Shown here piece after piece: positions 1 to 64,000 of a stretch of 64,000 nucleotides of DNA; the stretch's first letter is position 1; every line of letters starts with the position of its first letter. Below the pieces are notes generated by a model that saw nothing but the letters and a program-made list of their open reading frames with translations, was not told where the DNA came from and searched no databases. The position numbers and the translations under genes are program-made. The stretch comes from an uncultured Desulfobulbaceae bacterium (GTDB lineage: Bacteria > Desulfobacterota > Desulfobulbia > Desulfobulbales > CALZHT01), in the NCBI GenBank assembly GCA_945787445.1, contig CALZHT010000013.1:54079-118078 (forward strand), given 5' to 3'.

Positions 1-929
1 AGTATCCGTTGAGCGCCGTTGGTTGCCGCGCCCCCGCCCTGTTCGGCAATAAAGGCCATGGGAGCCGCCTCGCACAGGAGCCGCAGTTTTCCGTGCGATA
101 ATCTTGGATCGTGGCTGTCGGCCGGATACATGTAAATACCGCCATAGAGCAGGTTGCGGTGAAAATCGGCAACCAGTGATCCCACATAACGGGAGGTATA
201 GGGTTTGCCGAGATGGTTCCGGTCCGACTTGAAATAATTGATTGCAGCAGTGGTCTGCTCATTCCAATAGAGACTGTAGGATTCATTGACGGAATATATT
301 TTGCCCTGCGGCGGAATTTGAATATTCGGATGAGAAAGGAGAAATTCGCCCACTGAAGGGTCAAGGGTAAAACCGTGCACACCTTGGCCGGCCGTATAGA
401 CAAGGATGGTGCTGGAGCCGTAAAGAAAATAGCCTGCCGCCACCTGCTCGCTGCCCCGGCGCAGAAAATTTTCAATTGAGCCGCACTCGGAGGTCCCCAG
501 GCTGTGATGAATGGAAAAAATGGTACCGATGCTCACATTGGCGTCGATGTTGGAGGAGCCGTCCAAGGGATCAAAAATGATGATATAGTTTCCACGCGGC
601 AGGTTTTCCGGCACTTCGATGACGCTTTCATTTTCCTCGGATGATAGGGCGCAGAGCAGTCCGGAGCGCTGCATTCTCCAGATAAAGACCTGGTCGGCGA
701 AATCATCCAGTTTGCGGACCTTTTCCCCCTGGACATTGACATCGCCGGTGAGGCCGAGGATATCGACCAGACCGGCCTTGTTCACTTCTCGAGAAATAAG
801 CTTTGCGCCAATGATAAGTTCTGAAAGCAGGCGGGTGAATTGACCGGTTGCGGTTGGGCATTCATCCTCACACAAAAGAAGATGCTCGGTAATTGTGGTT
901 CCCATCTTGTGTTTGATTTTGTTTGCCAT
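1..929 (-). CDS. fbp: fructose-1,6-bisphosphatase class 1 (3' end cut by window edge)
   Basis: Own translation of the minus strand from ATG at 929 gives [18 protein letters not shown]... and contains [19 protein letters not shown], the FBPase class 1 signature region. The ORF runs off the window start, so it is absent from the ORF track. Confidence 0.85.
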
Positions 930-1191
930 GCCCAACCTCTAATTTCCTTGAATCCCGCCTAACCCTTATTCTAGAAAATAAGAACGATCGTTTGAATAGC
1001 AAGCACGGAAAGGACTTTTGCGACTCTACTTGGTGGAGAGTCGCGACGATCTGATCAAACAGACCCTGCCGGCTGTCTTTATTTGAGAATGTTACAAAAT
1101 TAAGAAATCGCGGTAGGTTAGGATTAAAGCGGTTTTCGGGCCCTATTTCGCCTGTAAGCTTTCTCTATTTGGGCCTGCATGACTTTGTAAC

Positions 1192-1512
1192 CTATCTGGC
1201 CAGGGTTGTTTGCTTTTTCTCCTTCATTAGTTCGGCCCAGTCTATAGCACAGCAAACGGCATCCAAAGGCGATCCCAAGTTCCATTTTCCTTTTTTCTTT
1301 TCCAAGGATTCGGGATCAGAGGCTCTCCTGAAGACAATGCTTTGATCCTCTGGATCAAGCAAAACAATTTCAAGTTGCGGCGGGATGGAATAAGGGAAGA
1401 TTTTTCTGCCAATTTTTATTGTTTTAACATACCCTGCTTCTTTGTCGCGGAAATCATCTTCAAGTTCTTTTATAAAAGATTGATAATTCTGCTTTACTTT
1501 CTCTTTTTGCAT
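1192..1512 (-). CDS. hypothetical protein, 106 aa
   Basis: Track ORF with no competing ORF of better quality. I recognise no family. Confidence 0.4.
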   Translation of the reverse strand: MQKEKVKQNYQSFIKELEDDFRDKEAGYVKTIKIGRKIFPYSIPPQLEIVLLDPEDQSIVFRRASDPESLEKKKGKWNLGSPLDAVCCAIDWAELMKEKKQTTLAR

Positions 1513-1742
1513 ATACGACCTTCCTCTTCAAGTTTGTTATTTGCCGGACAAAAAATCTGCCTGAACAGTTTTGCTTGCCTGCGAACTTGGCCATTGAGGT
1601 TATTCTGGATGCTATTAGAGGCGCAAAGATACTATCTGATAAAATTTAGAGATATGGAGGTGATAATTTGTTCCTATAATTCGGAAAGAAAATTATCTAA
1701 AGTGATTTAGATAGACCTGGATCCATCCGTATACAAAATATT

Positions 1743-1786
1743 AAAAAAAAGGGCACTATTCCCCTATTTGTTAAGGAATAGTGCCC
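1743..1786 (-). terminator. intrinsic terminator downstream of hup
   Basis: 12-bp stem GGGCACTATTCC/GGAATAGTGCCC. It is followed on the minus strand by an 8-nt T run and lies 35 nt after the hup stop. Confidence 0.8.
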
Positions 1787-1820
1787 CGTTGTCAAAAATA
1801 ATTTGGAAATAAGAAAAGGT

Positions 1821-2093
1821 TTATTTCACAGCCTTTGCAAGCTTGCTGCCGGGCTTGAATTTGGCGACCTTCTTGGCCTTGATCTTCATGGGTTTGCCTG
1901 TCTGGGGATTGCGGCCGTTTCTGGCTTTCCGTTTTGTGACAGAGAAGGTGCCAAAGCCAATAAGTGTCACCTTGTCACCCTTTTTCAGGGATTTGCTAAT
2001 TGCATCAAGCGTGCAGCCCAAGGCCTTTCCTGCAGCTGCCTTGCTGATCTTTGCATTTTTAGCAACAGTTTCAATGAGTTCTCCTTTGTTCAT
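1821..2093 (-). CDS. hup: HU family DNA-binding protein
   Basis: 90 aa: MNKGELIETVA...GFGTFSVTKRKARNGRNPQTGKPMKIKAKKVAKFKPG. This is the typical HU/IHF fold sequence with the RNPQTG arm. Confidence 0.93.
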   Translation of the reverse strand: MNKGELIETVAKNAKISKAAAGKALGCTLDAISKSLKKGDKVTLIGFGTFSVTKRKARNGRNPQTGKPMKIKAKKVAKFKPGSKLAKAVK

Positions 2094-2594
2094 TCTTCAT
2101 CCTCCTCTCTCATAGTAGAGATTTTCCTGACTTTTTCTTATCCCACAATTGATATATTAGTTTCGATTATCAATGAAATAACGAGCACTTGTCAAGGATA
2201 AAGTTATTTTTTTAGGAAAAGAACAAGAATGGTGTTTCATCTCCCCGCAGTTTTTGGGCAGGTTTTCTCTTCAAACATGATCAAGATCGGACTGAAAAAG
2301 CCTGAAATTTTTGGCGTCATTGCATTTAGGTTTAGGTAAATGCGTCTGAAGGCGATTCAAGCTTGACAGCCTCCAGAGCCAATCAGATTTAGGATCACCA
2401 GTTGACGGCCAGGGCTTAATGGATAAGGTTTTTTCTAACACAGCATAAAATTAACTGCCCAACATGCTCTGCCCTTTCATCGTATAAAAGTGATACCACT
2501 GCAAAAAGTTGTTGCTATTCTGAAATTTTCGGCTATTATCTACCCCATCGTTGTGTAGTCACTATTTGTAGTTCATGAATTACGGAAAAGCTAG

Positions 2595-2632
2595 CCGCAC
2601 AATCCTCACTAAAGAGGGAGTGCGGTTTTTTT
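2595..2632 (+). terminator. terminator-like hairpin inside the csp upstream region
   Basis: CCGCAC...GTGCGG stem with an inner CCTC/GAGG pairing, followed by TTTTTTT. It lies 105 nt upstream of the csp start. Confidence 0.55.
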
Positions 2633-2736
2633 GTTTGAACACAATGACTGCCGGCCGGTTTATATTTTCATACACCGGCATTTTATTATTTAAGCGGTTC
2701 CAGAAGCGAACCGCTTACAGTAAGGAGTAGTTCAAG

Positions 2737-2937
2737 ATGGCTGAAGGTACAGTAAAATGGTTTAATGATTCAAAGGGTTTTGGTTTTATCGAGCAGGATG
2801 GTGGAGCAGATATTTTCGTTCACCACAGCGCAATCCAGGCCCAAGGCTTCAAATCCCTCCAGGAGGGCGCTCGGGTAACATTCGAGGTAGTTGACGGTCC
2901 TAAAGGTCCGGCAGCCTCTCAGGTTGTCCAGCTGTAA
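2737..2937 (+). CDS. csp: cold-shock protein, CspA family
   Basis: 66 aa: [33 protein letters not shown], carrying the RNP1/RNP2 motifs. RBS is AAGGAG. A perfect 9-bp hairpin (2692-2716) sits just upstream. Confidence 0.95.
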
Positions 2938-2962
2938 AGCTAAATTTAGACCAAGACAAAAA

Positions 2963-2988
2963 CCCCGCTTCTTGCGGGGTTTTTTTTC
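2963..2988 (+). terminator. intrinsic terminator of csp
   Basis: CCCCGC-TTCTT-GCGGGG followed by a T9 run. Confidence 0.9.
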
Positions 2989-3204
2989 GTCGTATTTTTA
3001 CGTCGAACACCAACCATTACTAGTAGCCGTTTACAGATTTACGGAACCCTCCCACCTGTAAGCATTTAGCAGTGCCACAGATTCATGCAGATAAGCGCAG
3101 ACTTCGAGTAGGTTGGTGAATCTATCACGCCGCGTGATGTGAGCCAGCCTAATCGTGCGAAGATGGGGTGCTGATGAACGCTTACCATTAAAAAGGATCA
3201 GAAC

Positions 3205-3348
3205 TTGGCCAAAACAAATTATTCATTTGCAAAGCGCCAGAAAGAATTGGCAAAGAAAAAGAAGAAAGAGGAAAAAAGGCAGCGCAAGCTGGAGAAACAG
3301 CAGAATTCTCCCGAGGAAAAGGAGAACCTTCCTCTTCAGGATGACTAA
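3205..3348 (+). CDS. small Lys/Glu-rich protein, 47 aa, TTG start
   Basis: Own translation: (M)AKTNYSFAKRQKELAKKKKKEEKRQRKLEKQQNSPEEKENLPLQDD. AAGGA lies 7 nt upstream of the TTG. Too short for the ORF track. It occupies the region the track assigns to a false N-terminal extension of the ABC-F gene. Confidence 0.45.
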   Translation: MAKTNYSFAKRQKELAKKKKKEEKRQRKLEKQQNSPEEKENLPLQDD

Positions 3349-3421
3349 TAGCTTTTCCTTACCGAATACATTCTATGCCACGGGGAGTCTCCTTGTGGCT
3401 TTTTATTATGAGGACATAAAA

Positions 3422-5056
3422 ATGATAACCGCATCTAATCTTGCTCTCGCCTATGGCAAGAGGGTCATCTTCCAGGACGTCAATATCAAGTTTACCCCTG
3501 GCAACTGCTACGGTCTAATCGGGGCGAACGGCGCCGGCAAATCCACTTTTCTGAAAATCCTGGCAGGTCAGCTTGAGCCTGATCGGGGCCAGATTTCCAA
3601 GGGATCGAAACAGCGCATCGCCATGCTCAACCAGGACCAGTTCGCCTTTGACGAGCACTCTGTTTTTAATACTGTGATCATGGGCCATAAAAAGCTCTAC
3701 AAGGTGATGGCCGAACGGGAGGCTCTCTATGCCAAGGCTGATTTTACCGAGGAAGACGGCATCCGTTCCGGAGAACTGGAGGCAAAGTTCGGTGAAATGA
3801 ACGGCTATGAGGCAGAGGCAGAAGCTGCGGTGCTGCTAAACGGCCTCGGCATCCCGGAAGAAATGCGTCAGAAAAGGATGAAGGAGCTTGACGGCAGCGA
3901 TAAAGTACGAGTGCTGCTGGCCCAGGCCCTGTTCGGCAATCCGGATATCCTGCTGCTGGACGAGCCTACCAACCAGCTGGATCTGCAGACCATCACCTGG
4001 TTGGAGGATTTTCTCTCCCGCTTCCAGAACACCGTGATCATCGTCTCCCATGACCGCCATTTTTTGAACCAGGTCTGTACTCATATGGCGGATATCGATT
4101 ATGGCAAAATTCAGGTCTATGTCGGCAACTATGACTTCTGGCATCAGGCCAGCCAACTCCATTTCCGCCAGAAGGAGACCGAAAGCAAAAAAGCCCAGGC
4201 CAAGGCTGAGGAACTCAAGGAATTCATCCAGCGTTTCAGTTCCAACGCCTCCAAGGCCAAACAGGCCACCTCACGGAAGAAGCTTCTTGAAAAGCTCACC
4301 CTGGAGGACATGCCGATCTCCTCCCGAAAATATCCCTACATCGTTTTCCAACCGGAACGCCCCTGTGGAGACGTCATTTTGGAGATCAATAATCTTTGCA
4401 AAGAGATCGACGGGATTTCCATGTTTAAGGATCTCACTCTCACTGTCAACAAGGGGGACAAGATAGCCTTTGTCGGGGCTAATAGCCTGGCTAAAACCAC
4501 CCTGTTTCAGATTTTGGCCGGAGAGCTTGCGCCGGACAAAGGCAGCTTTCGTTGGGGAGTAACCATCAATAGCTCCTATTTCCCGAAAGAGCATAATGCG
4601 TATTTCAATGATGAAGAGCTTAATCTTATTACCTGGCTGCGCCAGTTTGCACCTCCCACGGAGCATGAGAGTTTTGTTCGGGGGTTCCTGGGCAAAATGC
4701 TTTTTTCCGGGGAGGAGGCGATGAAAAATACCTCAGTGCTTTCCGGTGGCGAACGGGTGCGCTGCATGCTCTCCAAGATGATGCTCTCCGGCGCTAACGC
4801 CCTTATTCTCGACGAGCCCACCAACCATCTTGACCTGGAGTCAATCACCTCATTGAATAACGGCCTGATGGCTTTTCCGGAGGTGGTACTCTTTGCTTCC
4901 CATGACCATCAGTTTGTGTCCACAGTGGCAAACCGGATTGTCGAAATCACTCCGGACGGCATCATCGACGTGATGATGGACTTTGACGAGTACCTGGCAA
5001 TGAAGGAAGCGAGTCTGTCCGAAGAGAATGAATACTCGGACAGTCAGGCAGCCTAG
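3422..5056 (+). CDS. ybiT: ABC-F family ATPase, YbiT-like
   Basis: Two ABC domains (GANGAGKST, LSGGE, LLLDEPTN). Collinear with E. coli YbiT as I recall it (QDQFAFDE, VIMGH, HDRHFLN, CTHMADIDYG). Start moved to ATG 3422 (MITASNLALAYG), with GAGGA upstream. Confidence 0.9.
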   Translation: MITASNLALAYGKRVIFQDVNIKFTPGNCYGLIGANGAGKSTFLKILAGQLEPDRGQISKGSKQRIAMLNQDQFAFDEHSVFNTVIMGHKKLYKVMAEREALYAKADFTEEDGIRSGELEAKFGEMNGYEAEAEAAVLLNGLGIPEEMRQKRMKELDGSDKVRVLLAQALFGNPDILLLDEPTNQLDLQTITWLEDFLSRFQNTVIIVSHDRHFLNQVCTHMADIDYGKIQVYVGNYDFWHQASQLHFRQKETESKKAQAKAEELKEFIQRFSSNASKAKQATSRKKLLEKLTLEDMPISSRKYPYIVFQPERPCGDVILEINNLCKEIDGISMFKDLTLTVNKGDKIAFVGANSLAKTTLFQILAGELAPDKGSFRWGVTINSSYFPKEHNAYFNDEELNLITWLRQFAPPTEHESFVRGFLGKMLFSGEEAMKNTSVLSGGERVRCMLSKMMLSGANALILDEPTNHLDLESITSLNNGLMAFPEVVLFASHDHQFVSTVANRIVEITPDGIIDVMMDFDEYLAMKEASLSEENEYSDSQAA

Positions 5057-5595
5057 CCCTGATTATTCACGAATTGAGACGGCAGGAAAGCAGCGGAAGA
5101 AGGTCTATCGCTATACAAAAGTATGCGAAAGGCCTGATAACAAAAGATTTCCTGCTGGATCGACTCGCCTCTGGTGAGCATTTTAGAATAATGATATAGA
5201 TGGATGAAAATGCAGAGTGTCTTTGTGGTTGAAGCTATTTCACTTCCAAATTAAATCATATTTACAATAACATATAAGTAATTTACAAAAATGCTCATGA
5301 ATAATTCGGGCTAGAGAGCCTGAAGGCAGACTTAGCATCTCTGGTGCTCTCTTTTTTCACCGACATTGTTATCAGATGGGTGAAACAGAAAAATTAAGGT
5401 GATAGAAGATTGAGAAATCAACCTGAAAACTATAGAAGATGCTTGACAAAATTCTAGGATAGGTAAAAATTCTTTTCTTTTATGTTTCCCGGTTCGGCAT
5501 ATCTCGAGGTGCTGATTTTTTTCGGCAGGGCGTAGATTAAATTTGGTAGTCTGAAGGGAAGGGATACGTGTAGTAATATTCAGGAAGTAATACTC

Positions 5596-5907
5596 ATGCC
5601 AATCAAGGAAGACTATAGAGAGCGAGCTCTTAAAATCCTGCCTTGGATCTGCTCAAAATGCGGCCGTGAATTTCCAGGAAAAAAATTGCGTGAGCTGACG
5701 GTGCACCATAAGGATCATAATCACGATAATAATCCGCCGGACGGCAGCAATTGGGAACTTCTCTGTCTCTATTGTCATGACAATGAACACTCGCGTTCCC
5801 TGGAGGCTGAGTGGCAGAACACCACTGACCGTGGCGAGGATAAGGGACAAACGGTTACCCATAACCCCTTTGCCGACCTCAAAGATCTGTTGAAAGACAA
5901 AAAATGA
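5596..5907 (+). CDS. yajD: HNH nuclease, YajD family
   Basis: 103 aa with the CSKCG...HHKDHNHDNNPPDGSNWELLCLYCHDNEH motif typical of YajD. Confidence 0.8.
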   Translation: MPIKEDYRERALKILPWICSKCGREFPGKKLRELTVHHKDHNHDNNPPDGSNWELLCLYCHDNEHSRSLEAEWQNTTDRGEDKGQTVTHNPFADLKDLLKDKK

Positions 5908-6325
5908 TGTGTGGCAGTGACCATCGGTTTTGAGCTCCTGGCCGTCCTTATCCAAGACTGTCCGGGTAGCTGTTTATCTTTATTTTTAATCAGCGCTTCG
6001 ATTTCATTTCCCAGAAAATGTTACTGCATCCTTGAGCAGGCATGTGCCCCCACTGCATTTGGTGCAGCCAATCGCATACCAAATCTGGCTCAATAATTCA
6101 ATAAACAATAACGTTTTTGAACCAACGTCTCTTTTTGAATGGCACGATTGTTTGCTTAGCCGCCTCCGTGGACTAAGCAGATATTTTCTGTTAGAATTTT
6201 GAGATTGTAATCAGAAAGGCAATGGAGGAGTAATCTTTACCCCTGACATGAATATCCAGCAAATTGAGATCAGAGCGTCCCGGGACCGGTTTTCTTCTGT
6301 CCTCTGATTGCTGACCTCTGAAAGT

Positions 6326-6401
6326 TGGTGCCCCCGGCATGAATCGAACATGCGACACCAGGATTAGGAATCCTGTGCTCTATCCCCTGAGCTACGGGGG
6401 C
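6326..6401 (-). tRNA. tRNA-Arg (anticodon CCT)
   Basis: Reverse complement GCCCCCGTAGCTCAGGGGATAGAGCACAGGATTCCTAATCCTGGTGTCGCATGTTCGATTCATGCCGGGGGCACCA folds as a cloverleaf. Anticodon loop is TTCCTAA. CCA is encoded. Confidence 0.92.
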
Positions 6402-6529
6402 TATTGGATTGATTTATGTGCGGTTTTTTTACACTAATTCCATTGGCACTGCAAGCTTTCTTAGCTGCATTTTGAAATCCCTTTATCTGACATTGCCTGC
6501 ATGATGGTTTATTCTCTAGCAATCCTTAA

Positions 6530-7699
6530 TCAGCCTAGCCAATCGGATTCAAACAGCATTTTCCAGGGGATCACGGTAATATCTCCAAGTTGATAAGGAA
6601 GTGCGGCAGTGGAAACACAGACAGGCTTTACCTGAGGATAATCATTTATGAACGATTTGAGGCCTCGTAAATCCTGAGCGCGCACGTTGGCGCTGGATTT
6701 TATTTCAATCGCCCAGGTAATCCCTTCCTTTTCAACAACAAGATCGACCTCTGCGCCGTGTGAACTTCGCCAATGGTAAACTTGAAAATCGTATGCCAGG
6801 GAGGAGAGGATCCGAAATACTTCAAGGATAATGAAATGCTCGAATAATCTTCCATAAACCGTTGGTGTCTTGATGGCTTCATAGCTTGTCCGACCGGTGA
6901 GGCTGTTGATCACCCCCAGATCAAACAAATAATATTTAGGATGGCGAACCAGCCTTTTGCGCATGCTTTTAAGATACGGTTCAAGTTTAAGGGCTACAAG
7001 ACTGTCTTCGAGGATTTGATAATATCCTTGGACTGTTTTGCTATTGACGCCTGTCTCTCTGGCAATAGTGGAGTAGTTGACAATATTGCCGCTCTGGTCC
7101 GCAGCAATTGAGAGGAATCTGCTGAAGGCCGGAATATTTCTGACCAGAGCTTCATCAAGTATTTCTTCTTTGAGATAGGTGTTGGTATAAGCCCGCAAGG
7201 TGCGAAAGGCATCCCTGACTTCTTCCTGGATGAGTGGGGGCAAACTCCCTTTGAGAAGAGTTTCATCCAAGGAAAATTTCTTACCAAGCTCAATATGGGT
7301 AAGGGGGTGCAGAGACAATTCCCAGGCCCGTCCAGCAAGTAGATTTACAGAGCCTCTCCTCAGCTTCCTGGCGCTGGAGCCGGTCAGGATGAAAAAGAAC
7401 CTTCCTTGATGGGTTTCAAGCAGGTAGTGAATTCCATTGAGTAAATCAGGCACTCTCTGGATTTCATCAATGAAAACCGTTATCGTCTCCATCCGTTTAA
7501 GGGCATATTCTAATTCTCTCCTTAGAATTGACGGCTCGGCTTTATATTTGAGAAATTCATCGGTTAAAAGCAAATTGATGGCAATGTGTTCTTTTCCCTC
7601 CAACACTTTCTGGACCAAGGTGCTTTTGCCTACCTGGCGTGGGCCCAGCAAAAAGAAACTTTTTCTGTCAATGGGAAGACTGATCATTCTGGGAATCAT
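6530..7699 (-). CDS. AAA-type ATPase with C-terminal DUF4143-like region
   Basis: 389 aa. Walker A is GPRQVGKST. The overall pattern matches the AAA_14 plus DUF4143 ATP-binding protein family (from memory). Confidence 0.75.
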   Translation of the reverse strand: MIPRMISLPIDRKSFFLLGPRQVGKSTLVQKVLEGKEHIAINLLLTDEFLKYKAEPSILRRELEYALKRMETITVFIDEIQRVPDLLNGIHYLLETHQGRFFFILTGSSARKLRRGSVNLLAGRAWELSLHPLTHIELGKKFSLDETLLKGSLPPLIQEEVRDAFRTLRAYTNTYLKEEILDEALVRNIPAFSRFLSIAADQSGNIVNYSTIARETGVNSKTVQGYYQILEDSLVALKLEPYLKSMRKRLVRHPKYYLFDLGVINSLTGRTSYEAIKTPTVYGRLFEHFIILEVFRILSSLAYDFQVYHWRSSHGAEVDLVVEKEGITWAIEIKSSANVRAQDLRGLKSFINDYPQVKPVCVSTAALPYQLGDITVIPWKMLFESDWLG

Positions 7700-8029
7700 G
7701 ATACTATTTTACAGTGTAATTTCGGAATAGCAAGCAGAAAATTCACGATATCTGCCTGGATATGCAAACGGAATTTGTGTCATTCTTTTCCCTATGATCT
7801 TCGGATAGGAGGTGCTGACATAACTGTCGCTCTTTTTTCCGCTTTCCCCTTTTTTGATAAGGGTGCAGGTGCTTTTGCCCGGCTGATTACAGGATATGGA
7901 CTTGGACCTCTTTCACTCTGCGTTACAAGCGGCGCACTGTTCCGGTTCGCCATTGACTTCCCTGTCTCCATTCTTATGATTAGTAAAGAAGCATTCGTTT
8001 GCTGTCATGCCTTGATAGGAGAGGAAACC

Positions 8030-9595
8030 GTGTACAATCGAGCTGATCTTTCTGATGAAGACCTGGCCCGGCTGCTGCCCCACACCATGGGTACGCAGCA
8101 TCCGGACAATGTGTCGAGCGTCCCATTCGGCACAAGCCCCAGGGTTGACCGCAACCTTGAAGAAGAGGAAGTGCTGTACAATGTTTCGGTGCTTGGTCTC
8201 AAGGAGGTGATGATAGATTACGAGCGCAAACATGGGCAGTGCACCCCCCTGTGGGATTGGCTGCACAAGTGCCCCGCCTGCCTTGAGGAGAAAATAATCG
8301 GCCGGGACTTTCACGTCACTCCCAGAATTCCCAATCCGGACCAGGAACGGGACGACCCCTACTTCTGGCAGAGCCTGGGTATCTTCATCAGCGATCTGCT
8401 GGTCATGCATCGGATGAGCCTTGAGGGACAGGCCTTTTCGGAATTCATCGTACCACAGACAAGCAGCGGGGCCATGGTGGCCAGAATCGAGCGCGACATT
8501 CAGGAGCGGTTTGCTCTTGAGAAGAAGCAATATCAGCATTACGGAGACGGCTCCCGATTCCCCTTTGACCGGGAGTTTTTTGTGCAGGGCATTCCTTTGA
8601 TTGAGACGGTTGAGGAATTACTTGCCCCGGAGCGCATCTGGGATGAGCTCATCCATACCCGAAAAGAACTCACCGGCAAGCAAACCCATATCCAGCGGAG
8701 TTTTATCGCTCGCAGCGACCCAGCCCTGACCGCCGGAATGGTGCCGGCCCTGTTGGCCGCATCGGTGGCACTTCACAAGGGACGCCAGTATGAAGCCGAC
8801 ACCGGCATCAGGATTCCGCAAATCGTGGGGATCGGTTCCGCCCCTTATCGAGGTGGTCTATTGCCGGAGCCTTCGAGTATAGAAGCGGTGGTGGCCACCT
8901 ATCCGGGAGCCATGACCCTGACCGTGCAGTCGGCGTTCCGTTATGATCATCCGGAGGACCAGGTTATCAAGACAATCGGAACTCTAGATGCCCATATCGC
9001 CAAAGGGTGGCTTGACCGGGCTCGGATCGGTCCTGGGCCGGGTCTGGATGAAGTCAAAGAGATTGGCCTGGTGATCAGCAAATTCAAGGAGCGATATGAA
9101 GAAGGCTACCGTCAGCTTCTGCCTTTTCTGGCAAGGGTTGCAAGCCAGGTGCCCAGCCACCGCGAGCGCTATGAAAATGTGGAAATCGCCGGGGAGGCCC
9201 GTCTGGTAGGAGGGCTGCCGGCTGTACGGGCCATCAAGTTTGCCGCATCCTGTTACAGTATTGGCCTGCCGCCAGGCATTATCGGGGTTGGCGCTTTTCG
9301 TGGCCTGACCAAGGCACATAAAGAGCTTATGGCAGCCATCTGCCCAATGATTGACTACTGGATTCGTCAAGAGCTTCGCTGGCTAAACATTGATACCCTG
9401 AAGGCATTAGAACCTCTTGCGGATGCCCGCACGGTCAAGGAAGACCTTGAAGTAGCAGAGGATTGGGTTGGGATCATCGAGCCGCATCAACATCATGCAG
9501 AACTCACTGCCGAGATAGCGGCACTCTGTGAGAGGGGTGCCGAGTTCACTCCGCAGATTATGAAGGCTGCCAAACTACGGGGTTTTTTAGGCTGA
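8030..9595 (+). CDS. archaeal-type phosphoenolpyruvate carboxylase (PepcA family)
   Basis: Motifs MGTQHPDN, EVMIDYE, VTPRIPN, IARSDPA, GSAPYRGG, TVQSAFRYDH and the C-terminal KLRGFLG match the archaeal-type PEPC family. Start set to GTG 8030 behind GGAGAGG. The upstream 148 codons of the track ORF overlap the divergent promoter region. Confidence 0.85.
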   Translation: MYNRADLSDEDLARLLPHTMGTQHPDNVSSVPFGTSPRVDRNLEEEEVLYNVSVLGLKEVMIDYERKHGQCTPLWDWLHKCPACLEEKIIGRDFHVTPRIPNPDQERDDPYFWQSLGIFISDLLVMHRMSLEGQAFSEFIVPQTSSGAMVARIERDIQERFALEKKQYQHYGDGSRFPFDREFFVQGIPLIETVEELLAPERIWDELIHTRKELTGKQTHIQRSFIARSDPALTAGMVPALLAASVALHKGRQYEADTGIRIPQIVGIGSAPYRGGLLPEPSSIEAVVATYPGAMTLTVQSAFRYDHPEDQVIKTIGTLDAHIAKGWLDRARIGPGPGLDEVKEIGLVISKFKERYEEGYRQLLPFLARVASQVPSHRERYENVEIAGEARLVGGLPAVRAIKFAASCYSIGLPPGIIGVGAFRGLTKAHKELMAAICPMIDYWIRQELRWLNIDTLKALEPLADARTVKEDLEVAEDWVGIIEPHQHHAELTAEIAALCERGAEFTPQIMKAAKLRGFLG

Positions 9596-9624
9596 TTCCT
9601 CGCGGTTTACTGCGGGGTAGTTCA

Positions 9625-11277
9625 TTACACCGGGCGTGGTCCTACCTCCATGAGATTCATTGCTTCCTTGTTGCCTTTATACGCAGCTTCAAATTTTTCC
9701 TGGAAGCTTTTTGCCAGTCTGTTTGCCGCTTGCCGGTAAGCCGCGACATTGTCCCAAACCTCCCACGGTTTAAGGATATCCTGGGATGACAATCCTATGC
9801 ACTCTGTTATCATGTCAACACCGAACTGCTCATGGGTCTGGTGCCTGGCGTGATTAAGGTCTCCATCCAAGGCCGCGGCTATCATGGCTCTGCTGTCCTT
9901 GATTGCAATCCGTGATCCAACCCCATAGCCTCCGCCTGACCAGCCGGTATTTACCAAATACACCTGGGCGCCAAATTGTTCTAATTTTTTTTCCAATAGT
10001 TGGGCATATTCAAACAAATCCCTCGGCATAAAAGGGAGACCATAGCAGGCGGAAAAAAATGGTTGGGGCTCGGTTACGCCGACTTCGGTTCCGGCCAGTT
10101 TCGAGGTGTATCCCATTAAAAAGTGGTACATGGCCTGTTTGGAACTGAGCCTTGAAATCGGCGGCAATGTTCCGGTGGCGTCTGCCGATAAAAAGAAAAT
10201 CGTTTTCGGATGCTTGGCCGTGCCGGTTTCGCTCGGATTCGGTAAACTTTTTAAGGGGTAAGATCCTCTGGTGTTTTCCGTAATATTGCCGTCATCATAG
10301 TTGAATCTTCCTTTCCGCATGACAATGTTTTCCGCCAGGGCGCCAAACTTCTTCATGGCATTGTAAATATCAGGTTCGGCATTTTTATCCAGCTTGATAA
10401 GCTTTGCATAGCAGCCCCCTTCCATGGCAAATAAGCCATTCGGGCCCCAGGCAATTTCATCATCGCCAAGCATTGCCCGGTCCGGGTCCGAAGATAAGGT
10501 AGTTTTCCCGGTGCCGGAGAGCCCGAAAAACACCGCAGATTCTCTATCATTGCCAATGTTGGCGCCGCAATGCATGGGGAATATATCCATTGTGGGGTAA
10601 ATATAATTTAAGAATGTAAAGGCGCCTTTTTTGGGTTCCCCGCAATAGTTCATGCCGGCGGCCAGAATCCTTCGCTTTTTAAAATCAAGAACGACGGCAC
10701 CGTCCTGTTTCAGGCCGTATTTTTCCGGGTCGATTTTGAGTTCGGGCAATACTATTGCCGTTACGGCGTCCTGGGCAATCTGGCCCTCTGCGATCATATC
10801 CAAAGGCGGCAGGTCGCGGAATTGATTTATGGCAAATAATGCCCTGGATGCATGGGATGTTATGAATTGAAAGGGAAAGGCATTCATTAGATCAGAACCC
10901 AGCATGCGGTTTGCCACGAAAATTTCCCCTGTTTTATTGATATATTTGATCATTTCATTATAAATCTTGTTCGCCGTGCTTCTGGAGATTGGCTGGTTCA
11001 GCTTCTTGTTGGAAAAGTCAACGCCGGGTGCATCGTCACAGATATATCGTGCCGCAGGAGTTCTGCCAGTATGCCTCTGTTTGCCATACTGATCATCAAC
11101 CCTTGTATTGATAACCAGGGTGCCTTTCCTGCTCAGGACGCCTTCTCCTCTACGTACCGCTTCCGTAACCAGTTGCGAAAAGTGAAGATTATCAATACCT
11201 TCTGTTTCACCTAAATTAGAGGTTACCGTATCTTTTATGCCCAGTCTGCCCAGATTAAGCAATTCGTCGACAGCCAT
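9625..11277 (-). CDS. pckA: phosphoenolpyruvate carboxykinase (ATP)
   Basis: 550 aa with the kinase-1a motif GLSGTGKTTLS and PckA-like context (FFGLSGTGKTTLSSDP, NTGWSGG). Confidence 0.9.
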   Translation of the reverse strand: MAVDELLNLGRLGIKDTVTSNLGETEGIDNLHFSQLVTEAVRRGEGVLSRKGTLVINTRVDDQYGKQRHTGRTPAARYICDDAPGVDFSNKKLNQPISRSTANKIYNEMIKYINKTGEIFVANRMLGSDLMNAFPFQFITSHASRALFAINQFRDLPPLDMIAEGQIAQDAVTAIVLPELKIDPEKYGLKQDGAVVLDFKKRRILAAGMNYCGEPKKGAFTFLNYIYPTMDIFPMHCGANIGNDRESAVFFGLSGTGKTTLSSDPDRAMLGDDEIAWGPNGLFAMEGGCYAKLIKLDKNAEPDIYNAMKKFGALAENIVMRKGRFNYDDGNITENTRGSYPLKSLPNPSETGTAKHPKTIFFLSADATGTLPPISRLSSKQAMYHFLMGYTSKLAGTEVGVTEPQPFFSACYGLPFMPRDLFEYAQLLEKKLEQFGAQVYLVNTGWSGGGYGVGSRIAIKDSRAMIAAALDGDLNHARHQTHEQFGVDMITECIGLSSQDILKPWEVWDNVAAYRQAANRLAKSFQEKFEAAYKGNKEAMNLMEVGPRPV

Positions 11278-11388
11278 ATGCGACTCCTTTATAGAACGAG
11301 ATTAGGGTTGCGTTGTTGCGTTATGTACCTATTAAAAGTAAAAAATGAAAAATTAGAAACTATTTTTTTATCAAAGATGATTTATACG

Positions 11389-11479
11389 TGAGGAGTGAGA
11401 AGTGAGGAGTGAGGAGTGAGGAATGAGGAATGAGGGGTGAGGACTGAGGACTGAGGACTGAGAGGTGAAGGGTAAAAGG
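11389..11479 (+). repeat. tandem heptamer array TGAGGAN x 12-13 (family D)
   Basis: Read directly: TGAGGAG TGAGAAG TGAGGAG TGAGGAG TGAGGAA TGAGGAA TGAGGGG TGAGGAC x3 TGAGAGG TGAAGGG TAAAAGG. The array ends 6 nt before the nitroreductase ATG. Confidence 0.95.
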
Positions 11480-11485
11480 AACCAT

Positions 11486-12031
11486 ATGGAATTTTCAGAG
11501 TTGATAACGATCAGGCAGAGTGTCAGAAAGTATCAGGACAGACCGGTAGAAAATGAAAAAATTGCGCAGTTGATCGAGGCGGTCCGCCTGGCTCCGTCTG
11601 CCAGTAATTCGCAGCCTTGGAAGCTTATAATTGTTAATGAATCCGGCCTGAAGGATAAAGTGGCCAGAGCGACATTCAGTAAACTTGTCTCATTCAATAA
11701 ATTTGCCCCGCAGGCCCCAGTTCTTGCTGTTTTGACCATAGAAAAACCAAAGGTCATCACCCAAATAGGCGGCAGACTGAAGGATAGGGAATTCCCTTTG
11801 ATCGATATCGGCATTGCAGCCGCACATTTTTGTCTGCAGGCTGCGGAATTGGGACTGGGGACATGTATGCTCGGCTGGTTTGATGAGGCGGCAGTAAAAA
11901 AGCTTTTGCATATTCCGGAGAAAACGAGAATTGGCCTGGTGATCGCCTTGGGGTATGCTGCGGCAGGTTATCCCTTGCGGAAGAAAATACGTAAGGATGT
12001 CAAGGATATGGTGAGCTTCAACAGCTATTAG
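11486..12031 (+). CDS. nitroreductase family protein
   Basis: MEFSELITIRQSVRKYQDRPV...APSASNSQPW, the typical nitroreductase N-terminus. Start moved to ATG 11486. Confidence 0.85.
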   Translation: MEFSELITIRQSVRKYQDRPVENEKIAQLIEAVRLAPSASNSQPWKLIIVNESGLKDKVARATFSKLVSFNKFAPQAPVLAVLTIEKPKVITQIGGRLKDREFPLIDIGIAAAHFCLQAAELGLGTCMLGWFDEAAVKKLLHIPEKTRIGLVIALGYAAAGYPLRKKIRKDVKDMVSFNSY

Positions 12032-12036
12032 CCAAT

Positions 12037-12177
12037 ATTCAGATCTCCTGAACTCGAGGATTTACGATGATACCAGCGTTGATAATCTCCGTACGGAAGA
12101 GTGCCTAAAGTTTGAAGTGCCTAAAGTGCCTAAAGTTTAAGAATTTATCTAATCAGAAAAGTACCATAACTTTAGGC
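12037..12177 (+). repeat. family B hairpin element, copy B1 (right arm truncated)
   Basis: 5' module ATTCAGATCTCCTGAACTCGAGGATTTACGATGATA..TTGATAAT, then a left arm of AGTGCCTAAAGT units, a loop, and a right arm that stops at AACTTTAGGC. Confidence 0.85.
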
Positions 12178-12651
12178 GGTGTATTCGAATTCATCTGCGA
12201 GTTTGGCTTCACCATGAACCACTTTGGTCTTAACCGTGTATGACCCTGCGGCCTTGAAATCCACATCGGCCCCGTATCCGCCGGTCATTGCCATGGTCAT
12301 GGCCTTTTGTTTGTTTCCGTCGGATGAAGTGACCAGGTAGCCCACTTTGGCATCCTTGATTTTCTCGCCCTTGGGCCCTTCAATGTAAAGCATGAGATGG
12401 TGAGATTTCATGTTCTCCATGGCGTCGGCGGCCATGGTGTGTTTTTGATCCATAGTGGCCATCTTTTCCTTCATGTCGATCAGGTGGTAGGCAAAGGTGA
12501 AGCCGTCAACCTTGGTGGTCCTGATGAGTTTTCCCATATGGGCGGAATGGTCCATTTTATGGCCCTGATGTCCTTCGGACATTGCTACTGCTTGGGCGGC
12601 AATGATAAGCCCGCACATCATCAGTAAAGAAAGAAATTTTGTGATTTTCAT
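12172..12651 (-). CDS. periplasmic His/Met-rich putative metal-binding protein
   Basis: Signal peptide MKITKFLSLLMMCGLIIAAQAVA, then HQGHKMDHSAHMG and several M/H clusters. Strong RBS AAGGAG before ATG 12651. Last gene of the efflux operon. Confidence 0.7.
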   Translation of the reverse strand: MKITKFLSLLMMCGLIIAAQAVAMSEGHQGHKMDHSAHMGKLIRTTKVDGFTFAYHLIDMKEKMATMDQKHTMAADAMENMKSHHLMLYIEGPKGEKIKDAKVGYLVTSSDGNKQKAMTMAMTGGYGADVDFKAAGSYTVKTKVVHGEAKLADEFEYTA

Positions 12652-12741
12652 ATGGTTCTCCTTATGTAGTGGTATGTTTTGCATGGTTTGAATATCCGGT
12701 GTCGGTGTTTTCACCAACACGGTAAGTATTCTTGCTTAGAT

Positions 12742-13080
12742 TTACAAGGCATCGGTGCTTTCGCATTTGTTGCGTATTTTCATGAGCCGGTTGACGTTTG
12801 ACACAACGATGATGCCGTCGCCGCTGAAACCGGTGCAGGAGGCCTCCCGGATGATGTCCACCAGCCGCAAGTCGTCACGGTCGCTGCAGATCACCTCCAG
12901 TTTCACCATCTTTGTGACCCTGCGGCCGAACTCCATGTTTATCTTGGCATCGCCGTTGTCAACGTGTTTGCCGACGGCCAGAACATGGTCGACCGTGGCA
13001 TGGATAGCCCCGGCATCCTGCAAGGCGTCAAGGGTTTCCCGCGCCTTGTCGGCCCGAATGATGGCTTTAATCTCCTTCAT
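12742..13080 (-). CDS. P-II (GlnB-like) family protein associated with metal efflux
   Basis: 112 aa with a P-II-like pattern: MKEIKAIIR...TV..V...G...KLEV.C.D...TG..GDG.I.V. Its start overlaps the cusA-like stop by 14 nt. Confidence 0.7.
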   Translation of the reverse strand: MKEIKAIIRADKARETLDALQDAGAIHATVDHVLAVGKHVDNGDAKINMEFGRRVTKMVKLEVICSDRDDLRLVDIIREASCTGFSGDGIIVVSNVNRLMKIRNKCESTDAL

Positions 13081-16000
13081 AATGCACCTCTTCTTCTGGT
13101 AAGGTTTTACGCGTAAAGATCTGCCGCAGTTCCCAACGTTTCCAGATATCGTATACCGCAGGGATAATGATCAGGGTAAGGATGGTTGAGGAAAGAAGCC
13201 CGCCGACCATGGGCGCGGCGATGCGTTTCATGACCTGGGACCCTGTCTCGGTGCCTATCATGACAGGAAGCAGACCGATCAGGGTGGTGGCCACGGTCAT
13301 CAGCTTGGGCCGTACCCTATCCGCGGCACCCTCGATGATGGAAGCGTGCAGGTCCTCATGGGATGTCATTTGCGCATGTCTCTTGCGGCGGTTAAAGGAT
13401 TCGTCAAGATAGACCAGCATCACGACGCCAGTCTCGGCCGCAAGGCCGGCCAGGGCAATGAAGCCCACCACCACGGCCACCGAAAGGTTATAGTTCAGAA
13501 TATACAAAAGCCAGACGCCGCCCACCAGGGCAAAGGGCAGGCTGGCCATGACAATCAAGGCCTCGATCATGTTCTGGAAATGGATAAAGAGCAGGACAAA
13601 GATAACGGCAATGGTCACCGGAATGATAATATTTAAAGTTTTACGCGCTTTTTCCATGTATTCGTATTGCCCGGACCAGATAATGGAATACCCGGAAGGA
13701 AAAGCAATTTCATTTTCAACGATTTCCTTGGCCGTTTTTACGTAAGACCCCACATCGACGCCCTTGAGATCCACGTAGATCCAAGCGGTCTGCCGGGAAT
13801 TTTCGCTTTTGATTGCCGGCGGGCCTTTGACCAGGTTGATGTCGGCAAATTGGGCCAGGGGTATCTGGGCCCCGGTGGGAGTGGAAACCAGGACGCGCTT
13901 CACCTGCTCGATGTCATCCCGCAGTTCCCGGGTATACCGTAGACTCACCGGATAGCGTTCAAGGCCTTCCACGGTATAGGTGACGTTCATACCGCCAATG
14001 GCCGTGGAAATGACATCCTGCACATCGCCTACTGTGAGTCCGTAACGGGCTATCTGATCGCGGCGAATGGTAAAATCCAGGAAATTACCGCCCGTGACCC
14101 GTTCGGAATAGGCGGATAAGGTGCCTGGAATATCGCGGACCAACGCTTCGATTTTCGATCCCAAATCCGCTAGCACTTCAAGATCAGGACCCATAAGCTT
14201 GATGCCCACCGGGGTTTTTATGCCGGTTGACAGCATGTCGATCCTGGTCTTGATCGGCATGGTCCAAGCATTGGTCAGCCCTGGAAACTGGATGGCACTA
14301 TTAAGATCGTCAGCTAACTCGTCGATGGTTATATAACGCTCTTCCGGCCAGATGAAGGTGAACGGCATTTTGATCCAGCCGGGCCAGCCGGAAAAGAAGC
14401 GCTCTATTTTCCTTTTGCGCCACTGGTCAAGGATCTTGCCCTGTTTCTTTTCAGGCAGGATAAGGTTGAGCGGGCCTTTAAGCCATTCGGGCCAGCCGGA
14501 AAAGAAGCGGTCCACGGTTATGGTTTCATAGGTGACTTTCGGTTTCAGAGTGATGGTGGTTTCAATCATGGAAAGGGGCGCCGGGTCCGTGGCGGTCTCG
14601 GCCCTGCCGATCTTGCCCAGGGTATGGTCCACTTCCGGAAAACTCTGGATGATTTTATCGGTCTGCTGCAGGATTTCCTTGGCCTTGGTGATGGACAGGC
14701 CGGGACCAGCTGGCGATGATGACAAAGGTAGCGATGAGCATTGTAATTTTGGGCCATGTGAGCACCTGGGTAATAACAGGCAGGTAGGTGCGTACAAAGA
14801 ATTTGCTTAACGGATTGCGCTTTTCAGCGATCAGCCGCTGCGGGACCAGGAAGATCGCGGCAAAAAGGGAGACTGCCAATGCTGCAAGTAATGACCAGCC
14901 CGGCAACTCAAGCCCGGCAAGGCCGCCGATGATGACCAGCAAAGGCGGCGCCCCGATTGCCGCTGCCCAGGAAATGGTTTTTTTCTTTCGGCTCATTGCC
15001 GGGGGCAGAGCATGTTCGCGGATAAAGAAGGTCATGAGCACCGGGATGATGGTGACGGCCAGGATGGAGGATGCCGCCATGGCAAAGGTCTTGGTATAGG
15101 CCAGGGGTTTGAAGAGGCGGCCGGATTGTTCCTGCAGGGCAAACACCGGCAGGAACGATATGGTGATGATCAGCAGGCTGTAAAACAGGGCCGGTCCCAC
15201 CTCCTTGGAGGCATCGACGATGATCTGCAGGTGGGTCTTGCTCCCCTTTTCTTTTTCCAGATGTTTGTGGGCGTTTTCCACCAGCACTACCGAGGCGTCC
15301 ACCATGACGCCGATGGCAATGGCAATGCCGCCTAGGCTCATGATAGTGGCATTTATGCCCAGAAAATACATGCCAAGAAACGACATGAGGATCCCTACCG
15401 GCAGGGTGAAGATGGCCACAAAGGCTGAGCGGAAATGGAGCAGGAATACCACGCAGATAAGGGCCACCACGATCATTTCTTCAAGGAGTTTTTCCTTCAG
15501 GGTGTCAACGGCGCGTAGGATCAGGTTGGAGCGGTCATAGCCGGTTTTGATCACCACCCCTTCCGGCAGCCCTTTTTCCAGCTCTTTGAGCTTTTCCTTG
15601 ACGTTTTTGATGATCTCCAGGCCGTTTTCGCCGTAACGCATCACCACAATGCCGCCCACGGTTTCGCCCTGGCCGTTCCATTCCAGTATGCCGCGCCGCA
15701 ATTCGGGCCCCACGTGGATATGGGCAATATTTTTCAGCAGGATCGGGGTCCCCATCCGGTCGACGCCCACGGCTATGATTTCCAGATCTTGCATGGAGCG
15801 GATATAGCCCAACCCCCGCACCATGAATTCAGTCTCCCCCATTTCAATGAGCTTGCCGCCCACATCCCGGTTGGAGCGCTGGATGGCCTGCTTGATTTTG
15901 CCGATGGAAAGGTTGTAGGCCAGGAGCTTGTTGGGATCGACCTCCACCTGGTACTGTTTGACGTAGCCGCCGATGGAGGCGACCTCGGAAACCCCGGGGA

Positions 16001-16511
16001 CCGCGGTGAGTTCATAGCGTAGATACCAGTCCTGGATGGACCTGAGCTGCTGCAAATCATGGCGGTCAGTGGTATCCTGCAGCACGTATTCATACACCCA
16101 GCCCACGCCGGTGGCGTCCGGGCCCAGGCTCGGGGTGACACCCTCGGGCAGCCTGCCGGCCACGAAGTTCAGGTACTCCAGGACGCGGGAACGGGCCCAG
16201 TACAGATCGGTGCCGTCTTCAAAAATGATATAAACAAAGGAGACGCCGAAAAAGGAGTAGCCCCGCACTACTTTGGCAAAAGGTACGGAGAGCATGGCCG
16301 TGGTGAGCGGATAGGTCACCTGGTCCTCAACCACCTGGGGGGCCTGGCCGGGATAATCGGTCTGGATGATAACCTGCACGTCCGAAAGATCCGGGATGGC
16401 GTCCAGCGGCGTGTTGAGCATGGCGAGAATGCCGCCCAGGATCATAAAGATAGTGGCCAGGATGACGATGAACCGGTTATTTATGGACCATTCGATGATT
16501 TTTTCTATCAT
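13067..16511 (-). pseudogene. cusA: CusA/CzcA-family heavy-metal RND pump, disrupted by internal deletion plus frameshift
   Basis: The N-terminal ORF 14655-16511 (MIEKIIEWSINNRF...DVQVIIQTDYPGQAPQVVEDQVTYPLTT) and C-terminal ORF 13067-14797 are in different frames. They meet near 14700-14715. The conserved segment between ...WPK.T.L.. and PG(I/L)S..EA...LQ.TD is missing. Confidence 0.8.
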
Positions 16512-16559
16512 GATGCTGTGCGCAGTAAGGTCTTAAGATGATGGCTGCTGTCCCACACC

Positions 16560-18032
16560 CTACATGTCCTTAAAGAAGTCATTTACGGATTCTTCCTTTG
16601 GCGGCGGTTTTGCGGTCTTTGCCTCGATCATCTTCTGCACCGCCTCCTTGAGCTTGGATTCGGAATCAATAAGGAACTGTCCGGATGTCACAATTGCGTC
16701 ATTTTCAGCCACGCCGGACAAAACCTGAACCATGCCGTTGTCCAGGGTCAGGCCGGGGGTGATTTCCCGGGGCGTGAATTTGCCGGCGCCGCGGGTAACG
16801 AACACCAGGTTTCTTTTGCCGGACCGGATCACCGCTTCCGAGGGGATGACCAAGCCTTCGCCCTGGGAACTGACCTGGATCATGATATCTGCATACATGT
16901 CCGGTTTGAGTTCCAGGGTGGGATTGTCGAATTCAAGGCGGATGACGACATCACGGGTTTTCTGCTGCAGATAGGGGTAAACGTAGGAAACGGTGCCGGT
17001 GTATTTTTTCCCCGGCTCATAGGGCAGGGACATTTCCGTTTCCTGGCCGATTTTGATCCAGGGTAGCTCGTACTCGAAAATATGGGCTTCCACCCATACC
17101 TTGCGGAGATCGGCAATCTGGAACACCGTTGTTCCGGCTTTGATATAGGAGCCTTCGTCCGCATTTTTCTTGGTGACCACCCCGCTGAAAGGGGAGGGGA
17201 TGGTAATGGTTTTTCGCACCTTGCCGGACTTCTTGATTGATTCGATCTGGTCCTGGGGAACATCCCAGTATGCAAGGCGGCGTTGGGTCGACTCCAGCAG
17301 GTCCCTGCCCCGGTCGCCTTTCATCCTTTCCAGGTTCTTGTGGGCGGCCAGGAATTCCTCCTGGGCGGAAAGGAGTTCCGGAGAATATATATCAAAGAGC
17401 GGTTCGCCTTTCTCGACCATCTGGCCGGTGAAATCCACATGAAGTTTTTCAATCCAGCCGTTGAATTTGGGATTGATCTCCGCGGTCCTGGTCTCGTCAT
17501 AGGTTATATGGCCGTAAGTTCTGATGGACCTGATCAGGGGCGCCTTTTTTACCAGCTGGGTGCGGATTCCCATGTTCTGCTGGGTAACCGGGTCTATTTT
17601 TACTTCCACCCCGCCGATCACTTCATCCTCATATACCGGGACCAGGTCCATGCCCATCTTGCTTTTGCCGGGCTTGTCATAAATTTCGGTGGGGTCCATG
17701 GGCGCCCGCCAATAGGCGATCCTGCGTTCTTCGTTCCCTGATGGATCTCCTGATCCGGTATCATCGAGCTTTGGCGTCAGCTCCATATTACAGATGGGGC
17801 AGAGGCCAGGTTCTTCGGAAATAATCCACGGGTGCATACCGCAGGTATACAGGGTTGCTTCATCTGCGTGATCTGCAGTGGTATGGGGGACCGCTGCTGT
17901 CTGCTGATCGCCGGCATGGTTGCCGATCAAATAAAAAGCCCCGCCGGCAACAGTCAAGGTGATGACTGCGGATAGGGCAGCGGCCAGCAGGGGGGATATT
18001 TTCTTTTTCTTCATGTTTTCCATGAATGTCAT
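16560..18032 (-). CDS. cusB: efflux RND periplasmic adaptor, CusB-like, with N-terminal metal-binding Cys motif
   Basis: 490 aa: N-terminal TM, then YTCGMHPWIISEEPGLCPICNMEL and membrane-fusion-protein-like beta-barrel/lipoyl regions. Lies directly upstream of cusA. Confidence 0.85.
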   Translation of the reverse strand: MTFMENMKKKKISPLLAAALSAVITLTVAGGAFYLIGNHAGDQQTAAVPHTTADHADEATLYTCGMHPWIISEEPGLCPICNMELTPKLDDTGSGDPSGNEERRIAYWRAPMDPTEIYDKPGKSKMGMDLVPVYEDEVIGGVEVKIDPVTQQNMGIRTQLVKKAPLIRSIRTYGHITYDETRTAEINPKFNGWIEKLHVDFTGQMVEKGEPLFDIYSPELLSAQEEFLAAHKNLERMKGDRGRDLLESTQRRLAYWDVPQDQIESIKKSGKVRKTITIPSPFSGVVTKKNADEGSYIKAGTTVFQIADLRKVWVEAHIFEYELPWIKIGQETEMSLPYEPGKKYTGTVSYVYPYLQQKTRDVVIRLEFDNPTLELKPDMYADIMIQVSSQGEGLVIPSEAVIRSGKRNLVFVTRGAGKFTPREITPGLTLDNGMVQVLSGVAENDAIVTSGQFLIDSESKLKEAVQKMIEAKTAKPPPKEESVNDFFKDM

Positions 18033-18043
18033 AGAGTAACTCC

Positions 18044-19588
18044 TTAGGGCAGGGAGGCGCCGATGGTTTCCTCAAGAACGCTGTAGGCAATGCCCAGGTC
18101 GCTTCTACTCTGTTCCTGCTTTAATAAGGCTTGCAGCCAGTTGGTATAGGAAGTGATGACATCTGCAAAGGGCGCCTTGCCCGACTCGTAGCCGCTGGTG
18201 ACCACCTCAAGCGCCGCCTGGGACAGGTCCACAATGTTGTCCGCATAAAGCGCTTCTTCCCGTTTGGCCTTGTCAAGGCTGAACCATGCCCGGCGCACCA
18301 TGAACAGGGTTTCCGCCTCCATTTTTGCAAGGGTATTCCTGAGAGCCTGCAAGCTGTGGCGGGTTCGGTTTATGTAAGCGTCATTGCTGCCGAACCAAGG
18401 TGCTTTGGGAAGTCCGGCGCCCATTGCCGCCGTGGTGGCGGCCGGGAAGGTTTCCTTCTGCGCCGCCGTGCCTACCTGGCGAACCGCCTCATCCTCGAAC
18501 CGGGAAAGATTCAAAGTTAACGGCGGCAGGATCATGGTTTCCGCCATTTCGATCATCAGTTCCATTTTTGCGATCATGGCGCGCGTTTTTCTGAGTTCCT
18601 GCCGCTTGGCAAGGGCGATAGGGTACAGAGGATCCAGGAGCGGCATCTCTCCGGGGGCTTCCCCGGCTGTAGGAGCACCGATCCGGGAATTGGGGGGTAG
18701 ATTGAGCAGGTTTTTGAGCAGGGCTTCAAGGGTTAGCTGTTTTTCATGCAAGGTGTTGAGTTCTTCTTCGATGGTTGCCAGTTTGATCCGCACCTGGATC
18801 ACATTCTGGAAACCGGTCTTGCCGGTCTCGTAGCGGGTCTTGGCCACTGTCTCAAGGTGTTTCAGGAGCTGGACCATATCACTGGAAATCTCCTGAGCCT
18901 TGTGATTGAAGAGTAGATTCCAATATCCTTTGCGGGTTTTAGTCAGCACGGTGCGACGTGCTATTTCCAGTTGTGCGCGGGCCGCGATGACCTCCTGATT
19001 GGCGATTTCCCCTTTCAGCGCCATGGTTCCGGGGAAGGGGAAGCTGTTTTTGACCGGGACCTTACCTTTCATGGGGCCGACGGCGGTCATAAGCGCTTCC
19101 GTAAAAGCGGTGTATTGCTTGAGAATTTCTTCAAGATTGGCAACCTGGCTGATGGATTGAAGGGCAGCGGTCATGTTTGCCTGGGCCGCTTTGATGGCAG
19201 GGCTTCTGAGCAGGACCAGTATTTCTAGGTCCGCAAGCAGAAATTTTTCGTTAAGGACTGCGGTTGTTTTTTCATCATCCGCAGCAATCTCCTGCAAGCG
19301 GCGTAATCGCTCAGGATCAGGCCTGAAAAAGCTTTCAGCAGAAGAGGATGAGGCAACTGCCTCTTGCCAGCTGGCTTTGGCCTGTTCGAGCTGCTCAATT
19401 CCCATTTTGAATGCATCTAAATCAGGAACATCCGCTGTTTCCAAAGGTTCGCGGTCCCGGACATTTTCCTGATAAAATATACTGGGCTGATATGAATTAA
19501 ATTCCTTTTTCAGGCTACCATAACCTGCCAGGGCATAATTGGAACCGAGCAGAATCAGGGCAAGGACCAATGCTGTACAATACTTCAT
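18044..19588 (-). CDS. TolC-family outer membrane efflux protein (paralog 2)
   Basis: Signal peptide MKYCTALVLALILLGSNYALAG and long coiled-coil-rich OMF-like sequence. Its ATG overlaps the upstream stop (ATGA). Confidence 0.75.
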   Translation of the reverse strand: MKYCTALVLALILLGSNYALAGYGSLKKEFNSYQPSIFYQENVRDREPLETADVPDLDAFKMGIEQLEQAKASWQEAVASSSSAESFFRPDPERLRRLQEIAADDEKTTAVLNEKFLLADLEILVLLRSPAIKAAQANMTAALQSISQVANLEEILKQYTAFTEALMTAVGPMKGKVPVKNSFPFPGTMALKGEIANQEVIAARAQLEIARRTVLTKTRKGYWNLLFNHKAQEISSDMVQLLKHLETVAKTRYETGKTGFQNVIQVRIKLATIEEELNTLHEKQLTLEALLKNLLNLPPNSRIGAPTAGEAPGEMPLLDPLYPIALAKRQELRKTRAMIAKMELMIEMAETMILPPLTLNLSRFEDEAVRQVGTAAQKETFPAATTAAMGAGLPKAPWFGSNDAYINRTRHSLQALRNTLAKMEAETLFMVRRAWFSLDKAKREEALYADNIVDLSQAALEVVTSGYESGKAPFADVITSYTNWLQALLKQEQSRSDLGIAYSVLEETIGASLP

Positions 19589-20964
19589 GGCACGGTCCCC
19601 TCTGCTTGGTTCCCGGTTGGTTCGATGCTGGTGAGGCCTCGGCCGCATAACCTTTCCAGGCGGGCCAGGAATTTGCCATAGTCGGCTTGAGCCCGGGCCA
19701 GGGAAAGTTGAAAATTATACACCGTGGCCTGGATCTCAAGCAGATCGGCAAAGCTCCCCTGGCCTTCACGCTGCCAGGTTTCCATGGATTCCAGACTGCG
19801 GACGGCTTGGGGCAGAAGTTCCTGTTCATAAAGAGAGACAAGGCGTTGAGCATTCCTGAGGCGGAAGAACATCTCACGGATGCCTGCATTTGTCCTGTTA
19901 ATTGTTTCGTTTTTCAAGGCCAGGGCTTTTTCCGTGCCGGCGCCGGCGCGGTCCAGGCCGCTTTTATTTTTTCCAAACCAGAGCGGGATGGTCATACCTG
20001 CCTGGACGCCTACCGCATCTCGGCCTGCGTCCTTTGGCGGCGAGAGAACATCAGGATCGCCTATCTCCGCATAAAAAACGCCGACCTTGAAATCCGGTAA
20101 GAATCCATATCCAGCCAGTTTCTTTTTGATTTTACTTTTCCGGTATTGCAGGTCAGCACTTTGAATTTCTTCACTGTTTTTCTGGGCCAATTGATAGATT
20201 TCCTCAAGGTTGTATACAACCGGACTTATTGTTGTCCCTGACAATCTGCCGATAACCGCATGAGGATCACGGTTCAGCAGGGTGTTCAGTTTGGTTTTTT
20301 CCGTCTGTTCAAGTTCCTCGAGCAGTAAAATATCATAGCGCAGCTGGCCAACCTGGGCCTGGGCCTTGACCACATCAGCCAGAGTGGCATGATCTTCTGC
20401 ATAGGAAGTCTCCGAGATCTTTCGGAACTGCTCGAGCAGTTCGTTGTTTCTGGCGGCAATCTTTTTTGCTGCCTGGATGTAAAGGAGTTCGTGGTAGGAC
20501 TCCCGAATGCTGACGATCATATCCCGCACTGCCTTGTCCAGTCCGAGCCGGGCTATCTTGGCATCGGTTGCTACAATGGCGCCTTTCTTGGTCAGTTTAC
20601 CTGGAAACGGGATCTGCTGGGTCAGGGTGGCGTTCCAATCCTGGGGCCCCAGTCTGGTCTCAATGGGATCGGTGAAATAGGTGACCATCACTTGCGGATC
20701 AGGGTAGCCGCTTTCCAGCCGATAGCGTTCAATCTCCATGCGCCATGTCTGGCGTTGTGCCGCAACGGTTTGGTTGTTCCGGTATCCATAGGCAATTAGA
20801 TCCGCAATGGCCGGGCCCCCAATAACTTTCTGTTCGAGGTCCATGCTGTTCTCCGCACCTTGGAGAGGTGCGGCACATCTCAAGAATAATGCAGTAACAA
20901 GGGTGAGGGAGAGAAGGATATGTTTTATAGTAAAGCGTCGGGGAGCATGAGCTGTTATATTCAT
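19585..20964 (-). CDS. TolC-family outer membrane efflux protein (paralog 1)
   Basis: 459 aa with a signal peptide and OMF-like repeats (YPDPQV, GPQDWNATLTQQIPFPGK). First gene of the operon. Confidence 0.8.
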   Translation of the reverse strand: MNITAHAPRRFTIKHILLSLTLVTALFLRCAAPLQGAENSMDLEQKVIGGPAIADLIAYGYRNNQTVAAQRQTWRMEIERYRLESGYPDPQVMVTYFTDPIETRLGPQDWNATLTQQIPFPGKLTKKGAIVATDAKIARLGLDKAVRDMIVSIRESYHELLYIQAAKKIAARNNELLEQFRKISETSYAEDHATLADVVKAQAQVGQLRYDILLLEELEQTEKTKLNTLLNRDPHAVIGRLSGTTISPVVYNLEEIYQLAQKNSEEIQSADLQYRKSKIKKKLAGYGFLPDFKVGVFYAEIGDPDVLSPPKDAGRDAVGVQAGMTIPLWFGKNKSGLDRAGAGTEKALALKNETINRTNAGIREMFFRLRNAQRLVSLYEQELLPQAVRSLESMETWQREGQGSFADLLEIQATVYNFQLSLARAQADYGKFLARLERLCGRGLTSIEPTGNQAEGTVP

Positions 20965-21041
20965 TACTGATTTCTTGATTTCTATTTTATGTCCTTAGTA
21001 TGTAATTATTGTGAAAGGATAGCATCAGCGTCTTTATAAAA

Positions 21042-21056
21042 GCAATACTGATGCCA
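21042..21056 (-). promoter_or_regulatory. sigma-54 (-24/-12) promoter of the efflux operon
   Basis: Minus strand reads TGGCATCAGTATTGC: GG and GC with exact consensus spacing (TGGCAY-N5-TTGC). It is about 78 nt upstream of the ATG at 20964. Confidence 0.7.
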
Positions 21057-21119
21057 TGATATTTTTTGTTTTCATTTTGAATAGTTAACTGTATCAGGTG
21101 AAATGATCCTCCAGGTTTT

Positions 21120-21173
21120 AGAGAATATTCTTTAGGTTGAATGAAGAATATTCTCTAGTGTCGTGTCACGACA
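21120..21173. promoter_or_regulatory. two palindromes, candidate enhancer-binding-protein sites
   Basis: AGAGAATATTCTT-N11-AAGAATATTCTCT is a perfect 13-bp IR at 21120-21156. TGTCGTGTCACGACA is a perfect 15-nt palindrome at 21159-21173. They lie 65-130 bp upstream of the sigma-54 promoter. Confidence 0.5.
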
Positions 21174-21348
21174 TTCAGATTTCCTGAATTCGAGGATTTT
21201 ACGATGATATGAGCATTGATAATGCCCGTAAGAGTGCCTAAAATTCGAAGTGCCTTAAGTGCCTAAAGTTAATGTACTTGTTTTGTCAGATATTCCTTTA
21301 ACTTTAGGCACTTCGAACTTTAGTGCACTTTAGGCACTTAACTCGGTA
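21173..21348 (+). repeat. family B hairpin element, copy B2 (most complete)
   Basis: Same 5' module as B1. Left arm is GAGTGCCTAAAATTCGAAGTGCCTTAAGTGCCTAAAGTTA. Right arm is TAACTTTAGGCACTTCGAACTTTAGTGCACTTTAGGCACT. Confidence 0.9.
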
Positions 21349-21470
21349 TCAAACAATTTCCTATAGGGTCCCTCTATCTCCTCAATATTATGTCATGAGG
21401 TCAGCAGTTCTGACATTAGTGTTTGGCATCACATGTCCTCATAGGGACAAGGGAAAATATTGATTTCATT

Positions 21471-21992
21471 ATGGATGCGCTTTTTACCATCGGGCATTCC
21501 AACCACAGGCTGGTTGCTTTTATTGAGATGCTCAAAGCCAAGGCTATTGAGGTGGTTGTGGATATCCGCTCGGCGCCGTATTCCCGCTATGTGCCGCAAT
21601 ACAATAAAGCAGAGATTGCCAAGTCCCTCGAGGAAACGGAATTGCAATATCTTTATTTAGGAGATGGCTTGGGCGGCAAACCAAGGGATCCAGGGATAGC
21701 CGCGCTTCCTGTAGAAGAAAAATATGTACGAATTGCAGAGTCGGCCCAGTTCCAGCAGGGCCTTGATCGGTTGGAAAAAGGACTTGCTGCCGGCTGGCGA
21801 ATTGCACTCATGTGTGCGGAGGAAAATCCCTTAAAATGCCACCGGCACATGCTTGTTGCCAGAGAACTCGAGCTGGTCCGCCATGTTCCGGTCTATCATC
21901 TCCGGGTAGATGGCACTTCATTGCGGGCGCTCAAGAAGCTGGTTGACAGCCCGGAACAAATGCGGTTGTTTAATCGGGTGCATAGGCTTTGA
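21471..21992 (+). CDS. DUF488 family protein
   Basis: MDALFTIGHSNH...VVDIRS.P.SR...CAEENPLKCHRH, the pattern typical of DUF488. Start moved to ATG 21471. Confidence 0.75.
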   Translation: MDALFTIGHSNHRLVAFIEMLKAKAIEVVVDIRSAPYSRYVPQYNKAEIAKSLEETELQYLYLGDGLGGKPRDPGIAALPVEEKYVRIAESAQFQQGLDRLEKGLAAGWRIALMCAEENPLKCHRHMLVARELELVRHVPVYHLRVDGTSLRALKKLVDSPEQMRLFNRVHRL

Positions 21993-22063
21993 TGGAATCA
22001 CAAGTAAGCTTTTTTACCACAGAGAACACAGAGAACACAGAGGGAACAGAAGCAATAGGCAGA

Positions 22064-22100
22064 GGGCACAGAGTAGGGCGGGCTGTGCCCGCCGGTTTTT
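22064..22100 (+). terminator. intrinsic terminator after the DUF488 gene
   Basis: GGGCACAG...CTGTGCCC (or GGCGGGC-TGT-GCCCGCC) followed by GGTTTTT. It is preceded by an imperfect 9-mer repeat CACAGAGAA x3 (22018-22050). Confidence 0.7.
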
Positions 22101-22172
22101 GATTATGAATAATTATAATGGTTAGGTTCTTCTGGCCTCTGGATTCTTTATTTGATTTTCATGGAGGGTGCA

Positions 22173-22772
22173 ATGACTAAGATAGAAGAAAAGGTTTTTG
22201 GTATAAATGGTTGCCAGGTGCATACCTTGCAGGCCGGCAATCCTGAGGGGCAGGATGTTCTGCTCCTGCACGGCATGGCGTTTCAGGCCCAGACCTGGCA
22301 TGATCTGCAAACACTGAGCACCCTTGCCGAGGCGGGTTTTCACGCCGTGGCCCTTGATCTGCCGGGATTCGGTAAATCACCGCAGTGCTCCATGAATCCA
22401 CAGGAAGTCCTAGTGGCGGTGATCGAACAGGCTGGGCTAAAGAAACCGGTACTTGTCGGTCCTTCCATGGGCGGCCGGGTGAGTCTGGAGTTTGCCTTGG
22501 CGCGGCCGGATCTGGTGGGCGGTCTGGTGCTGGTTGGCGCAGTGGGAGTTCAGGAAAACAGAAAGCGGCTGGCTGAGATCAAGGTCCCCTGTCTGGTGGT
22601 CTGGGGCGGTATGGATACTATTTCGCCTCTTGAGAACGGTAAACTGCTTGAGCACTCCATTGATAATGCCAGGCTGGTGATCATCGAGGAAGCGCCCCAT
22701 CCCTGCTACTTGGATAATCCCGATATATGGCACCACGAGCTTCTTGCGTTTCTTAAGGAACAGTCCGGTTAA
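22173..22772 (+). CDS. alpha/beta hydrolase fold protein
   Basis: HG dipeptide (LLLHGMAF), nucleophile elbow GPSMGG, C-terminal EEAPHPC. RBS GGAGGG precedes ATG 22173. Confidence 0.8.
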   Translation: MTKIEEKVFGINGCQVHTLQAGNPEGQDVLLLHGMAFQAQTWHDLQTLSTLAEAGFHAVALDLPGFGKSPQCSMNPQEVLVAVIEQAGLKKPVLVGPSMGGRVSLEFALARPDLVGGLVLVGAVGVQENRKRLAEIKVPCLVVWGGMDTISPLENGKLLEHSIDNARLVIIEEAPHPCYLDNPDIWHHELLAFLKEQSG

Positions 22773-23607
22773 TCAAAGGATTGGCATAACAATACAGGCA
22801 GCCGTGCCGGCATTTCTGAAGGTATGAGCCGATATCGCGGCTCTGGAAGCAGCCGCATCCTTTCCTGGTTGGTTTTCTGGAGAGAGGCAAATGGTTTCCG
22901 AACCTGTCGGTCTGCATCAGGAGATCTTGGTCAACGCAGGCGGCAGAGCGGATTTGCGGGATGCTCTCGTGGACCTCATGATTGCAGCAATTATAGATGG
23001 TAATCCCGGCATGTTGGGCGGCGAGAAGCATCCTAGTTGTTATTGCCTCGCGTTCCTCCGGGGTAAAGGAAAGAAAGCGTATCGATCGGTTCTGCAACTT
23101 GGCATATAGTGTCATAAAGGAAAAATAACATCGTGTGATTCCCAGTCGTTCCATGGAAGAAAGCAAACGGAAAAATCCATCGCCATTGTCCATGGCCAGT
23201 TTTCCTGGATTCTGATAGCGGCAAAGGGGATCATAGCGCCAAAGAACCCTTTCCGCCCCCACTAGCTCACAGAGCTTTTCCAGGGTCTGAATTCTGTGGT
23301 CGAGAGGTGCAACATTCGGCTCCAAGGATGGACAGTGGTTGATGGTGAAATGAAAGACAGCGTTATTTGTTGCAATAAGCCTTTTAAAGCGAGGGTCTTT
23401 TATAAGTAGGCTATAATCCTTGGACCAGAAGATATACCCCAAGACGTCTTCCGGCTTCAATGAAACAGTATACGAACGGCCGTAACCTCCGTTGTAGGTG
23501 ATCTCACCGTTTTCCCAGGCCGCGAAAAATTGATCGCTATAAAAACGAGGAATGTCGGTGCGGCGAGAAACGGAAATATACTGTGGTTGTTTTTTGGATA
23601 GAAGCAT
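22753..23607 (-). CDS. DUF1848 family protein
   Basis: N-terminus ISVSRRTDIPRFYSDQF and a C-terminal Cys cluster (CGCFQSRDIG...CRHGCLYCYAN), as I recall for DUF1848. Confidence 0.65.
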   Translation of the reverse strand: MLLSKKQPQYISVSRRTDIPRFYSDQFFAAWENGEITYNGGYGRSYTVSLKPEDVLGYIFWSKDYSLLIKDPRFKRLIATNNAVFHFTINHCPSLEPNVAPLDHRIQTLEKLCELVGAERVLWRYDPLCRYQNPGKLAMDNGDGFFRLLSSMERLGITRCYFSFMTLYAKLQNRSIRFLSFTPEEREAITTRMLLAAQHAGITIYNCCNHEVHESIPQIRSAACVDQDLLMQTDRFGNHLPLSRKPTRKGCGCFQSRDIGSYLQKCRHGCLYCYANPLINRTVP

Positions 23608-23728
23608 GGGGATTATGGAATGTATGTGATCCTCTAAAGGAAATAATAAACCTATGGTTGTTTGCGACGCTTGGAAAACAGCACATGCAATTAGTATACT
23701 GCTTTAAACTGCTGGACAAGGAAATGCA

Positions 23729-24307
23729 ATGGTGAATAGAAAACTCCGTCGGCTGAGACAGGAGGCGCACAAGCTGGCGGAAAAGAGGTATGAACGGCAC
23801 AGAAGGCAGAACCTGGTGCAGGCAACACCGGGTGTCCATGAATTTATCATTGTGCTGGATAACCTGAAACCATCGTTCAACATCGGCAAGATATTCAGAA
23901 GCGCCGATGCTTTTGGTGCCCGTGGAGTGCATCTGATCGGGACGGAATTTTTCGATCCTGCATCGGCTATGGGCTCTTTCAAGTGGGTGCCGGCCTTCTT
24001 TTACAACACCTTTGCCGAGTGCTACGAACATCTGGTAAGTAGGAAGTATACCCTCTTCACTCTGGAGCCTGAGGAAGGTGAGTTACTTAATCGTGTGGAA
24101 CTGCCAAAAAGAAGCGCCTTTATATACGGACATGAAGAATTCGGATTCAGTTTTGACAAACGAGATTTCAACCACATCCAGAGCCTCAGGATCGAACAGC
24201 AGGGCAGGGTACAGAGTTTAAACGTCAGCGTTGCCGCCTCAATTGTCATGTATGAGTATTTTCGGCAGCACAACCAGATACCTTCGGTTATTGATCAGAA
24301 TCCTTGA
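23729..24307 (+). CDS. TrmH/SpoU family RNA 2'-O-methyltransferase
   Basis: SpoU motifs NIGKIFRSADAFG, FIYGHEEFG, IEQQGRVQSLNVSVAASIVMYE. Confidence 0.8.
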   Translation: MVNRKLRRLRQEAHKLAEKRYERHRRQNLVQATPGVHEFIIVLDNLKPSFNIGKIFRSADAFGARGVHLIGTEFFDPASAMGSFKWVPAFFYNTFAECYEHLVSRKYTLFTLEPEEGELLNRVELPKRSAFIYGHEEFGFSFDKRDFNHIQSLRIEQQGRVQSLNVSVAASIVMYEYFRQHNQIPSVIDQNP

Positions 24308-24457
24308 CATTGTCTTTTGGGTTTTGTTTACGATTTACTTAACCCATTAAACCATCAGCTATTCTGATGGTCCAAATTTTGCTATGTGTTATAATGGGAG
24401 ATTTTCAGAATAATTTACTCTAATGATCATTTTGAGTATGCACTTTATATCAATCTG

Positions 24458-24490
24458 TTCTTTTTCTTTGCTTGCCCGAAAGAAAAAGAA
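24458..24490. repeat. perfect 12-bp inverted repeat TTCTTTTTCTTT-N9-AAAGAAAAAGAA
   Basis: Read directly. It is followed (24500-24615) by a GC-rich stretch loosely resembling family G. Confidence 0.8.
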
Positions 24491-24728
24491 CCAAAAAGAA
24501 AGGGCAGCCGTTCACTTGGTCCCGCGTTGCGTGACTACCCTGCGTGCTCAGACAGTCCTCGCGCTTAATCCGGCCAATTCTGCGCTGCTCGGCTGCGTGA
24601 AATGGCAATGTAAAAAGCTTAACTGCTAATATTGATTACCCTTTTAGATTCGCATCTTTTGCCACTCCTACTAAGGGCGGTCGTTAATTAACAGATCAAC
24701 TTAATTTAAGGTGAAGGGGAGGAAAATA

Positions 24729-25190
24729 ATGAAACTGTATCTTGTGCAGCACGCTCAGGCCACCTCCAAGGAGGAAGATTCCAGACGGCCGCTTGCCATG
24801 CAGGGGTTGGATGACATCAGAAAGGTTGCGGAATATGGCGCAGCCCATTGCGCCATTATCGTTGATAAGGTATTGCACAGCGGCAAACTGCGTGCCCAGC
24901 AGACGGCGGACGCCCTTGCTTCTACGATGAATCTGCCGGCGCCGGAGGAAACCGACGGCCTGGAACCTCTTGCCGATCCTTCACTCTGGGCGGATCGCCT
25001 TGCAGAAAATGAGGATGATCTGATGCTGGTGGGCCATCTGCCCCATATGGCCAGGCTTGCCTCCTTTCTGCTGTGCAAGGATGCAGACAGGGGTGTGGTC
25101 CGCTTTCAGATGGGTGGTGTTGTCGCTCTTGAACGGGACGATTCTTTTCAATGGTCGCTGAGCTGGATGATTGTCCCAGCGATTCTGTAA
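24729..25190 (+). CDS. sixA: phosphohistidine phosphatase SixA-like
   Basis: MKLYLVQHA start (RHG-type histidine phosphatase N-terminus, LVQHA...) and HSGKLRAQQTA. RBS AAGGGGAGG. Confidence 0.75.
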   Translation: MKLYLVQHAQATSKEEDSRRPLAMQGLDDIRKVAEYGAAHCAIIVDKVLHSGKLRAQQTADALASTMNLPAPEETDGLEPLADPSLWADRLAENEDDLMLVGHLPHMARLASFLLCKDADRGVVRFQMGGVVALERDDSFQWSLSWMIVPAIL

Positions 25191-25210
25191 TGTCTTTGTG
25201 GTAATAGTCT

Positions 25211-25457
25211 CAGTTAAGGTAAGTACCCCTTCCTTTCAATTAGGCAGCTTTAGGTCGTATTTGTTATTTTCGTGCTCGTGCGCGTAATCGTGTAATCGAT
25301 TTTCCTTGTATTCATAATCAAACACAGAATGCTTCCTTTTCAATTACGATTACGATTACGAGCACGAAAACGTTACAAACGGATCTTTTTGACCCGTATC
25401 CGGACTTTCAGTCCTTTGCATTCAAAATCCATCGTCTTCAGACGGAGGCTGTTGGGT
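25211..25457 (+). repeat. family A structured element, copy A1
   Basis: Aligns over its full length with A2-A4. It carries 3 CGATTA-type units and 1 AGCACG unit in the right arm. Confidence 0.9.
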
Positions 25458-25493
25458 CTCTACACCCCTTCTCCTTGGCTTGTGGGCCAAAGG

Positions 25494-26057
25494 TTAAAAA
25501 TGCTGGTCGGTAAGTTCCAGAAACTGAGAAACTGAGGTCACATAGGTCGGCTCCGGCTCGGGCTCTTCCAGCAGTTCAACAGTAAAGAGCTGTTTTTTTA
25601 TTGGATCCTGCCGGATAATCCATAATTTCCATTCCGCTCCTTCTTTGAAAAGGATGCATCCCCTTTTACCGCTGGCATGCCAGAGATCCTGGAAAGGTAC
25701 TTTGGCTGTTGCACCATTTCTGAGTTTGAGAATGTTGCTCTCTCTTTCCTCAATGAAAGTACTGTATGCCGGTATTCCCGAGGGTAGAGCAATGTCAGAT
25801 TCGCCTGCAATTCGGCCTGTATGTTGTTTGTTCTGAGTGGAGGATTTGTAAGCTATTATAGCAGTGGCAATGTCATCCGAATTGAAGTGCAGGAGAGATT
25901 GATCCGCGACACACACCCCTTCAATAAGAGAGTACCCTATCTCACAACTGGGATTTCCGGAAAAATCCTTTGGATTTGAAATATCAATGAGATTTGCAAA
26001 AGATAGCGAATGTATCAACAGAAAGAATACAAAGCATATACACCATAGCTTTTTCAT
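25494..26057 (-). CDS. secreted hypothetical protein, 187 aa
   Basis: RBS GGAGGAG before ATG 26057. Signal peptide MKKLWCICFVFFLLIHSLSFA. No family recognised. Confidence 0.6.
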   Translation of the reverse strand: MKKLWCICFVFFLLIHSLSFANLIDISNPKDFSGNPSCEIGYSLIEGVCVADQSLLHFNSDDIATAIIAYKSSTQNKQHTGRIAGESDIALPSGIPAYSTFIEERESNILKLRNGATAKVPFQDLWHASGKRGCILFKEGAEWKLWIIRQDPIKKQLFTVELLEEPEPEPTYVTSVSQFLELTDQHF

Positions 26058-26300
26058 GGATCTCCTCCCCACCAGAAAGAATTTCGAAGGTTTGTTCCTT
26101 ATAAATGCATAAGTACTGTGGCATCAAACCAGCTGCCCCCCAAGTCGCCGGTCGTGATACATGTATATATGAAAAATGGAGGCGATGAAGTCAACCATAA
26201 AATAGCCAGAGAGGAGAGATTGTGCCATGGATGGACCTGCGGAGGATTCTAATGATAGTTGCTCGTTTGTTTCCTACTTAATTCTGCCGGGAGTCTTGAT

Positions 26301-26315
26301 TTGCCAAAATGGCAA
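26301..26315. promoter_or_regulatory. palindrome TTGCCA-AAA-TGGCAA, candidate activator site
   Basis: Perfect 6-3-6 inverted repeat about 80 bp upstream of the sigma-54 promoter at 26390. Confidence 0.35.
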
Positions 26316-26389
26316 AAAATCGTGCCATAATGACAGGAATAAACGCCACTCAATTTTATAAGTATTTAATATTGTTACTTTTTTCGTGT

Positions 26390-26405
26390 TGGCATGGAAT
26401 TGGCA
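26390..26405 (+). promoter_or_regulatory. sigma-54 (-24/-12) promoter
   Basis: TGGCATGGAATTGGCA: GG and GC at exact consensus spacing with one mismatch (TGGC for TTGC). It is 75 nt upstream of ATG 26480. Confidence 0.6.
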
Positions 26406-26479
26406 ATAGTATAAAAGCAAAGAGCAAAAAAAGGATTCAAAAAGGCAACAAGAGAAAAAAGTATAACAGGAGGAACATC

Positions 26480-26692
26480 ATGAACACCACAATGACAAAA
26501 AATAAAACCAGGACTCAGGGAATTGCATCCGTTAATACTGGAACAGCTGCAGTAACAAAAGGCGGCATGGCTGTCTTGGCCGGTTCATCTGCACTGGTTG
26601 GCATTTGGGCAACTGCCTGCATGGCAATAGCACTCGTATCCAGCGGACCTGCTGAACTTATCAGAGGTTGGTTAGGGGCAGTGATTGGCTAA
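26480..26692 (+). CDS. small single-pass membrane protein, paralog 1 (70 aa)
   Basis: RBS AGGAGG. MNTTMTKNKTRTQG...SSALVGIWATACMAIALV...IRGWLGAVIG. Paralogous to the next ORF. Confidence 0.7.
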   Translation: MNTTMTKNKTRTQGIASVNTGTAAVTKGGMAVLAGSSALVGIWATACMAIALVSSGPAELIRGWLGAVIG

Positions 26693-26729
26693 GAATCTGT
26701 AAATAGAATTTCTCAGTGAGGCGACGACC

Positions 26730-26945
26730 ATGACCAGGACATTGGCAAAAACCAAAAACAAGACAAAAGAGATTGAAAGCACCCAGGCCGGTATTGATTC
26801 CGTTTCCAAAAGCAGCCTTATTGCCATGGGGGTAATCTCAGCACTGGTCGGCCTTTGGGCCTTGGCCTGCCTGATCAGCGCTATTTCAGGCGGCGGGCTT
26901 ATGGAGATGACCCAGGGATTGTTCACGGCCTTAACTGGAAAGTAG
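26730..26945 (+). CDS. small single-pass membrane protein, paralog 2 (71 aa)
   Basis: MTRTLAKTKNKTKE...ISALVGLWALACLISAIS...TQGLFTALTGK. The shared core with paralog 1 is SALVG(I/L)WA.AC. Confidence 0.7.
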   Translation: MTRTLAKTKNKTKEIESTQAGIDSVSKSSLIAMGVISALVGLWALACLISAISGGGLMEMTQGLFTALTGK

Positions 26946-27002
26946 AAAGAGGTTAAAGAAGCACGCTTCAGATTTCCTTCTGTAAGATATCAAAATAAAA
27001 AA

Positions 27003-27043
27003 GCCCATTCCGAGGATCGAAAGATTGCGGAATGGGCTTTTTT
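27003..27043 (+). terminator. intrinsic (bidirectional-looking) terminator
   Basis: GCCCATTCCG...CGGAATGGGC 10-bp stem, with an A run before and T6 after. Confidence 0.85.
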
Positions 27044-27050
27044 ATTGTCG

Positions 27051-27315
27051 CAGTTAAGGTTAATACCCCCCTGCCTTTCATGCAGGCAGCTATAGCTCGT
27101 ATTTGTTGTTTTCGTGCTCGTGCGCGTAATCGTAATCGATTTTCCTTGTATTCATAATCAAACACGTAATGCTTCCTTTTCGATTACGGTTACGGTTACG
27201 GTTACGATTACGATTACGAGCACGAGCACGATACAAACGGATCTATTTGAGCCGTACCGGACTTTCCAGTCCTTTTTATTCAAAACCCACCGTCTTTAGA
27301 CGGAGGTTGTTGAGT
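27051..27315 (+). repeat. family A structured element, copy A2
   Basis: Full-length copy with 6 CG(A/G)TTA units and 2 AGCACG units. Its last 36 nt overlap the 3' end of the ykgJ-like ORF. Confidence 0.9.
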
Positions 27316-27861
27316 AATGATGTCCCTGATGGAGATTCGTTGAACTGGTAAGTGCCCTATTTTTTGGCTAAATTTTTCGTTTAGAGTAGCAAGTATTGCA
27401 TTGAATTGGTCCATCAGGAGCAAGTCATCGATCCCAAATTCCGCATCTTCCGAAAAATTAACAGGGCAGGCAGAGACCTCGATCGTCTCGTTATTATTAT
27501 TTACATATCCAACAGGCAAGCCGTGGGTGCGGCAGATGAGGGGCCTTGCCTGATATACGCTGCAGAGGTTTTCGATCAGAAATGGGCAGGCTCTGTTTTT
27601 ATTTTTTGCCTGACTGTGAATTATTTGGATTACGTCATTGCTTAATGCGTTGAATGCCTCTTGCAAAATCTCTGCTTCCAAAGGCAAGACGCTCAGTTCC
27701 TTACAGCACTTGATACAGCCGGGCCTGCACTGAAGTATACCCTTATATTGCTTTTCCAGCTTGCGGATTTCATTGTTAACATCTTCCATAAGTTTTTTGT
27801 AGTCATTAAAACAAATCATCGCTGCATAGTAGCGCTGATCCGATAATTTTGGAATATCCAA
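27280..27861 (-). CDS. YkgJ-family cysteine-cluster protein
   Basis: CRPGCIKCCK and ACPFLIENLCSVYQARPLICRTHG motifs. The last 11 codons and the stop lie inside repeat A2. Confidence 0.75.
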   Translation of the reverse strand: MDIPKLSDQRYYAAMICFNDYKKLMEDVNNEIRKLEKQYKGILQCRPGCIKCCKELSVLPLEAEILQEAFNALSNDVIQIIHSQAKNKNRACPFLIENLCSVYQARPLICRTHGLPVGYVNNNNETIEVSACPVNFSEDAEFGIDDLLLMDQFNAILATLNEKFSQKIGHLPVQRISIRDIITQQPPSKDGGF

Positions 27862-28018
27862 AATAAAGACATATTGATCAGCCTGAAGAAGAGAAGCAGG
27901 ATGTGCTTTTCAGCAAGCCGCGGAAAGTTTCATTCTTAACATGGAATTCATTTCGGTTCAAATTATGTTTGACAATCCCTTTTCAAGCTTGCCAAGATTT
28001 TAGTGAGGTCAAAATATG

Positions 28019-28261
28019 TGGCAGCCGGCTTAAGCTCGTATTTGTTATATTCGTGCTCGTGCGCGTAATCGTAATCGATTTTCCTTGTATTCATAATCAA
28101 ACACGTAATGTTTCCTTTTCGATTACGATTACGATTACGATTACGATTACGATTACGATTGCGAGCACGAGCACGATACATACGGGCCTATTTGACCTGT
28201 ATCCGGACTTTCTAGTCCTTTTTATTCAAAACCCACTGTCTTTAGACGGAGGTTGTTGAGT
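28019..28261 (+). repeat. family A structured element, copy A3 (5' hairpin module missing)
   Basis: Aligns from GGCAGCCGGCTTAAGCTCGTATTTG to GGAGGTTGTTGAGT. It has 7 CGATTA units plus 2 AGCACG units. Confidence 0.9.
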
Positions 28262-28264
28262 TAT

Positions 28265-28897
28265 ATGGGAGTGTTGAAGGTAAGAGGCTTCCAAACTGCT
28301 AGGAGTTCAATTGGGTCCTTTTTCTCCATGGGACCCTTTGTCGCCGTAATTACCTTGATCATGGTTTTCATGGCAGGAACAGCGGCGGCAAATGAAGTAA
28401 TGGGGAAGGGAGGTGGCGCCATGGCATTTATTATTGTTTCGGATGTGTTTCGGCACAAAGGAGGGATACCAAGCGATTACACTTGTGACGGAAGGGATGT
28501 TTCTCCGCCCTTGGAATGGTCGGGAGCACCTATAGGCACAAAGAGCCTGGCTCTTATCGTGGATGATCCGGATGCCCCGGACCCGGCTGCACCGAAAATG
28601 ACCTGGGTGCACTGGGTGTTGTATAATATTCCGCCTGAGATAAACGGGTTGGCTGAAGACGTTGAACCCAGCCAGCTTCCGGATGGAATTAAGGAGGGGA
28701 CCAATAACTGGAACCGCACCCGATACGGCGGACCCTGCCCACCCATTGGCACCCATCGATATTTCCATAAACTCTATGCCCTGGACACTGTGCTGCCTGA
28801 CTTAAAAAAACCTTCCAAGGAGAAGCTTTTGCAGGCAATGGAGGGACATATTCTGGCCAAGGCGGAATTGATTGGTACCTACGATCGATCCCGTTAG
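28265..28897 (+). CDS. YbhB/YbcL family PEBP-like protein with N-terminal signal/TM segment
   Basis: YTCDGRDVSPPLEWSGAP, LIVDDPDAP and GPCPP.GTHRY.F.LYAL are typical of bacterial PEBP. The start is uncertain: TTG 28253, ATG 28265 or ATG 28328. Confidence 0.8.
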   Translation: MGVLKVRGFQTARSSIGSFFSMGPFVAVITLIMVFMAGTAAANEVMGKGGGAMAFIIVSDVFRHKGGIPSDYTCDGRDVSPPLEWSGAPIGTKSLALIVDDPDAPDPAAPKMTWVHWVLYNIPPEINGLAEDVEPSQLPDGIKEGTNNWNRTRYGGPCPPIGTHRYFHKLYALDTVLPDLKKPSKEKLLQAMEGHILAKAELIGTYDRSR

Positions 28898-28936
28898 TAT
28901 CAGGAATTCTGGTGTCGGGATTGATAGAGGTTTTAA

Positions 28937-29563
28937 TTGACAATGGCTGGCCTCCTTTCATTGGCAGCTTTGTGGATATTGTGGTGTATCATCCACAGCC
29001 TGCTCATTTCCCTTCCGGTTATCGCCTGGATGAAGCAGCGTCTTGGAAAGCGATTCGCCTTTTACCGTCTCTTTTATGTGATTACCAGTATTATCACCTT
29101 AATTCCTGTTGTCGCATATCAATACTCCCTTGAACAACAGATTTTTTTCACCTGGACCGGACCGTGGCGGCTGGTCCAGATGTTTTTGTTTATCTATGCA
29201 TTGATCCTCTTTGCCGGAGGGGCGGCAGTCTACGACCTTAAATATTTCATGGGCATCAGCCAGGCATTGGATTACTTGGCCCAAAAAGGTTCATTAGACA
29301 TTCATTTTGAAACCAAGGGAATGCTTCATTATGTACGGCACCCCTGGTATTCAGGCGGTATCGCTTTTGTCTGGGCCTTTGGCTCGGTAACAGACGTGAG
29401 CCTGGTGAGCAAGGGAGTTTTGACGGTGTATCTGATCTTGGGGACGATACTTGAGGAATGGAAACTTGTGAAAGAGATCGGCGCGCCGTACCGCAGGTAT
29501 CAGAGCAAAGTGCCCATGCTGATTCCAAGGTTTCGAAAAAATCCTGCAACGGGCAAAGATTGA
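28937..29563 (+). CDS. membrane methyltransferase, PEMT/ICMT-like family
   Basis: Multi-TM protein. The C-terminal motif RHPWYSGG...LEEWKLVKEIGAPYRRYQSKVPMLIP resembles the isoprenylcysteine/phospholipid methyltransferase family. Confidence 0.65.
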   Translation: MTMAGLLSLAALWILWCIIHSLLISLPVIAWMKQRLGKRFAFYRLFYVITSIITLIPVVAYQYSLEQQIFFTWTGPWRLVQMFLFIYALILFAGGAAVYDLKYFMGISQALDYLAQKGSLDIHFETKGMLHYVRHPWYSGGIAFVWAFGSVTDVSLVSKGVLTVYLILGTILEEWKLVKEIGAPYRRYQSKVPMLIPRFRKNPATGKD

Positions 29564-29571
29564 CCTAATAT

Positions 29572-29613
29572 GCAACCACGCTTCTCGCAAATTTTTGCGA
29601 GAAGCGTGGTTGC
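29572..29613. terminator. perfect 20-bp palindrome between convergent genes
   Basis: GCAACCACGCTTCTCGCAAA-TT-TTTGCGAGAAGCGTGGTTGC. There is no flanking U-tract, so the terminator role is uncertain. Confidence 0.45.
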
Positions 29614-29875
29614 TCCCTTTCCCTCCATTTTTTACCGGAGCCGTAGTCTGTGTCTTGTCACTGACTAAATATAGTATTACCTTTATCGCTCACCGCCTCA
29701 GTGAAGCATTTCACGAAAAAAAGGTATGGTTTTGATACTTTAAAAAATGACTTATTTACAAAAGGTTAGGGGAGAGGACACCTTCTTCTATGCAAAAGTA
29801 CAGATGTTTCTGACATAGCGCCTTCGCAAAATTACGATCTACAGCAATTTTTTGTTATCTTCAGGCGCAGAGCAC

Positions 29876-32236
29876 CTAAGGTTTTCCCGCTTTGTAGTAA
29901 TAACGGTTCAAATCAAATAATCCTGATTTGATTGGTTCATCATTGTTAAAACGCTCCTGAAACCAATCATATTCGTCCCAAAAGGTATCATCTGCTCTGT
30001 TCACTCCATACTTAGAGATTCGTTCAACATATGCGGGGCTTTTTTTAAAATGTGCCAGGAGATCAAAAAAATCGGGCAGATCTTTTTCATGTACATCAAA
30101 AAAGTAATTGGGATACGAACCGATAAAGCCCTCAATGAAATGAGCACAGTCCTTTGAAGAATCGAGAGTGTCATCCTCACCAATCAGAAAGGCCACATTG
30201 TCATGCCAACGATTGAGTACAATGGAAACCACATGGTTTTCTCCACTTGCAAGGCGTATCCTTATGTAGGCAAGATTGGCATTGTAATCATCCACAATAG
30301 AGAAAATCGAAGTACCCGGTTTAGAAAGGGCACGAAAACCTTGGAGGTAGTCGGCCTTGTTTTCATACTTCGCAGGGAGTGGCGGATGAGAAGCTCCTGC
30401 CTGGAAATAGTTTATTGGATCAAACGCTATATTTGTTGCAGGCAGAATATGTTTGTTAATAATATATTCTATAAACTCACGCTTTGGGTCATCAGAAGCA
30501 AAAGATATTTTTGCAGGCATGGTAGCGGGGTAGTAGTTAATTTTCTTTAAATCCTTGTCCTTGTACCACGATTGCATAATCTCCTGCCGTTTTGTCTGAG
30601 GCAGGAAATCCAGGAAATAGCTCTCGCTTTCCACCCGGAGGGCATCCATATAAAGACGGACAGACAGCTGGTGGGCAACATTGCCGTAAACATCAAAGCC
30701 GGCAACCAACGCATAATAGATGCGTTCGAACAAAGGGTAGTCAAGAACCCACATTGTTTTTGGCAGGTTGCCAAGCACCCCCTTATGCACGGAAGCGCTG
30801 TCAAAATGGCGATATACCGTCAACACCGGGGCATCCTTACCACTGTTTCCTTTCCAGATAGCTTCATAGCCAAGACCATTATAATTGTGGGACATGTAAT
30901 AGTCCTGCCGGTCTTTATAAAACGCAACAGCCGCCTTGTGATACTCATTACTGATAGCCTTAAAGATACGATAGTCGCTTCCCTTTTCGATGGGCATTCT
31001 CAGATTGTCACTGTGCAATTTCAAAAAAGCGGGGTACCTCAAGCTCAGGTCATGCACCGGATCCAAAAACATGATCCAGAAATGATCATCAATCACATTG
31101 AGGGCGATTTGACCTTTACAGACCGGGCCCCGGATAAAAGTCATTATAATATAGTGGGCATTATCCAGTAAAAACTGATAGCGCGAGCGCGGCGGAATCT
31201 GTTCAAATGCTTTAAAAGGATTGGCGCTCAGTTTCGGATCATAGCCTACCAGATGCGGGGACTCCATCCACTCCGGTTCTATAAAGAGATCCTTGAACCG
31301 TTGGAGTTTGGCATGGTCAAGGTCAAATACCATGTGGGTTTTATGGACGATAGTTGCGTGGATCTTTCTAAAACGATAGTAGAATCTTGCCACGCCAGGA
31401 TCATCGTAAGGGCGCACCGTGGCAATAAGGTCAATGGGTTCTCCCGGCCCGCTCCTTGAACGCACCAATTCATAATATTCATTGGTCTCCGTACCGAATT
31501 TCAGATGGGCCAGAAAAAGGTGCTCGTAAAGATAGCGGGCCGTCATGGCATGCTTGGCATCGTCTGTATTGAAAAATGCCTCCCATTGGCTGATTGCCAA
31601 AGCATCACTTTCAGCAGGTGATGTGAGAATTTTTTGCTGGTCAGGGTTCGGTCCTTGAGCTCCCTGGGCCAGCCAGCCGGCAATGATCTCAAACTCTTCT
31701 TTTTTGAGGGGTGGGAAGCCGAACGGCATGCCACGGTTCGGATGTTTTTTCAGGTACCCGCCAAGCTCTACCTGGTTTTCGGAACAGGTCAGATCTTCTG
31801 CCTCAGGGCGATATTCTCCAACACTTACCGGATTTTTCATTTTATGGGAAAGCAGTTGAATCATGAGAGAGTTATTTAACTCGCCTGACACAGTACTCTC
31901 TGTGACACTGAAAAAACCCTTTTGACGCCACTCCTGCGTAGACTGGGCATCTGTAAAGAGACGGGTGGGATCCATGGTCTTCAAACGTGAGGCATGATAG
32001 ACGGGTTTTTTGGTGCCACCGCGATCAAGGCCTTCAAAAGAGCTGAGTTTGAGCTGGCATGGTGAATTGTAACAGGAATGGCACACCACACAGCGTTTAT
32101 CCAAAATTGGTTTCACCTCGCCCAGGTAATCTATCGTTCTCGATGGGATCTGGACGGCCACAGGCGCCGGCGCTTTTGCTGCACATCCGGCAAGCCATAC
32201 AACCATTGCCAAAACAAATACTATCGTACTCCTCAT
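29876..32236 (-). CDS. cti: fatty acid cis/trans isomerase (Cti), heme c-binding
   Basis: 786 aa. Lipoprotein-like signal (WLAGC). CVVCHSCYNSPCQLKLSSFEGLDRG with the CXXCH motif, as in Pseudomonas Cti. Confidence 0.8.
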   Translation of the reverse strand: MRSTIVFVLAMVVWLAGCAAKAPAPVAVQIPSRTIDYLGEVKPILDKRCVVCHSCYNSPCQLKLSSFEGLDRGGTKKPVYHASRLKTMDPTRLFTDAQSTQEWRQKGFFSVTESTVSGELNNSLMIQLLSHKMKNPVSVGEYRPEAEDLTCSENQVELGGYLKKHPNRGMPFGFPPLKKEEFEIIAGWLAQGAQGPNPDQQKILTSPAESDALAISQWEAFFNTDDAKHAMTARYLYEHLFLAHLKFGTETNEYYELVRSRSGPGEPIDLIATVRPYDDPGVARFYYRFRKIHATIVHKTHMVFDLDHAKLQRFKDLFIEPEWMESPHLVGYDPKLSANPFKAFEQIPPRSRYQFLLDNAHYIIMTFIRGPVCKGQIALNVIDDHFWIMFLDPVHDLSLRYPAFLKLHSDNLRMPIEKGSDYRIFKAISNEYHKAAVAFYKDRQDYYMSHNYNGLGYEAIWKGNSGKDAPVLTVYRHFDSASVHKGVLGNLPKTMWVLDYPLFERIYYALVAGFDVYGNVAHQLSVRLYMDALRVESESYFLDFLPQTKRQEIMQSWYKDKDLKKINYYPATMPAKISFASDDPKREFIEYIINKHILPATNIAFDPINYFQAGASHPPLPAKYENKADYLQGFRALSKPGTSIFSIVDDYNANLAYIRIRLASGENHVVSIVLNRWHDNVAFLIGEDDTLDSSKDCAHFIEGFIGSYPNYFFDVHEKDLPDFFDLLAHFKKSPAYVERISKYGVNRADDTFWDEYDWFQERFNNDEPIKSGLFDLNRYYYKAGKP

Positions 32237-32290
32237 GGTATTTTTTCCTCTAATATTTTTAAGGTGCTTTCCCCTGGTTTTTATTCGTCT

Positions 32291-32524
32291 CAGGTAAGGG
32301 TAATACCCCTGCCTTTCAGGCAGGCAGCTTTAGCTCGTATTTGTTATATTCGTGTTCGTAATCGTAATCGATTTTCCTTGTATTCATAATCAAACACGTA
32401 ATGCTTCCTTTGCGATTAGGAGCACGAGCACGAGCACGATACAAACGGGTCTATTTGATCCGTATCCGGACTTTCAGTCCTTTTCATTTAAAAACCCACC
32501 GTCTTTTGACGGAGGTTGTTGAGT
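32291..32524 (+). repeat. family A structured element, copy A4
   Basis: Full alignment with A1-A3. It has 1 CGATTA unit and 3 AGCACG units. Confidence 0.9.
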
Positions 32525-32645
32525 GGGCCTGTCCGCCTTTGGTGGATCGCAGCCCCTCGAAAACAGGATTTCCGTTTTTCTCCAATAAGCCGGGTGATTG
32601 CACTTAGAGGCAGGTATAAATGCTCACTTCGTGTGTTCAAATGAA

Positions 32646-33098
32646 TTATTCATCTACAGCGATTGCTGCTTTTATGTAACGCTCGAGCTGATCATGCTGG
32701 TCAGGATAAAGGTTTCCAAATCTGATGCCGCGGCGCACCATATCATTTCCTGGAATGGCTTTTTCATAAACAATTTCGCAGGCAGGAATTGAAAGTATCT
32801 GCACCGAATTCTTGTTAAAATCCTCATCATCAAACAGGAGATCAATCTGGAAAGGTGTTCGAGGCCATTTTCCCGTGCTCACATGGAAAAAAGCCATTCC
32901 ACCTGCGGCAAGATCGAGAATCTGCGCGATCTTTGCAATAGAAAAATGGAGGACAGCAAACGCTCCGGGTTTGGCCGTGTACCGTGTGTCTTGTCTTTGT
33001 TCGGATATAGTGGGGCCTTGCAGTAACACGACCTGCTCCTTTAGCCAATAGTTTTTTTGAAAAACGAGATACAACTCCTTCCTTCTACAGCACATCAT
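32646..33098 (-). CDS. PilZ domain protein
   Basis: RQDTR (RxxxR) followed by DLAAGGMAF (D.S..G-like). Confidence 0.6.
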   Translation of the reverse strand: MMCCRRKELYLVFQKNYWLKEQVVLLQGPTISEQRQDTRYTAKPGAFAVLHFSIAKIAQILDLAAGGMAFFHVSTGKWPRTPFQIDLLFDDEDFNKNSVQILSIPACEIVYEKAIPGNDMVRRGIRFGNLYPDQHDQLERYIKAAIAVDE

Positions 33099-33141
33099 TT
33101 CTTTTTATAATTGTCAAACCCAAAAACTCAGATTTGATTAA

Positions 33142-33304
33142 CTCGTAAAAGTCACAGGATGGCTAAGCAGCTATGCGTAGACTGCGAAAAGTTCGATATA
33201 CAAGGAGTAGAGGCGTCGAGGGCGCGGAGGCATACATCAGGTATGTCGAGCACCTGAGAACCCGCTACAACGCAGTAGATCGGATTTTTTGCGACGCCAT
33301 CAAA
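33142..33304 (+). repeat. divergent relative of the family F shell element (H)
   Basis: 5' CTCGTAAAAGTCACAGGATGGCTAAGC compares with F CGCAAAAAGTCGGGAAAGCGGTTAACGC. 3' GATCGGATTTTTTGCGACGCCATCAAA compares with F AATCGTATTTTTTACGATTTCATCAAT. The internal segment is different. Confidence 0.5.
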
Positions 33305-33313
33305 TTTTCAAAA

Positions 33314-35410
33314 TTACAGCATTGCAGGATGTGCAGGTCTTTCAAAATGTTTTTTGATCTGTTCTATCAGCCGCACGCGTACAAGTATTGTGATCCTGTC
33401 GCCTTTCAAGAGTTTGGTGCCGCCATGGGGGATATACATGGTGCCGTCCTTGCGCACCAGGGACACCATATTGGCACCGTGGGGCAGCTGTAAATCAGAC
33501 ACCTTATTCCCGAGACAGGGGCTCGAGCTTGTCACCCTGAACTCGATGAACTCCATATCGCCCACTTTTCTGAGCACCATACGGTCCCGGACATGCTGGG
33601 TATGTTGTTTGCGGATGAGGCCCACTTCATAGGCCCGCAGGATATCACTTCTACTGATAAGTCCGATCATCTTCGGTGGGTTTTGCCGCGAGATTACCGG
33701 CAGCCTGGCCAGATCCCGCGGCGCCATTTTCTGGATGGCGGACCACACAGGTTCATCAAAAAATACGGTGACAGGATCTGTGGTGGCAACATCGCGTACC
33801 TTGAGGTCGCGGATTTGCTTATCTTCGTGTTTTGCCAGCCACCGTTCCATATCCTGGAGGGTTATTATGCCGAAAACCTCCCAATCCCTTGTAATTACTG
33901 GAAAACCATTGAGGTGGGTATCTTGAAATATGGCAAAAAGGTCGGCGGCTTTCTGATCTTCATATATGGTGATGGGTGAATCATTCATGACTTCTTCAAC
34001 AAGCACCCCCTGCATGACATCCATATCACGGCCTTGTTCCAAGCGGATACCGCGCTTGGTGAGCTTTAAAGTATAGATAGACTCGGGATACAGCCATTGG
34101 GCGAAGGAAGAGGCAACCATGCCTGCTGCCATGAGCGGCAGGATCAAATGATAGTCGTTGCTCATTTCAAAAACAATGAGGATGGATGTAAAGGGGGCGC
34201 GCGCTGCTGCCGCGAACACTGCGGCCATGCCTACCAGGGCATAGGCCCCCACTTCTCCGGTGATTTCCGGAAACAAGGCTTTTGCTACATACCCGAAAGC
34301 ACCACCGAGCATGGCACCGGTGAAAAGGGATGGCGCAAAGACACCGCCGGAATTCCCTGATCCGAGGGTGAACGATGTTGCCAAAGGTTTCAGGAAGACA
34401 AGCATGGCCAGGAGAAAGAGAGATTCCTTGCCTTGCAGTACTTCTTCAATAAAGGTGAAACCGGAACCGTATACATGGGGGATGTTTTCAACCAGGGGCA
34501 TGCCCAGCCGATACTCTTCCGGAGTAAAGGTGAGAAATCCGGAAAGGCGGAGATAGGTGTAGCCCAGCAAACCGAGAAGAAATGCACCTACAGCGGGCTT
34601 TAATGTTTCCGGAAATTTCCAGTCGTCAAATATATTTTCAAATGCGTTGAGCATGCGGATGAACATGATGCCGACCAGTGCGGCAAGCAGCCCGAGAACC
34701 ACGTACAGGAGGATTTCCCAAGGTGATTGCATCATGTATTTGGGGACCAGGAAGGCAGGGCGCGCACCGAGAAAGATTTGGCTGATAATACTGGCCGAAA
34801 CCGCGGAAATCAGGACATTGCCGAATTTGCTGACCTGGAATTCGGTCATTAATACTTCAGAGGCAAAGGCCACCCCGGCAATAGGAGCATTGAAGGTAGC
34901 TGCGATGCCCGCCGCCGCCCCGCAGGCCACCAGGTTTTTGATGCGCTCGTTGGAGAGCTGCAGCAATTGCCCGGCCGAGGAGCCCAAGGCGGAACCAACC
35001 TGGATAATGGGACCTTCGCGTCCGGCTGAGCCGCCGGTGCCGATGCATAAAGCAGAGGCGATGATTTTGGCGATGGCGACCCTGGCCCGGATGCGGCCGC
35101 CCCGTAATATCAGGGCCTGCATGACTTCCGGCACCCCGTGCCCTTTTGCTTCCCTGGCCCAATGGGCGATGATGGGTCCGACGATTAGGGCGCCCAGGAC
35201 CGGGACAAACACGAAGGCCAGAGTGCCGAGAAAGGGGAACAACCGTTCTGCCTGGCCATATACGGAAATTTGAATAAAGGCAATAAGTCGGATGAAAAAG
35301 ACCGCAGCAAGGCCGGTGCCTCCGCCAACCAGAATAGAGGTGACCACCAAAACAAATCCCTCTCTGGGAGACAGTTTGTCGACAAGTTTTCTAATATATT
35401 GCTGTGCCAT
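33314..35410 (-). CDS. ClC-family chloride channel with CBS pair and TrkA-C-like C-terminus
   Basis: GHGVPEV, GGSAGREGP and GVFAPSL motifs. The C-terminus has CBS-like repeats and an RCK_C-like end. Confidence 0.88.
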   Translation of the reverse strand: MAQQYIRKLVDKLSPREGFVLVVTSILVGGGTGLAAVFFIRLIAFIQISVYGQAERLFPFLGTLAFVFVPVLGALIVGPIIAHWAREAKGHGVPEVMQALILRGGRIRARVAIAKIIASALCIGTGGSAGREGPIIQVGSALGSSAGQLLQLSNERIKNLVACGAAAGIAATFNAPIAGVAFASEVLMTEFQVSKFGNVLISAVSASIISQIFLGARPAFLVPKYMMQSPWEILLYVVLGLLAALVGIMFIRMLNAFENIFDDWKFPETLKPAVGAFLLGLLGYTYLRLSGFLTFTPEEYRLGMPLVENIPHVYGSGFTFIEEVLQGKESLFLLAMLVFLKPLATSFTLGSGNSGGVFAPSLFTGAMLGGAFGYVAKALFPEITGEVGAYALVGMAAVFAAAARAPFTSILIVFEMSNDYHLILPLMAAGMVASSFAQWLYPESIYTLKLTKRGIRLEQGRDMDVMQGVLVEEVMNDSPITIYEDQKAADLFAIFQDTHLNGFPVITRDWEVFGIITLQDMERWLAKHEDKQIRDLKVRDVATTDPVTVFFDEPVWSAIQKMAPRDLARLPVISRQNPPKMIGLISRSDILRAYEVGLIRKQHTQHVRDRMVLRKVGDMEFIEFRVTSSSPCLGNKVSDLQLPHGANMVSLVRKDGTMYIPHGGTKLLKGDRITILVRVRLIEQIKKHFERPAHPAML

Positions 35411-35623
35411 TCCCTCTCAACATGTTTAAGGAATTTTTTCAGCTACTCCTGAAGTCATTGACCCTAATACCTTTACAATTAAAAGGTATTTGGGATATGT
35501 TCAACAATTAATAAAAAAACTTTGCGTGCTTTGCACCCTTATGGGCATAAACGACTTTGCGTGAGAAAAGTGGTCTTCGCGATTTTATCAAGATTTGTTG
35601 AGGCATAGTAAAAAGTAACAAAA

Positions 35624-35673
35624 GCAGAAGGCAGAAGGCACAAAGGCAGAAGGCAGAAGGCAGAAGGCAGAAG
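35624..35673 (+). repeat. heptamer array GCAGAAG x7 (family C, copy C1)
   Basis: Read directly. One variant unit is GCACAAA. Confidence 0.9.
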
Positions 35674-35792
35674 TAAAAAGGCAGACGGCGCATATTAAGC
35701 GGGGCTGCGGGGTAGACCAATAATCTGTGAGTGTCCGCCAATATCCATCTGCCGGGCTTCTTAAGGCCTCACCAAGGCTCAAGGCGGAAAGA

Positions 35793-37055
35793 TTAAAACT
35801 CCCACTTGACTCCTGCCATTATCTGATTGCGATCATATTCGTAGCGTTTGTCCGTGGAATTATCGAGATCGTAGATATCTTCAACCCAAATGTACCATTG
35901 TTTGTTTAACGCATAATCTCCCCGGAATTCAATATCGATGCCGTCGTATTCCTTGTCCGCTTGGTCTAGTTCATCAAAGGCTTTTGCTATATCATAATCC
36001 CTTTCCCAATAGGCGGCTTTCAATCTCATGCGGTATCCTTGATTATTGTCATAGAGAAATCGAACACCGTACTTATTTTTTGTATAGTCGTCATAGCCTT
36101 GATAATCGTCTTCTCGTAATCGGAGTTCATAGTCAAGGTATACAGTAATATTTTTTGTAATACTGTTTCTGAGGCTAATACCAAATATGTGATAAGTATA
36201 TTCCCGTGGTGGATTGGCGGTTAACAACCTCCCATCGCTGCCACGTGAGGGCCTTTCGTCAAAATCCCGTACTCTATAGTCGTAAGATAGTTTCAGCTTT
36301 GACGGTTTTGCTACCCGAAATCTTACATGCCCACCCAGGCCGTAATAATCCTGGTCCAGTTGGGAGATCACCACCGGGTCTTCATAATCCCGAACTTCGT
36401 AAAAGGCATTTGCACCATACTGAATCAATCCTGTTCGCTTGCGAAGCTTAGATTCTATTCCACCACTTACATATTTATACCGGTCTGATACATCTGCACG
36501 TACTACTGGATCGTCTGTTGGTGCAGTCTGCTCAACCCCAAAATCACGGTCAACATAAAACTCCCTATGATAACCCACATAGGGACCCACGTAGATTGTG
36601 TTTTTTCGTTTTCCTTCTTGTGAAAGCAAAAATTCAAGGCCTCCACGGAGTTTGTTGTCGAATTCGTCTCCATTATCTGCTGCTGATTCGAGATAAAATT
36701 CTCCATGAAAACGATAAGAAACAATGCCATGGATTGTTGGGGAAAACGTAGCAATATATTCGGCATCAAGACTGAGCGGCACGAAAAAGCTTGATATCAC
36801 GTCTGGGGTAATCGTAGGGTTTTCGGGTTCAGGAGGGGGAGGAGTTGGGGTAATTGTTTGGGCAAAATCGACATAACTCTCATCCGGTGAGCGGAACACG
36901 TTGCTGTCATACCCAAGCCCGGCTTCTGCTTCCACAAAGAAGCCTGCCTTCTGTCTTGTTTTTTTTGCAGCATAATCCTGAGCAAGGACGTTGCCGGAGG
37001 TTATAAAAATAAATATAAAGCAGCAATAAAGGATGCCAACAATTTGAGTTTTCAT
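35793..37055 (-). CDS. outer-membrane beta-barrel protein
   Basis: Signal peptide ending VLAQ, alternating beta-strand pattern rich in Y/D/R, C-terminal ...GVKWEF (terminal Phe). Starts 19 nt after the TPR gene. Confidence 0.7.
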   Translation of the reverse strand: MKTQIVGILYCCFIFIFITSGNVLAQDYAAKKTRQKAGFFVEAEAGLGYDSNVFRSPDESYVDFAQTITPTPPPPEPENPTITPDVISSFFVPLSLDAEYIATFSPTIHGIVSYRFHGEFYLESAADNGDEFDNKLRGGLEFLLSQEGKRKNTIYVGPYVGYHREFYVDRDFGVEQTAPTDDPVVRADVSDRYKYVSGGIESKLRKRTGLIQYGANAFYEVRDYEDPVVISQLDQDYYGLGGHVRFRVAKPSKLKLSYDYRVRDFDERPSRGSDGRLLTANPPREYTYHIFGISLRNSITKNITVYLDYELRLREDDYQGYDDYTKNKYGVRFLYDNNQGYRMRLKAAYWERDYDIAKAFDELDQADKEYDGIDIEFRGDYALNKQWYIWVEDIYDLDNSTDKRYEYDRNQIMAGVKWEF

Positions 37056-37074
37056 AATGCCCCCGTATGAATAT

Positions 37075-39432
37075 CTATGATTTCTTTAATTTCTTTTTTT
37101 CGCGTCTTTCAATAGCTCTTTCCAATCTTCGTATATCTCTTTTTATGAACCTGTTTTCAGGATCGAGCGCCAAGGCTTTATTTAATTGCTTTAAAGCGGT
37201 TTTTGGTTTTCCCGCCTTCCGCAAAGCTCCGGCAAGTAGCCTTCTGTTGCGAGGGTTTGCCGTTTCGCCGTCTACCGCCTGTTCAAATACCCTTACCGCC
37301 TCCTTGTATTTTTTCATGTCCATAAGAACCAAACCCAGTTCCCTCAAGGCCTTGCTGTTCTCCTGCTCCAATTCAAGGGCTTTTCGGAGAGCGGTTTCCG
37401 CCTCCGCAAACCTTTCGGATCTGGCATTGGCTATGCCCAAATTCACCCATGCAGGCGCATAGGCAGCATTCTTTTTGAGGACCTTTTCGTAAAGAGCGAT
37501 AGCTTCGGGATAGCTGTCCATCCTGGCATAGCGCACCGCAAGATTTAACTGGGCCGGCACATAGTCTGGCTTGATAGTTAAGGCTTCCTGGTAAGCTTTT
37601 ATTGCCTCGTCATTGCGTTCCGAGTCAGAATAGAGAATTCCGAGGTTGAACCAGGCCTGATAATATTTGGGATTCTGCGCAATTGCTTTTTTAAAAGAGT
37701 GTTCAGCATTGGCAAGGTCATTTATTTTTTTGTATGCCAGCCCCAAGTTGTACCAGGCCTCCGGATAGGGGTTGCGGAGTTCCAGTGCCTTTTTATATGC
37801 CTCTAAAGCCTCCTGGCTTTCTTTCATGGCAACCAGAACAAGCCCTTTATTAAGGTAGGCCTCAGGATAATCTCCTTCGTGCGTATCTATTGCATTTTCA
37901 TATTCCTGCAGGGCCTGTTCATACTTGTCGTCGCTATAGTAAGCTCGGCCGAGATTGAAGTGGCTCTCCGCATCATTGGGAAATCTGTTAACGATCCATT
38001 GAAATTGCGTTTGCGCTTCAGGCCATTTTTTCTCAGATAAATAGAGCAAACCAAGGTTGTAGCGGGCCTTGAAATGCTCAGGTTCGAAAAGAAGCGTCTT
38101 TTGGTATGCATCTTTGGCCTTTTTCCATTTCCCTTGCGACGAATAGACTAAACCAATGTTGTAATACGCTTTGGAATAATTAGGTTTGAGTTTAAGGATC
38201 TTCTCATAATGTTCCAACGCTTTTTGGGGTTGTTCCGTGGCTGCATAGACGAGCCCGATATTCAAGTATGCTTCCGGATAATTACCCTGTCGGGCAACAA
38301 CTGCCCTCTCGTATGCCTCGATGGCCTGCGCATACTTTTTTTCACCGTAGAGAGCCCGGCCAAGATTAAAGTGACTCGCTGCATTTTCGGGGTATCTGTT
38401 GACGATCCACTGGAATTGCACCCGTGCTTCCGACCACTTTTCCTTTGATAAATAAAGCAAACCAAGGTTGTAGTGGGCCTTGAAATAATCAGGATCGAAA
38501 AGAAGCGCTTTCTGATAGGTTTCCAGAGCGCGAGTAGTTTTTCCCTCTGCCGAATAGATCAGACCGATATTATAGTATGCCTTCGGATAATCGGGTTGCA
38601 GGTTAAGTATGGTTTCATAACTCGCCAGGGCCCTTTTTCTGCCCTCTTTTGTGTCAGGTTCTAGAGCGGCAAGGGCAAACCGCGCTTCAATATACGCGGG
38701 TTTTATCCTGATGGCATCCTCAAATGCTTTACGGGCCGAATCAATATCCGGTGGTGTCAGTCGTCGGTGCGCTATGCCGAGATTATAGAGTGCCATGGAC
38801 TTTTGGTCACTCCCGGTGAGGGAAGATGCCTTTTGTAGCGCTTCAATAGCTTTGGAGTAATCCTGGAGTTTGATATAGGCCACTCCCATGTTGTAATGGG
38901 ACACGAAGTGGTTAGGCTTGAATTTAATATACATTCCATAGTCCCTGACGCCGTCGACATACCTGTCCATCTCGGACAGAAGGATGCCGCGGTTAAAGAA
39001 GGCCCGCGCATAGAGGGGTTTGGTATTGATGGCCTTGTTGAATTGTTCGAGCGCCCCTCTGTTATCTCCTTTTTTGTACCAGAACACCCCGAAATCATTG
39101 AGGGTGCGGGATGATGTCTCTTGGGCAAGGATGGCTTTGTATTTGATTTCAGCCTCGATCCACTTCTTTTCTCCAACCAGGCGCGTTGCTTCCATTTCCT
39201 CCTCGCTTCTTCCCTGCTCGATAGAGATTGAGGCAATAAAGTGCTCTTCGCTTCCATCCGTGGTCCCCGGCTCATCAATTTGAAGTTCTTTTTCGATTTC
39301 TATGACCGTTACTTTAAGGGCTTCCCGGTTGGCCATAAACTGCGAATAGAGCAAGGTCAAAAATAACGCCAGCAGAACAAGGGAAAGGGGGATGAAGCTT
39401 TCGCGTATGGGATGAAATTTTTTAACTTTCAT
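37075..39432 (-). CDS. membrane-anchored TPR-repeat protein, 785 aa
   Basis: Start set at MKVKKFHPIRESFIPLSLVLLALFL (TM anchor), followed by about 20 TPR units (A.YNLG..Y...G....A...Y..AL.L.P). The track ORF start at 39546 overlaps the upstream gene. Confidence 0.85.
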   Translation of the reverse strand: MKVKKFHPIRESFIPLSLVLLALFLTLLYSQFMANREALKVTVIEIEKELQIDEPGTTDGSEEHFIASISIEQGRSEEEMEATRLVGEKKWIEAEIKYKAILAQETSSRTLNDFGVFWYKKGDNRGALEQFNKAINTKPLYARAFFNRGILLSEMDRYVDGVRDYGMYIKFKPNHFVSHYNMGVAYIKLQDYSKAIEALQKASSLTGSDQKSMALYNLGIAHRRLTPPDIDSARKAFEDAIRIKPAYIEARFALAALEPDTKEGRKRALASYETILNLQPDYPKAYYNIGLIYSAEGKTTRALETYQKALLFDPDYFKAHYNLGLLYLSKEKWSEARVQFQWIVNRYPENAASHFNLGRALYGEKKYAQAIEAYERAVVARQGNYPEAYLNIGLVYAATEQPQKALEHYEKILKLKPNYSKAYYNIGLVYSSQGKWKKAKDAYQKTLLFEPEHFKARYNLGLLYLSEKKWPEAQTQFQWIVNRFPNDAESHFNLGRAYYSDDKYEQALQEYENAIDTHEGDYPEAYLNKGLVLVAMKESQEALEAYKKALELRNPYPEAWYNLGLAYKKINDLANAEHSFKKAIAQNPKYYQAWFNLGILYSDSERNDEAIKAYQEALTIKPDYVPAQLNLAVRYARMDSYPEAIALYEKVLKKNAAYAPAWVNLGIANARSERFAEAETALRKALELEQENSKALRELGLVLMDMKKYKEAVRVFEQAVDGETANPRNRRLLAGALRKAGKPKTALKQLNKALALDPENRFIKRDIRRLERAIERREKKKLKKS

Positions 39433-39442
39433 GGTGATAGTA

Positions 39443-40354
39443 TCATCCTCCCCGCACCTGCGAGTCATGGACTGTTTCCAGTATGTCCCGCATGCCCTGC
39501 AGGTTGATATTCTGAATTTCGAGGCCGGGCCGGACGTTGATCTCAAGCAGGACCGGACCTTTTACAGTTATGGCAATATCCACTCCCAGATATTTAAGCG
39601 GTAAATTTCGGGCAGCACGTATACTTATGGCGCGAACTTCATCCCAGAAAGGTACGGTGAAATCGAGCAGGGGAAGGCCGGTGTCGGGATGCACAGAAAT
39701 TAATTGCCCTTTGATCATGGCATGACTTGCGCGGCCGTTTTCAAGGTTGATGCCGACACCCAGTCCCCCCTGATGGAGATTTGCTTTACCGTCCGAGGCA
39801 AGGGTTGGGATTCTTGCCATCGACAGAATGGGTTCGGCATGAAGGAGGATTATGCGGACATCAGCAAGGCCTAAAGGGCTGAATCTATCAAGGTCCGTAT
39901 GCTGTATGAGCCGTTCTTCAACAATGGCCTTGTCAGAAAGATCAAAGGAAAATACTCCGAAAATAATATCGGAAATGTGTTTCTTTAAAGCGGTCGGTCC
40001 GTATTCTTTGCCGCTAACACTTCTCCACCCGCCGTTGTAATATTCCTGGATGGCGATGATGCCGCCGCCGCCGCTGCCTTGCGCCGGTTTAATCACAAAG
40101 TCCTTTTTGTTTGTCAGATCCTTCTCAAGGGAAGCCAGTTCATAGAAATTACCGTATACGTTATACGTTTCCGGCATGGGTATACCTAGAGGGACCAACG
40201 TCTCCTTTGTGTAAAGTTTGTTGTCTGCCAGGGGATAGAACTTTCTTTGATTATTTGGATAGACATAGATGAGATTGCGCTGGTTCATGGTAAGAACTTT
40301 CTCAGCATTCTCCAATAACTCCTTCCAAGGCATATTGAATAATTTTTTTATCAT
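39443..40354 (-). CDS. alpha-L-glutamate ligase-like (RimK-related) ATP-grasp protein
   Basis: MIKKLFNMPWKELLENAEKVLTMNQRNLIYVYPNNQRKFYPLADNKLYTKE...VIKPAQGSGGGGI...ANLHQGGLGVGI...LLEINVRPGL. The ATG overlaps the upstream stop (ATGA). Confidence 0.85.
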   Translation of the reverse strand: MIKKLFNMPWKELLENAEKVLTMNQRNLIYVYPNNQRKFYPLADNKLYTKETLVPLGIPMPETYNVYGNFYELASLEKDLTNKKDFVIKPAQGSGGGGIIAIQEYYNGGWRSVSGKEYGPTALKKHISDIIFGVFSFDLSDKAIVEERLIQHTDLDRFSPLGLADVRIILLHAEPILSMARIPTLASDGKANLHQGGLGVGINLENGRASHAMIKGQLISVHPDTGLPLLDFTVPFWDEVRAISIRAARNLPLKYLGVDIAITVKGPVLLEINVRPGLEIQNINLQGMRDILETVHDSQVRGG

Positions 40355-41973
40355 ACCTGCTCTTTTGTCCTGTTGAACAATAATTTGTGGAAACGCATAA
40401 ACTCGGACACTCTGATGCCTATCCATTTCCCGATCCAGAGATTCAATGCAATTACAATGAAGAGGGTTTCCGGGAAGGCAAGGGCCATGCTCTGCAGGAA
40501 GTGGGAATCCATGACCACGTAACATGCTGTAACGACAATGAGGGTAACGAACATCATCTGGGTTGCTTTCCATAATCCCTGCTCGGCTTCAATAATTGCG
40601 AATCTTTCCGTGGTTATGGCAAGGATCGCTATGGGAAAGAGCGTTACATGGGCGAGGTCGAATAATTCAAGGTTGACGCCGATCACAGTGATCGACATCA
40701 TGACGATGACTACAGTGGTAAGCATCACGCCCATTTTCGGTGAATGCAGAAGCTGCATCCATTCAAGTGCCATGCGGACGAGCAGGGAAAGGCCTATGAT
40801 TAGAATAAAACCGATAACTCCCCAAAAGAGGCCGGTTTCGCGTGAAGCCACCGCTATAAGGGCGGGGAGAAAGGTGCCGAAGGTCTGCAGACCTATGACG
40901 TTTCTGAAAATAACGGTAATGAGGGCCCCAAAGGGAATCATAAGAATGATCTTTAACAGGTTTTGGGATATGCCGACCCGTTCGAATAGACCATAGAGAT
41001 TGGTGACATTGAGCGCTGAGTCCTGCAGGAAGACCTGCGCCTCCCTTCGGGGGACAAGCCGTTTTATCATCTTGAAGAAGTAATTGTAGTTCACATTGGC
41101 CGTGTGTTTGAACAGCACCTGATCGCCGATGTACAGGGTAAGATAGTTGGCGGGAATTTCAGCAAAGTGGTCATTAATGGTGTCAAAGGGTATCCAGTGC
41201 CCGTTAACATATAACTCGACCCATTGGTGGCTCACTCTTTTGGTGCCGGGCTCAAGGATGATTCCGCCAACGAGCCGTGTCGGAATATTGAGTTTCCGTG
41301 CCAATGCCGCAAAAAGCCGACTTTTGCCGTTGCAACTGGCTTCTCCCAGCTTCAATGCCGTGAGAGCGTCTGTGTAGCCTGAAAAATCCTTGTTTTCGAA
41401 GTTATCCTGCAAGTCTCGGTGAATCGTGGTCAGAGCTTCAAGCAAAGCCGGCACCTTGTCGGGGAACAGTTTTTGCAATTTCTCGGCAATGAGGGGATCA
41501 TCAACTTGTATGCCTTCTTCATGCCTGAGATATGGATCAAGACCTTGAGGACTCGATTCCGGCACGAGTATATCCGGAGGGATGACGTATTGCACATGAT
41601 TGGTTTGGACCGAGTAGCCGTAACGGACGCTGTGTTGACCCTGTACTCCCTGGGCATGCCAGGTGGCGATTTTGTTTAAACCCTCCAGTTGCAGCAGGAG
41701 ATTAAAAATCCCCGAGGAGTTTTCCTCTTCGAGAATAATTTGCCGGCTGTCGGATTGGGGCAGATAGGCCCTCATATTGATTCCGTTCCCATGGCCGTCA
41801 ACAGTCATGCTCAACTCCACCTGGTAACTCACAACTGGGATAAGAGAGGCAAGGGGATAATCAAGCACATACAGCTTGTATCCCATAATACTGAGGGGAA
41901 AAATGATGAAAGCCAGTAAGACAATACTATATGAAAATTTTCTCAACCTTTGCTTTTTAATGTAACTGATCAT
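40351..41973 (-). CDS. transglutaminase-like domain fused to a 7-TM module
   Basis: N-terminal TM, then a periplasmic region with GEASCNGKSRLFAALARKLNIPTRLVGG (transglutaminase-core-like), then about 7 predicted TM helices in the last ~220 aa. Confidence 0.8.
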   Translation of the reverse strand: MISYIKKQRLRKFSYSIVLLAFIIFPLSIMGYKLYVLDYPLASLIPVVSYQVELSMTVDGHGNGINMRAYLPQSDSRQIILEEENSSGIFNLLLQLEGLNKIATWHAQGVQGQHSVRYGYSVQTNHVQYVIPPDILVPESSPQGLDPYLRHEEGIQVDDPLIAEKLQKLFPDKVPALLEALTTIHRDLQDNFENKDFSGYTDALTALKLGEASCNGKSRLFAALARKLNIPTRLVGGIILEPGTKRVSHQWVELYVNGHWIPFDTINDHFAEIPANYLTLYIGDQVLFKHTANVNYNYFFKMIKRLVPRREAQVFLQDSALNVTNLYGLFERVGISQNLLKIILMIPFGALITVIFRNVIGLQTFGTFLPALIAVASRETGLFWGVIGFILIIGLSLLVRMALEWMQLLHSPKMGVMLTTVVIVMMSITVIGVNLELFDLAHVTLFPIAILAITTERFAIIEAEQGLWKATQMMFVTLIVVTACYVVMDSHFLQSMALAFPETLFIVIALNLWIGKWIGIRVSEFMRFHKLLFNRTKEQV

Positions 41974-42260
41974 TTCAAAATTTCAAATTTTTCAAACCGC
42001 GTGCGTTAAAAAAACAACGGATTAGAAGGTTACGAATGGGCATGCCGATTTAGTTTCTAATTCGACATAAGCACGGTTTTATAACATAACCAGTAAACTA
42101 ATAATTAGTACCGATACGGATAAATTTTTTCATAAAATCATGTAATAATAATAACTTACGGTATATAGCTAAATATTATGAAACAAGTATATGGTTATCC
42201 TATATGAGAACGGAAAAAAAAGTAAAGCCCGGTATTGGATGCGAAGTAAATTTTTTAATT

Positions 42261-42346
42261 AGAAGGCAGAAGGCAGAAGGCAGAAGGCAGAAGGCAGAAG
42301 GCAGAAGGCAGAAGGCAGAAGGCAGAAGGCAGAAGGCAGAAGGCAG
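42261..42346 (+). repeat. heptamer array AGAAGGC x12 (family C, copy C2)
   Basis: 12 perfect units read directly. It lies about 290 bp upstream of the transglutaminase operon start. Confidence 0.95.
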
Positions 42347-42409
42347 TGGCGGAAACTTGCCAAAGGATCTATGGCAACATTTTTTTATTCAGGTGAATAG
42401 TGATGATCC

Positions 42410-42598
42410 CGCAAAAAGTCGGGAAAGCGGTTAACGCGCCATGTAATTTCAACTGGTTACAAGGTTATGCATCGGTGAACTGGCAATAGCTTTGCTAGTA
42501 AGCATGGCTGAACTTATCGCCCGTTTCATCGCAAGGAACCAAAGTGGTCAACGCGTCCGCGTAGCAGACAAATCGTATTTTTTACGATTTCATCAATA
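42410..42598 (+). repeat. family F element, long form (shell plus core), copy F1
   Basis: CGCAAAAAGTCGGGAAAGCGGTTAACGCGCCATGTAATTTCAACT...AAATCGTATTTTTTACGATTTCATCAATA. The core is at 42474-42571. Confidence 0.9.
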
Positions 42599-42772
42599 GT
42601 ATTCACAGACGTTATCAAACCAATCGCTGATTTGGTCACCATAGAGGTCGACCGGTGACTTTTGTTCGCACTCCGTGCAAACTACCCGGACATTGCTTCA
42701 GCGGCCCTTGAGGTAAGCCACGCCGCCGCAGTAAACACAGATAAGTTGCGGTTCGAAATCCTTGCTATTCAT
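42593..42772 (-). pseudogene. Lar-like zinc-ribbon ORF with in-frame TGA (pseudogene or selenoprotein candidate)
   Basis: Own translation: MNSKDFEPQLICVYCGGVAYLKGR-TGA-SNVRVVCTECEQKSPVDLYGDQISDWFDNVCEYY. Two CxxC pairs lie on either side of the TGA (42698-42700). Confidence 0.35.
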
Positions 42773-42796
42773 ATCATAGCACGCTCAAATTAGGTG

Positions 42797-42834
42797 AAAA
42801 ATAAAAAGGGCTCCAGAGAAAAATCTGCAGCCCT
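42797..42834 (-). terminator. intrinsic terminator downstream of tRNA-His
   Basis: AGGGCT...AGCCCT stem followed on the minus strand by TTTTTATTTTT. Confidence 0.7.
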
Positions 42835-42847
42835 TTCTTAGAAAATG

Positions 42848-42925
42848 TGGGGTGAGCGAGGGGACTTGAACCCCCGACCTCCGGGGCCACAACCCGGTGC
42901 TCTAACCAGCTGAGCCACGCCCACC
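42848..42925 (-). tRNA. tRNA-His (anticodon GTG)
   Basis: Reverse complement GGTGGGCGTGGCTCAGCTGGTTAGAGCACCGGGTTGTGGCCCCGGAGGTCGGGGGTTCAAGTCCCCTCGCTCACCCCA. It has the extra 5' G(-1) typical of tRNA-His. CCA is encoded. Confidence 0.92.
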
Positions 42926-43064
42926 ATCCAAGTTCTTGAAACAAAATCATTTTGTGTCGCGATAGAAAACAATGCCCCTCAATTTGCGAAACACGAAGAT
43001 AATAGATCGGATGTAATTTGGCAAGCGCAAAGTCATCATGTCTTCAGTGTTGTGAGAGGAAGAA

Positions 43065-43721
43065 TCATATTTCTTTGCCGCAGTGCATGCATACTTTGGC
43101 CTGGGCTTTGATAATTTCAGCGCAATGTGAGCATTCCTTCTTGAAGTTAGCTTTCAGGATCTGCCGGATTGCCATTTCCACATTCTGTTCGATGGTTGTA
43201 TTGACGAATTTATGGTTGCGGAGTGGGTCAACACAGGTGATGTCGTTCATTTCAAGGAGCAGTTCACAGGCGCGCTTACGTCCCTCAACCCCGGCAGCCT
43301 CATCGGTGAGAAGAAAGATCACTGGTTCCAGGTTCTTCTCCGCTACGCAGGTATCAAGTTGGGAGAGGGCCTCTTTTTCTTTGGTATACCTTTTGTTCTG
43401 GGCCTTTATGGTTTCCGGGTCGATGACGCAGCCTTTAAAGGCATCTTTGCCTGCTACCATCATAGCCTGTGCTTCACCATCGGGAAGTTTCATGTAGCGA
43501 AAGGAAGCTGAATGACCATACTGCTCTTCAACATGCTGCCAGCCATTCACAAAAAGCGAGCATTCGTCGTTCAAGCAGATAAAAAGAACTTCGGATCCCC
43601 AACCCAGCCCGTCTCCAACATGCACTGGCGGTGCTTGGCAACAGGAAAGACGAGATTTGCAATGCGGGCAGTAATGTTCTTCATCCACGTATCTAAGACA
43701 TGCATCTGATGCAGATAACAT
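43065..43721 (-). CDS. hypothetical protein with N- and C-terminal zinc-ribbon motifs
   Basis: 218 aa with CPHCKSRLSCC...CLNDEC near the N-terminus and CSHCAEIIKAQAKVCMHCG at the C-terminus. Confidence 0.6.
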   Translation of the reverse strand: MLSASDACLRYVDEEHYCPHCKSRLSCCQAPPVHVGDGLGWGSEVLFICLNDECSLFVNGWQHVEEQYGHSASFRYMKLPDGEAQAMMVAGKDAFKGCVIDPETIKAQNKRYTKEKEALSQLDTCVAEKNLEPVIFLLTDEAAGVEGRKRACELLLEMNDITCVDPLRNHKFVNTTIEQNVEMAIRQILKANFKKECSHCAEIIKAQAKVCMHCGKEI

Positions 43722-44281
43722 TTGATATATCCTCCAATATATGATTTTCCCATCAAGGGGTCAGGAAAATGTGTTTCTTTATTTCTCAGTAAAGATTCTG
43801 TGCAGCCCCAGAAAACAGCAAGAGTAACACAAAATGAAGATCCTTGCTTAGAATATGTTCGGGTCCAATAAGAAAGGATTAAGTAGGCTTTAATGTAGCA
43901 TTTGTAAGCATCCCTTATCCAAACTTCAAGGACGAAAGACGGGCTACAGTTGACTTTTTTCAAGGGCATAGGCACCGGCGCCCCAGATCATTGCCTGCGT
44001 TTCCAGTATAAAAGATTTCACCATTGGCCATGAGTAAACCCATAATTTTTACATTGTATATTGTTAAAGTAAGAGACTTTTTACAAGAAGGCCATTTTTG
44101 ACGTTGCGCCGGACTGGAATAATTTGTAGTTTCATTCTGTATCAGGCTATTAAAAGGCCTGTTTCTTTTCGGCAAATCTTCTATTTACAGCACGGGTACA
44201 TTGATTTCACCGCGGAGCCTTTTTGTTCTTCGGGGTGTTTGGATAGGTTTAGGTACTAATTCTACTTGAGAGACATAAGAG

Positions 44282-45343
44282 ATGGCTGAAGACAAATCTT
44301 CGCGTTATTCGGAATCCGGTGTTGATATTGATAAAGGCAACGAGTTTGTTGACAGGATTAAATCCATGGTATCCTCCACCTTCAGAGGTGGGGTGCTCAC
44401 CGGGATTGGCGGCTTCGGCGGTTTGTATGCCCTTGGCGGCGGACGCTATAAGGACCCGGTCCTGGTCTCTTCTACCGATGGTGTTGGAACAAAGCTCAAA
44501 ATTGCAGTCATGTGCAACAAACACGATACCATCGGTATTGATCTGGTTGCCATGTGTGTGAACGATATTGTGGTGTGTGGGGCGAAGCCTTTGTTTTTTT
44601 TGGATTATTTTGCAGTGGGTAGTCTTGATGTGGACGTGGCTGCCGATGTGGTAAAAGGTATTGCCGAAGGTTGTAAAATTTCGAAATGCTCCCTTATAGG
44701 CGGTGAAACTGCCGAGATGCCGGGACATTATATGCCAGGCGACTATGACCTTGCCGGTTTTGTAGTAGGTATTGCCGAGCGGAACAAGCTGATTGACGGC
44801 TCTGATATTAAAGTAGGGGATGTGATTATCGGTCTGGCTTCAAGTGGATTACACAGCAATGGCTACTCACTGGTGAGGAAGATATGTTTCGAGGAACTGG
44901 GCCTTACTGTTGATGATCAGGTGCAAGAGCTTGGTGGTACCCTGGGGGAGGAATTACTGAAACCAACCCGCATTTATGCAGACTCCTTGATGACCCTCAA
45001 GAGGCACTTCAAAATAAGCGGTCTTGTCCATATCACCGGAGGCGGCATCATTGACAATATTCCCCGCATTCTCCCCCAGGAATGTAAGGCAGTCATAAAC
45101 GGCAAGGGATGGAAAGTGCAGCCGATCTTTAGGTTCCTTCAGGAAAAGGGTAACATTGCAGGGGAGGAGATGTGCCGAACCTTCAATAACGGCATCGGCA
45201 TGGTGCTTATCATTGACGCGAGCCTGGTTGAGGACGTAACCCAGCAGCTCAGGGCTCTTGGCGAGATCCCATATGTTATTGGCGAGATTGCCAAGAACAA
45301 GGGCAAGGAAGGGCCGCTGGTTGAAATATACACGGCGCCATAA
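44282..45343 (+). CDS. purM: phosphoribosylformylglycinamidine cyclo-ligase (AIR synthetase)
   Basis: 353 aa: YSESGVDIDKGNEFV, SSTDGVGTKLKIA, DLVAMCVNDI, GGETAEMPG. Confidence 0.95.
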   Translation: MAEDKSSRYSESGVDIDKGNEFVDRIKSMVSSTFRGGVLTGIGGFGGLYALGGGRYKDPVLVSSTDGVGTKLKIAVMCNKHDTIGIDLVAMCVNDIVVCGAKPLFFLDYFAVGSLDVDVAADVVKGIAEGCKISKCSLIGGETAEMPGHYMPGDYDLAGFVVGIAERNKLIDGSDIKVGDVIIGLASSGLHSNGYSLVRKICFEELGLTVDDQVQELGGTLGEELLKPTRIYADSLMTLKRHFKISGLVHITGGGIIDNIPRILPQECKAVINGKGWKVQPIFRFLQEKGNIAGEEMCRTFNNGIGMVLIIDASLVEDVTQQLRALGEIPYVIGEIAKNKGKEGPLVEIYTAP

Positions 45344-45454
45344 GTCCGATGCATCCCATCATGCTTCGTCACTTGCTGCGGTGCCTGCTCACAGCGCTAC
45401 CAGGCTGCTCCGCCGGCTCCTCGCTCGTTCCTCGCCTGGCTGGGCGCCTCGAAA
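45342..45454 (+). repeat. family G element, copy G1
   Basis: AAGTCCGATGCATCCCATCATGCTTCGTCACTTGCTGCGGTGCCTGC... is shared with G2. It is bracketed by a perfect 15-bp inverted repeat (45329-45343 / 45455-45469). Confidence 0.8.
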
Positions 45455-45483
45455 TTATGGCGCCGTGTAAACAATAGGATTGC

Positions 45484-45996
45484 TCAATCGCCGCAGTCCT
45501 TTACGCCTCCCTTGATTTTGTAAAGGGCATGGGGTAAGGCCGGCAGCACAGTAAGCAGATTTTCGCTTGCCCCTTTTTCACTGCCGGGCAGGTTGATTAT
45601 CAGGCTTTCCTTTCTAATCCCGGCGATCCCTCGTGATAACACGGCATGAGAGGTAAGTTCGAAGCTTTTCTGCCGCATGACCTCACTGATCCCCGGCAAT
45701 TCACGTTCTATTGCTGCTCTGGTCGCTTCAGGGGTTATATCAGTTGGACTGACTCCGGTGCCACCGGTGGTTAGGATGAGATCCAGACCATAGGAATCTA
45801 CCCACTCTATAAGTGCTTCGGTTATGACATCGGCCTGGTCAGGCACAATCTTGACTGCTTTCACATAAAAGGTGTTTTTTTCAAGCAGCGTTTTAAGGGC
45901 CGGTCCGCTGGTGTCTTGCCGTTCTCCCCGCGATCCTTTATCGCTTACCGTTAATACCCCACAAGAATATTGTATCACGCTTTTGTCTTTGGACAC
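45484..45996 (-). CDS. mogA: molybdenum cofactor biosynthesis protein MogA/MoaB family
   Basis: 170 aa: VLTVSDKGSRGERQDTSGP, LILTTGGTGVSPTDITPEA, NLPGSEKG. Confidence 0.88.
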   Translation of the reverse strand: MSKDKSVIQYSCGVLTVSDKGSRGERQDTSGPALKTLLEKNTFYVKAVKIVPDQADVITEALIEWVDSYGLDLILTTGGTGVSPTDITPEATRAAIERELPGISEVMRQKSFELTSHAVLSRGIAGIRKESLIINLPGSEKGASENLLTVLPALPHALYKIKGGVKDCGD

Positions 45997-46001
45997 CTGC
46001 T

Positions 46002-48068
46002 TTAGTCTTTTTTGGCAGCTTCGATTATTTTATCGGCAATCTGACCTGGCACTTCTTCGTAGTGGGAGAATCCCACCGTAAAGGAGCCCCTGCCGCCGGT
46101 GGTTGAAGTCAGATCCGGCGCGTAATGCAGGATTTCCGCCATGGGCACCTGGGCATTGATGATTTCGCTTTTCGCTTCGGAATCCATACCAAGAATCTTG
46201 CCCCGGCGGCCATTGAGATCTCCGATAACGTCACCTACACAATCTTTTGGCACTCGGATGGTCATATTCATTATAGGCTCCAGAAGCATTGGCTTTGCCT
46301 CAAGGACGCCTTTCTTGAAACCGATGGAGCCGGAGATCTTGAAAGCCATTTCCGAAGAGTCCACGGAATGGTAGGATCCATCAACAAGGGTGATCTTGAC
46401 ATCAACAACTGGATATCCTGCCAGCACGCCTTGGGCCATGGCCTCCTGGATGCCTTTGTCAACCGCAGGTCTGTACTGACTTGGTATTACACCGCCGACA
46501 ATCTTGTCTTCAAAGATGTACCCCTCCCCGCGTGGCAGCGGTTCGATCTCAATCCAGGAATCGGCAAATTGACCGCGGCCGCCAGATTGTTTCTTGTGTT
46601 TGCCCTGTACCCGGGCCTTGCCTTTGATTGTTTCTTTATAGGGCACTTTTGGCGGTTGGAGACGCATTTCAACGCCGAATTTCCGTTTGATTTTTTTGCC
46701 GGTTACTTCCAGGTGGATTTGGCCGACTCCGGAAATAAGGATTTCATTGGTTTGGTTTTCCCGGGTAAGCCTCAGAGTCGGATCCTCTTCAAGCATTTTC
46801 GTAATTGAAGCAAAGAGTTTGTCTTCATCATCCTTTTTCGTCGTTGATACGGCAAAAGATATTGACGGATCGACCGGGGTCAAGGCCTCAAAGATGAATG
46901 GGGTTTCTTTCTGGCAAAGAGAATCGCCGGTAGAAGTATCTTTCAGTTTTGCCACCGCAGCGATCATACCGGGATAGACCGCATCCACCGGTTTGCTCTC
47001 TTTGCCTTCCATAACCAGGAGCTGGCCGAATTTTTCCATCTTATCCTTGGTAGCGTTAAAGAAGTTATCACTGGACAATGAGCCGGAAAATACCCTGAAA
47101 ATATTGAGTCTGCCGGCGTAAGGGTCGGCCATTGTTTTGAAGACAAGTGCTGAGAAAGGTTCTTCAATGAGAGGTTTGCGCTCAGACATGTCCTTTATTT
47201 TGGGATCAGTTCCAAGTTGGGCAGGCCTTTCATCCGGTGCCGGCATCAGATCGTTTACAGTATTCAGCAATAACTCTGTTCCAAGATTACCGGTTGCTGA
47301 TCCCATACAGACCGGGCATATTTCGCCTGACTTGCAGCCTTGCACAAGACCTTGTTGTAAATCATCACCTGTGAGTTCGCCCTCTTCGAGAAATTTTTCA
47401 ATGAGTTCATCACTTGTTTCCGCCACTTGTTCCATGAGAGATTCCCGGTATGTGGCAACTATATCTGCCATTTCAGAAGGTATGTCGGTCTCTTTGACCT
47501 TGCCATCCTTGCTAAACATGAAGGCCTTTTGCTGGACAAGATCAACAACTCCCTTGAAGTCGGCTTCCTTGCCGATGGGCAGATAAATGACCACAGGCTT
47601 GAAAGGAAGATCTGTTTTAATATCTTCAATGGTTTTTAGGGCGTCAGCCCGTTCTTTATCCATTTTGTTGATATAGAGAATGGTGGGAAGATTCTGTTCT
47701 GCAACAAAAGAGGCGATTTTTTCTGTCTGGTATTTCACTCCCATCTCAGCCTCAACAACGAAAACAGCACAGTCAGTCACCCGGGTAGCATAAATTGCGT
47801 CATTGATGAAATTGTCATCTCCTGGCGTGTCTGTAATGTAAACTATATGTTTTTTCCAGGTATATTGATGAAAAGAGGAACCAATGGTGAGTTTTCTTTG
47901 CAGTTCCTCAGGCTCGAAATCCATTACGGAAGTGCCATCGTCGACTTTACCGTGGCGGGTTGTTTTGCCGGCAGTGAATAACATCGCCTCTGCCAGGGAA
48001 GTCTTGCCGCATTTGCCGTGGCCGAACATTGCCACATTACGAACCAGTTTGATGTCCTGCATGTACAC
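46002..48068 (-). CDS. elongation factor G paralog (divergent GTPase motifs)
   Basis: 688 aa with EF-G domain order. G1 is GHGKCGKTS, G3 is DTPGDDNF (Asp where the catalytic His is expected), G4 is NKMD. Confidence 0.85.
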   Translation of the reverse strand: MYMQDIKLVRNVAMFGHGKCGKTSLAEAMLFTAGKTTRHGKVDDGTSVMDFEPEELQRKLTIGSSFHQYTWKKHIVYITDTPGDDNFINDAIYATRVTDCAVFVVEAEMGVKYQTEKIASFVAEQNLPTILYINKMDKERADALKTIEDIKTDLPFKPVVIYLPIGKEADFKGVVDLVQQKAFMFSKDGKVKETDIPSEMADIVATYRESLMEQVAETSDELIEKFLEEGELTGDDLQQGLVQGCKSGEICPVCMGSATGNLGTELLLNTVNDLMPAPDERPAQLGTDPKIKDMSERKPLIEEPFSALVFKTMADPYAGRLNIFRVFSGSLSSDNFFNATKDKMEKFGQLLVMEGKESKPVDAVYPGMIAAVAKLKDTSTGDSLCQKETPFIFEALTPVDPSISFAVSTTKKDDEDKLFASITKMLEEDPTLRLTRENQTNEILISGVGQIHLEVTGKKIKRKFGVEMRLQPPKVPYKETIKGKARVQGKHKKQSGGRGQFADSWIEIEPLPRGEGYIFEDKIVGGVIPSQYRPAVDKGIQEAMAQGVLAGYPVVDVKITLVDGSYHSVDSSEMAFKISGSIGFKKGVLEAKPMLLEPIMNMTIRVPKDCVGDVIGDLNGRRGKILGMDSEAKSEIINAQVPMAEILHYAPDLTSTTGGRGSFTVGFSHYEEVPGQIADKIIEAAKKD

Positions 48069-48532
48069 CCCTCCGAAAGATTTATTTGTCAGCCATTTAT
48101 TTCAATTTTTTAGTCGTGGTGAATGAAAATGTCAAATCTACGCATTGCGCGGATATTTTACCCTAAGACGTGTTTTCTTGGGAGAAATCAAAGGACCGTA
48201 TAGTATTCTGAAGAATAAGGCAAAGTCAAGTATGTATTTTTATGGAATCTAAAAGGGATGTTGTTATCTTTGCCGCAACCTGATAATGTGCTGTCTGCAG
48301 TTAGGCTAAGGTTTTGTTATTTGTACGGAAAAAAAGAACCTCACAGGTTTTTGCGGGGCGCCTTTTAGGCGCTCTGTGCCTAAATATAAAAAAATTTGTC
48401 GATGTTGATGTTTATCTTGTTAAAGCAGCTTGCTGCAGTTAACCCAGCCTTAGTTGAAACTTTATAGCGACGAAGTCGCGTTTAACCCAAAATTATGAAG
48501 AAATTTTGTGTAGTAACTTGAGCCAAAAACAA

Positions 48533-50128
48533 ATGCGGAAAGCAGCTCATGATACCGGAAAAATTGCCAGATCAGCAGGCACAGTCAGCTTTGCAGTGAT
48601 GTGCAGCAGAGTGCTGGGGCTGGTTCGGGAACAGGCCTTTGCTATTCTTTTCGGTGCAGGTTTTGCCTTTGATGCCTTTGTAGTAGCCTTCCGAATCCCC
48701 AATCTTCTTCGCGACCTGTTTGGCGAAGGAGCCTTGAGTGCTGCATTTGTTGCGGTGTTTACCGACTATGACACGAACAAGGGTGAGGAGGCAACTTGGC
48801 ATCTTGCCAATAACGTAATTGCTTTTTTTCTGATCCTGTTAAGCGCCATAACCATCATTGGAATTCTTTGTGCAGATCCGATTGTCCGGGTTATGGCGGC
48901 ACGGGAAGGGTTTGAGAATATTCCCAACAAAGTTGAGCTTGCCCATCTGCTCACAGTAATTATGTTCCCCTTTCTGATTCTGGTGTCACTCTCATCCGTG
49001 GTAATGGGCATTCTTAATACCAAAGGCCGCTTTTTTGTGCCGGCCATGGCCTCAAGCTTTTTTAATATCGGTTCCATAGTTGGTGGGGTAAGTCTGGCTC
49101 TGGTCATGCGTTATTATGAACAGCCCGCCATAGTGGGCATGGCGATTGGCACCCTCATCGGTGGCGTTCTCCAGCTCGTGTGGCAATTGCCCTCCCTGCG
49201 CCGTATCGGTTTCCGGTACAGGTTTATGCTTGAACTTACGGATCCAGGCCTGAGAAGGATACTTCGTTTGATGGTGCCTGCTCTAATCGGGCTGGCCCCC
49301 CTGCAGATCAATGTACTGGTCAATACCTATTTCGCTTCTTCCTTGGAACAGGGCAGTCTTTCCTGGCTCAATTATGCTTTTCGACTATTCTGGCTACCGG
49401 TGGGCCTTTTTGGAGTAGCCATGTCCATAGCTTCCATGCCTGTGATATCCAGGTATGCAGCTTTGAAGGATTTACACAATCTTAAGGCAACATACACTTC
49501 ATCTCAGGTGATGGCCTTCTGTCTGACCATTCCCGCATCTGTTGGTTTGGTTCTGCTGGCTGAGCCAATCATCAGAGTTATTTTCCAATACGGTAAATTT
49601 GATGCGTATACCACGGCAAAAACCGCCGAGGCCCTTTGCTATTATGCTTTGGGCCTGTTTGCCTATTCTTCAGTCAAGATTATAGTGCCGGTCTTTTATG
49701 CTCTGGATGATACGAAATATCCGGTAATGGGCAGTTTTCTGGCCATGGGCAGCAATATTCTCATCATCAAAATGACTATTGACTTTTTCCAGCACAAGGC
49801 TTTGGCCCTCTCTATTTCAGGGGCAATGACCCTCAATTTTTTGTTTCTGGCAACAGTCCTGTATCGCAAACTGGAAGGGTATTCCCTGGGTTATATTTGT
49901 GCCGGTTTCGGTAAGGTAATTTTTTCATCAAGTATCATGGGATTGATCGTGGTGTGGATATTGAAAATGACTGTTGACTGGCAAACTGCAGGGGTAATTA
50001 TGGATATGGCTCGTCTTTTGCTCTGTATTCTTATCGGAGCTTCAGTGTATGGCCTGGCCCTTTATCTGCTGAAATTGGATGAATTGAAGGTGATAACCGA
50101 TAAAGTTTTTGCCAGAGTGCGCAGTTGA
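48533..50128 (+). CDS. murJ: lipid II flippase MurJ
   Basis: SRVLGLVREQAFAILFGAG...AFVVAFRIPNLLR..FGEGALSAAFV. Multi-TM MOP/MVF family. Start moved to ATG 48533. Confidence 0.9.
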   Translation: MRKAAHDTGKIARSAGTVSFAVMCSRVLGLVREQAFAILFGAGFAFDAFVVAFRIPNLLRDLFGEGALSAAFVAVFTDYDTNKGEEATWHLANNVIAFFLILLSAITIIGILCADPIVRVMAAREGFENIPNKVELAHLLTVIMFPFLILVSLSSVVMGILNTKGRFFVPAMASSFFNIGSIVGGVSLALVMRYYEQPAIVGMAIGTLIGGVLQLVWQLPSLRRIGFRYRFMLELTDPGLRRILRLMVPALIGLAPLQINVLVNTYFASSLEQGSLSWLNYAFRLFWLPVGLFGVAMSIASMPVISRYAALKDLHNLKATYTSSQVMAFCLTIPASVGLVLLAEPIIRVIFQYGKFDAYTTAKTAEALCYYALGLFAYSSVKIIVPVFYALDDTKYPVMGSFLAMGSNILIIKMTIDFFQHKALALSISGAMTLNFLFLATVLYRKLEGYSLGYICAGFGKVIFSSSIMGLIVVWILKMTVDWQTAGVIMDMARLLLCILIGASVYGLALYLLKLDELKVITDKVFARVRS

Positions 50129-50129
50129 T

Positions 50130-50318
50130 TATTGATGAAATCGTAAATAATACGAGTTGTCTGCTACGCGGACGCGTTAACCGCCTTGATTTCTTGCTAT
50201 GAAACGGGCGATAAGGACAGCCATGCTTACTTGCAAAGCTATTGCCAGTTCATCGATGTATTACGTTTCAACTAGTTGAAATTACATGGCACGTTAACCG
50301 CTTTCCCGGCTTTTTGCG
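50130..50318 (-). repeat. family F element, long form, copy F2
   Basis: Its reverse complement aligns with F1 over the full length. The core is at 50157-50255. It fills the gap between the convergent murJ and rsmE. Confidence 0.9.
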
Positions 50319-50330
50319 AGTGTGTGTCAT

Positions 50331-51080
50331 TTATTGATAGTCAAACTGTTGTCTCAGTAAGCTAATCTGGGAAAGCAAGGCCGGTACTGCTGTATCTACT
50401 CTAAGAATGCGGGGGCCCAGGGTGAAATCACTAAAGCCCTGTTCTTTGAATTTCTGCAATTCAAAATCCACCCAGCCGCCTTCAGGGCCGATGGCAAGAA
50501 GTACTCGCCCGGTTGCAGGATTTGGGGTGATTTGGAAGATGAATTTTGAAGCATTGGGATGGGCTAGAAGTTTACAAGAGTACTCTTTGATAATTTTCGC
50601 AAGCATATCCTCAACAAAGGGCCTGAATTTTTTGTGGATGGACACTTCCGGTACCCTGGTGTCCATGGCCTGTTCAAGACCATGAAGGAACTGGTTTTGT
50701 ATGGTATTGTCCTTGAACAGTGAGGCACTGAAAAAACTTTTTTCAACTCGGTTGGCGTTTATCAGAAAAAGCTTGCCAACGCCTAAAGCGGCAATTTGGG
50801 AGAGAACGCGTTTGAGCATAATGGGCCGGGGCAGGGCCAAAATGAGATCCAGGGGAGGGGCAGCAGGCATCGGGCCATTGGCATTTATCTGTAATCTTAC
50901 TATTGGAGGCACGGCCTCAATTATGCGGCCTATGCCGGTAGGACCGTTGATGATGCCCACGCGCACCGTGTCTCCCGGCGATAACCGCAGGATTTTGATG
51001 ATGTGTTCACTGCGCCTGTCCTGTAGGGTTACGGTGTTTGATTTTGAGATTTCGTCTTTTGCGAGTAAGATCAAATTCAT
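50331..51080 (-). CDS. rsmE: 16S rRNA (uracil1498-N3)-methyltransferase
   Basis: 249 aa. RsmE-like N-terminal PUA region (HIIKILRLSPGD) and C-terminal GPEGGW...E motif. Confidence 0.85.
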   Translation of the reverse strand: MNLILLAKDEISKSNTVTLQDRRSEHIIKILRLSPGDTVRVGIINGPTGIGRIIEAVPPIVRLQINANGPMPAAPPLDLILALPRPIMLKRVLSQIAALGVGKLFLINANRVEKSFFSASLFKDNTIQNQFLHGLEQAMDTRVPEVSIHKKFRPFVEDMLAKIIKEYSCKLLAHPNASKFIFQITPNPATGRVLLAIGPEGGWVDFELQKFKEQGFSDFTLGPRILRVDTAVPALLSQISLLRQQFDYQ

Positions 51081-51154
51081 GGGTTAGAGGTGTGGCTCCG
51101 GAACTCCTGAGAAAGAAACATAGCTTCAAGGAGTTCAAAACGTTCTCGGGTTTT

Positions 51155-51276
51155 GCATTGATAATAAAGTGCCTAAAGTTATGGTACTTTTCTTATAAGA
51201 CTATTTTCAGTGCCCCCTTGAGGGGTATAAATCCTTTAACTTTAGGCACTTTAAACTTTAGCTCACTTTAGGCACT
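51155..51276 (+). repeat. family B hairpin element, copy B3 (5' module truncated)
   Basis: GCATTGATAATAAAGTGCCTAAAGTT, then a loop, then TAACTTTAGGCACTTTAAACTTTAGCTCACTTTAGGCACT. Confidence 0.85.
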
Positions 51277-51367
51277 TCTTTTAGGCTGCAATTTTTTAGC
51301 ATCTACACGTAACAATAGCTGCCGAGTCCTGGTTATCTGAACTAAGAATGTCAAAGTTGGATTTTCC

Positions 51368-52669
51368 ATGCTGTATTTTTACAATTTCCTTCAATGTATC
51401 GGGCTTATAGTAGTAGGTCCGTTCCTTTTCGTCAAAATTATCCTTACTCCAAAATACAGGGGGCGGATTTCCAAAAGGTTAGGATTTGGGCTGAACAGCC
51501 TGGAGCAAATCCGCACCTTTGGTTCCCCCCGCATCTGGATCCATGCCCTGTCCGTGGGGGAAGTCCTGTCGTCGCAGTCCCTGGTAAAGGGATTGCGGGA
51601 GGCATTTCCCAATGGAACCCTTCTATTTTCCGCTTCTACTAAGAGTGGTGAAGAACTTGCCGTGAAGAGCCTTACCGCTGAGATTAATTTTTTTGTTCCG
51701 TTTCCTCTCGATATCATGTGGAGCGTGCGAAAGATTGCCAGACTGCTCGATCCTCATCTTTTTATCTTGGTTGAAACGGATTTCTGGCCCAATATGCTTC
51801 ATGAGATGAAACGAAAAAAGGTGCCCTGCCTCCTGGTAAACGGCAGAATCTCCGAAAAATCTTTTGGAAAATACCAAAAATATCGGTTTTTTTTCAGGCC
51901 TCTTTTTCAAACCTTTAGGAATATTTCCATGCAGACCAAGGCGGATGCGGCCAAGATGGTCACCTTGGGCGTTCCTGCCGAAAAAATAATCACACTTGGC
52001 AATATGAAATATGAGTCGTTACTGCCGCCAAAGAGAGGGGAGCATGTCTTGCCGGACAGGAAGGATTTCGGGATTCCCAGGCAGGCCAATCTCCTGATTG
52101 TCGGCAGTTCGCATCCTGGTGAAGAAGAAATTGTATATCGAGTATTCAAGCGGCTGCAACAAGCCTTCCCCGGTATCTTTCTGGTTATTGCTCCCAGAAA
52201 AGTGGAACGCGGTAAAGATTTGGCATCCCTTGCCGGGGAACATGGATTGCAGGCGCGCAGGAGGAGCATTCCAGGGCAGGATGCAGCGCCGGTATTGATC
52301 CTGGATACCTTGGGAGAGCTTGCCAACCTATACGCAGTATGTGACGTGGCCTTTGTCGGTGGCAGTCTGGTGGCGGCAGGAGGGCACAACCCCCTTGAGC
52401 CCGCGGTCTTTGGCAAACCGGTGCTTTTTGGGCCCTATATGGATGATTTTGAGGAGATATCCCGTGATTTGCGCCAGTGCGGCGCCGGCGAAACCGTATC
52501 TTCCGAAGAGGAACTTTTTACAAGCCTTGATAAATTGTTTGGAGATATTTCATTACGGCAGGAACGGGGCAGGAAGGCCATGGAGATGATGAAGGAGAAC
52601 CAAGGCGTCACTTTACGGCATGTGGAATTGATTGCCGACGTCCTGCAAAGTGAGGGAGCTGATGTCTAA
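51368..52669 (+). CDS. waaA: 3-deoxy-D-manno-octulosonic acid (Kdo) transferase
   Basis: 433 aa: IWIHALSVGEV, ETDFWPN, and a C-terminal GGSL...GGHNPLEPA motif. Confidence 0.9.
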   Translation: MLYFYNFLQCIGLIVVGPFLFVKIILTPKYRGRISKRLGFGLNSLEQIRTFGSPRIWIHALSVGEVLSSQSLVKGLREAFPNGTLLFSASTKSGEELAVKSLTAEINFFVPFPLDIMWSVRKIARLLDPHLFILVETDFWPNMLHEMKRKKVPCLLVNGRISEKSFGKYQKYRFFFRPLFQTFRNISMQTKADAAKMVTLGVPAEKIITLGNMKYESLLPPKRGEHVLPDRKDFGIPRQANLLIVGSSHPGEEEIVYRVFKRLQQAFPGIFLVIAPRKVERGKDLASLAGEHGLQARRRSIPGQDAAPVLILDTLGELANLYAVCDVAFVGGSLVAAGGHNPLEPAVFGKPVLFGPYMDDFEEISRDLRQCGAGETVSSEEELFTSLDKLFGDISLRQERGRKAMEMMKENQGVTLRHVELIADVLQSEGADV

Positions 52670-53708
52670 GGGATATAAATGGCTCTTTGCTTTGGGGCTT
52701 CCTTTTTCGCTTGTTTATAGCGCCTTGATGATCATTCGTACCAAATGCTACAAGATTGGGATTTTCAGACAGCATCGTCTGCCTGTGCCGGTAGTGAGCA
52801 TCGGCAATATAACCATGGGCGGCACCGGCAAGACACCCATGGTGATGTATGTATGTCGGTTACTGCAGAATGCCGGTAAACAACCCGCCGTAGTGAGCCG
52901 TGGATACGGCGGCAAGGCCAAGAATGCGGTAAATATTGTATCAAGCACTACAGAAGTTCTGCTTCAACCCGATGCGGCCGGTGATGAACCAAGGCTGCTT
53001 GCCGATTCTCTGCCGGGAGTACCTGTGTTGACCGGGGTGAAGCGTTATCATCCTGCCCAAGTCGCTATTAATCAATTTTATGCCGGTGTAATTGTCCTCG
53101 ATGACGGATTCCAGCATTTGGCCTTACAACGGGATCTAAATATAGCGTTGTTTAATGCATCATCCCCCCTTGGCAACGGCAGGGTGTTTCCAGGTGGCGA
53201 AATGAGAGAGCCGTTTAGCAGCCTAAACCGCGCCACTGCATTTGTCATTACCGGAGTTGATCAGGATATGCAAAAAGAGATCGACTCTTTTAAAGATAAT
53301 CTGCAAAGCCAATTTCCCGGTCGTCCTGTCTTTATTGCAGAGTACAAGGTAACCAGTCTGCTGGATAATCAAAGTTCCGATGCTATTGCTCTTGAAAAGG
53401 GGAAGAAGATAAAACTTTACGGATTTTGCGGGCTGGCAAATCCTCAGTCATTCCTGCAGACTCTCAGGAAGGAGGCTTTCTCGATCGCCGGCTTTAGAGC
53501 ATTTGAAGATCATCGCCCTTATACAACTGAGGATATTGCAAAACTCATAAATGTGGCAAAAAAATCAGGGGCGCAAGGACTTATCACCACTGAAAAGGAT
53601 TTTGTCAAAATCAGAGGCATGAAGTTTGATTTGCCAATTCTTACCCTTAAAATTGAACTGACCCTGGGCGATGCTTTTGATCGGTTTGTTTTAGAAAAGG
53701 TCGGCTAG
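52662..53708 (+). CDS. lpxK: tetraacyldisaccharide 4'-kinase
   Basis: VVSIGNITMGGTGKTPMV, SRGYGG, DDGFQH. Its ATG overlaps the waaA end by 8 nt. Confidence 0.9.
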   Translation: MSKGYKWLFALGLPFSLVYSALMIIRTKCYKIGIFRQHRLPVPVVSIGNITMGGTGKTPMVMYVCRLLQNAGKQPAVVSRGYGGKAKNAVNIVSSTTEVLLQPDAAGDEPRLLADSLPGVPVLTGVKRYHPAQVAINQFYAGVIVLDDGFQHLALQRDLNIALFNASSPLGNGRVFPGGEMREPFSSLNRATAFVITGVDQDMQKEIDSFKDNLQSQFPGRPVFIAEYKVTSLLDNQSSDAIALEKGKKIKLYGFCGLANPQSFLQTLRKEAFSIAGFRAFEDHRPYTTEDIAKLINVAKKSGAQGLITTEKDFVKIRGMKFDLPILTLKIELTLGDAFDRFVLEKVG

Positions 53709-53745
53709 AGTGCATGTGGGCCGAGGAATTTGTATAAACTACAAA

Positions 53746-53844
53746 TTGTCTGCAACGCAGATGCGTTGACCACCTAGATCCCTTGCGATGATCCAGGCGA
53801 TAAGTCCAGCCGAAATTTTTTGAAGAACTATTGCCAATTCATCG
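53746..53844 (-). repeat. family F core alone, copy F5
   Basis: Aligns with the core segment of F2 (TTGTCTGC.ACGC...GCGTT.ACC...GGCGATAAG...CTATTGCCA.TTCATCG). The shell termini are absent. Confidence 0.75.
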
Positions 53845-54025
53845 TTGTTCTGTCTTGTAATCTAATGAATGAACCAGGAAAGAAGAATCAAGCGAACAAT
53901 GAACTACCCCACAAAGAGGTTGCGGGATAGTTCATATACTTTTTGAACACGATCAGCGAGCACATTCCCCGCAGGTTACGCTTCGCGTGCGCAAGCGGCC
54001 GGGGGGAGCTTCAAATCAATACCTT

Positions 54026-54352
54026 TTAGTTGACAACAAATGTTGCCGGATATCGCGTTTCATTGCCGTCGGTATCATAGGCAGACAATTTGAAAGTCTT
54101 GGGCTGGACCTCATTATCAATACCACATTCCATTTTTAAGGCATGAATGTCTTCTGTGGCGCAAATAAGGCTTCCCCCTGCCTGGTATAGCCGCAAACCT
54201 TTTATTTCATCATCCGTATTTTTGTCATATTCCCATTTCACTGTGACTCTCGATGTGTCCGGATTTACGTTGAAGGCAGCTTGCTTTCCTTCACCTACAA
54301 GGCAAGCGGTTAAAAGCAATGATATTGCCAGAAGAATGAATACCTGTTTCAT
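54026..54352 (-). CDS. small lipoprotein, 108 aa
   Basis: MKQVFILLAISLLLTAC lipobox, followed by a beta-rich (Ig/FN3-like) sequence. Confidence 0.6.
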   Translation of the reverse strand: MKQVFILLAISLLLTACLVGEGKQAAFNVNPDTSRVTVKWEYDKNTDDEIKGLRLYQAGGSLICATEDIHALKMECGIDNEVQPKTFKLSAYDTDGNETRYPATFVVN

Positions 54353-54475
54353 GGTGTTGCTCCTGTATTTTTTTTGGTTTTCATTTTTGGTGACCAGACG
54401 ATCATTTCATAAATTTTGATGTTACATTAAGGGGTTCTGCTGACTGTAAATTCTGCCGGACATTTAACAAAAAAA

Positions 54476-54506
54476 GCCTGCCATCTCTAAAGGTGGCAGG
54501 CTTTTT
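54476..54506. terminator. orphan bidirectional intrinsic terminator
   Basis: GCCTGCCA-N10-TGGCAGGC with A7 before and T5 after. No annotated gene ends next to it. Confidence 0.7.
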
Positions 54507-54999
54507 GTCTACAATACAATTTAACCTTACCATTTCGGCAGCTCCTCCATCCTGAAGTTCAGAACAGGTTGCTTTGCGTCATCCGGTTACCCGGATTTTG
54601 CCTTTTCGATGGTGTCGCATTTTGCTTGAAATGAATACCCAGCAAATAATTCTTAAAATTTTAGCAGGTTTCATGTCTACAGAAAAGAAAAAAATAGATA
54701 AATTATATACCTTGTAAATGTTATGGAAAAAAATGAACAAGAGCCTTGGAATGGATTGTAATAATGGCGGAAAGAATACGAGTGTGTTTTTTTTACCACA
54801 ATTTGTAGCGCAGAATATGCGTAATTTGCATTTGCAGCACAACTTTCTAAGCACTTGAATTTTCAAAGTATTTTTTATGCTTAAAGACAAAATAACCTTC
54901 TTGGAAGAAGGTGGCCCAGTTTTTGCTTACTAAGATAAAATCATTGTTGTGTCAGTTTGTCTACAATCAATCATTAGTGCCGTAAAAGGTTTATACGAT

Positions 55000-55971
55000 A
55001 TGGATTTATTTCAGCATACCTTAAAGAAGAAAGTAAGCTTCAGCGGGATTGGACTCCATTCCGGAAGACAGGTCAGCATGACGCTCCGACCTGCTGCGGT
55101 CAACTCAGGTATCGGTTTTGTCAGGAAGGATCTTTCAGAAGATGTTTTTATTCCTGCTTTCATGAATCGAGTCGTTGACACTCAGCTTGCCACTACAATT
55201 GGCTTAAACGGCGTAACCATCGGCACCACGGAGCATGTACTTTCCGCTCTCGCCGGTATGGGAATTGATAATGCTGTAATTGAGCTGGATGGTCCGGAAG
55301 TGCCGGTAATGGATGGCAGCGCTGGACCGTTTGTGTATCTTCTGAACCGCATCGGCCGCCGCCGCCAGAAGAGCTGCAGGCAGATGTTGAAGATCACCCG
55401 TGAGATTGCTTACAGTAATGGTGAGAAAAACATAAAGGTTGTTCCATACGACGGTTTTAAAGTCACCTGCGAGATTTCTTTTGACCACGATATTATAAAA
55501 AAACAAGTATACACTTTTACATACAGCTCAGAGAAATTCATACAAGAGATTGCCAAAGCCAGGACTTTTGGTTTTCTTGGCCAGGTTGAAAAGCTTCGGG
55601 AAAACGGCCTTGCACTTGGCGGATCCCTTGATAATGCCGTGGTTATTGATCAGTATGGCGTGCTGAATTCTGAGGGGCTTCGTTTTGCCGATGAGTTTGT
55701 GCGCCATAAGATTTTAGACTTGATTGGCGATTTCGCCCTTCTTGGTTGTCCGATCATGGGCCATATTATCGCTTCAAAATCCGGACATGGCCAACACTTG
55801 GGATTGATGAGAGAGATTGCCCTACATCCTGAATCCTGGGAGTTTGTCAAACTTGAGAAGCAGGAAGACCGTATCCTGGAAAAAGTTATTACAACGACAA
55901 TGGCAGCCGGCAATAAAATCCTGCCGTTCTTCCTGCCACCTCCAGCAACCGGAGAGGTTTGCGCCGTATAG
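55000..55971 (+). CDS. lpxC: UDP-3-O-acyl-N-acetylglucosamine deacetylase
   Basis: MDLFQHTLKKKVSFSGIGLHSGR, TTEHVLSAL.G.GIDN, RHKILDLIGD, GHGQH. Confidence 0.93.
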   Translation: MDLFQHTLKKKVSFSGIGLHSGRQVSMTLRPAAVNSGIGFVRKDLSEDVFIPAFMNRVVDTQLATTIGLNGVTIGTTEHVLSALAGMGIDNAVIELDGPEVPVMDGSAGPFVYLLNRIGRRRQKSCRQMLKITREIAYSNGEKNIKVVPYDGFKVTCEISFDHDIIKKQVYTFTYSSEKFIQEIAKARTFGFLGQVEKLRENGLALGGSLDNAVVIDQYGVLNSEGLRFADEFVRHKILDLIGDFALLGCPIMGHIIASKSGHGQHLGLMREIALHPESWEFVKLEKQEDRILEKVITTTMAAGNKILPFFLPPPATGEVCAV

Positions 55972-55997
55972 ATCATTTTCGGCCTGATGATTTAAAA

Positions 55998-56028
55998 ACC
56001 CGCAGCAATTTTTGCTGCGGGTTTTTTT
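55998..56028 (+). terminator. intrinsic terminator of lpxC
   Basis: ACCCGCAGCAA-TTT-TTGCTGCGGGT followed by T7. Confidence 0.9.
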
Positions 56029-56154
56029 GTGGTAAAAAAGGTGTGATAATATGAAGTCATCTTGTATTTCACTTCCGTTGACAGGGAAGTGAAAAAATGT
56101 TTACAGATAAAATTATCTGGAATAAGAATTTCCTTTCAAAATGGAGGAAGGATA

Positions 56155-56997
56155 ATGGCTGTGGATGAAAAAATTTGTTTCATAGGCGGCGGTCGCATGG
56201 CGGAAGCGCTCATCAAAGGAATTATCCAGGCCGGTATTATCCCGGCAAATCATATCTCGGTTGTGGACCCGGATCCTGCCCGTCGTCATGTTTTGGCAGA
56301 TTTATTTAACGTCTCCGCCCTGGAAGATGCCGATACAGTGTGGGAAGAATGCAAAATAATTATACTTGCCGTAAAACCGCAGATTATTCCCGAAGTTTTG
56401 GAGGATTATCGGAACCAGGTCAACAAGTCACATTTAATTATTTCCATCGCAGCAGGAGTTCCCCTTGCTGTACTGGAAGGAAAGTTGGCAGGTAGTGGCG
56501 CGCGAATCATCCGGGTGATGCCCAACACGCCGGCCATTGTTTTAGAGGGCGCTTCAGCCCTGAGCCCGAGCGCAAGGGCCACTGATGAAGATGTGGAGTT
56601 GGCCAAAATGATTTTTGACGCAGTTGGCAAATGTGTTGTGTTAAATGAGAATAATCTCGATGCCGTGACCGGGTTGAGCGGCAGCGGACCAGCCTATGTT
56701 TTTTCTTTTATTGAGGCTCTGGTTGACGCCGGCATTAAGGAAGGACTCACAAAGCCGGTTGCAGAAACCCTTGTTCTGCAGACAATTGTCGGATCTGTAA
56801 AATTGGCAATGGAAAGTGGTGAACATCCGGCCCAATTGCGAGCCATGGTTACTTCCCCGGGTGGAACCACCATTGCCGGCCTGCATGAATTGGAAAGAGC
56901 CGGTTTTCAAGGTATTGTTATGGATGCGGTGGGAAAGGCCACAGAACGATCCAGGGAACTGGGCAGTATGAGCCTTTCCAGAAAAATTATTGATTGA
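56155..56997 (+). CDS. proC: pyrroline-5-carboxylate reductase
   Basis: ICFIGGGRMAEALIKG, VKPQ, and the C-terminal SPGGTTIAGL motif. RBS GGAGGAAGG precedes ATG 56155. Confidence 0.92.
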   Translation: MAVDEKICFIGGGRMAEALIKGIIQAGIIPANHISVVDPDPARRHVLADLFNVSALEDADTVWEECKIIILAVKPQIIPEVLEDYRNQVNKSHLIISIAAGVPLAVLEGKLAGSGARIIRVMPNTPAIVLEGASALSPSARATDEDVELAKMIFDAVGKCVVLNENNLDAVTGLSGSGPAYVFSFIEALVDAGIKEGLTKPVAETLVLQTIVGSVKLAMESGEHPAQLRAMVTSPGGTTIAGLHELERAGFQGIVMDAVGKATERSRELGSMSLSRKIID

Positions 56998-57016
56998 ACT
57001 TGGACATACGATATCA

Positions 57017-57871
57017 ATGGCAAGCAAGAAAGTCGGAATAATTCTCAAGAAAGGTTCTTTAGAACCCCAGGTAATCGGAGAGGAGCTTACACGGTGGTTT
57101 GCCGAAAAAGAGGTTGAAGCGGTTATTGACTGCATAACCCCTGATATGGATTTTCTCGTCATCCTGGGAGGGGATGGCACTTTGCTTCATGTTGCTGACC
57201 AGGCCAGTCAGTATCACATACCTGTTGTTGGGGTTAACCTTGGCGGATTGGGTTTTTTAACTGAAGTCTCGGTTGAAGAGCGTTTCAAAGTGCTTGAGGC
57301 TATTCTTGAAGGATCTGTAATAGTTGAGAACCGGATGATTATCAGGTCCAGATTGCAGCGCCAAGGCCAGCCCGGAGATTGGCAGTATGCCCTAAATGAT
57401 GTTGTAGTCAGCAAAGGCAATATTGACAGGCTGGTTCAATTGAGCACCTGGGCTGATCAGGAATATATCACGACATACAGAGCCGATGGATTGATAATCT
57501 CTACGCCTACAGGCTCTACCGCGTATAATCTTTCTGCCGGTGGTCCCATTGTCTACCCCGGCCTAGCTTCGATTCTGGTAACTCCAATCTGCCCATTCAT
57601 GCTGGAAAGCAGGCCGGTTCTTTTGCCTGCTTCGGTGAGGCTCTCCACTCGCTTAACCAAAGCAGCTGATGATGTTAAGGTTATTGTTGACGGGCGCCTT
57701 GCTTGGGACATGGGTAAAGACGATCTTCTTGAAGTTGAGGCTGCAGATAAGCCCTTGCGGCTGATTACCTCTCCCCAAAAAGGGTATTTTGAAATTCTGC
57801 GGGGCAAATTGAACTGGGGCGGAGGTGCAGGATGTCCGCCACTTGAGGATTATCAGAAAGAAGATCTCTAA
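57017..57871 (+). CDS. nadK: NAD kinase
   Basis: LGGDGTLL, GVNLGGLGFLT, DGLIISTPTGSTAYNLSAGGPI. Confidence 0.92.
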   Translation: MASKKVGIILKKGSLEPQVIGEELTRWFAEKEVEAVIDCITPDMDFLVILGGDGTLLHVADQASQYHIPVVGVNLGGLGFLTEVSVEERFKVLEAILEGSVIVENRMIIRSRLQRQGQPGDWQYALNDVVVSKGNIDRLVQLSTWADQEYITTYRADGLIISTPTGSTAYNLSAGGPIVYPGLASILVTPICPFMLESRPVLLPASVRLSTRLTKAADDVKVIVDGRLAWDMGKDDLLEVEAADKPLRLITSPQKGYFEILRGKLNWGGGAGCPPLEDYQKEDL

Positions 57872-57942
57872 TTCGGTCTCTCAACTTTTTTAAAATTGCA
57901 GCAAAAAAAGAATTCATGCGCCTTAAGTACAGAGGATGACGG

Positions 57943-58332
57943 TTACTCCTCCGCACCAAGGGATTTTGCGATAGATTCCCGTTCCTGCTTCATGGCCTCT
58001 TTGCCCGCCTCAATTGCTTCATTCAAGGCCGATTTCTTTTCGTCCAGGATGTCTTTCCCCTGGCTCACAATTTCAGTGCCCTTTTGAATAAGTTCTTTGC
58101 CTTTGTTAATCATCTCCCTTCCCTGCTGGACAGCGGGGTGGATGCTTTCATTAAAATCTTCAGGGAATTCGGTTAATTTTTCTTTTACTTCAGCGCCGAT
58201 CTCTGAGATTTTTTCTCTGGTTTCTTTACCGGAGCGGGGCGCGAAAAGCAAGGCGGCCGATGCACCAACTAAGGTTCCGGCAAGAAATGATAGTATGGCA
58301 GCTCCTGGCCCGCAGCATTCATGGTCACTCAT
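57943..58332 (-). CDS. YtxH domain protein
   Basis: N-terminal hydrophobic segment plus FAPRSGKETREKI and a long helical Lys/Glu-rich tail. Confidence 0.75.
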   Translation of the reverse strand: MSDHECCGPGAAILSFLAGTLVGASAALLFAPRSGKETREKISEIGAEVKEKLTEFPEDFNESIHPAVQQGREMINKGKELIQKGTEIVSQGKDILDEKKSALNEAIEAGKEAMKQERESIAKSLGAEE

Positions 58333-58365
58333 GATTGTCCTCCGTATGAAATTTCTATGTTTTTG

Positions 58366-58455
58366 AAAAATCGTAAAAATAAGATTTTATCGATATCTTA
58401 TGCTGTAACTAGTTGAAATTACATGGCGCGTTAACCGCTTTTCCGGCTTTTTACG
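58366..58455 (-). repeat. family F element, short form (shell only), copy F3
   Basis: Reverse complement CGTAAAAAGCCGGAAAAGCGGTTAACGCGCCATGTAATTTCAACTAGTT...ATCGATAAAATCTTATTTTTACGATTTTT. It lies between the DUF948-like and ytxH genes. Confidence 0.85.
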
Positions 58456-58461
58456 AGACCA

Positions 58462-58851
58462 TCATGTTTTGGTTTTGCCAGATTTGGTGAAAAAATGGGT
58501 AAAGGCTTTTACTCCAGCATAAAAACCGCCAACTTGGGTTGCAAGGGGTGTAACTGTATTTTTCAGAATATGAGTAGTAATGAGAAGAGTATCTGATGAT
58601 TGTTTTACCGTCTCGATTATCTGATCAGTTTTGTTCACTTTATCATTAAGTGAGGATGTCAGTTTTTGCAGTTCGATTGAAGTTTGCGAAAGCGATTTGA
58701 GAAGAGGCCCAATCTCTTGATTTATAGTATCGAAGAATGCTTCCGCCTTTCGGGCGCTGCGGCTTATCTGAAGAATGGCAGGAGCAAGAACCCCAACCAA
58801 AACAGCAAGGCTGATTATGACGATAACCAGAAAAAAATCAAAAAGCGTCAC
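58462..58851 (-). CDS. DUF948-like membrane-anchored coiled-coil protein
   Basis: N-terminal TM (FFLVIVIISLAVLVGVLAPAIL), then a helical region. Start tentatively GTG 58851 behind AAGGTG; the track start is TTG 58905. Confidence 0.6.
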   Translation of the reverse strand: MTLFDFFLVIVIISLAVLVGVLAPAILQISRSARKAEAFFDTINQEIGPLLKSLSQTSIELQKLTSSLNDKVNKTDQIIETVKQSSDTLLITTHILKNTVTPLATQVGGFYAGVKAFTHFFTKSGKTKT

Positions 58852-58929
58852 TAGATTCACCTTATTAAAGTATTTTGCATGGATATTGATAAGAAACAAT
58901 AGCAAATAAGATTTTTTCAGGCAAGAAGA

Positions 58930-59793
58930 TCAAGTAATGTTTACTGTTCCCTGTTTCCTGATGCGGGCCTTGAGATCATGCATAAGTGAATACGGTACTT
59001 TGAATGATTTTGGCGGTATTCCTCTTTTTGAGTTCGCGTGAGATAAAAAATGGAAATCACTGCCACCTGTGATGAAGAGGTCCATTTTGCGCCCAATTTC
59101 TAATAATTTTGTTATTATTCCTTGGGAATGGTTGGGGTAATATGCTTCTAATCCAGTAAGGCCCATATCCATCAGTTCCTGGATAAAAGTTTCCAGTTTC
59201 GAGAAAGCAGGATCAATGCTGCCCGGGTGGGCGAGTACAGCCACTCCTCCTGCCCTGGTAATCATATCTATCGCTATTTTTGCAGAAGGTTTGGGCCATT
59301 CTGCAAAGGCTCGGCCGCCGTCTTTCAGGTATCTTTGGAAGGCCTGGTCAAAGGTTTTTACTGCCCCGCATTCTACCAACAGTCTGGCGAAATGGGGGCG
59401 GCCGATCTGGCCTTGCCCCTGTTTGGCAAGTCGTTCAGGAGAAACAGATATTCCAAGATTGCTTAATTTTGCAATGATGTTCAGATTTCTTTTTCTTCTC
59501 CCTTCTTGAAAGGTCTTCAGGAGGTTATTCATTTCCGGATTATTATTAGAAAGGCCATAGCCAAGAATGTGAAAGGTGATGCCGTTATGCACCGTGCTGA
59601 GTTCTATGCCGGGAATTACTTCAATATTATTGCGCTTCCCTTGTCCCATGGCCTCCTCAACTCCTGCCATGGTGTCGTGGTCGGTAAGCGAAATTGCAGC
59701 AAGGCCTTTCTTTTTTGCCAGGAGAACCACTTCCGTAGGGGTCAGTTCACCATCTGAATAGGTGGAGTGGATATGGAGGTCAATGTATCGCAT
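58930..59793 (-). CDS. PHP-domain phosphoesterase (TrpH/YciV-like)
   Basis: MRYIDLHIHSTYSDG...SLTDHDT...AHPG, the PHP motifs. Confidence 0.85.
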   Translation of the reverse strand: MRYIDLHIHSTYSDGELTPTEVVLLAKKKGLAAISLTDHDTMAGVEEAMGQGKRNNIEVIPGIELSTVHNGITFHILGYGLSNNNPEMNNLLKTFQEGRRKRNLNIIAKLSNLGISVSPERLAKQGQGQIGRPHFARLLVECGAVKTFDQAFQRYLKDGGRAFAEWPKPSAKIAIDMITRAGGVAVLAHPGSIDPAFSKLETFIQELMDMGLTGLEAYYPNHSQGIITKLLEIGRKMDLFITGGSDFHFLSHANSKRGIPPKSFKVPYSLMHDLKARIRKQGTVNIT

Positions 59794-59972
59794 GAATTTT
59801 TACCGAAGCCATTGATAAACATTACAATTTTCCATCATGCTGCTGCAACGCTCAAATAAAAAAAAGATTAATGCAGCGGCTGCTCTTGTGGATTTTGCTA
59901 TGAATTGCACCTTGATTTGTAGTATATTTTTAAATGGTTATAGTGAGATTGCATTATACAATATTGACGATA

Positions 59973-60069
59973 CGGCAAAAAGTCGGGAAAGCGGCTAACG
60001 TGCCATGTAATTCAACTTTTTTCAACGTTATACATCGATAAAATCGTATTTTTTACGATTTCATCAATA
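59973..60069 (+). repeat. family F element, short form, copy F4
   Basis: CGGCAAAAAGTCGGGAAAGCGGCTAACGTGCCATGTAATTCAACT...ATCGATAAAATCGTATTTTTTACGATTTCATCAATA. It lacks the ~100-nt core. Confidence 0.88.
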
Positions 60070-60111
60070 TTTATTTTTTGGAGTTAGTTCAAACCATAAC
60101 CAGGAGGCTTT

Positions 60112-61194
60112 ATGGCTCAAATTGATGCCTTTTTTAAACTCATGAACGATCAAGGTGCTTCGGATCTGCATATGGTTGCCGGTCAACAACCTGTTTTACG
60201 GATTCGTGGAGAGATGGAGAGGGTTAAGTACCAGACCCTTGAAGACACCAACCTGAAAGAAATGTTATATGAGATCGTTTCTGAGGATCGGATAAAGACT
60301 TTTGAGGAAACAGGTGATGTTGATTTCGGGTATGAAATTCCCGGACTGGCCAGATACCGTGGGAATCTTTTTAGGCAAAAAAACGGTATTGGTGCGGTTT
60401 TTCGGGAAATTCCAAGTAATATTCTCGGAGTTGAGCAGTTGGGTTTGCCAAAGGTGATCCATAGGCTTTCCGAGCTGAAAAAAGGACTGGTATTGGTTAC
60501 CGGCCCGACAGGGAGCGGCAAGTCCACCACCCTCGCCGCCATTGTGGATGAGGTTAATGCCAACCGTAAAGACCATATACTTACCATTGAAGATCCCATA
60601 GAGTTTGTGCATCAGAGTAAAAGCTGTATAGTCAATCATCGTGAAGTCGGAGCCCATACCAACAGTTTTTCCGCGGCCTTGCGCGGGGCCTTGCGTGAAG
60701 ACCCCGACGTTATTCTGGTCGGTGAAATGCGTGACCTTGAAACCATTGCCCTGGCAATGGAGGCAGCCATGACCGGCCATTTGGTCTTTGGCACGTTGCA
60801 TACTCTGAACGCCTCAAAAACAGTGGACCGCGTTATTGAGATTTTCCCTGCCAGCCAGCAGGCGCAAGTCCGTTCAACATTGGCGGATGCTCTGAAAGCA
60901 GTGGTGTCGCAGACGTTGTTTAAGAGAGTAGATATCAAAGGCCGCTGCGCAGCGATGGAAATTCTTCTTTGCACCCCGGCGGTTCGTAACCTTATTCGTG
61001 AAGGCAAGACCTACCAGATTACATCCGCAATGCAGACTGGAAAGAAATTCGGCATGCAGACCATGGATGACGGTATTCTGGAAATATTGGAAAAGGGGTG
61101 GATTTCACCCACAGATGCATATCTCAATGCAATTGAGAAAAATAATTTCGTTAAATTTCTCAAAAAACCACCTTCGGAATTTGAAGATTTCTAG
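60112..61194 (+). CDS. pilT: type IV pilus retraction ATPase PilT
   Basis: ASDLH, GPTGSGKSTT, TIEDPIEF, ALREDPDVILVGEMRD, TGHLVFGTLHT. Confidence 0.92.
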   Translation: MAQIDAFFKLMNDQGASDLHMVAGQQPVLRIRGEMERVKYQTLEDTNLKEMLYEIVSEDRIKTFEETGDVDFGYEIPGLARYRGNLFRQKNGIGAVFREIPSNILGVEQLGLPKVIHRLSELKKGLVLVTGPTGSGKSTTLAAIVDEVNANRKDHILTIEDPIEFVHQSKSCIVNHREVGAHTNSFSAALRGALREDPDVILVGEMRDLETIALAMEAAMTGHLVFGTLHTLNASKTVDRVIEIFPASQQAQVRSTLADALKAVVSQTLFKRVDIKGRCAAMEILLCTPAVRNLIREGKTYQITSAMQTGKKFGMQTMDDGILEILEKGWISPTDAYLNAIEKNNFVKFLKKPPSEFEDF

Positions 61195-61318
61195 AAAACA
61201 CTCAGGCGCCTTTTTTATTTATATGAAAAAGAGAATACTTATCTTTAAAATACTGCCAGGTTTGATTGAGTTCTTTCCTAATTAATGTCCATCCGCAAAC
61301 GCTTCACCTTCCGGATGG

Positions 61319-63790
61319 TTACAGTAAGTTGTTTCCCATGCGGAAAGGTTTGGGGATTAACTCCTCCTCGCTTGTTTGAAAACTGACAGCGCCGTTTTCC
61401 GCGGTGGAATAGACCTGAACGCCACTAAGGGTCAAGTTCTCAATGAGTCCAGGAGCGGGAAATATTTTCGGCCGGTATGATCCTGCTGATATCACCACGT
61501 ATGCGGGAGAAATCGATTCAAGGAAAGAACCGCTGCTGGAAGTCCCGCTGCCATGGTGAGGCGCGAGAAGCACATCAGCACCAAGGGGTAATCCGGATGC
61601 TATCAGTTCTACCTCTGTCCTGCTGTCAATGTCGCCGGGCAAGAGAAACGAATACGGTCCGGCCTCAAGTTTCATGATGAGGCTCATGTTATTGGGATCT
61701 CTTCCCGATTCATTATACTTGCCGTTCAAGTGAAGACCGGCAAGAGCAACAAGGCGCGAATCTTCTGCTTCTGCTATTACTTCCCCTGCTTTTGGAACCT
61801 GTATTTGCGCGCCAATGCTTCCGGCAACATTGAGCAGCTTTTCATATTCCGGGTCATGGCAAGGAATTCCATTTGTCCACAGTCTCTGTGGCCTGAAACG
61901 GGAGAGTATGAACGAGAGACCGTTATAATGGTCCGAGTGTGGATGATTAATGATAACATCGCTGATATTTGTAATACGTCGTTTCCACAGAAAGGGAGCA
62001 ATTATCCTTTCACCAATATTAAAGTGAGGAGTTCTTGGTCCGCCCCCGTCTATGAGAATCGTTCTTCCTCCCGGGAGTTCAACTACGGAGGCATTGCCCT
62101 GTCCAACATCAAGAAATGTAATCACGGTGCTGTGATTAGTTCTTTTCGAGATGACTGTATAAACGGGGCTTAGGACAAGTCCTCCTAATACTGCCATGGC
62201 CAGGATAGGGGTGGTCCTGTTTCTGCTGCTCACCAAAACAACAACCAAAAGCATGTAAAAGGCAGCGATCTCAAAAACATTCGGTGTCGGCAGCCAGAAG
62301 GAGCCCAGGGGAATCTCCGCCAGAAATGCTGAGAGTTTATCTGAAATAACAATACCCAAAGAGCCGGCCTGGAGAATTTTCAGGGCTACAAAAGGGCTTA
62401 TGGGCAGAAACAAAAGACTTACTAGGCCTAGGATAAGGGTCCAGAAGCAAAGAAACGGGGTGATCAACAGGGTGGAAAATGGGCTGAGGATTGAGATCCG
62501 GTTAAAATGATAGAGCAGCAAAGGGAAGGTGCCGAGGCTAGCTGCAATTGACATGGCCATGCAGCTTGTGAGTAATGCTTTAGTTTTCTGAGAGATTTTC
62601 CCCTTTTGAATCGTATCTTCAGGCACTTTGATGAGGTTCTGGACTTTGGGATACATAAGACCGATGGATATCACCGCAGCAAATGAGAGCTGAAAAGAAA
62701 CGTGGAAGAGACTTGACGGTTTCCAGGCCAGGATAACCAGGGCCGCAAAGGCGATGTTGTTTATGATGGTCCACTGTCTGTTCGACAGTATTGCAAGAAT
62801 GAAAACCATGGTCATGAGCAGCGCCCTGACCACAGGAGTGTGGAATCCCGCAAGGAGAGCATAAGCCGTCAGCGGCAGTACGGCAAGTACTGCCGCAACT
62901 TTCCAGACCTGTAAATGATGGAGGAGCCAGATTGATCGTTTCATAAGCCAGGCCAAGGCCCCGGCAAAGAAAAAAGCGAGAAGCCCCATATGCATCCCTG
63001 AAATAGAGAGGAGATGTACCGCCCCGCTGGCCCGGAAATTTTCAAGCAGGGAAGGATCCAGGCCTGACTTGTCACCAGTCAATATGGCCCTGTATAGTCC
63101 AGCAGTTTTTGTATCCAGATTCTGGTCCAGAAATGAAATGATACGGTAACGGATTTTTTCAGTAAAATAGTGGAGCTTTCCAGGTGTGGTGTGGGCGGGA
63201 AGTTTCAATATTTTATGGATATGGCCTGAATCCCTTGCCCATCCGGTAATCCAGATATCCTTTTCCATCATAAAGGCTTTATAGTCGAACGTCCCGGGAT
63301 TGCTGAAGGACCTGACTCTGTCAACAGTGACTTTGGCCATGAATCGGTCGCCGGGCACCAGGTCAGGAGGAGGGGGCGCGGCAATGGTAAGCAGAATTTT
63401 GCCCTTGGCATCGCTTGTCCCTGTAGGGAGCACCAGTTTTTCAATATCCATGAGCAAACGGCTTTTGAGCTCGCCGATTTGCGGCGCTTCCGCCAGAAAG
63501 CCTATTACGGTTGCTTCCTGACGATGGCTGACAAGGTTATGGATATGGCGGGAATCCCTTGGTTCCTGCAGAGGTTCGGCCCGCAAGAAACCAATGAGGA
63601 AAAAGAAAGGGAGGATGAGAAGATAAGTAGTTCTATGGCTGAAAAATTTGTTCGCAAGGAGTATGGCTAGGCCAAGAGAAGCCACCAGCATCCAGCCTGA
63701 AAAGCATGGGGAGTTTGTTGATATGAATTCTCTCCCGGTTATTCCTGCAACAAATGCAATTGCTGCCCACAGAAAAATGTTCGTAACCAT
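61319..63790 (-). CDS. comEC: DNA internalization competence protein ComEC/Rec2
   Basis: Multi-TM competence domain (SGAVHLLSISGMHMG) plus a C-terminal metallo-beta-lactamase domain (INHPHSDH). Start moved to ATG 63790, because codons upstream lie in repeat G2. Confidence 0.85.
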   Translation of the reverse strand: MVTNIFLWAAIAFVAGITGREFISTNSPCFSGWMLVASLGLAILLANKFFSHRTTYLLILPFFFLIGFLRAEPLQEPRDSRHIHNLVSHRQEATVIGFLAEAPQIGELKSRLLMDIEKLVLPTGTSDAKGKILLTIAAPPPPDLVPGDRFMAKVTVDRVRSFSNPGTFDYKAFMMEKDIWITGWARDSGHIHKILKLPAHTTPGKLHYFTEKIRYRIISFLDQNLDTKTAGLYRAILTGDKSGLDPSLLENFRASGAVHLLSISGMHMGLLAFFFAGALAWLMKRSIWLLHHLQVWKVAAVLAVLPLTAYALLAGFHTPVVRALLMTMVFILAILSNRQWTIINNIAFAALVILAWKPSSLFHVSFQLSFAAVISIGLMYPKVQNLIKVPEDTIQKGKISQKTKALLTSCMAMSIAASLGTFPLLLYHFNRISILSPFSTLLITPFLCFWTLILGLVSLLFLPISPFVALKILQAGSLGIVISDKLSAFLAEIPLGSFWLPTPNVFEIAAFYMLLVVVLVSSRNRTTPILAMAVLGGLVLSPVYTVISKRTNHSTVITFLDVGQGNASVVELPGGRTILIDGGGPRTPHFNIGERIIAPFLWKRRITNISDVIINHPHSDHYNGLSFILSRFRPQRLWTNGIPCHDPEYEKLLNVAGSIGAQIQVPKAGEVIAEAEDSRLVALAGLHLNGKYNESGRDPNNMSLIMKLEAGPYSFLLPGDIDSRTEVELIASGLPLGADVLLAPHHGSGTSSSGSFLESISPAYVVISAGSYRPKIFPAPGLIENLTLSGVQVYSTAENGAVSFQTSEEELIPKPFRMGNNLL

Positions 63791-63794
63791 TTCA

Positions 63795-63945
63795 ACATAA
63801 GTCCGATGCATCCCATGATGCTTCGCCACTTGCTGCGGTGCCTGCCTATCACGCCGCATAGCGGGACTTAGCCGACTCCTCACTTGTTCTTTATGTTTTT
63901 AGGGTGCTCGCTGGGCTGGCCGCTTCGAACTTCAGAACTCCTGTC
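63795..63945 (+). repeat. family G element, copy G2
   Basis: ATAAGTCCGATGCATCCCATGATGCTTCGCCACTTGCTGCGGTGCCTGC, then CTCCTCACTTGTTC and GCTCGCTGGGCTGGCCGCTTCGAA modules shared with G1. Confidence 0.8.
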
Positions 63946-64000
63946 CTGAAAGGTAATTTCAAGGAATTGCAAAACGTCTTCAGATTTTGCAATGATACCT

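Follow-up and report, generated by a model that had tools for sequence, protein, structure and literature searches.

Short and long versions of a probable MITE family in a Desulfobulbaceae chromosome

Introduction

In a stretch of 64,000 nt from an uncultured Desulfobulbaceae bacterium (hereafter the window), a small intergenic repeat, family F, occurs in two forms, one of which looks like the other with a second sequence in its interior. A reading made from the letters alone (the sequence-only reading) had separated the repeat into a shell and a core and had proposed that a small mobile sequence has time and again entered a specific site of a second one. Does the core indeed move into the shell, or are the two forms versions of a single element? 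We have examined the ends of the repeat, its insertion sites, the divergence of its parts and its relatives in other genomes. Family F is most probably a MITE family that exists in short and long versions, the two being size variants of one element.

Results

Copies of family F and their ends

Family F is a genuine repeat: a 25-nt shell motif matches four times in the window and in none of 100 shuffled sequences, confirming the four shell copies that had been listed, and a motif from the 3' part matches three times, again with no match in the shuffles. The long copies c1 and c2, originally read at 42410-42598 (+) and 50130-50318 (-), form an inverted pair that a repeat finder aligned without gaps over 189 nt at 89% identity. 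The short copies c3 and c4 both lack the same ~93 nt and have the junction ATCGATAAAATC in common, which bears out the claim of a composite form with a precise common boundary. The two size classes, short (~102 nt) and long (~196 nt), differ by one internal segment of ~93 nt, located just inside the right-end hairpin of the long form. Within 27 kb lie four intact F copies, two long and two short, together with one relic (c5) and one copy of a sister family (c6) (Table 1).

To find the ends, all left ends were aligned with the reverse complements of all right ends. Every F copy starts with 5'-TGA and finishes with TCA-3', so that the shell begins 9 nt further left and ends 3 nt further in than had been read. 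The terminal inverted repeats are ~19 nt long and imperfect, with the consensus TGATGGTCTCGTAAAAAGT, and each is followed by a short hairpin with an A5/T5 loop. A terminal motif, TGAY[GAT]NNNYCGYAAAA, occurs six times in the window compared with ~0.05 expected, and all six sites are at element ends and pair up in inverted orientation: c1 and c6 have the motif at each end, c3 at its left end and c4 at its right. In a position-weight-matrix (PWM) scan of the window, scores of 20-30 bits fell at the ends of c1, c4 and c6, the right end of c2 and the left end of c3, with nothing comparable away from element ends. The inverted repeats are imperfect at the left end of c2 and the right end of c3.

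Table 1. Coordinates of family F, its relatives and other features. Positions refer to the window unless a locus (L number) is given.
Feature	Position	Strand	Description
c1, long F copy (probable MITE)	42401..42595	+	195 nt; ends TGATGATCCCGCAAAAAGT and (reverse complement) TGATGAAATCGTAAAAAAT; PWM 26.9 and 26.7 bits
c1 target-site duplication	left 42397..42400, right 42596-42599		ATAG
c2, long F copy	50133..50329	-	197 nt; core 50159-50251; flank ATAA with a 1-nt offset
c3, short F copy	58364..58464	-	101 nt; AAAACA on both flanks
c4, short F copy	59965..60066	+	102 nt; target duplication ATAT/ATAT
c5, best read as a decayed long-form relic	53731..53868	-	core 53748-53840, 75% identity to c1/c2
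c6, sister family (probable MITE)	33135..33302	+	168 nt; terminal repeats TGATTAACTCGTAAAAGTC and TGATGGCGTCGCAAAAAAT; flanks GATT/AATT
Possible degenerate right-end fragment	35563..35592	+	AAAGTGGTCTTCGCGATTTTATCAAG; 10.8-14 bits, within the shuffle range; weak
Core (in c1)	42477..42569	+	~93 nt, with ~3 nt of ambiguity at the junction; part of the long form, missing from the short one
25-nt shell motif	42424 (+), 50280 (-), 58417 (-), 59988 (+)		AAAGCGGYTAACGYGCCATGTAATT; exact, four occurrences
Element in L012	4167-4307		flanks ATGT / ATGT
Element in L012	6030-6278		flanks AGCA / AGCA
Element in L012	10862-11110		flanks AACA / AACA; adjacent to PHP-domain gene
Element in L012	14519-14661		flanks AATA / AATA
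Element in L033	12580-12747		flanks CTCT / CTCT
Element in L020	10855-11011		flanks AGAC / AGAT; adjacent to PHP-domain gene
Element in L039	10847		adjacent to PHP-domain gene
Element in L036	9941-9996		adjacent to PHP-domain gene
Element in L019	~9500-9683		adjacent to PHP-domain gene
c6-like element in L010	13223-13353		
GGCAGAA tandem arrays	42249-42351; 35629-35703		heptamer unit
c-di-GMP-I riboswitch	54534-54612	-	61 bits, E 2e-9
108-aa ORF	54026-54352		no Pfam match
Four-copy intergenic repeat family	25202-25457; 27044-27315; 27983-28260; 32282-32523		contains short tandem runs of CGATTA / CGTGCT units, as well as inverted repeats
AcrB/CusA-type efflux pump	13067-16511	-	overlapping ORFs 13067-14797 and 14655-16511
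66-nt imperfect direct repeat	14339-14512		within the split pump
50-nt direct repeat	45339-45388; 63796-63845		96% identity, 18.5 kb apart
Extra 50 nt in the same-species MAG	964/965		L082:122-171
Extra 71 nt in the same-species MAG	12177		L082:11385-11455
Family of the 71-nt piece	12094-12185; 21227-21339; 51163-51277		AACTTTAGGCACTT...

Target duplications and insertion sites

The F copies are bordered by target duplications of ~4 bp at A-rich sites. Across 11 elements (c1, c2, c3, c4 and c6 plus six from three other Desulfobulbales genomes), the 4-bp duplication is perfect in seven, and 39 of the 44 flank bases match; in a permutation test of the flanks, none of 100,000 permutations reached the observed match (P<1e-5). 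A TA target duplication of the IS630-like kind, our initial reading of the flanks, was dropped once the TGA/TCA ends gave 4-bp repeats.

The window is ordinary chromosome, and the F copies are intergenic, in both orientations, amid housekeeping genes. Among the genes around the copies are those for a MurJ-like flippase, an RsmE-like methyltransferase, LpxK, KdtA, LpxC, NAD kinase, a PHP-domain phosphoesterase, DUF948 and YtxH proteins, a PilT-like ATPase, EF-G, ComEC and tRNA-His. Copy c2 fits exactly between the convergent stop codons of the murJ-like gene (TGA, 50126-50128) and the rsmE-like gene (TAA, 50331-50333). With c2 and one copy of the duplication removed, the sequence reads ...CAA TAA TCA ACT..., in which the rsmE-like TAA abuts the complement of the murJ-like TGA. 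Likewise, the DUF948 gene now stops at the terminal TGA of c3 (58464-58462) with its protein unchanged, and removal of c3 gives ...AAA ACA TAG, the original TAG stop of this gene. That removing c2 and c3 restores intact gene ends may be taken as indirect evidence of insertion. The TGA/TCA termini allow an element to lie exactly at stop codons without altering proteins.

Given that the elements are small (101-197 nt, where MITEs stay below ~600 bp) and non-coding, with terminal inverted repeats, target duplications and multiple dispersed copies, we infer that they are transposon insertions of the MITE kind. The sequence-only reading was right in seeing mobile, non-coding DNA here, as the inverted ends, the 4-bp duplications and the lack of a coding signal all indicate.

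Copy c4 lies between a divergent pair, the PHP-domain gene and the PilT-like ATPase gene, and both c3 and c4 are 32-45 nt upstream of start codons. Such positions would suit a family of cis-regulatory leaders or structured non-coding RNAs in which one domain is optional, as would the finding that some hairpins fold better than shuffled sequences (z = -2.5 to -5.5) and that a hairpin carries compensatory changes. However, RNAs or leaders would not account for the inverted ends and the target duplications, the copies show no consistent orientation or placement with respect to genes (two of the four face gene 3' ends), family F has no Rfam match even at E<=1, and c3 and c4 have no promoter or terminator consensus inside them. 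We consider this explanation highly implausible. A candidate sigma-54 promoter on the reverse strand of the shell (TGGCACG-N4-CCGC) was rejected on its inconsistent orientation towards genes and on the absence of the motif from the sister family.

The PHP-domain gene has elements near it in other genomes as well. In the window, c4 is 172 nt upstream of this gene; in five other genomes, superfamily elements lie <=~350 nt from the ends of PHP-domain genes, which amounts to 5 of 14 sites where ~0.6 would be expected (binomial P~3e-4). These elements belong to different sub-families, so the insertions look independent, and the neighbourhood of the PHP gene may act as a hot spot for insertion or as a safe harbour. 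The element in L036 is a mini-element of 56 nt, barely more than two terminal repeats, whose last bases overlap the PHP start codon.

Core, shell and the relic

A hairpin (CGATGAA..GGC..TAG / CTTAT..GCC..TTCATCG) takes up the first ~60 nt of the core; its arms are conserved and its loop varies. The core tail carries AAAGTGGTCAACGCG, which is a copy of the 5' shell motif AAAGCGGTTAACGCG; for the motif common to shell and core tail, AAAGYGGTYAACGCG, P<0.01 in both c1 and c2. Reading both strands of the core by eye, we saw no IHF consensus (WATCAANNNNTTR). An open frame in the core (ELAIAL...RVRVAD) continues into the right end of the element. A protein-coding core was rejected: substitutions number 10, 9 and 7 by codon position, with no third-position bias, the c2 copy of the frame contains a stop codon, and neither a word-indexed nor a profile search found a true protein relative. 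The sole match in the representative library, to a 3108-aa repetitive protein in 17 stretches, was taken as spurious.

Were the core a separate small mobile element that had repeatedly entered one shell site, as the nested proposal holds, its identical position in c1 and c2 would be expected. It would also fit that a palindrome of 11 of 12 bp (GATAAAATCGTA ttttt TACGATTTCATC) runs uninterrupted across the site in the short form, where the core of the long form interrupts it, and that the shell SNPs do not unite the two long copies. Yet the core has no inverted repeats of its own and no target duplication at its junctions, and the TIR-like score of 6-11 bits at its 5' edge comes mostly from the shell-derived CGATGAA. 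Between c1 and c2, core (10%) and shell (~12%) have diverged equally, with 87-90% identity in both, which is what a single composite founder, later copied, would give. In addition, the core was found nowhere else in the window or in the fetched related loci.

A free core had nonetheless been reported, at 53746-53844, where we place c5. This copy retains shell sequence on both sides: it remains homologous to the long form throughout the 3' hairpin, in which two pairs differ by compensatory changes (from AAATCGTA/TACGATTT to AATTTGTA/TACAAATT), and the 24 nt 5' of its core match the shell in register at 13 positions, including TTACAAG (P~0.007). Farther upstream, we found nothing recognisable, no left end above 9 bits and no target duplication, and for want of such an end (<9 bits) and duplication we rejected c5 as a complete independent element. 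It is best read, from this alignment, as a decayed long copy. Taken with the equal divergence and the absence of ends on the core, the loss of its one free copy leaves the nested proposal very unlikely; the mobile unit would instead be the whole element, with its terminal inverted repeats and 4-bp duplications.

Exchange between copies

Two shell SNPs and the presence of the core occur in all four combinations among the four copies, which hints at recombination between copies or recurrent change. The module would move without transposition if related copies, which have the right-end hairpin and a CGATRAA motif in common, underwent homology-driven recombination or gene conversion, and the occurrence of AAAGYGGTYAACGCG in both shell and core tail is consistent with such an exchange. 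A fragmentary same-species MAG (GCA_945787035.1) is 99.8-99.97% identical to the window over ~31 kb. Within a 7-kb overlap (99.8% identical), 6 of the 11 differences fall inside c3 (58366-58428), and three of these six restore the consensus hairpin and right end in the MAG. The hairpin of the MAG allele is perfect and its right end intact, and the c3 allele of the window is decayed. This strain difference could be gene conversion, quasi-palindrome correction or an assembly artefact. On the other side, the copies number only four, both SNPs are transitions and may have arisen more than once, the strain differences might stem from mixing of repeats in a short-read MAG assembly, and c1 and c2 are equally diverged throughout. 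As the source of the two sizes, we judge exchange between copies to be unlikely.

Comparison of strains for empty sites, as had been suggested, yielded this one same-species MAG, and it has every copy. As a side observation, the MAG carries an extra 50 nt and an extra 71 nt relative to the window. The 71-nt piece belongs to another repeat family, with three further sites in the window (Table 1), and small repeats are evidently polymorphic between near-identical strains.

Relatives in other genomes

Searching 80 loci around PHP homologues with the terminal motif revealed inverted pairs in other Desulfobulbales genomes. One family, in L012, is unrelated to F and also has two forms, of 141-143 nt and 249 nt, which differ by one ~106-nt module that adjoins a terminal repeat and is bounded by ATGAC direct repeats.

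For the window copy c6, the sequence-only reading had described a divergent shell with a different insert at 33142-33304. The same terminal motif is present at both ends of c6, and its 3' 43 nt are 74% identical to c4, but the interior is unrelated to that of F, so that the relationship is through the ends only. The elements in L033 and L020, as well as L099, L100, L104 and L107 from a viral collection, are homologous to c6 from end to end. The c6-like interior has the motifs GATGGCTAAG and TTCGATATACAAGG, a central GGCGTAC...GTACGCC hairpin and CAACGC.GT.G, with compensatory changes in nine predicted pairs. By sequence comparison, F, a local family, shares its superfamily with the widespread sister family of which c6 is a member.

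We also observed that the c6-like interior, with its covarying central hairpin, is kept in genomes with protein identities of only ~45% as well as in contigs classed as viral, a degree of conservation unusual for a MITE interior. The c6-like family also includes an element in L010, and some of its members have two tandem left-end motifs.

Outside this species, nothing similar to the F interior was found in exact-pattern scans of genome, metagenome and viral contigs (the last scanned with the shell motif), in plasmid and phage BLAST searches, or with nhmmer profiles of shell and core run on the 80 related loci. The nearest relatives of the PHP protein are only ~50% identical, too distant for filled and empty sites to be compared.

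Search for a transposase

No transposase or recombinase was detected among the 40 window ORFs scanned, nor did the scanned window proteins show a Y1_Tnp domain. Across 1.2 Mb of related loci, none of the TIR pairs 0.7-1.8 kb apart was IS-like, and neither the window nor these loci yielded a transposase or a cognate autonomous element with matching ends. The search for a cognate enzyme that the sequence-only reading had advised thus came back empty over the window and these loci, and its suggestion of an IS200/IS605 or RAYT mobiliser is contradicted by the terminal inverted repeats and target duplications.

Other features of the window

Several further features were noted (Table 1). The two GGCAGAA heptamer arrays lie ~50 nt from the left end of c1 and ~40 nt from the weak right-end-like fragment, respectively. 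A c-di-GMP-I riboswitch is upstream of a 108-aa ORF, and the c5 relic is ~160 nt downstream of this ORF. A separate intergenic repeat family has four copies. The AcrB/CusA-type efflux pump, which contains a 66-nt imperfect direct repeat, is split into two overlapping ORFs, perhaps through a frameshift or as a pseudogene. Finally, one copy of a 50-nt direct repeat lies immediately beyond an AIR-synthase-related gene, and the ComEC gene has the other at its 5' end.

Discussion

Origin of the two sizes

We favour the reading that the long and short forms are size variants of one MITE because c5 is not shell-free, the core is without ends of its own, core and shell are equally diverged, and the L012 family and the Correia elements provide precedents. 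The F copies would be DNA transposons of the non-autonomous kind, dependent on a transposase supplied in trans from another part of the genome; a DDE transposase would insert them by cut- or copy-and-paste and duplicate ~4 bp of A-rich target. The size difference most likely had a single origin, and it could have arisen in either direction, by an internal deletion or by the gain of a hairpin module, after which each size version would have multiplied by transposition. This origin is read from four intact F copies, and the palindrome across the short-form junction fits an intact short form with the core as an extra at least as well as it fits a deletion. An ancestral core, considered on the basis of homology to c6-like interiors, was rejected since the apparent matches were not significant (P 0.23-0.9).

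The dimorphism recurs in F and in L012 (143 vs 249 nt), and one may imagine a regular process behind it, in which a hairpin module would be gained or lost at the inner edge of the terminal hairpin through template switching during transposition or repair. In a related idea, the conserved and covarying interior of the c6-like family might form a structure required by its transposase. These ideas are quite improbable in our estimation; if true, either one would make for an unusual MITE with a functional interior.

Significance

What appeared to be a puzzle of an element within an element resolves into a transposon family whose exact ends, target duplication and consensus terminal repeat are defined. 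With the TIR consensus, these repeats can be masked or annotated in genomes and MAGs of Desulfobulbales, in which they may be one cause of fragmented assembly, and the TIR sequence (TGATGGNNTCGYAAAAAGT ... ACTTTTTRCGANNCCATCA) gives a concrete handle for finding the transposase. The dimorphism recurs in independent families; the findings as a whole leave the general understanding of MITEs unchanged. A full-text literature search found no description of MITEs in Desulfobulbales. Judging from its sequence, family F would belong to a MITE superfamily that extends across the order Desulfobulbales and is apparently undescribed. It is a new family, and apparently part of a new superfamily, of a very well-known kind of element, ordinary bacterial selfish DNA.

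Comparison with known elements

The F ends (5'-TG...CA-3') and a duplication within the 3-5-bp range are those of IS3-type elements, and together the TG..CA ends and 4-bp duplications suggest a DDE transposase of the IS3-like type as the mobiliser. The IS3 assignment of F is only a lead, since IS21 and IS481 likewise end in TG and are able to duplicate 4 bp. IS3-family target duplications are 3-5 bp, and 4 bp in the IS407 group (ISfinder family table); a 4-bp duplication is consistent with the IS407 and IS150 groups (ISfinder table). The inverted repeats of the IS3 family start with 5'-TG and finish with CA-3' (PMC6211511). F is like the IS3 family in these ends, but neither an orfA/orfB transposase nor a full-length element with F ends was found.

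REP/REPIN (RAYT) elements and the palindrome elements derived from IS200/IS605 are, like F, short, intergenic and hairpin-forming. However, they have no such terminal inverted repeats and no target duplications, whereas F has both; F is moreover AT-rich and is without a GTAG-type REP head.

The Correia/NEMIS elements of Neisseria resemble F more closely, as small non-coding intergenic MITEs with terminal inverted repeats and a target duplication that lie near gene ends. Correia elements occur in forms of ~107 and ~155 bp, the difference being one 50-bp internal segment (PMC2229807). Their likeness to F is in size dimorphism only, for there is no sequence similarity, and Correia elements duplicate TA whereas F duplicates ~4 bp. 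The extra Correia segment carries an IHF site, while that of F is ~93 nt long and adjoins one end. In F we found neither the TA duplication nor the 26-bp Correia repeat nor, on reading by eye, a long-form IHF site.

BOX elements are composed of boxA-boxB(n)-boxC modules, and this arrangement parallels the A-C, A-B-C and B-C forms of F. The two are not homologous: BOX varies in the number of tandem boxB modules and F in the presence or absence of one module, and their ends and duplication lengths differ. BOX is nevertheless, like F, an interspersed, non-coding, MITE-like repeat of varying length, which in Streptococcus pneumoniae ranges from 67 to 637 bp (PMC3184786).
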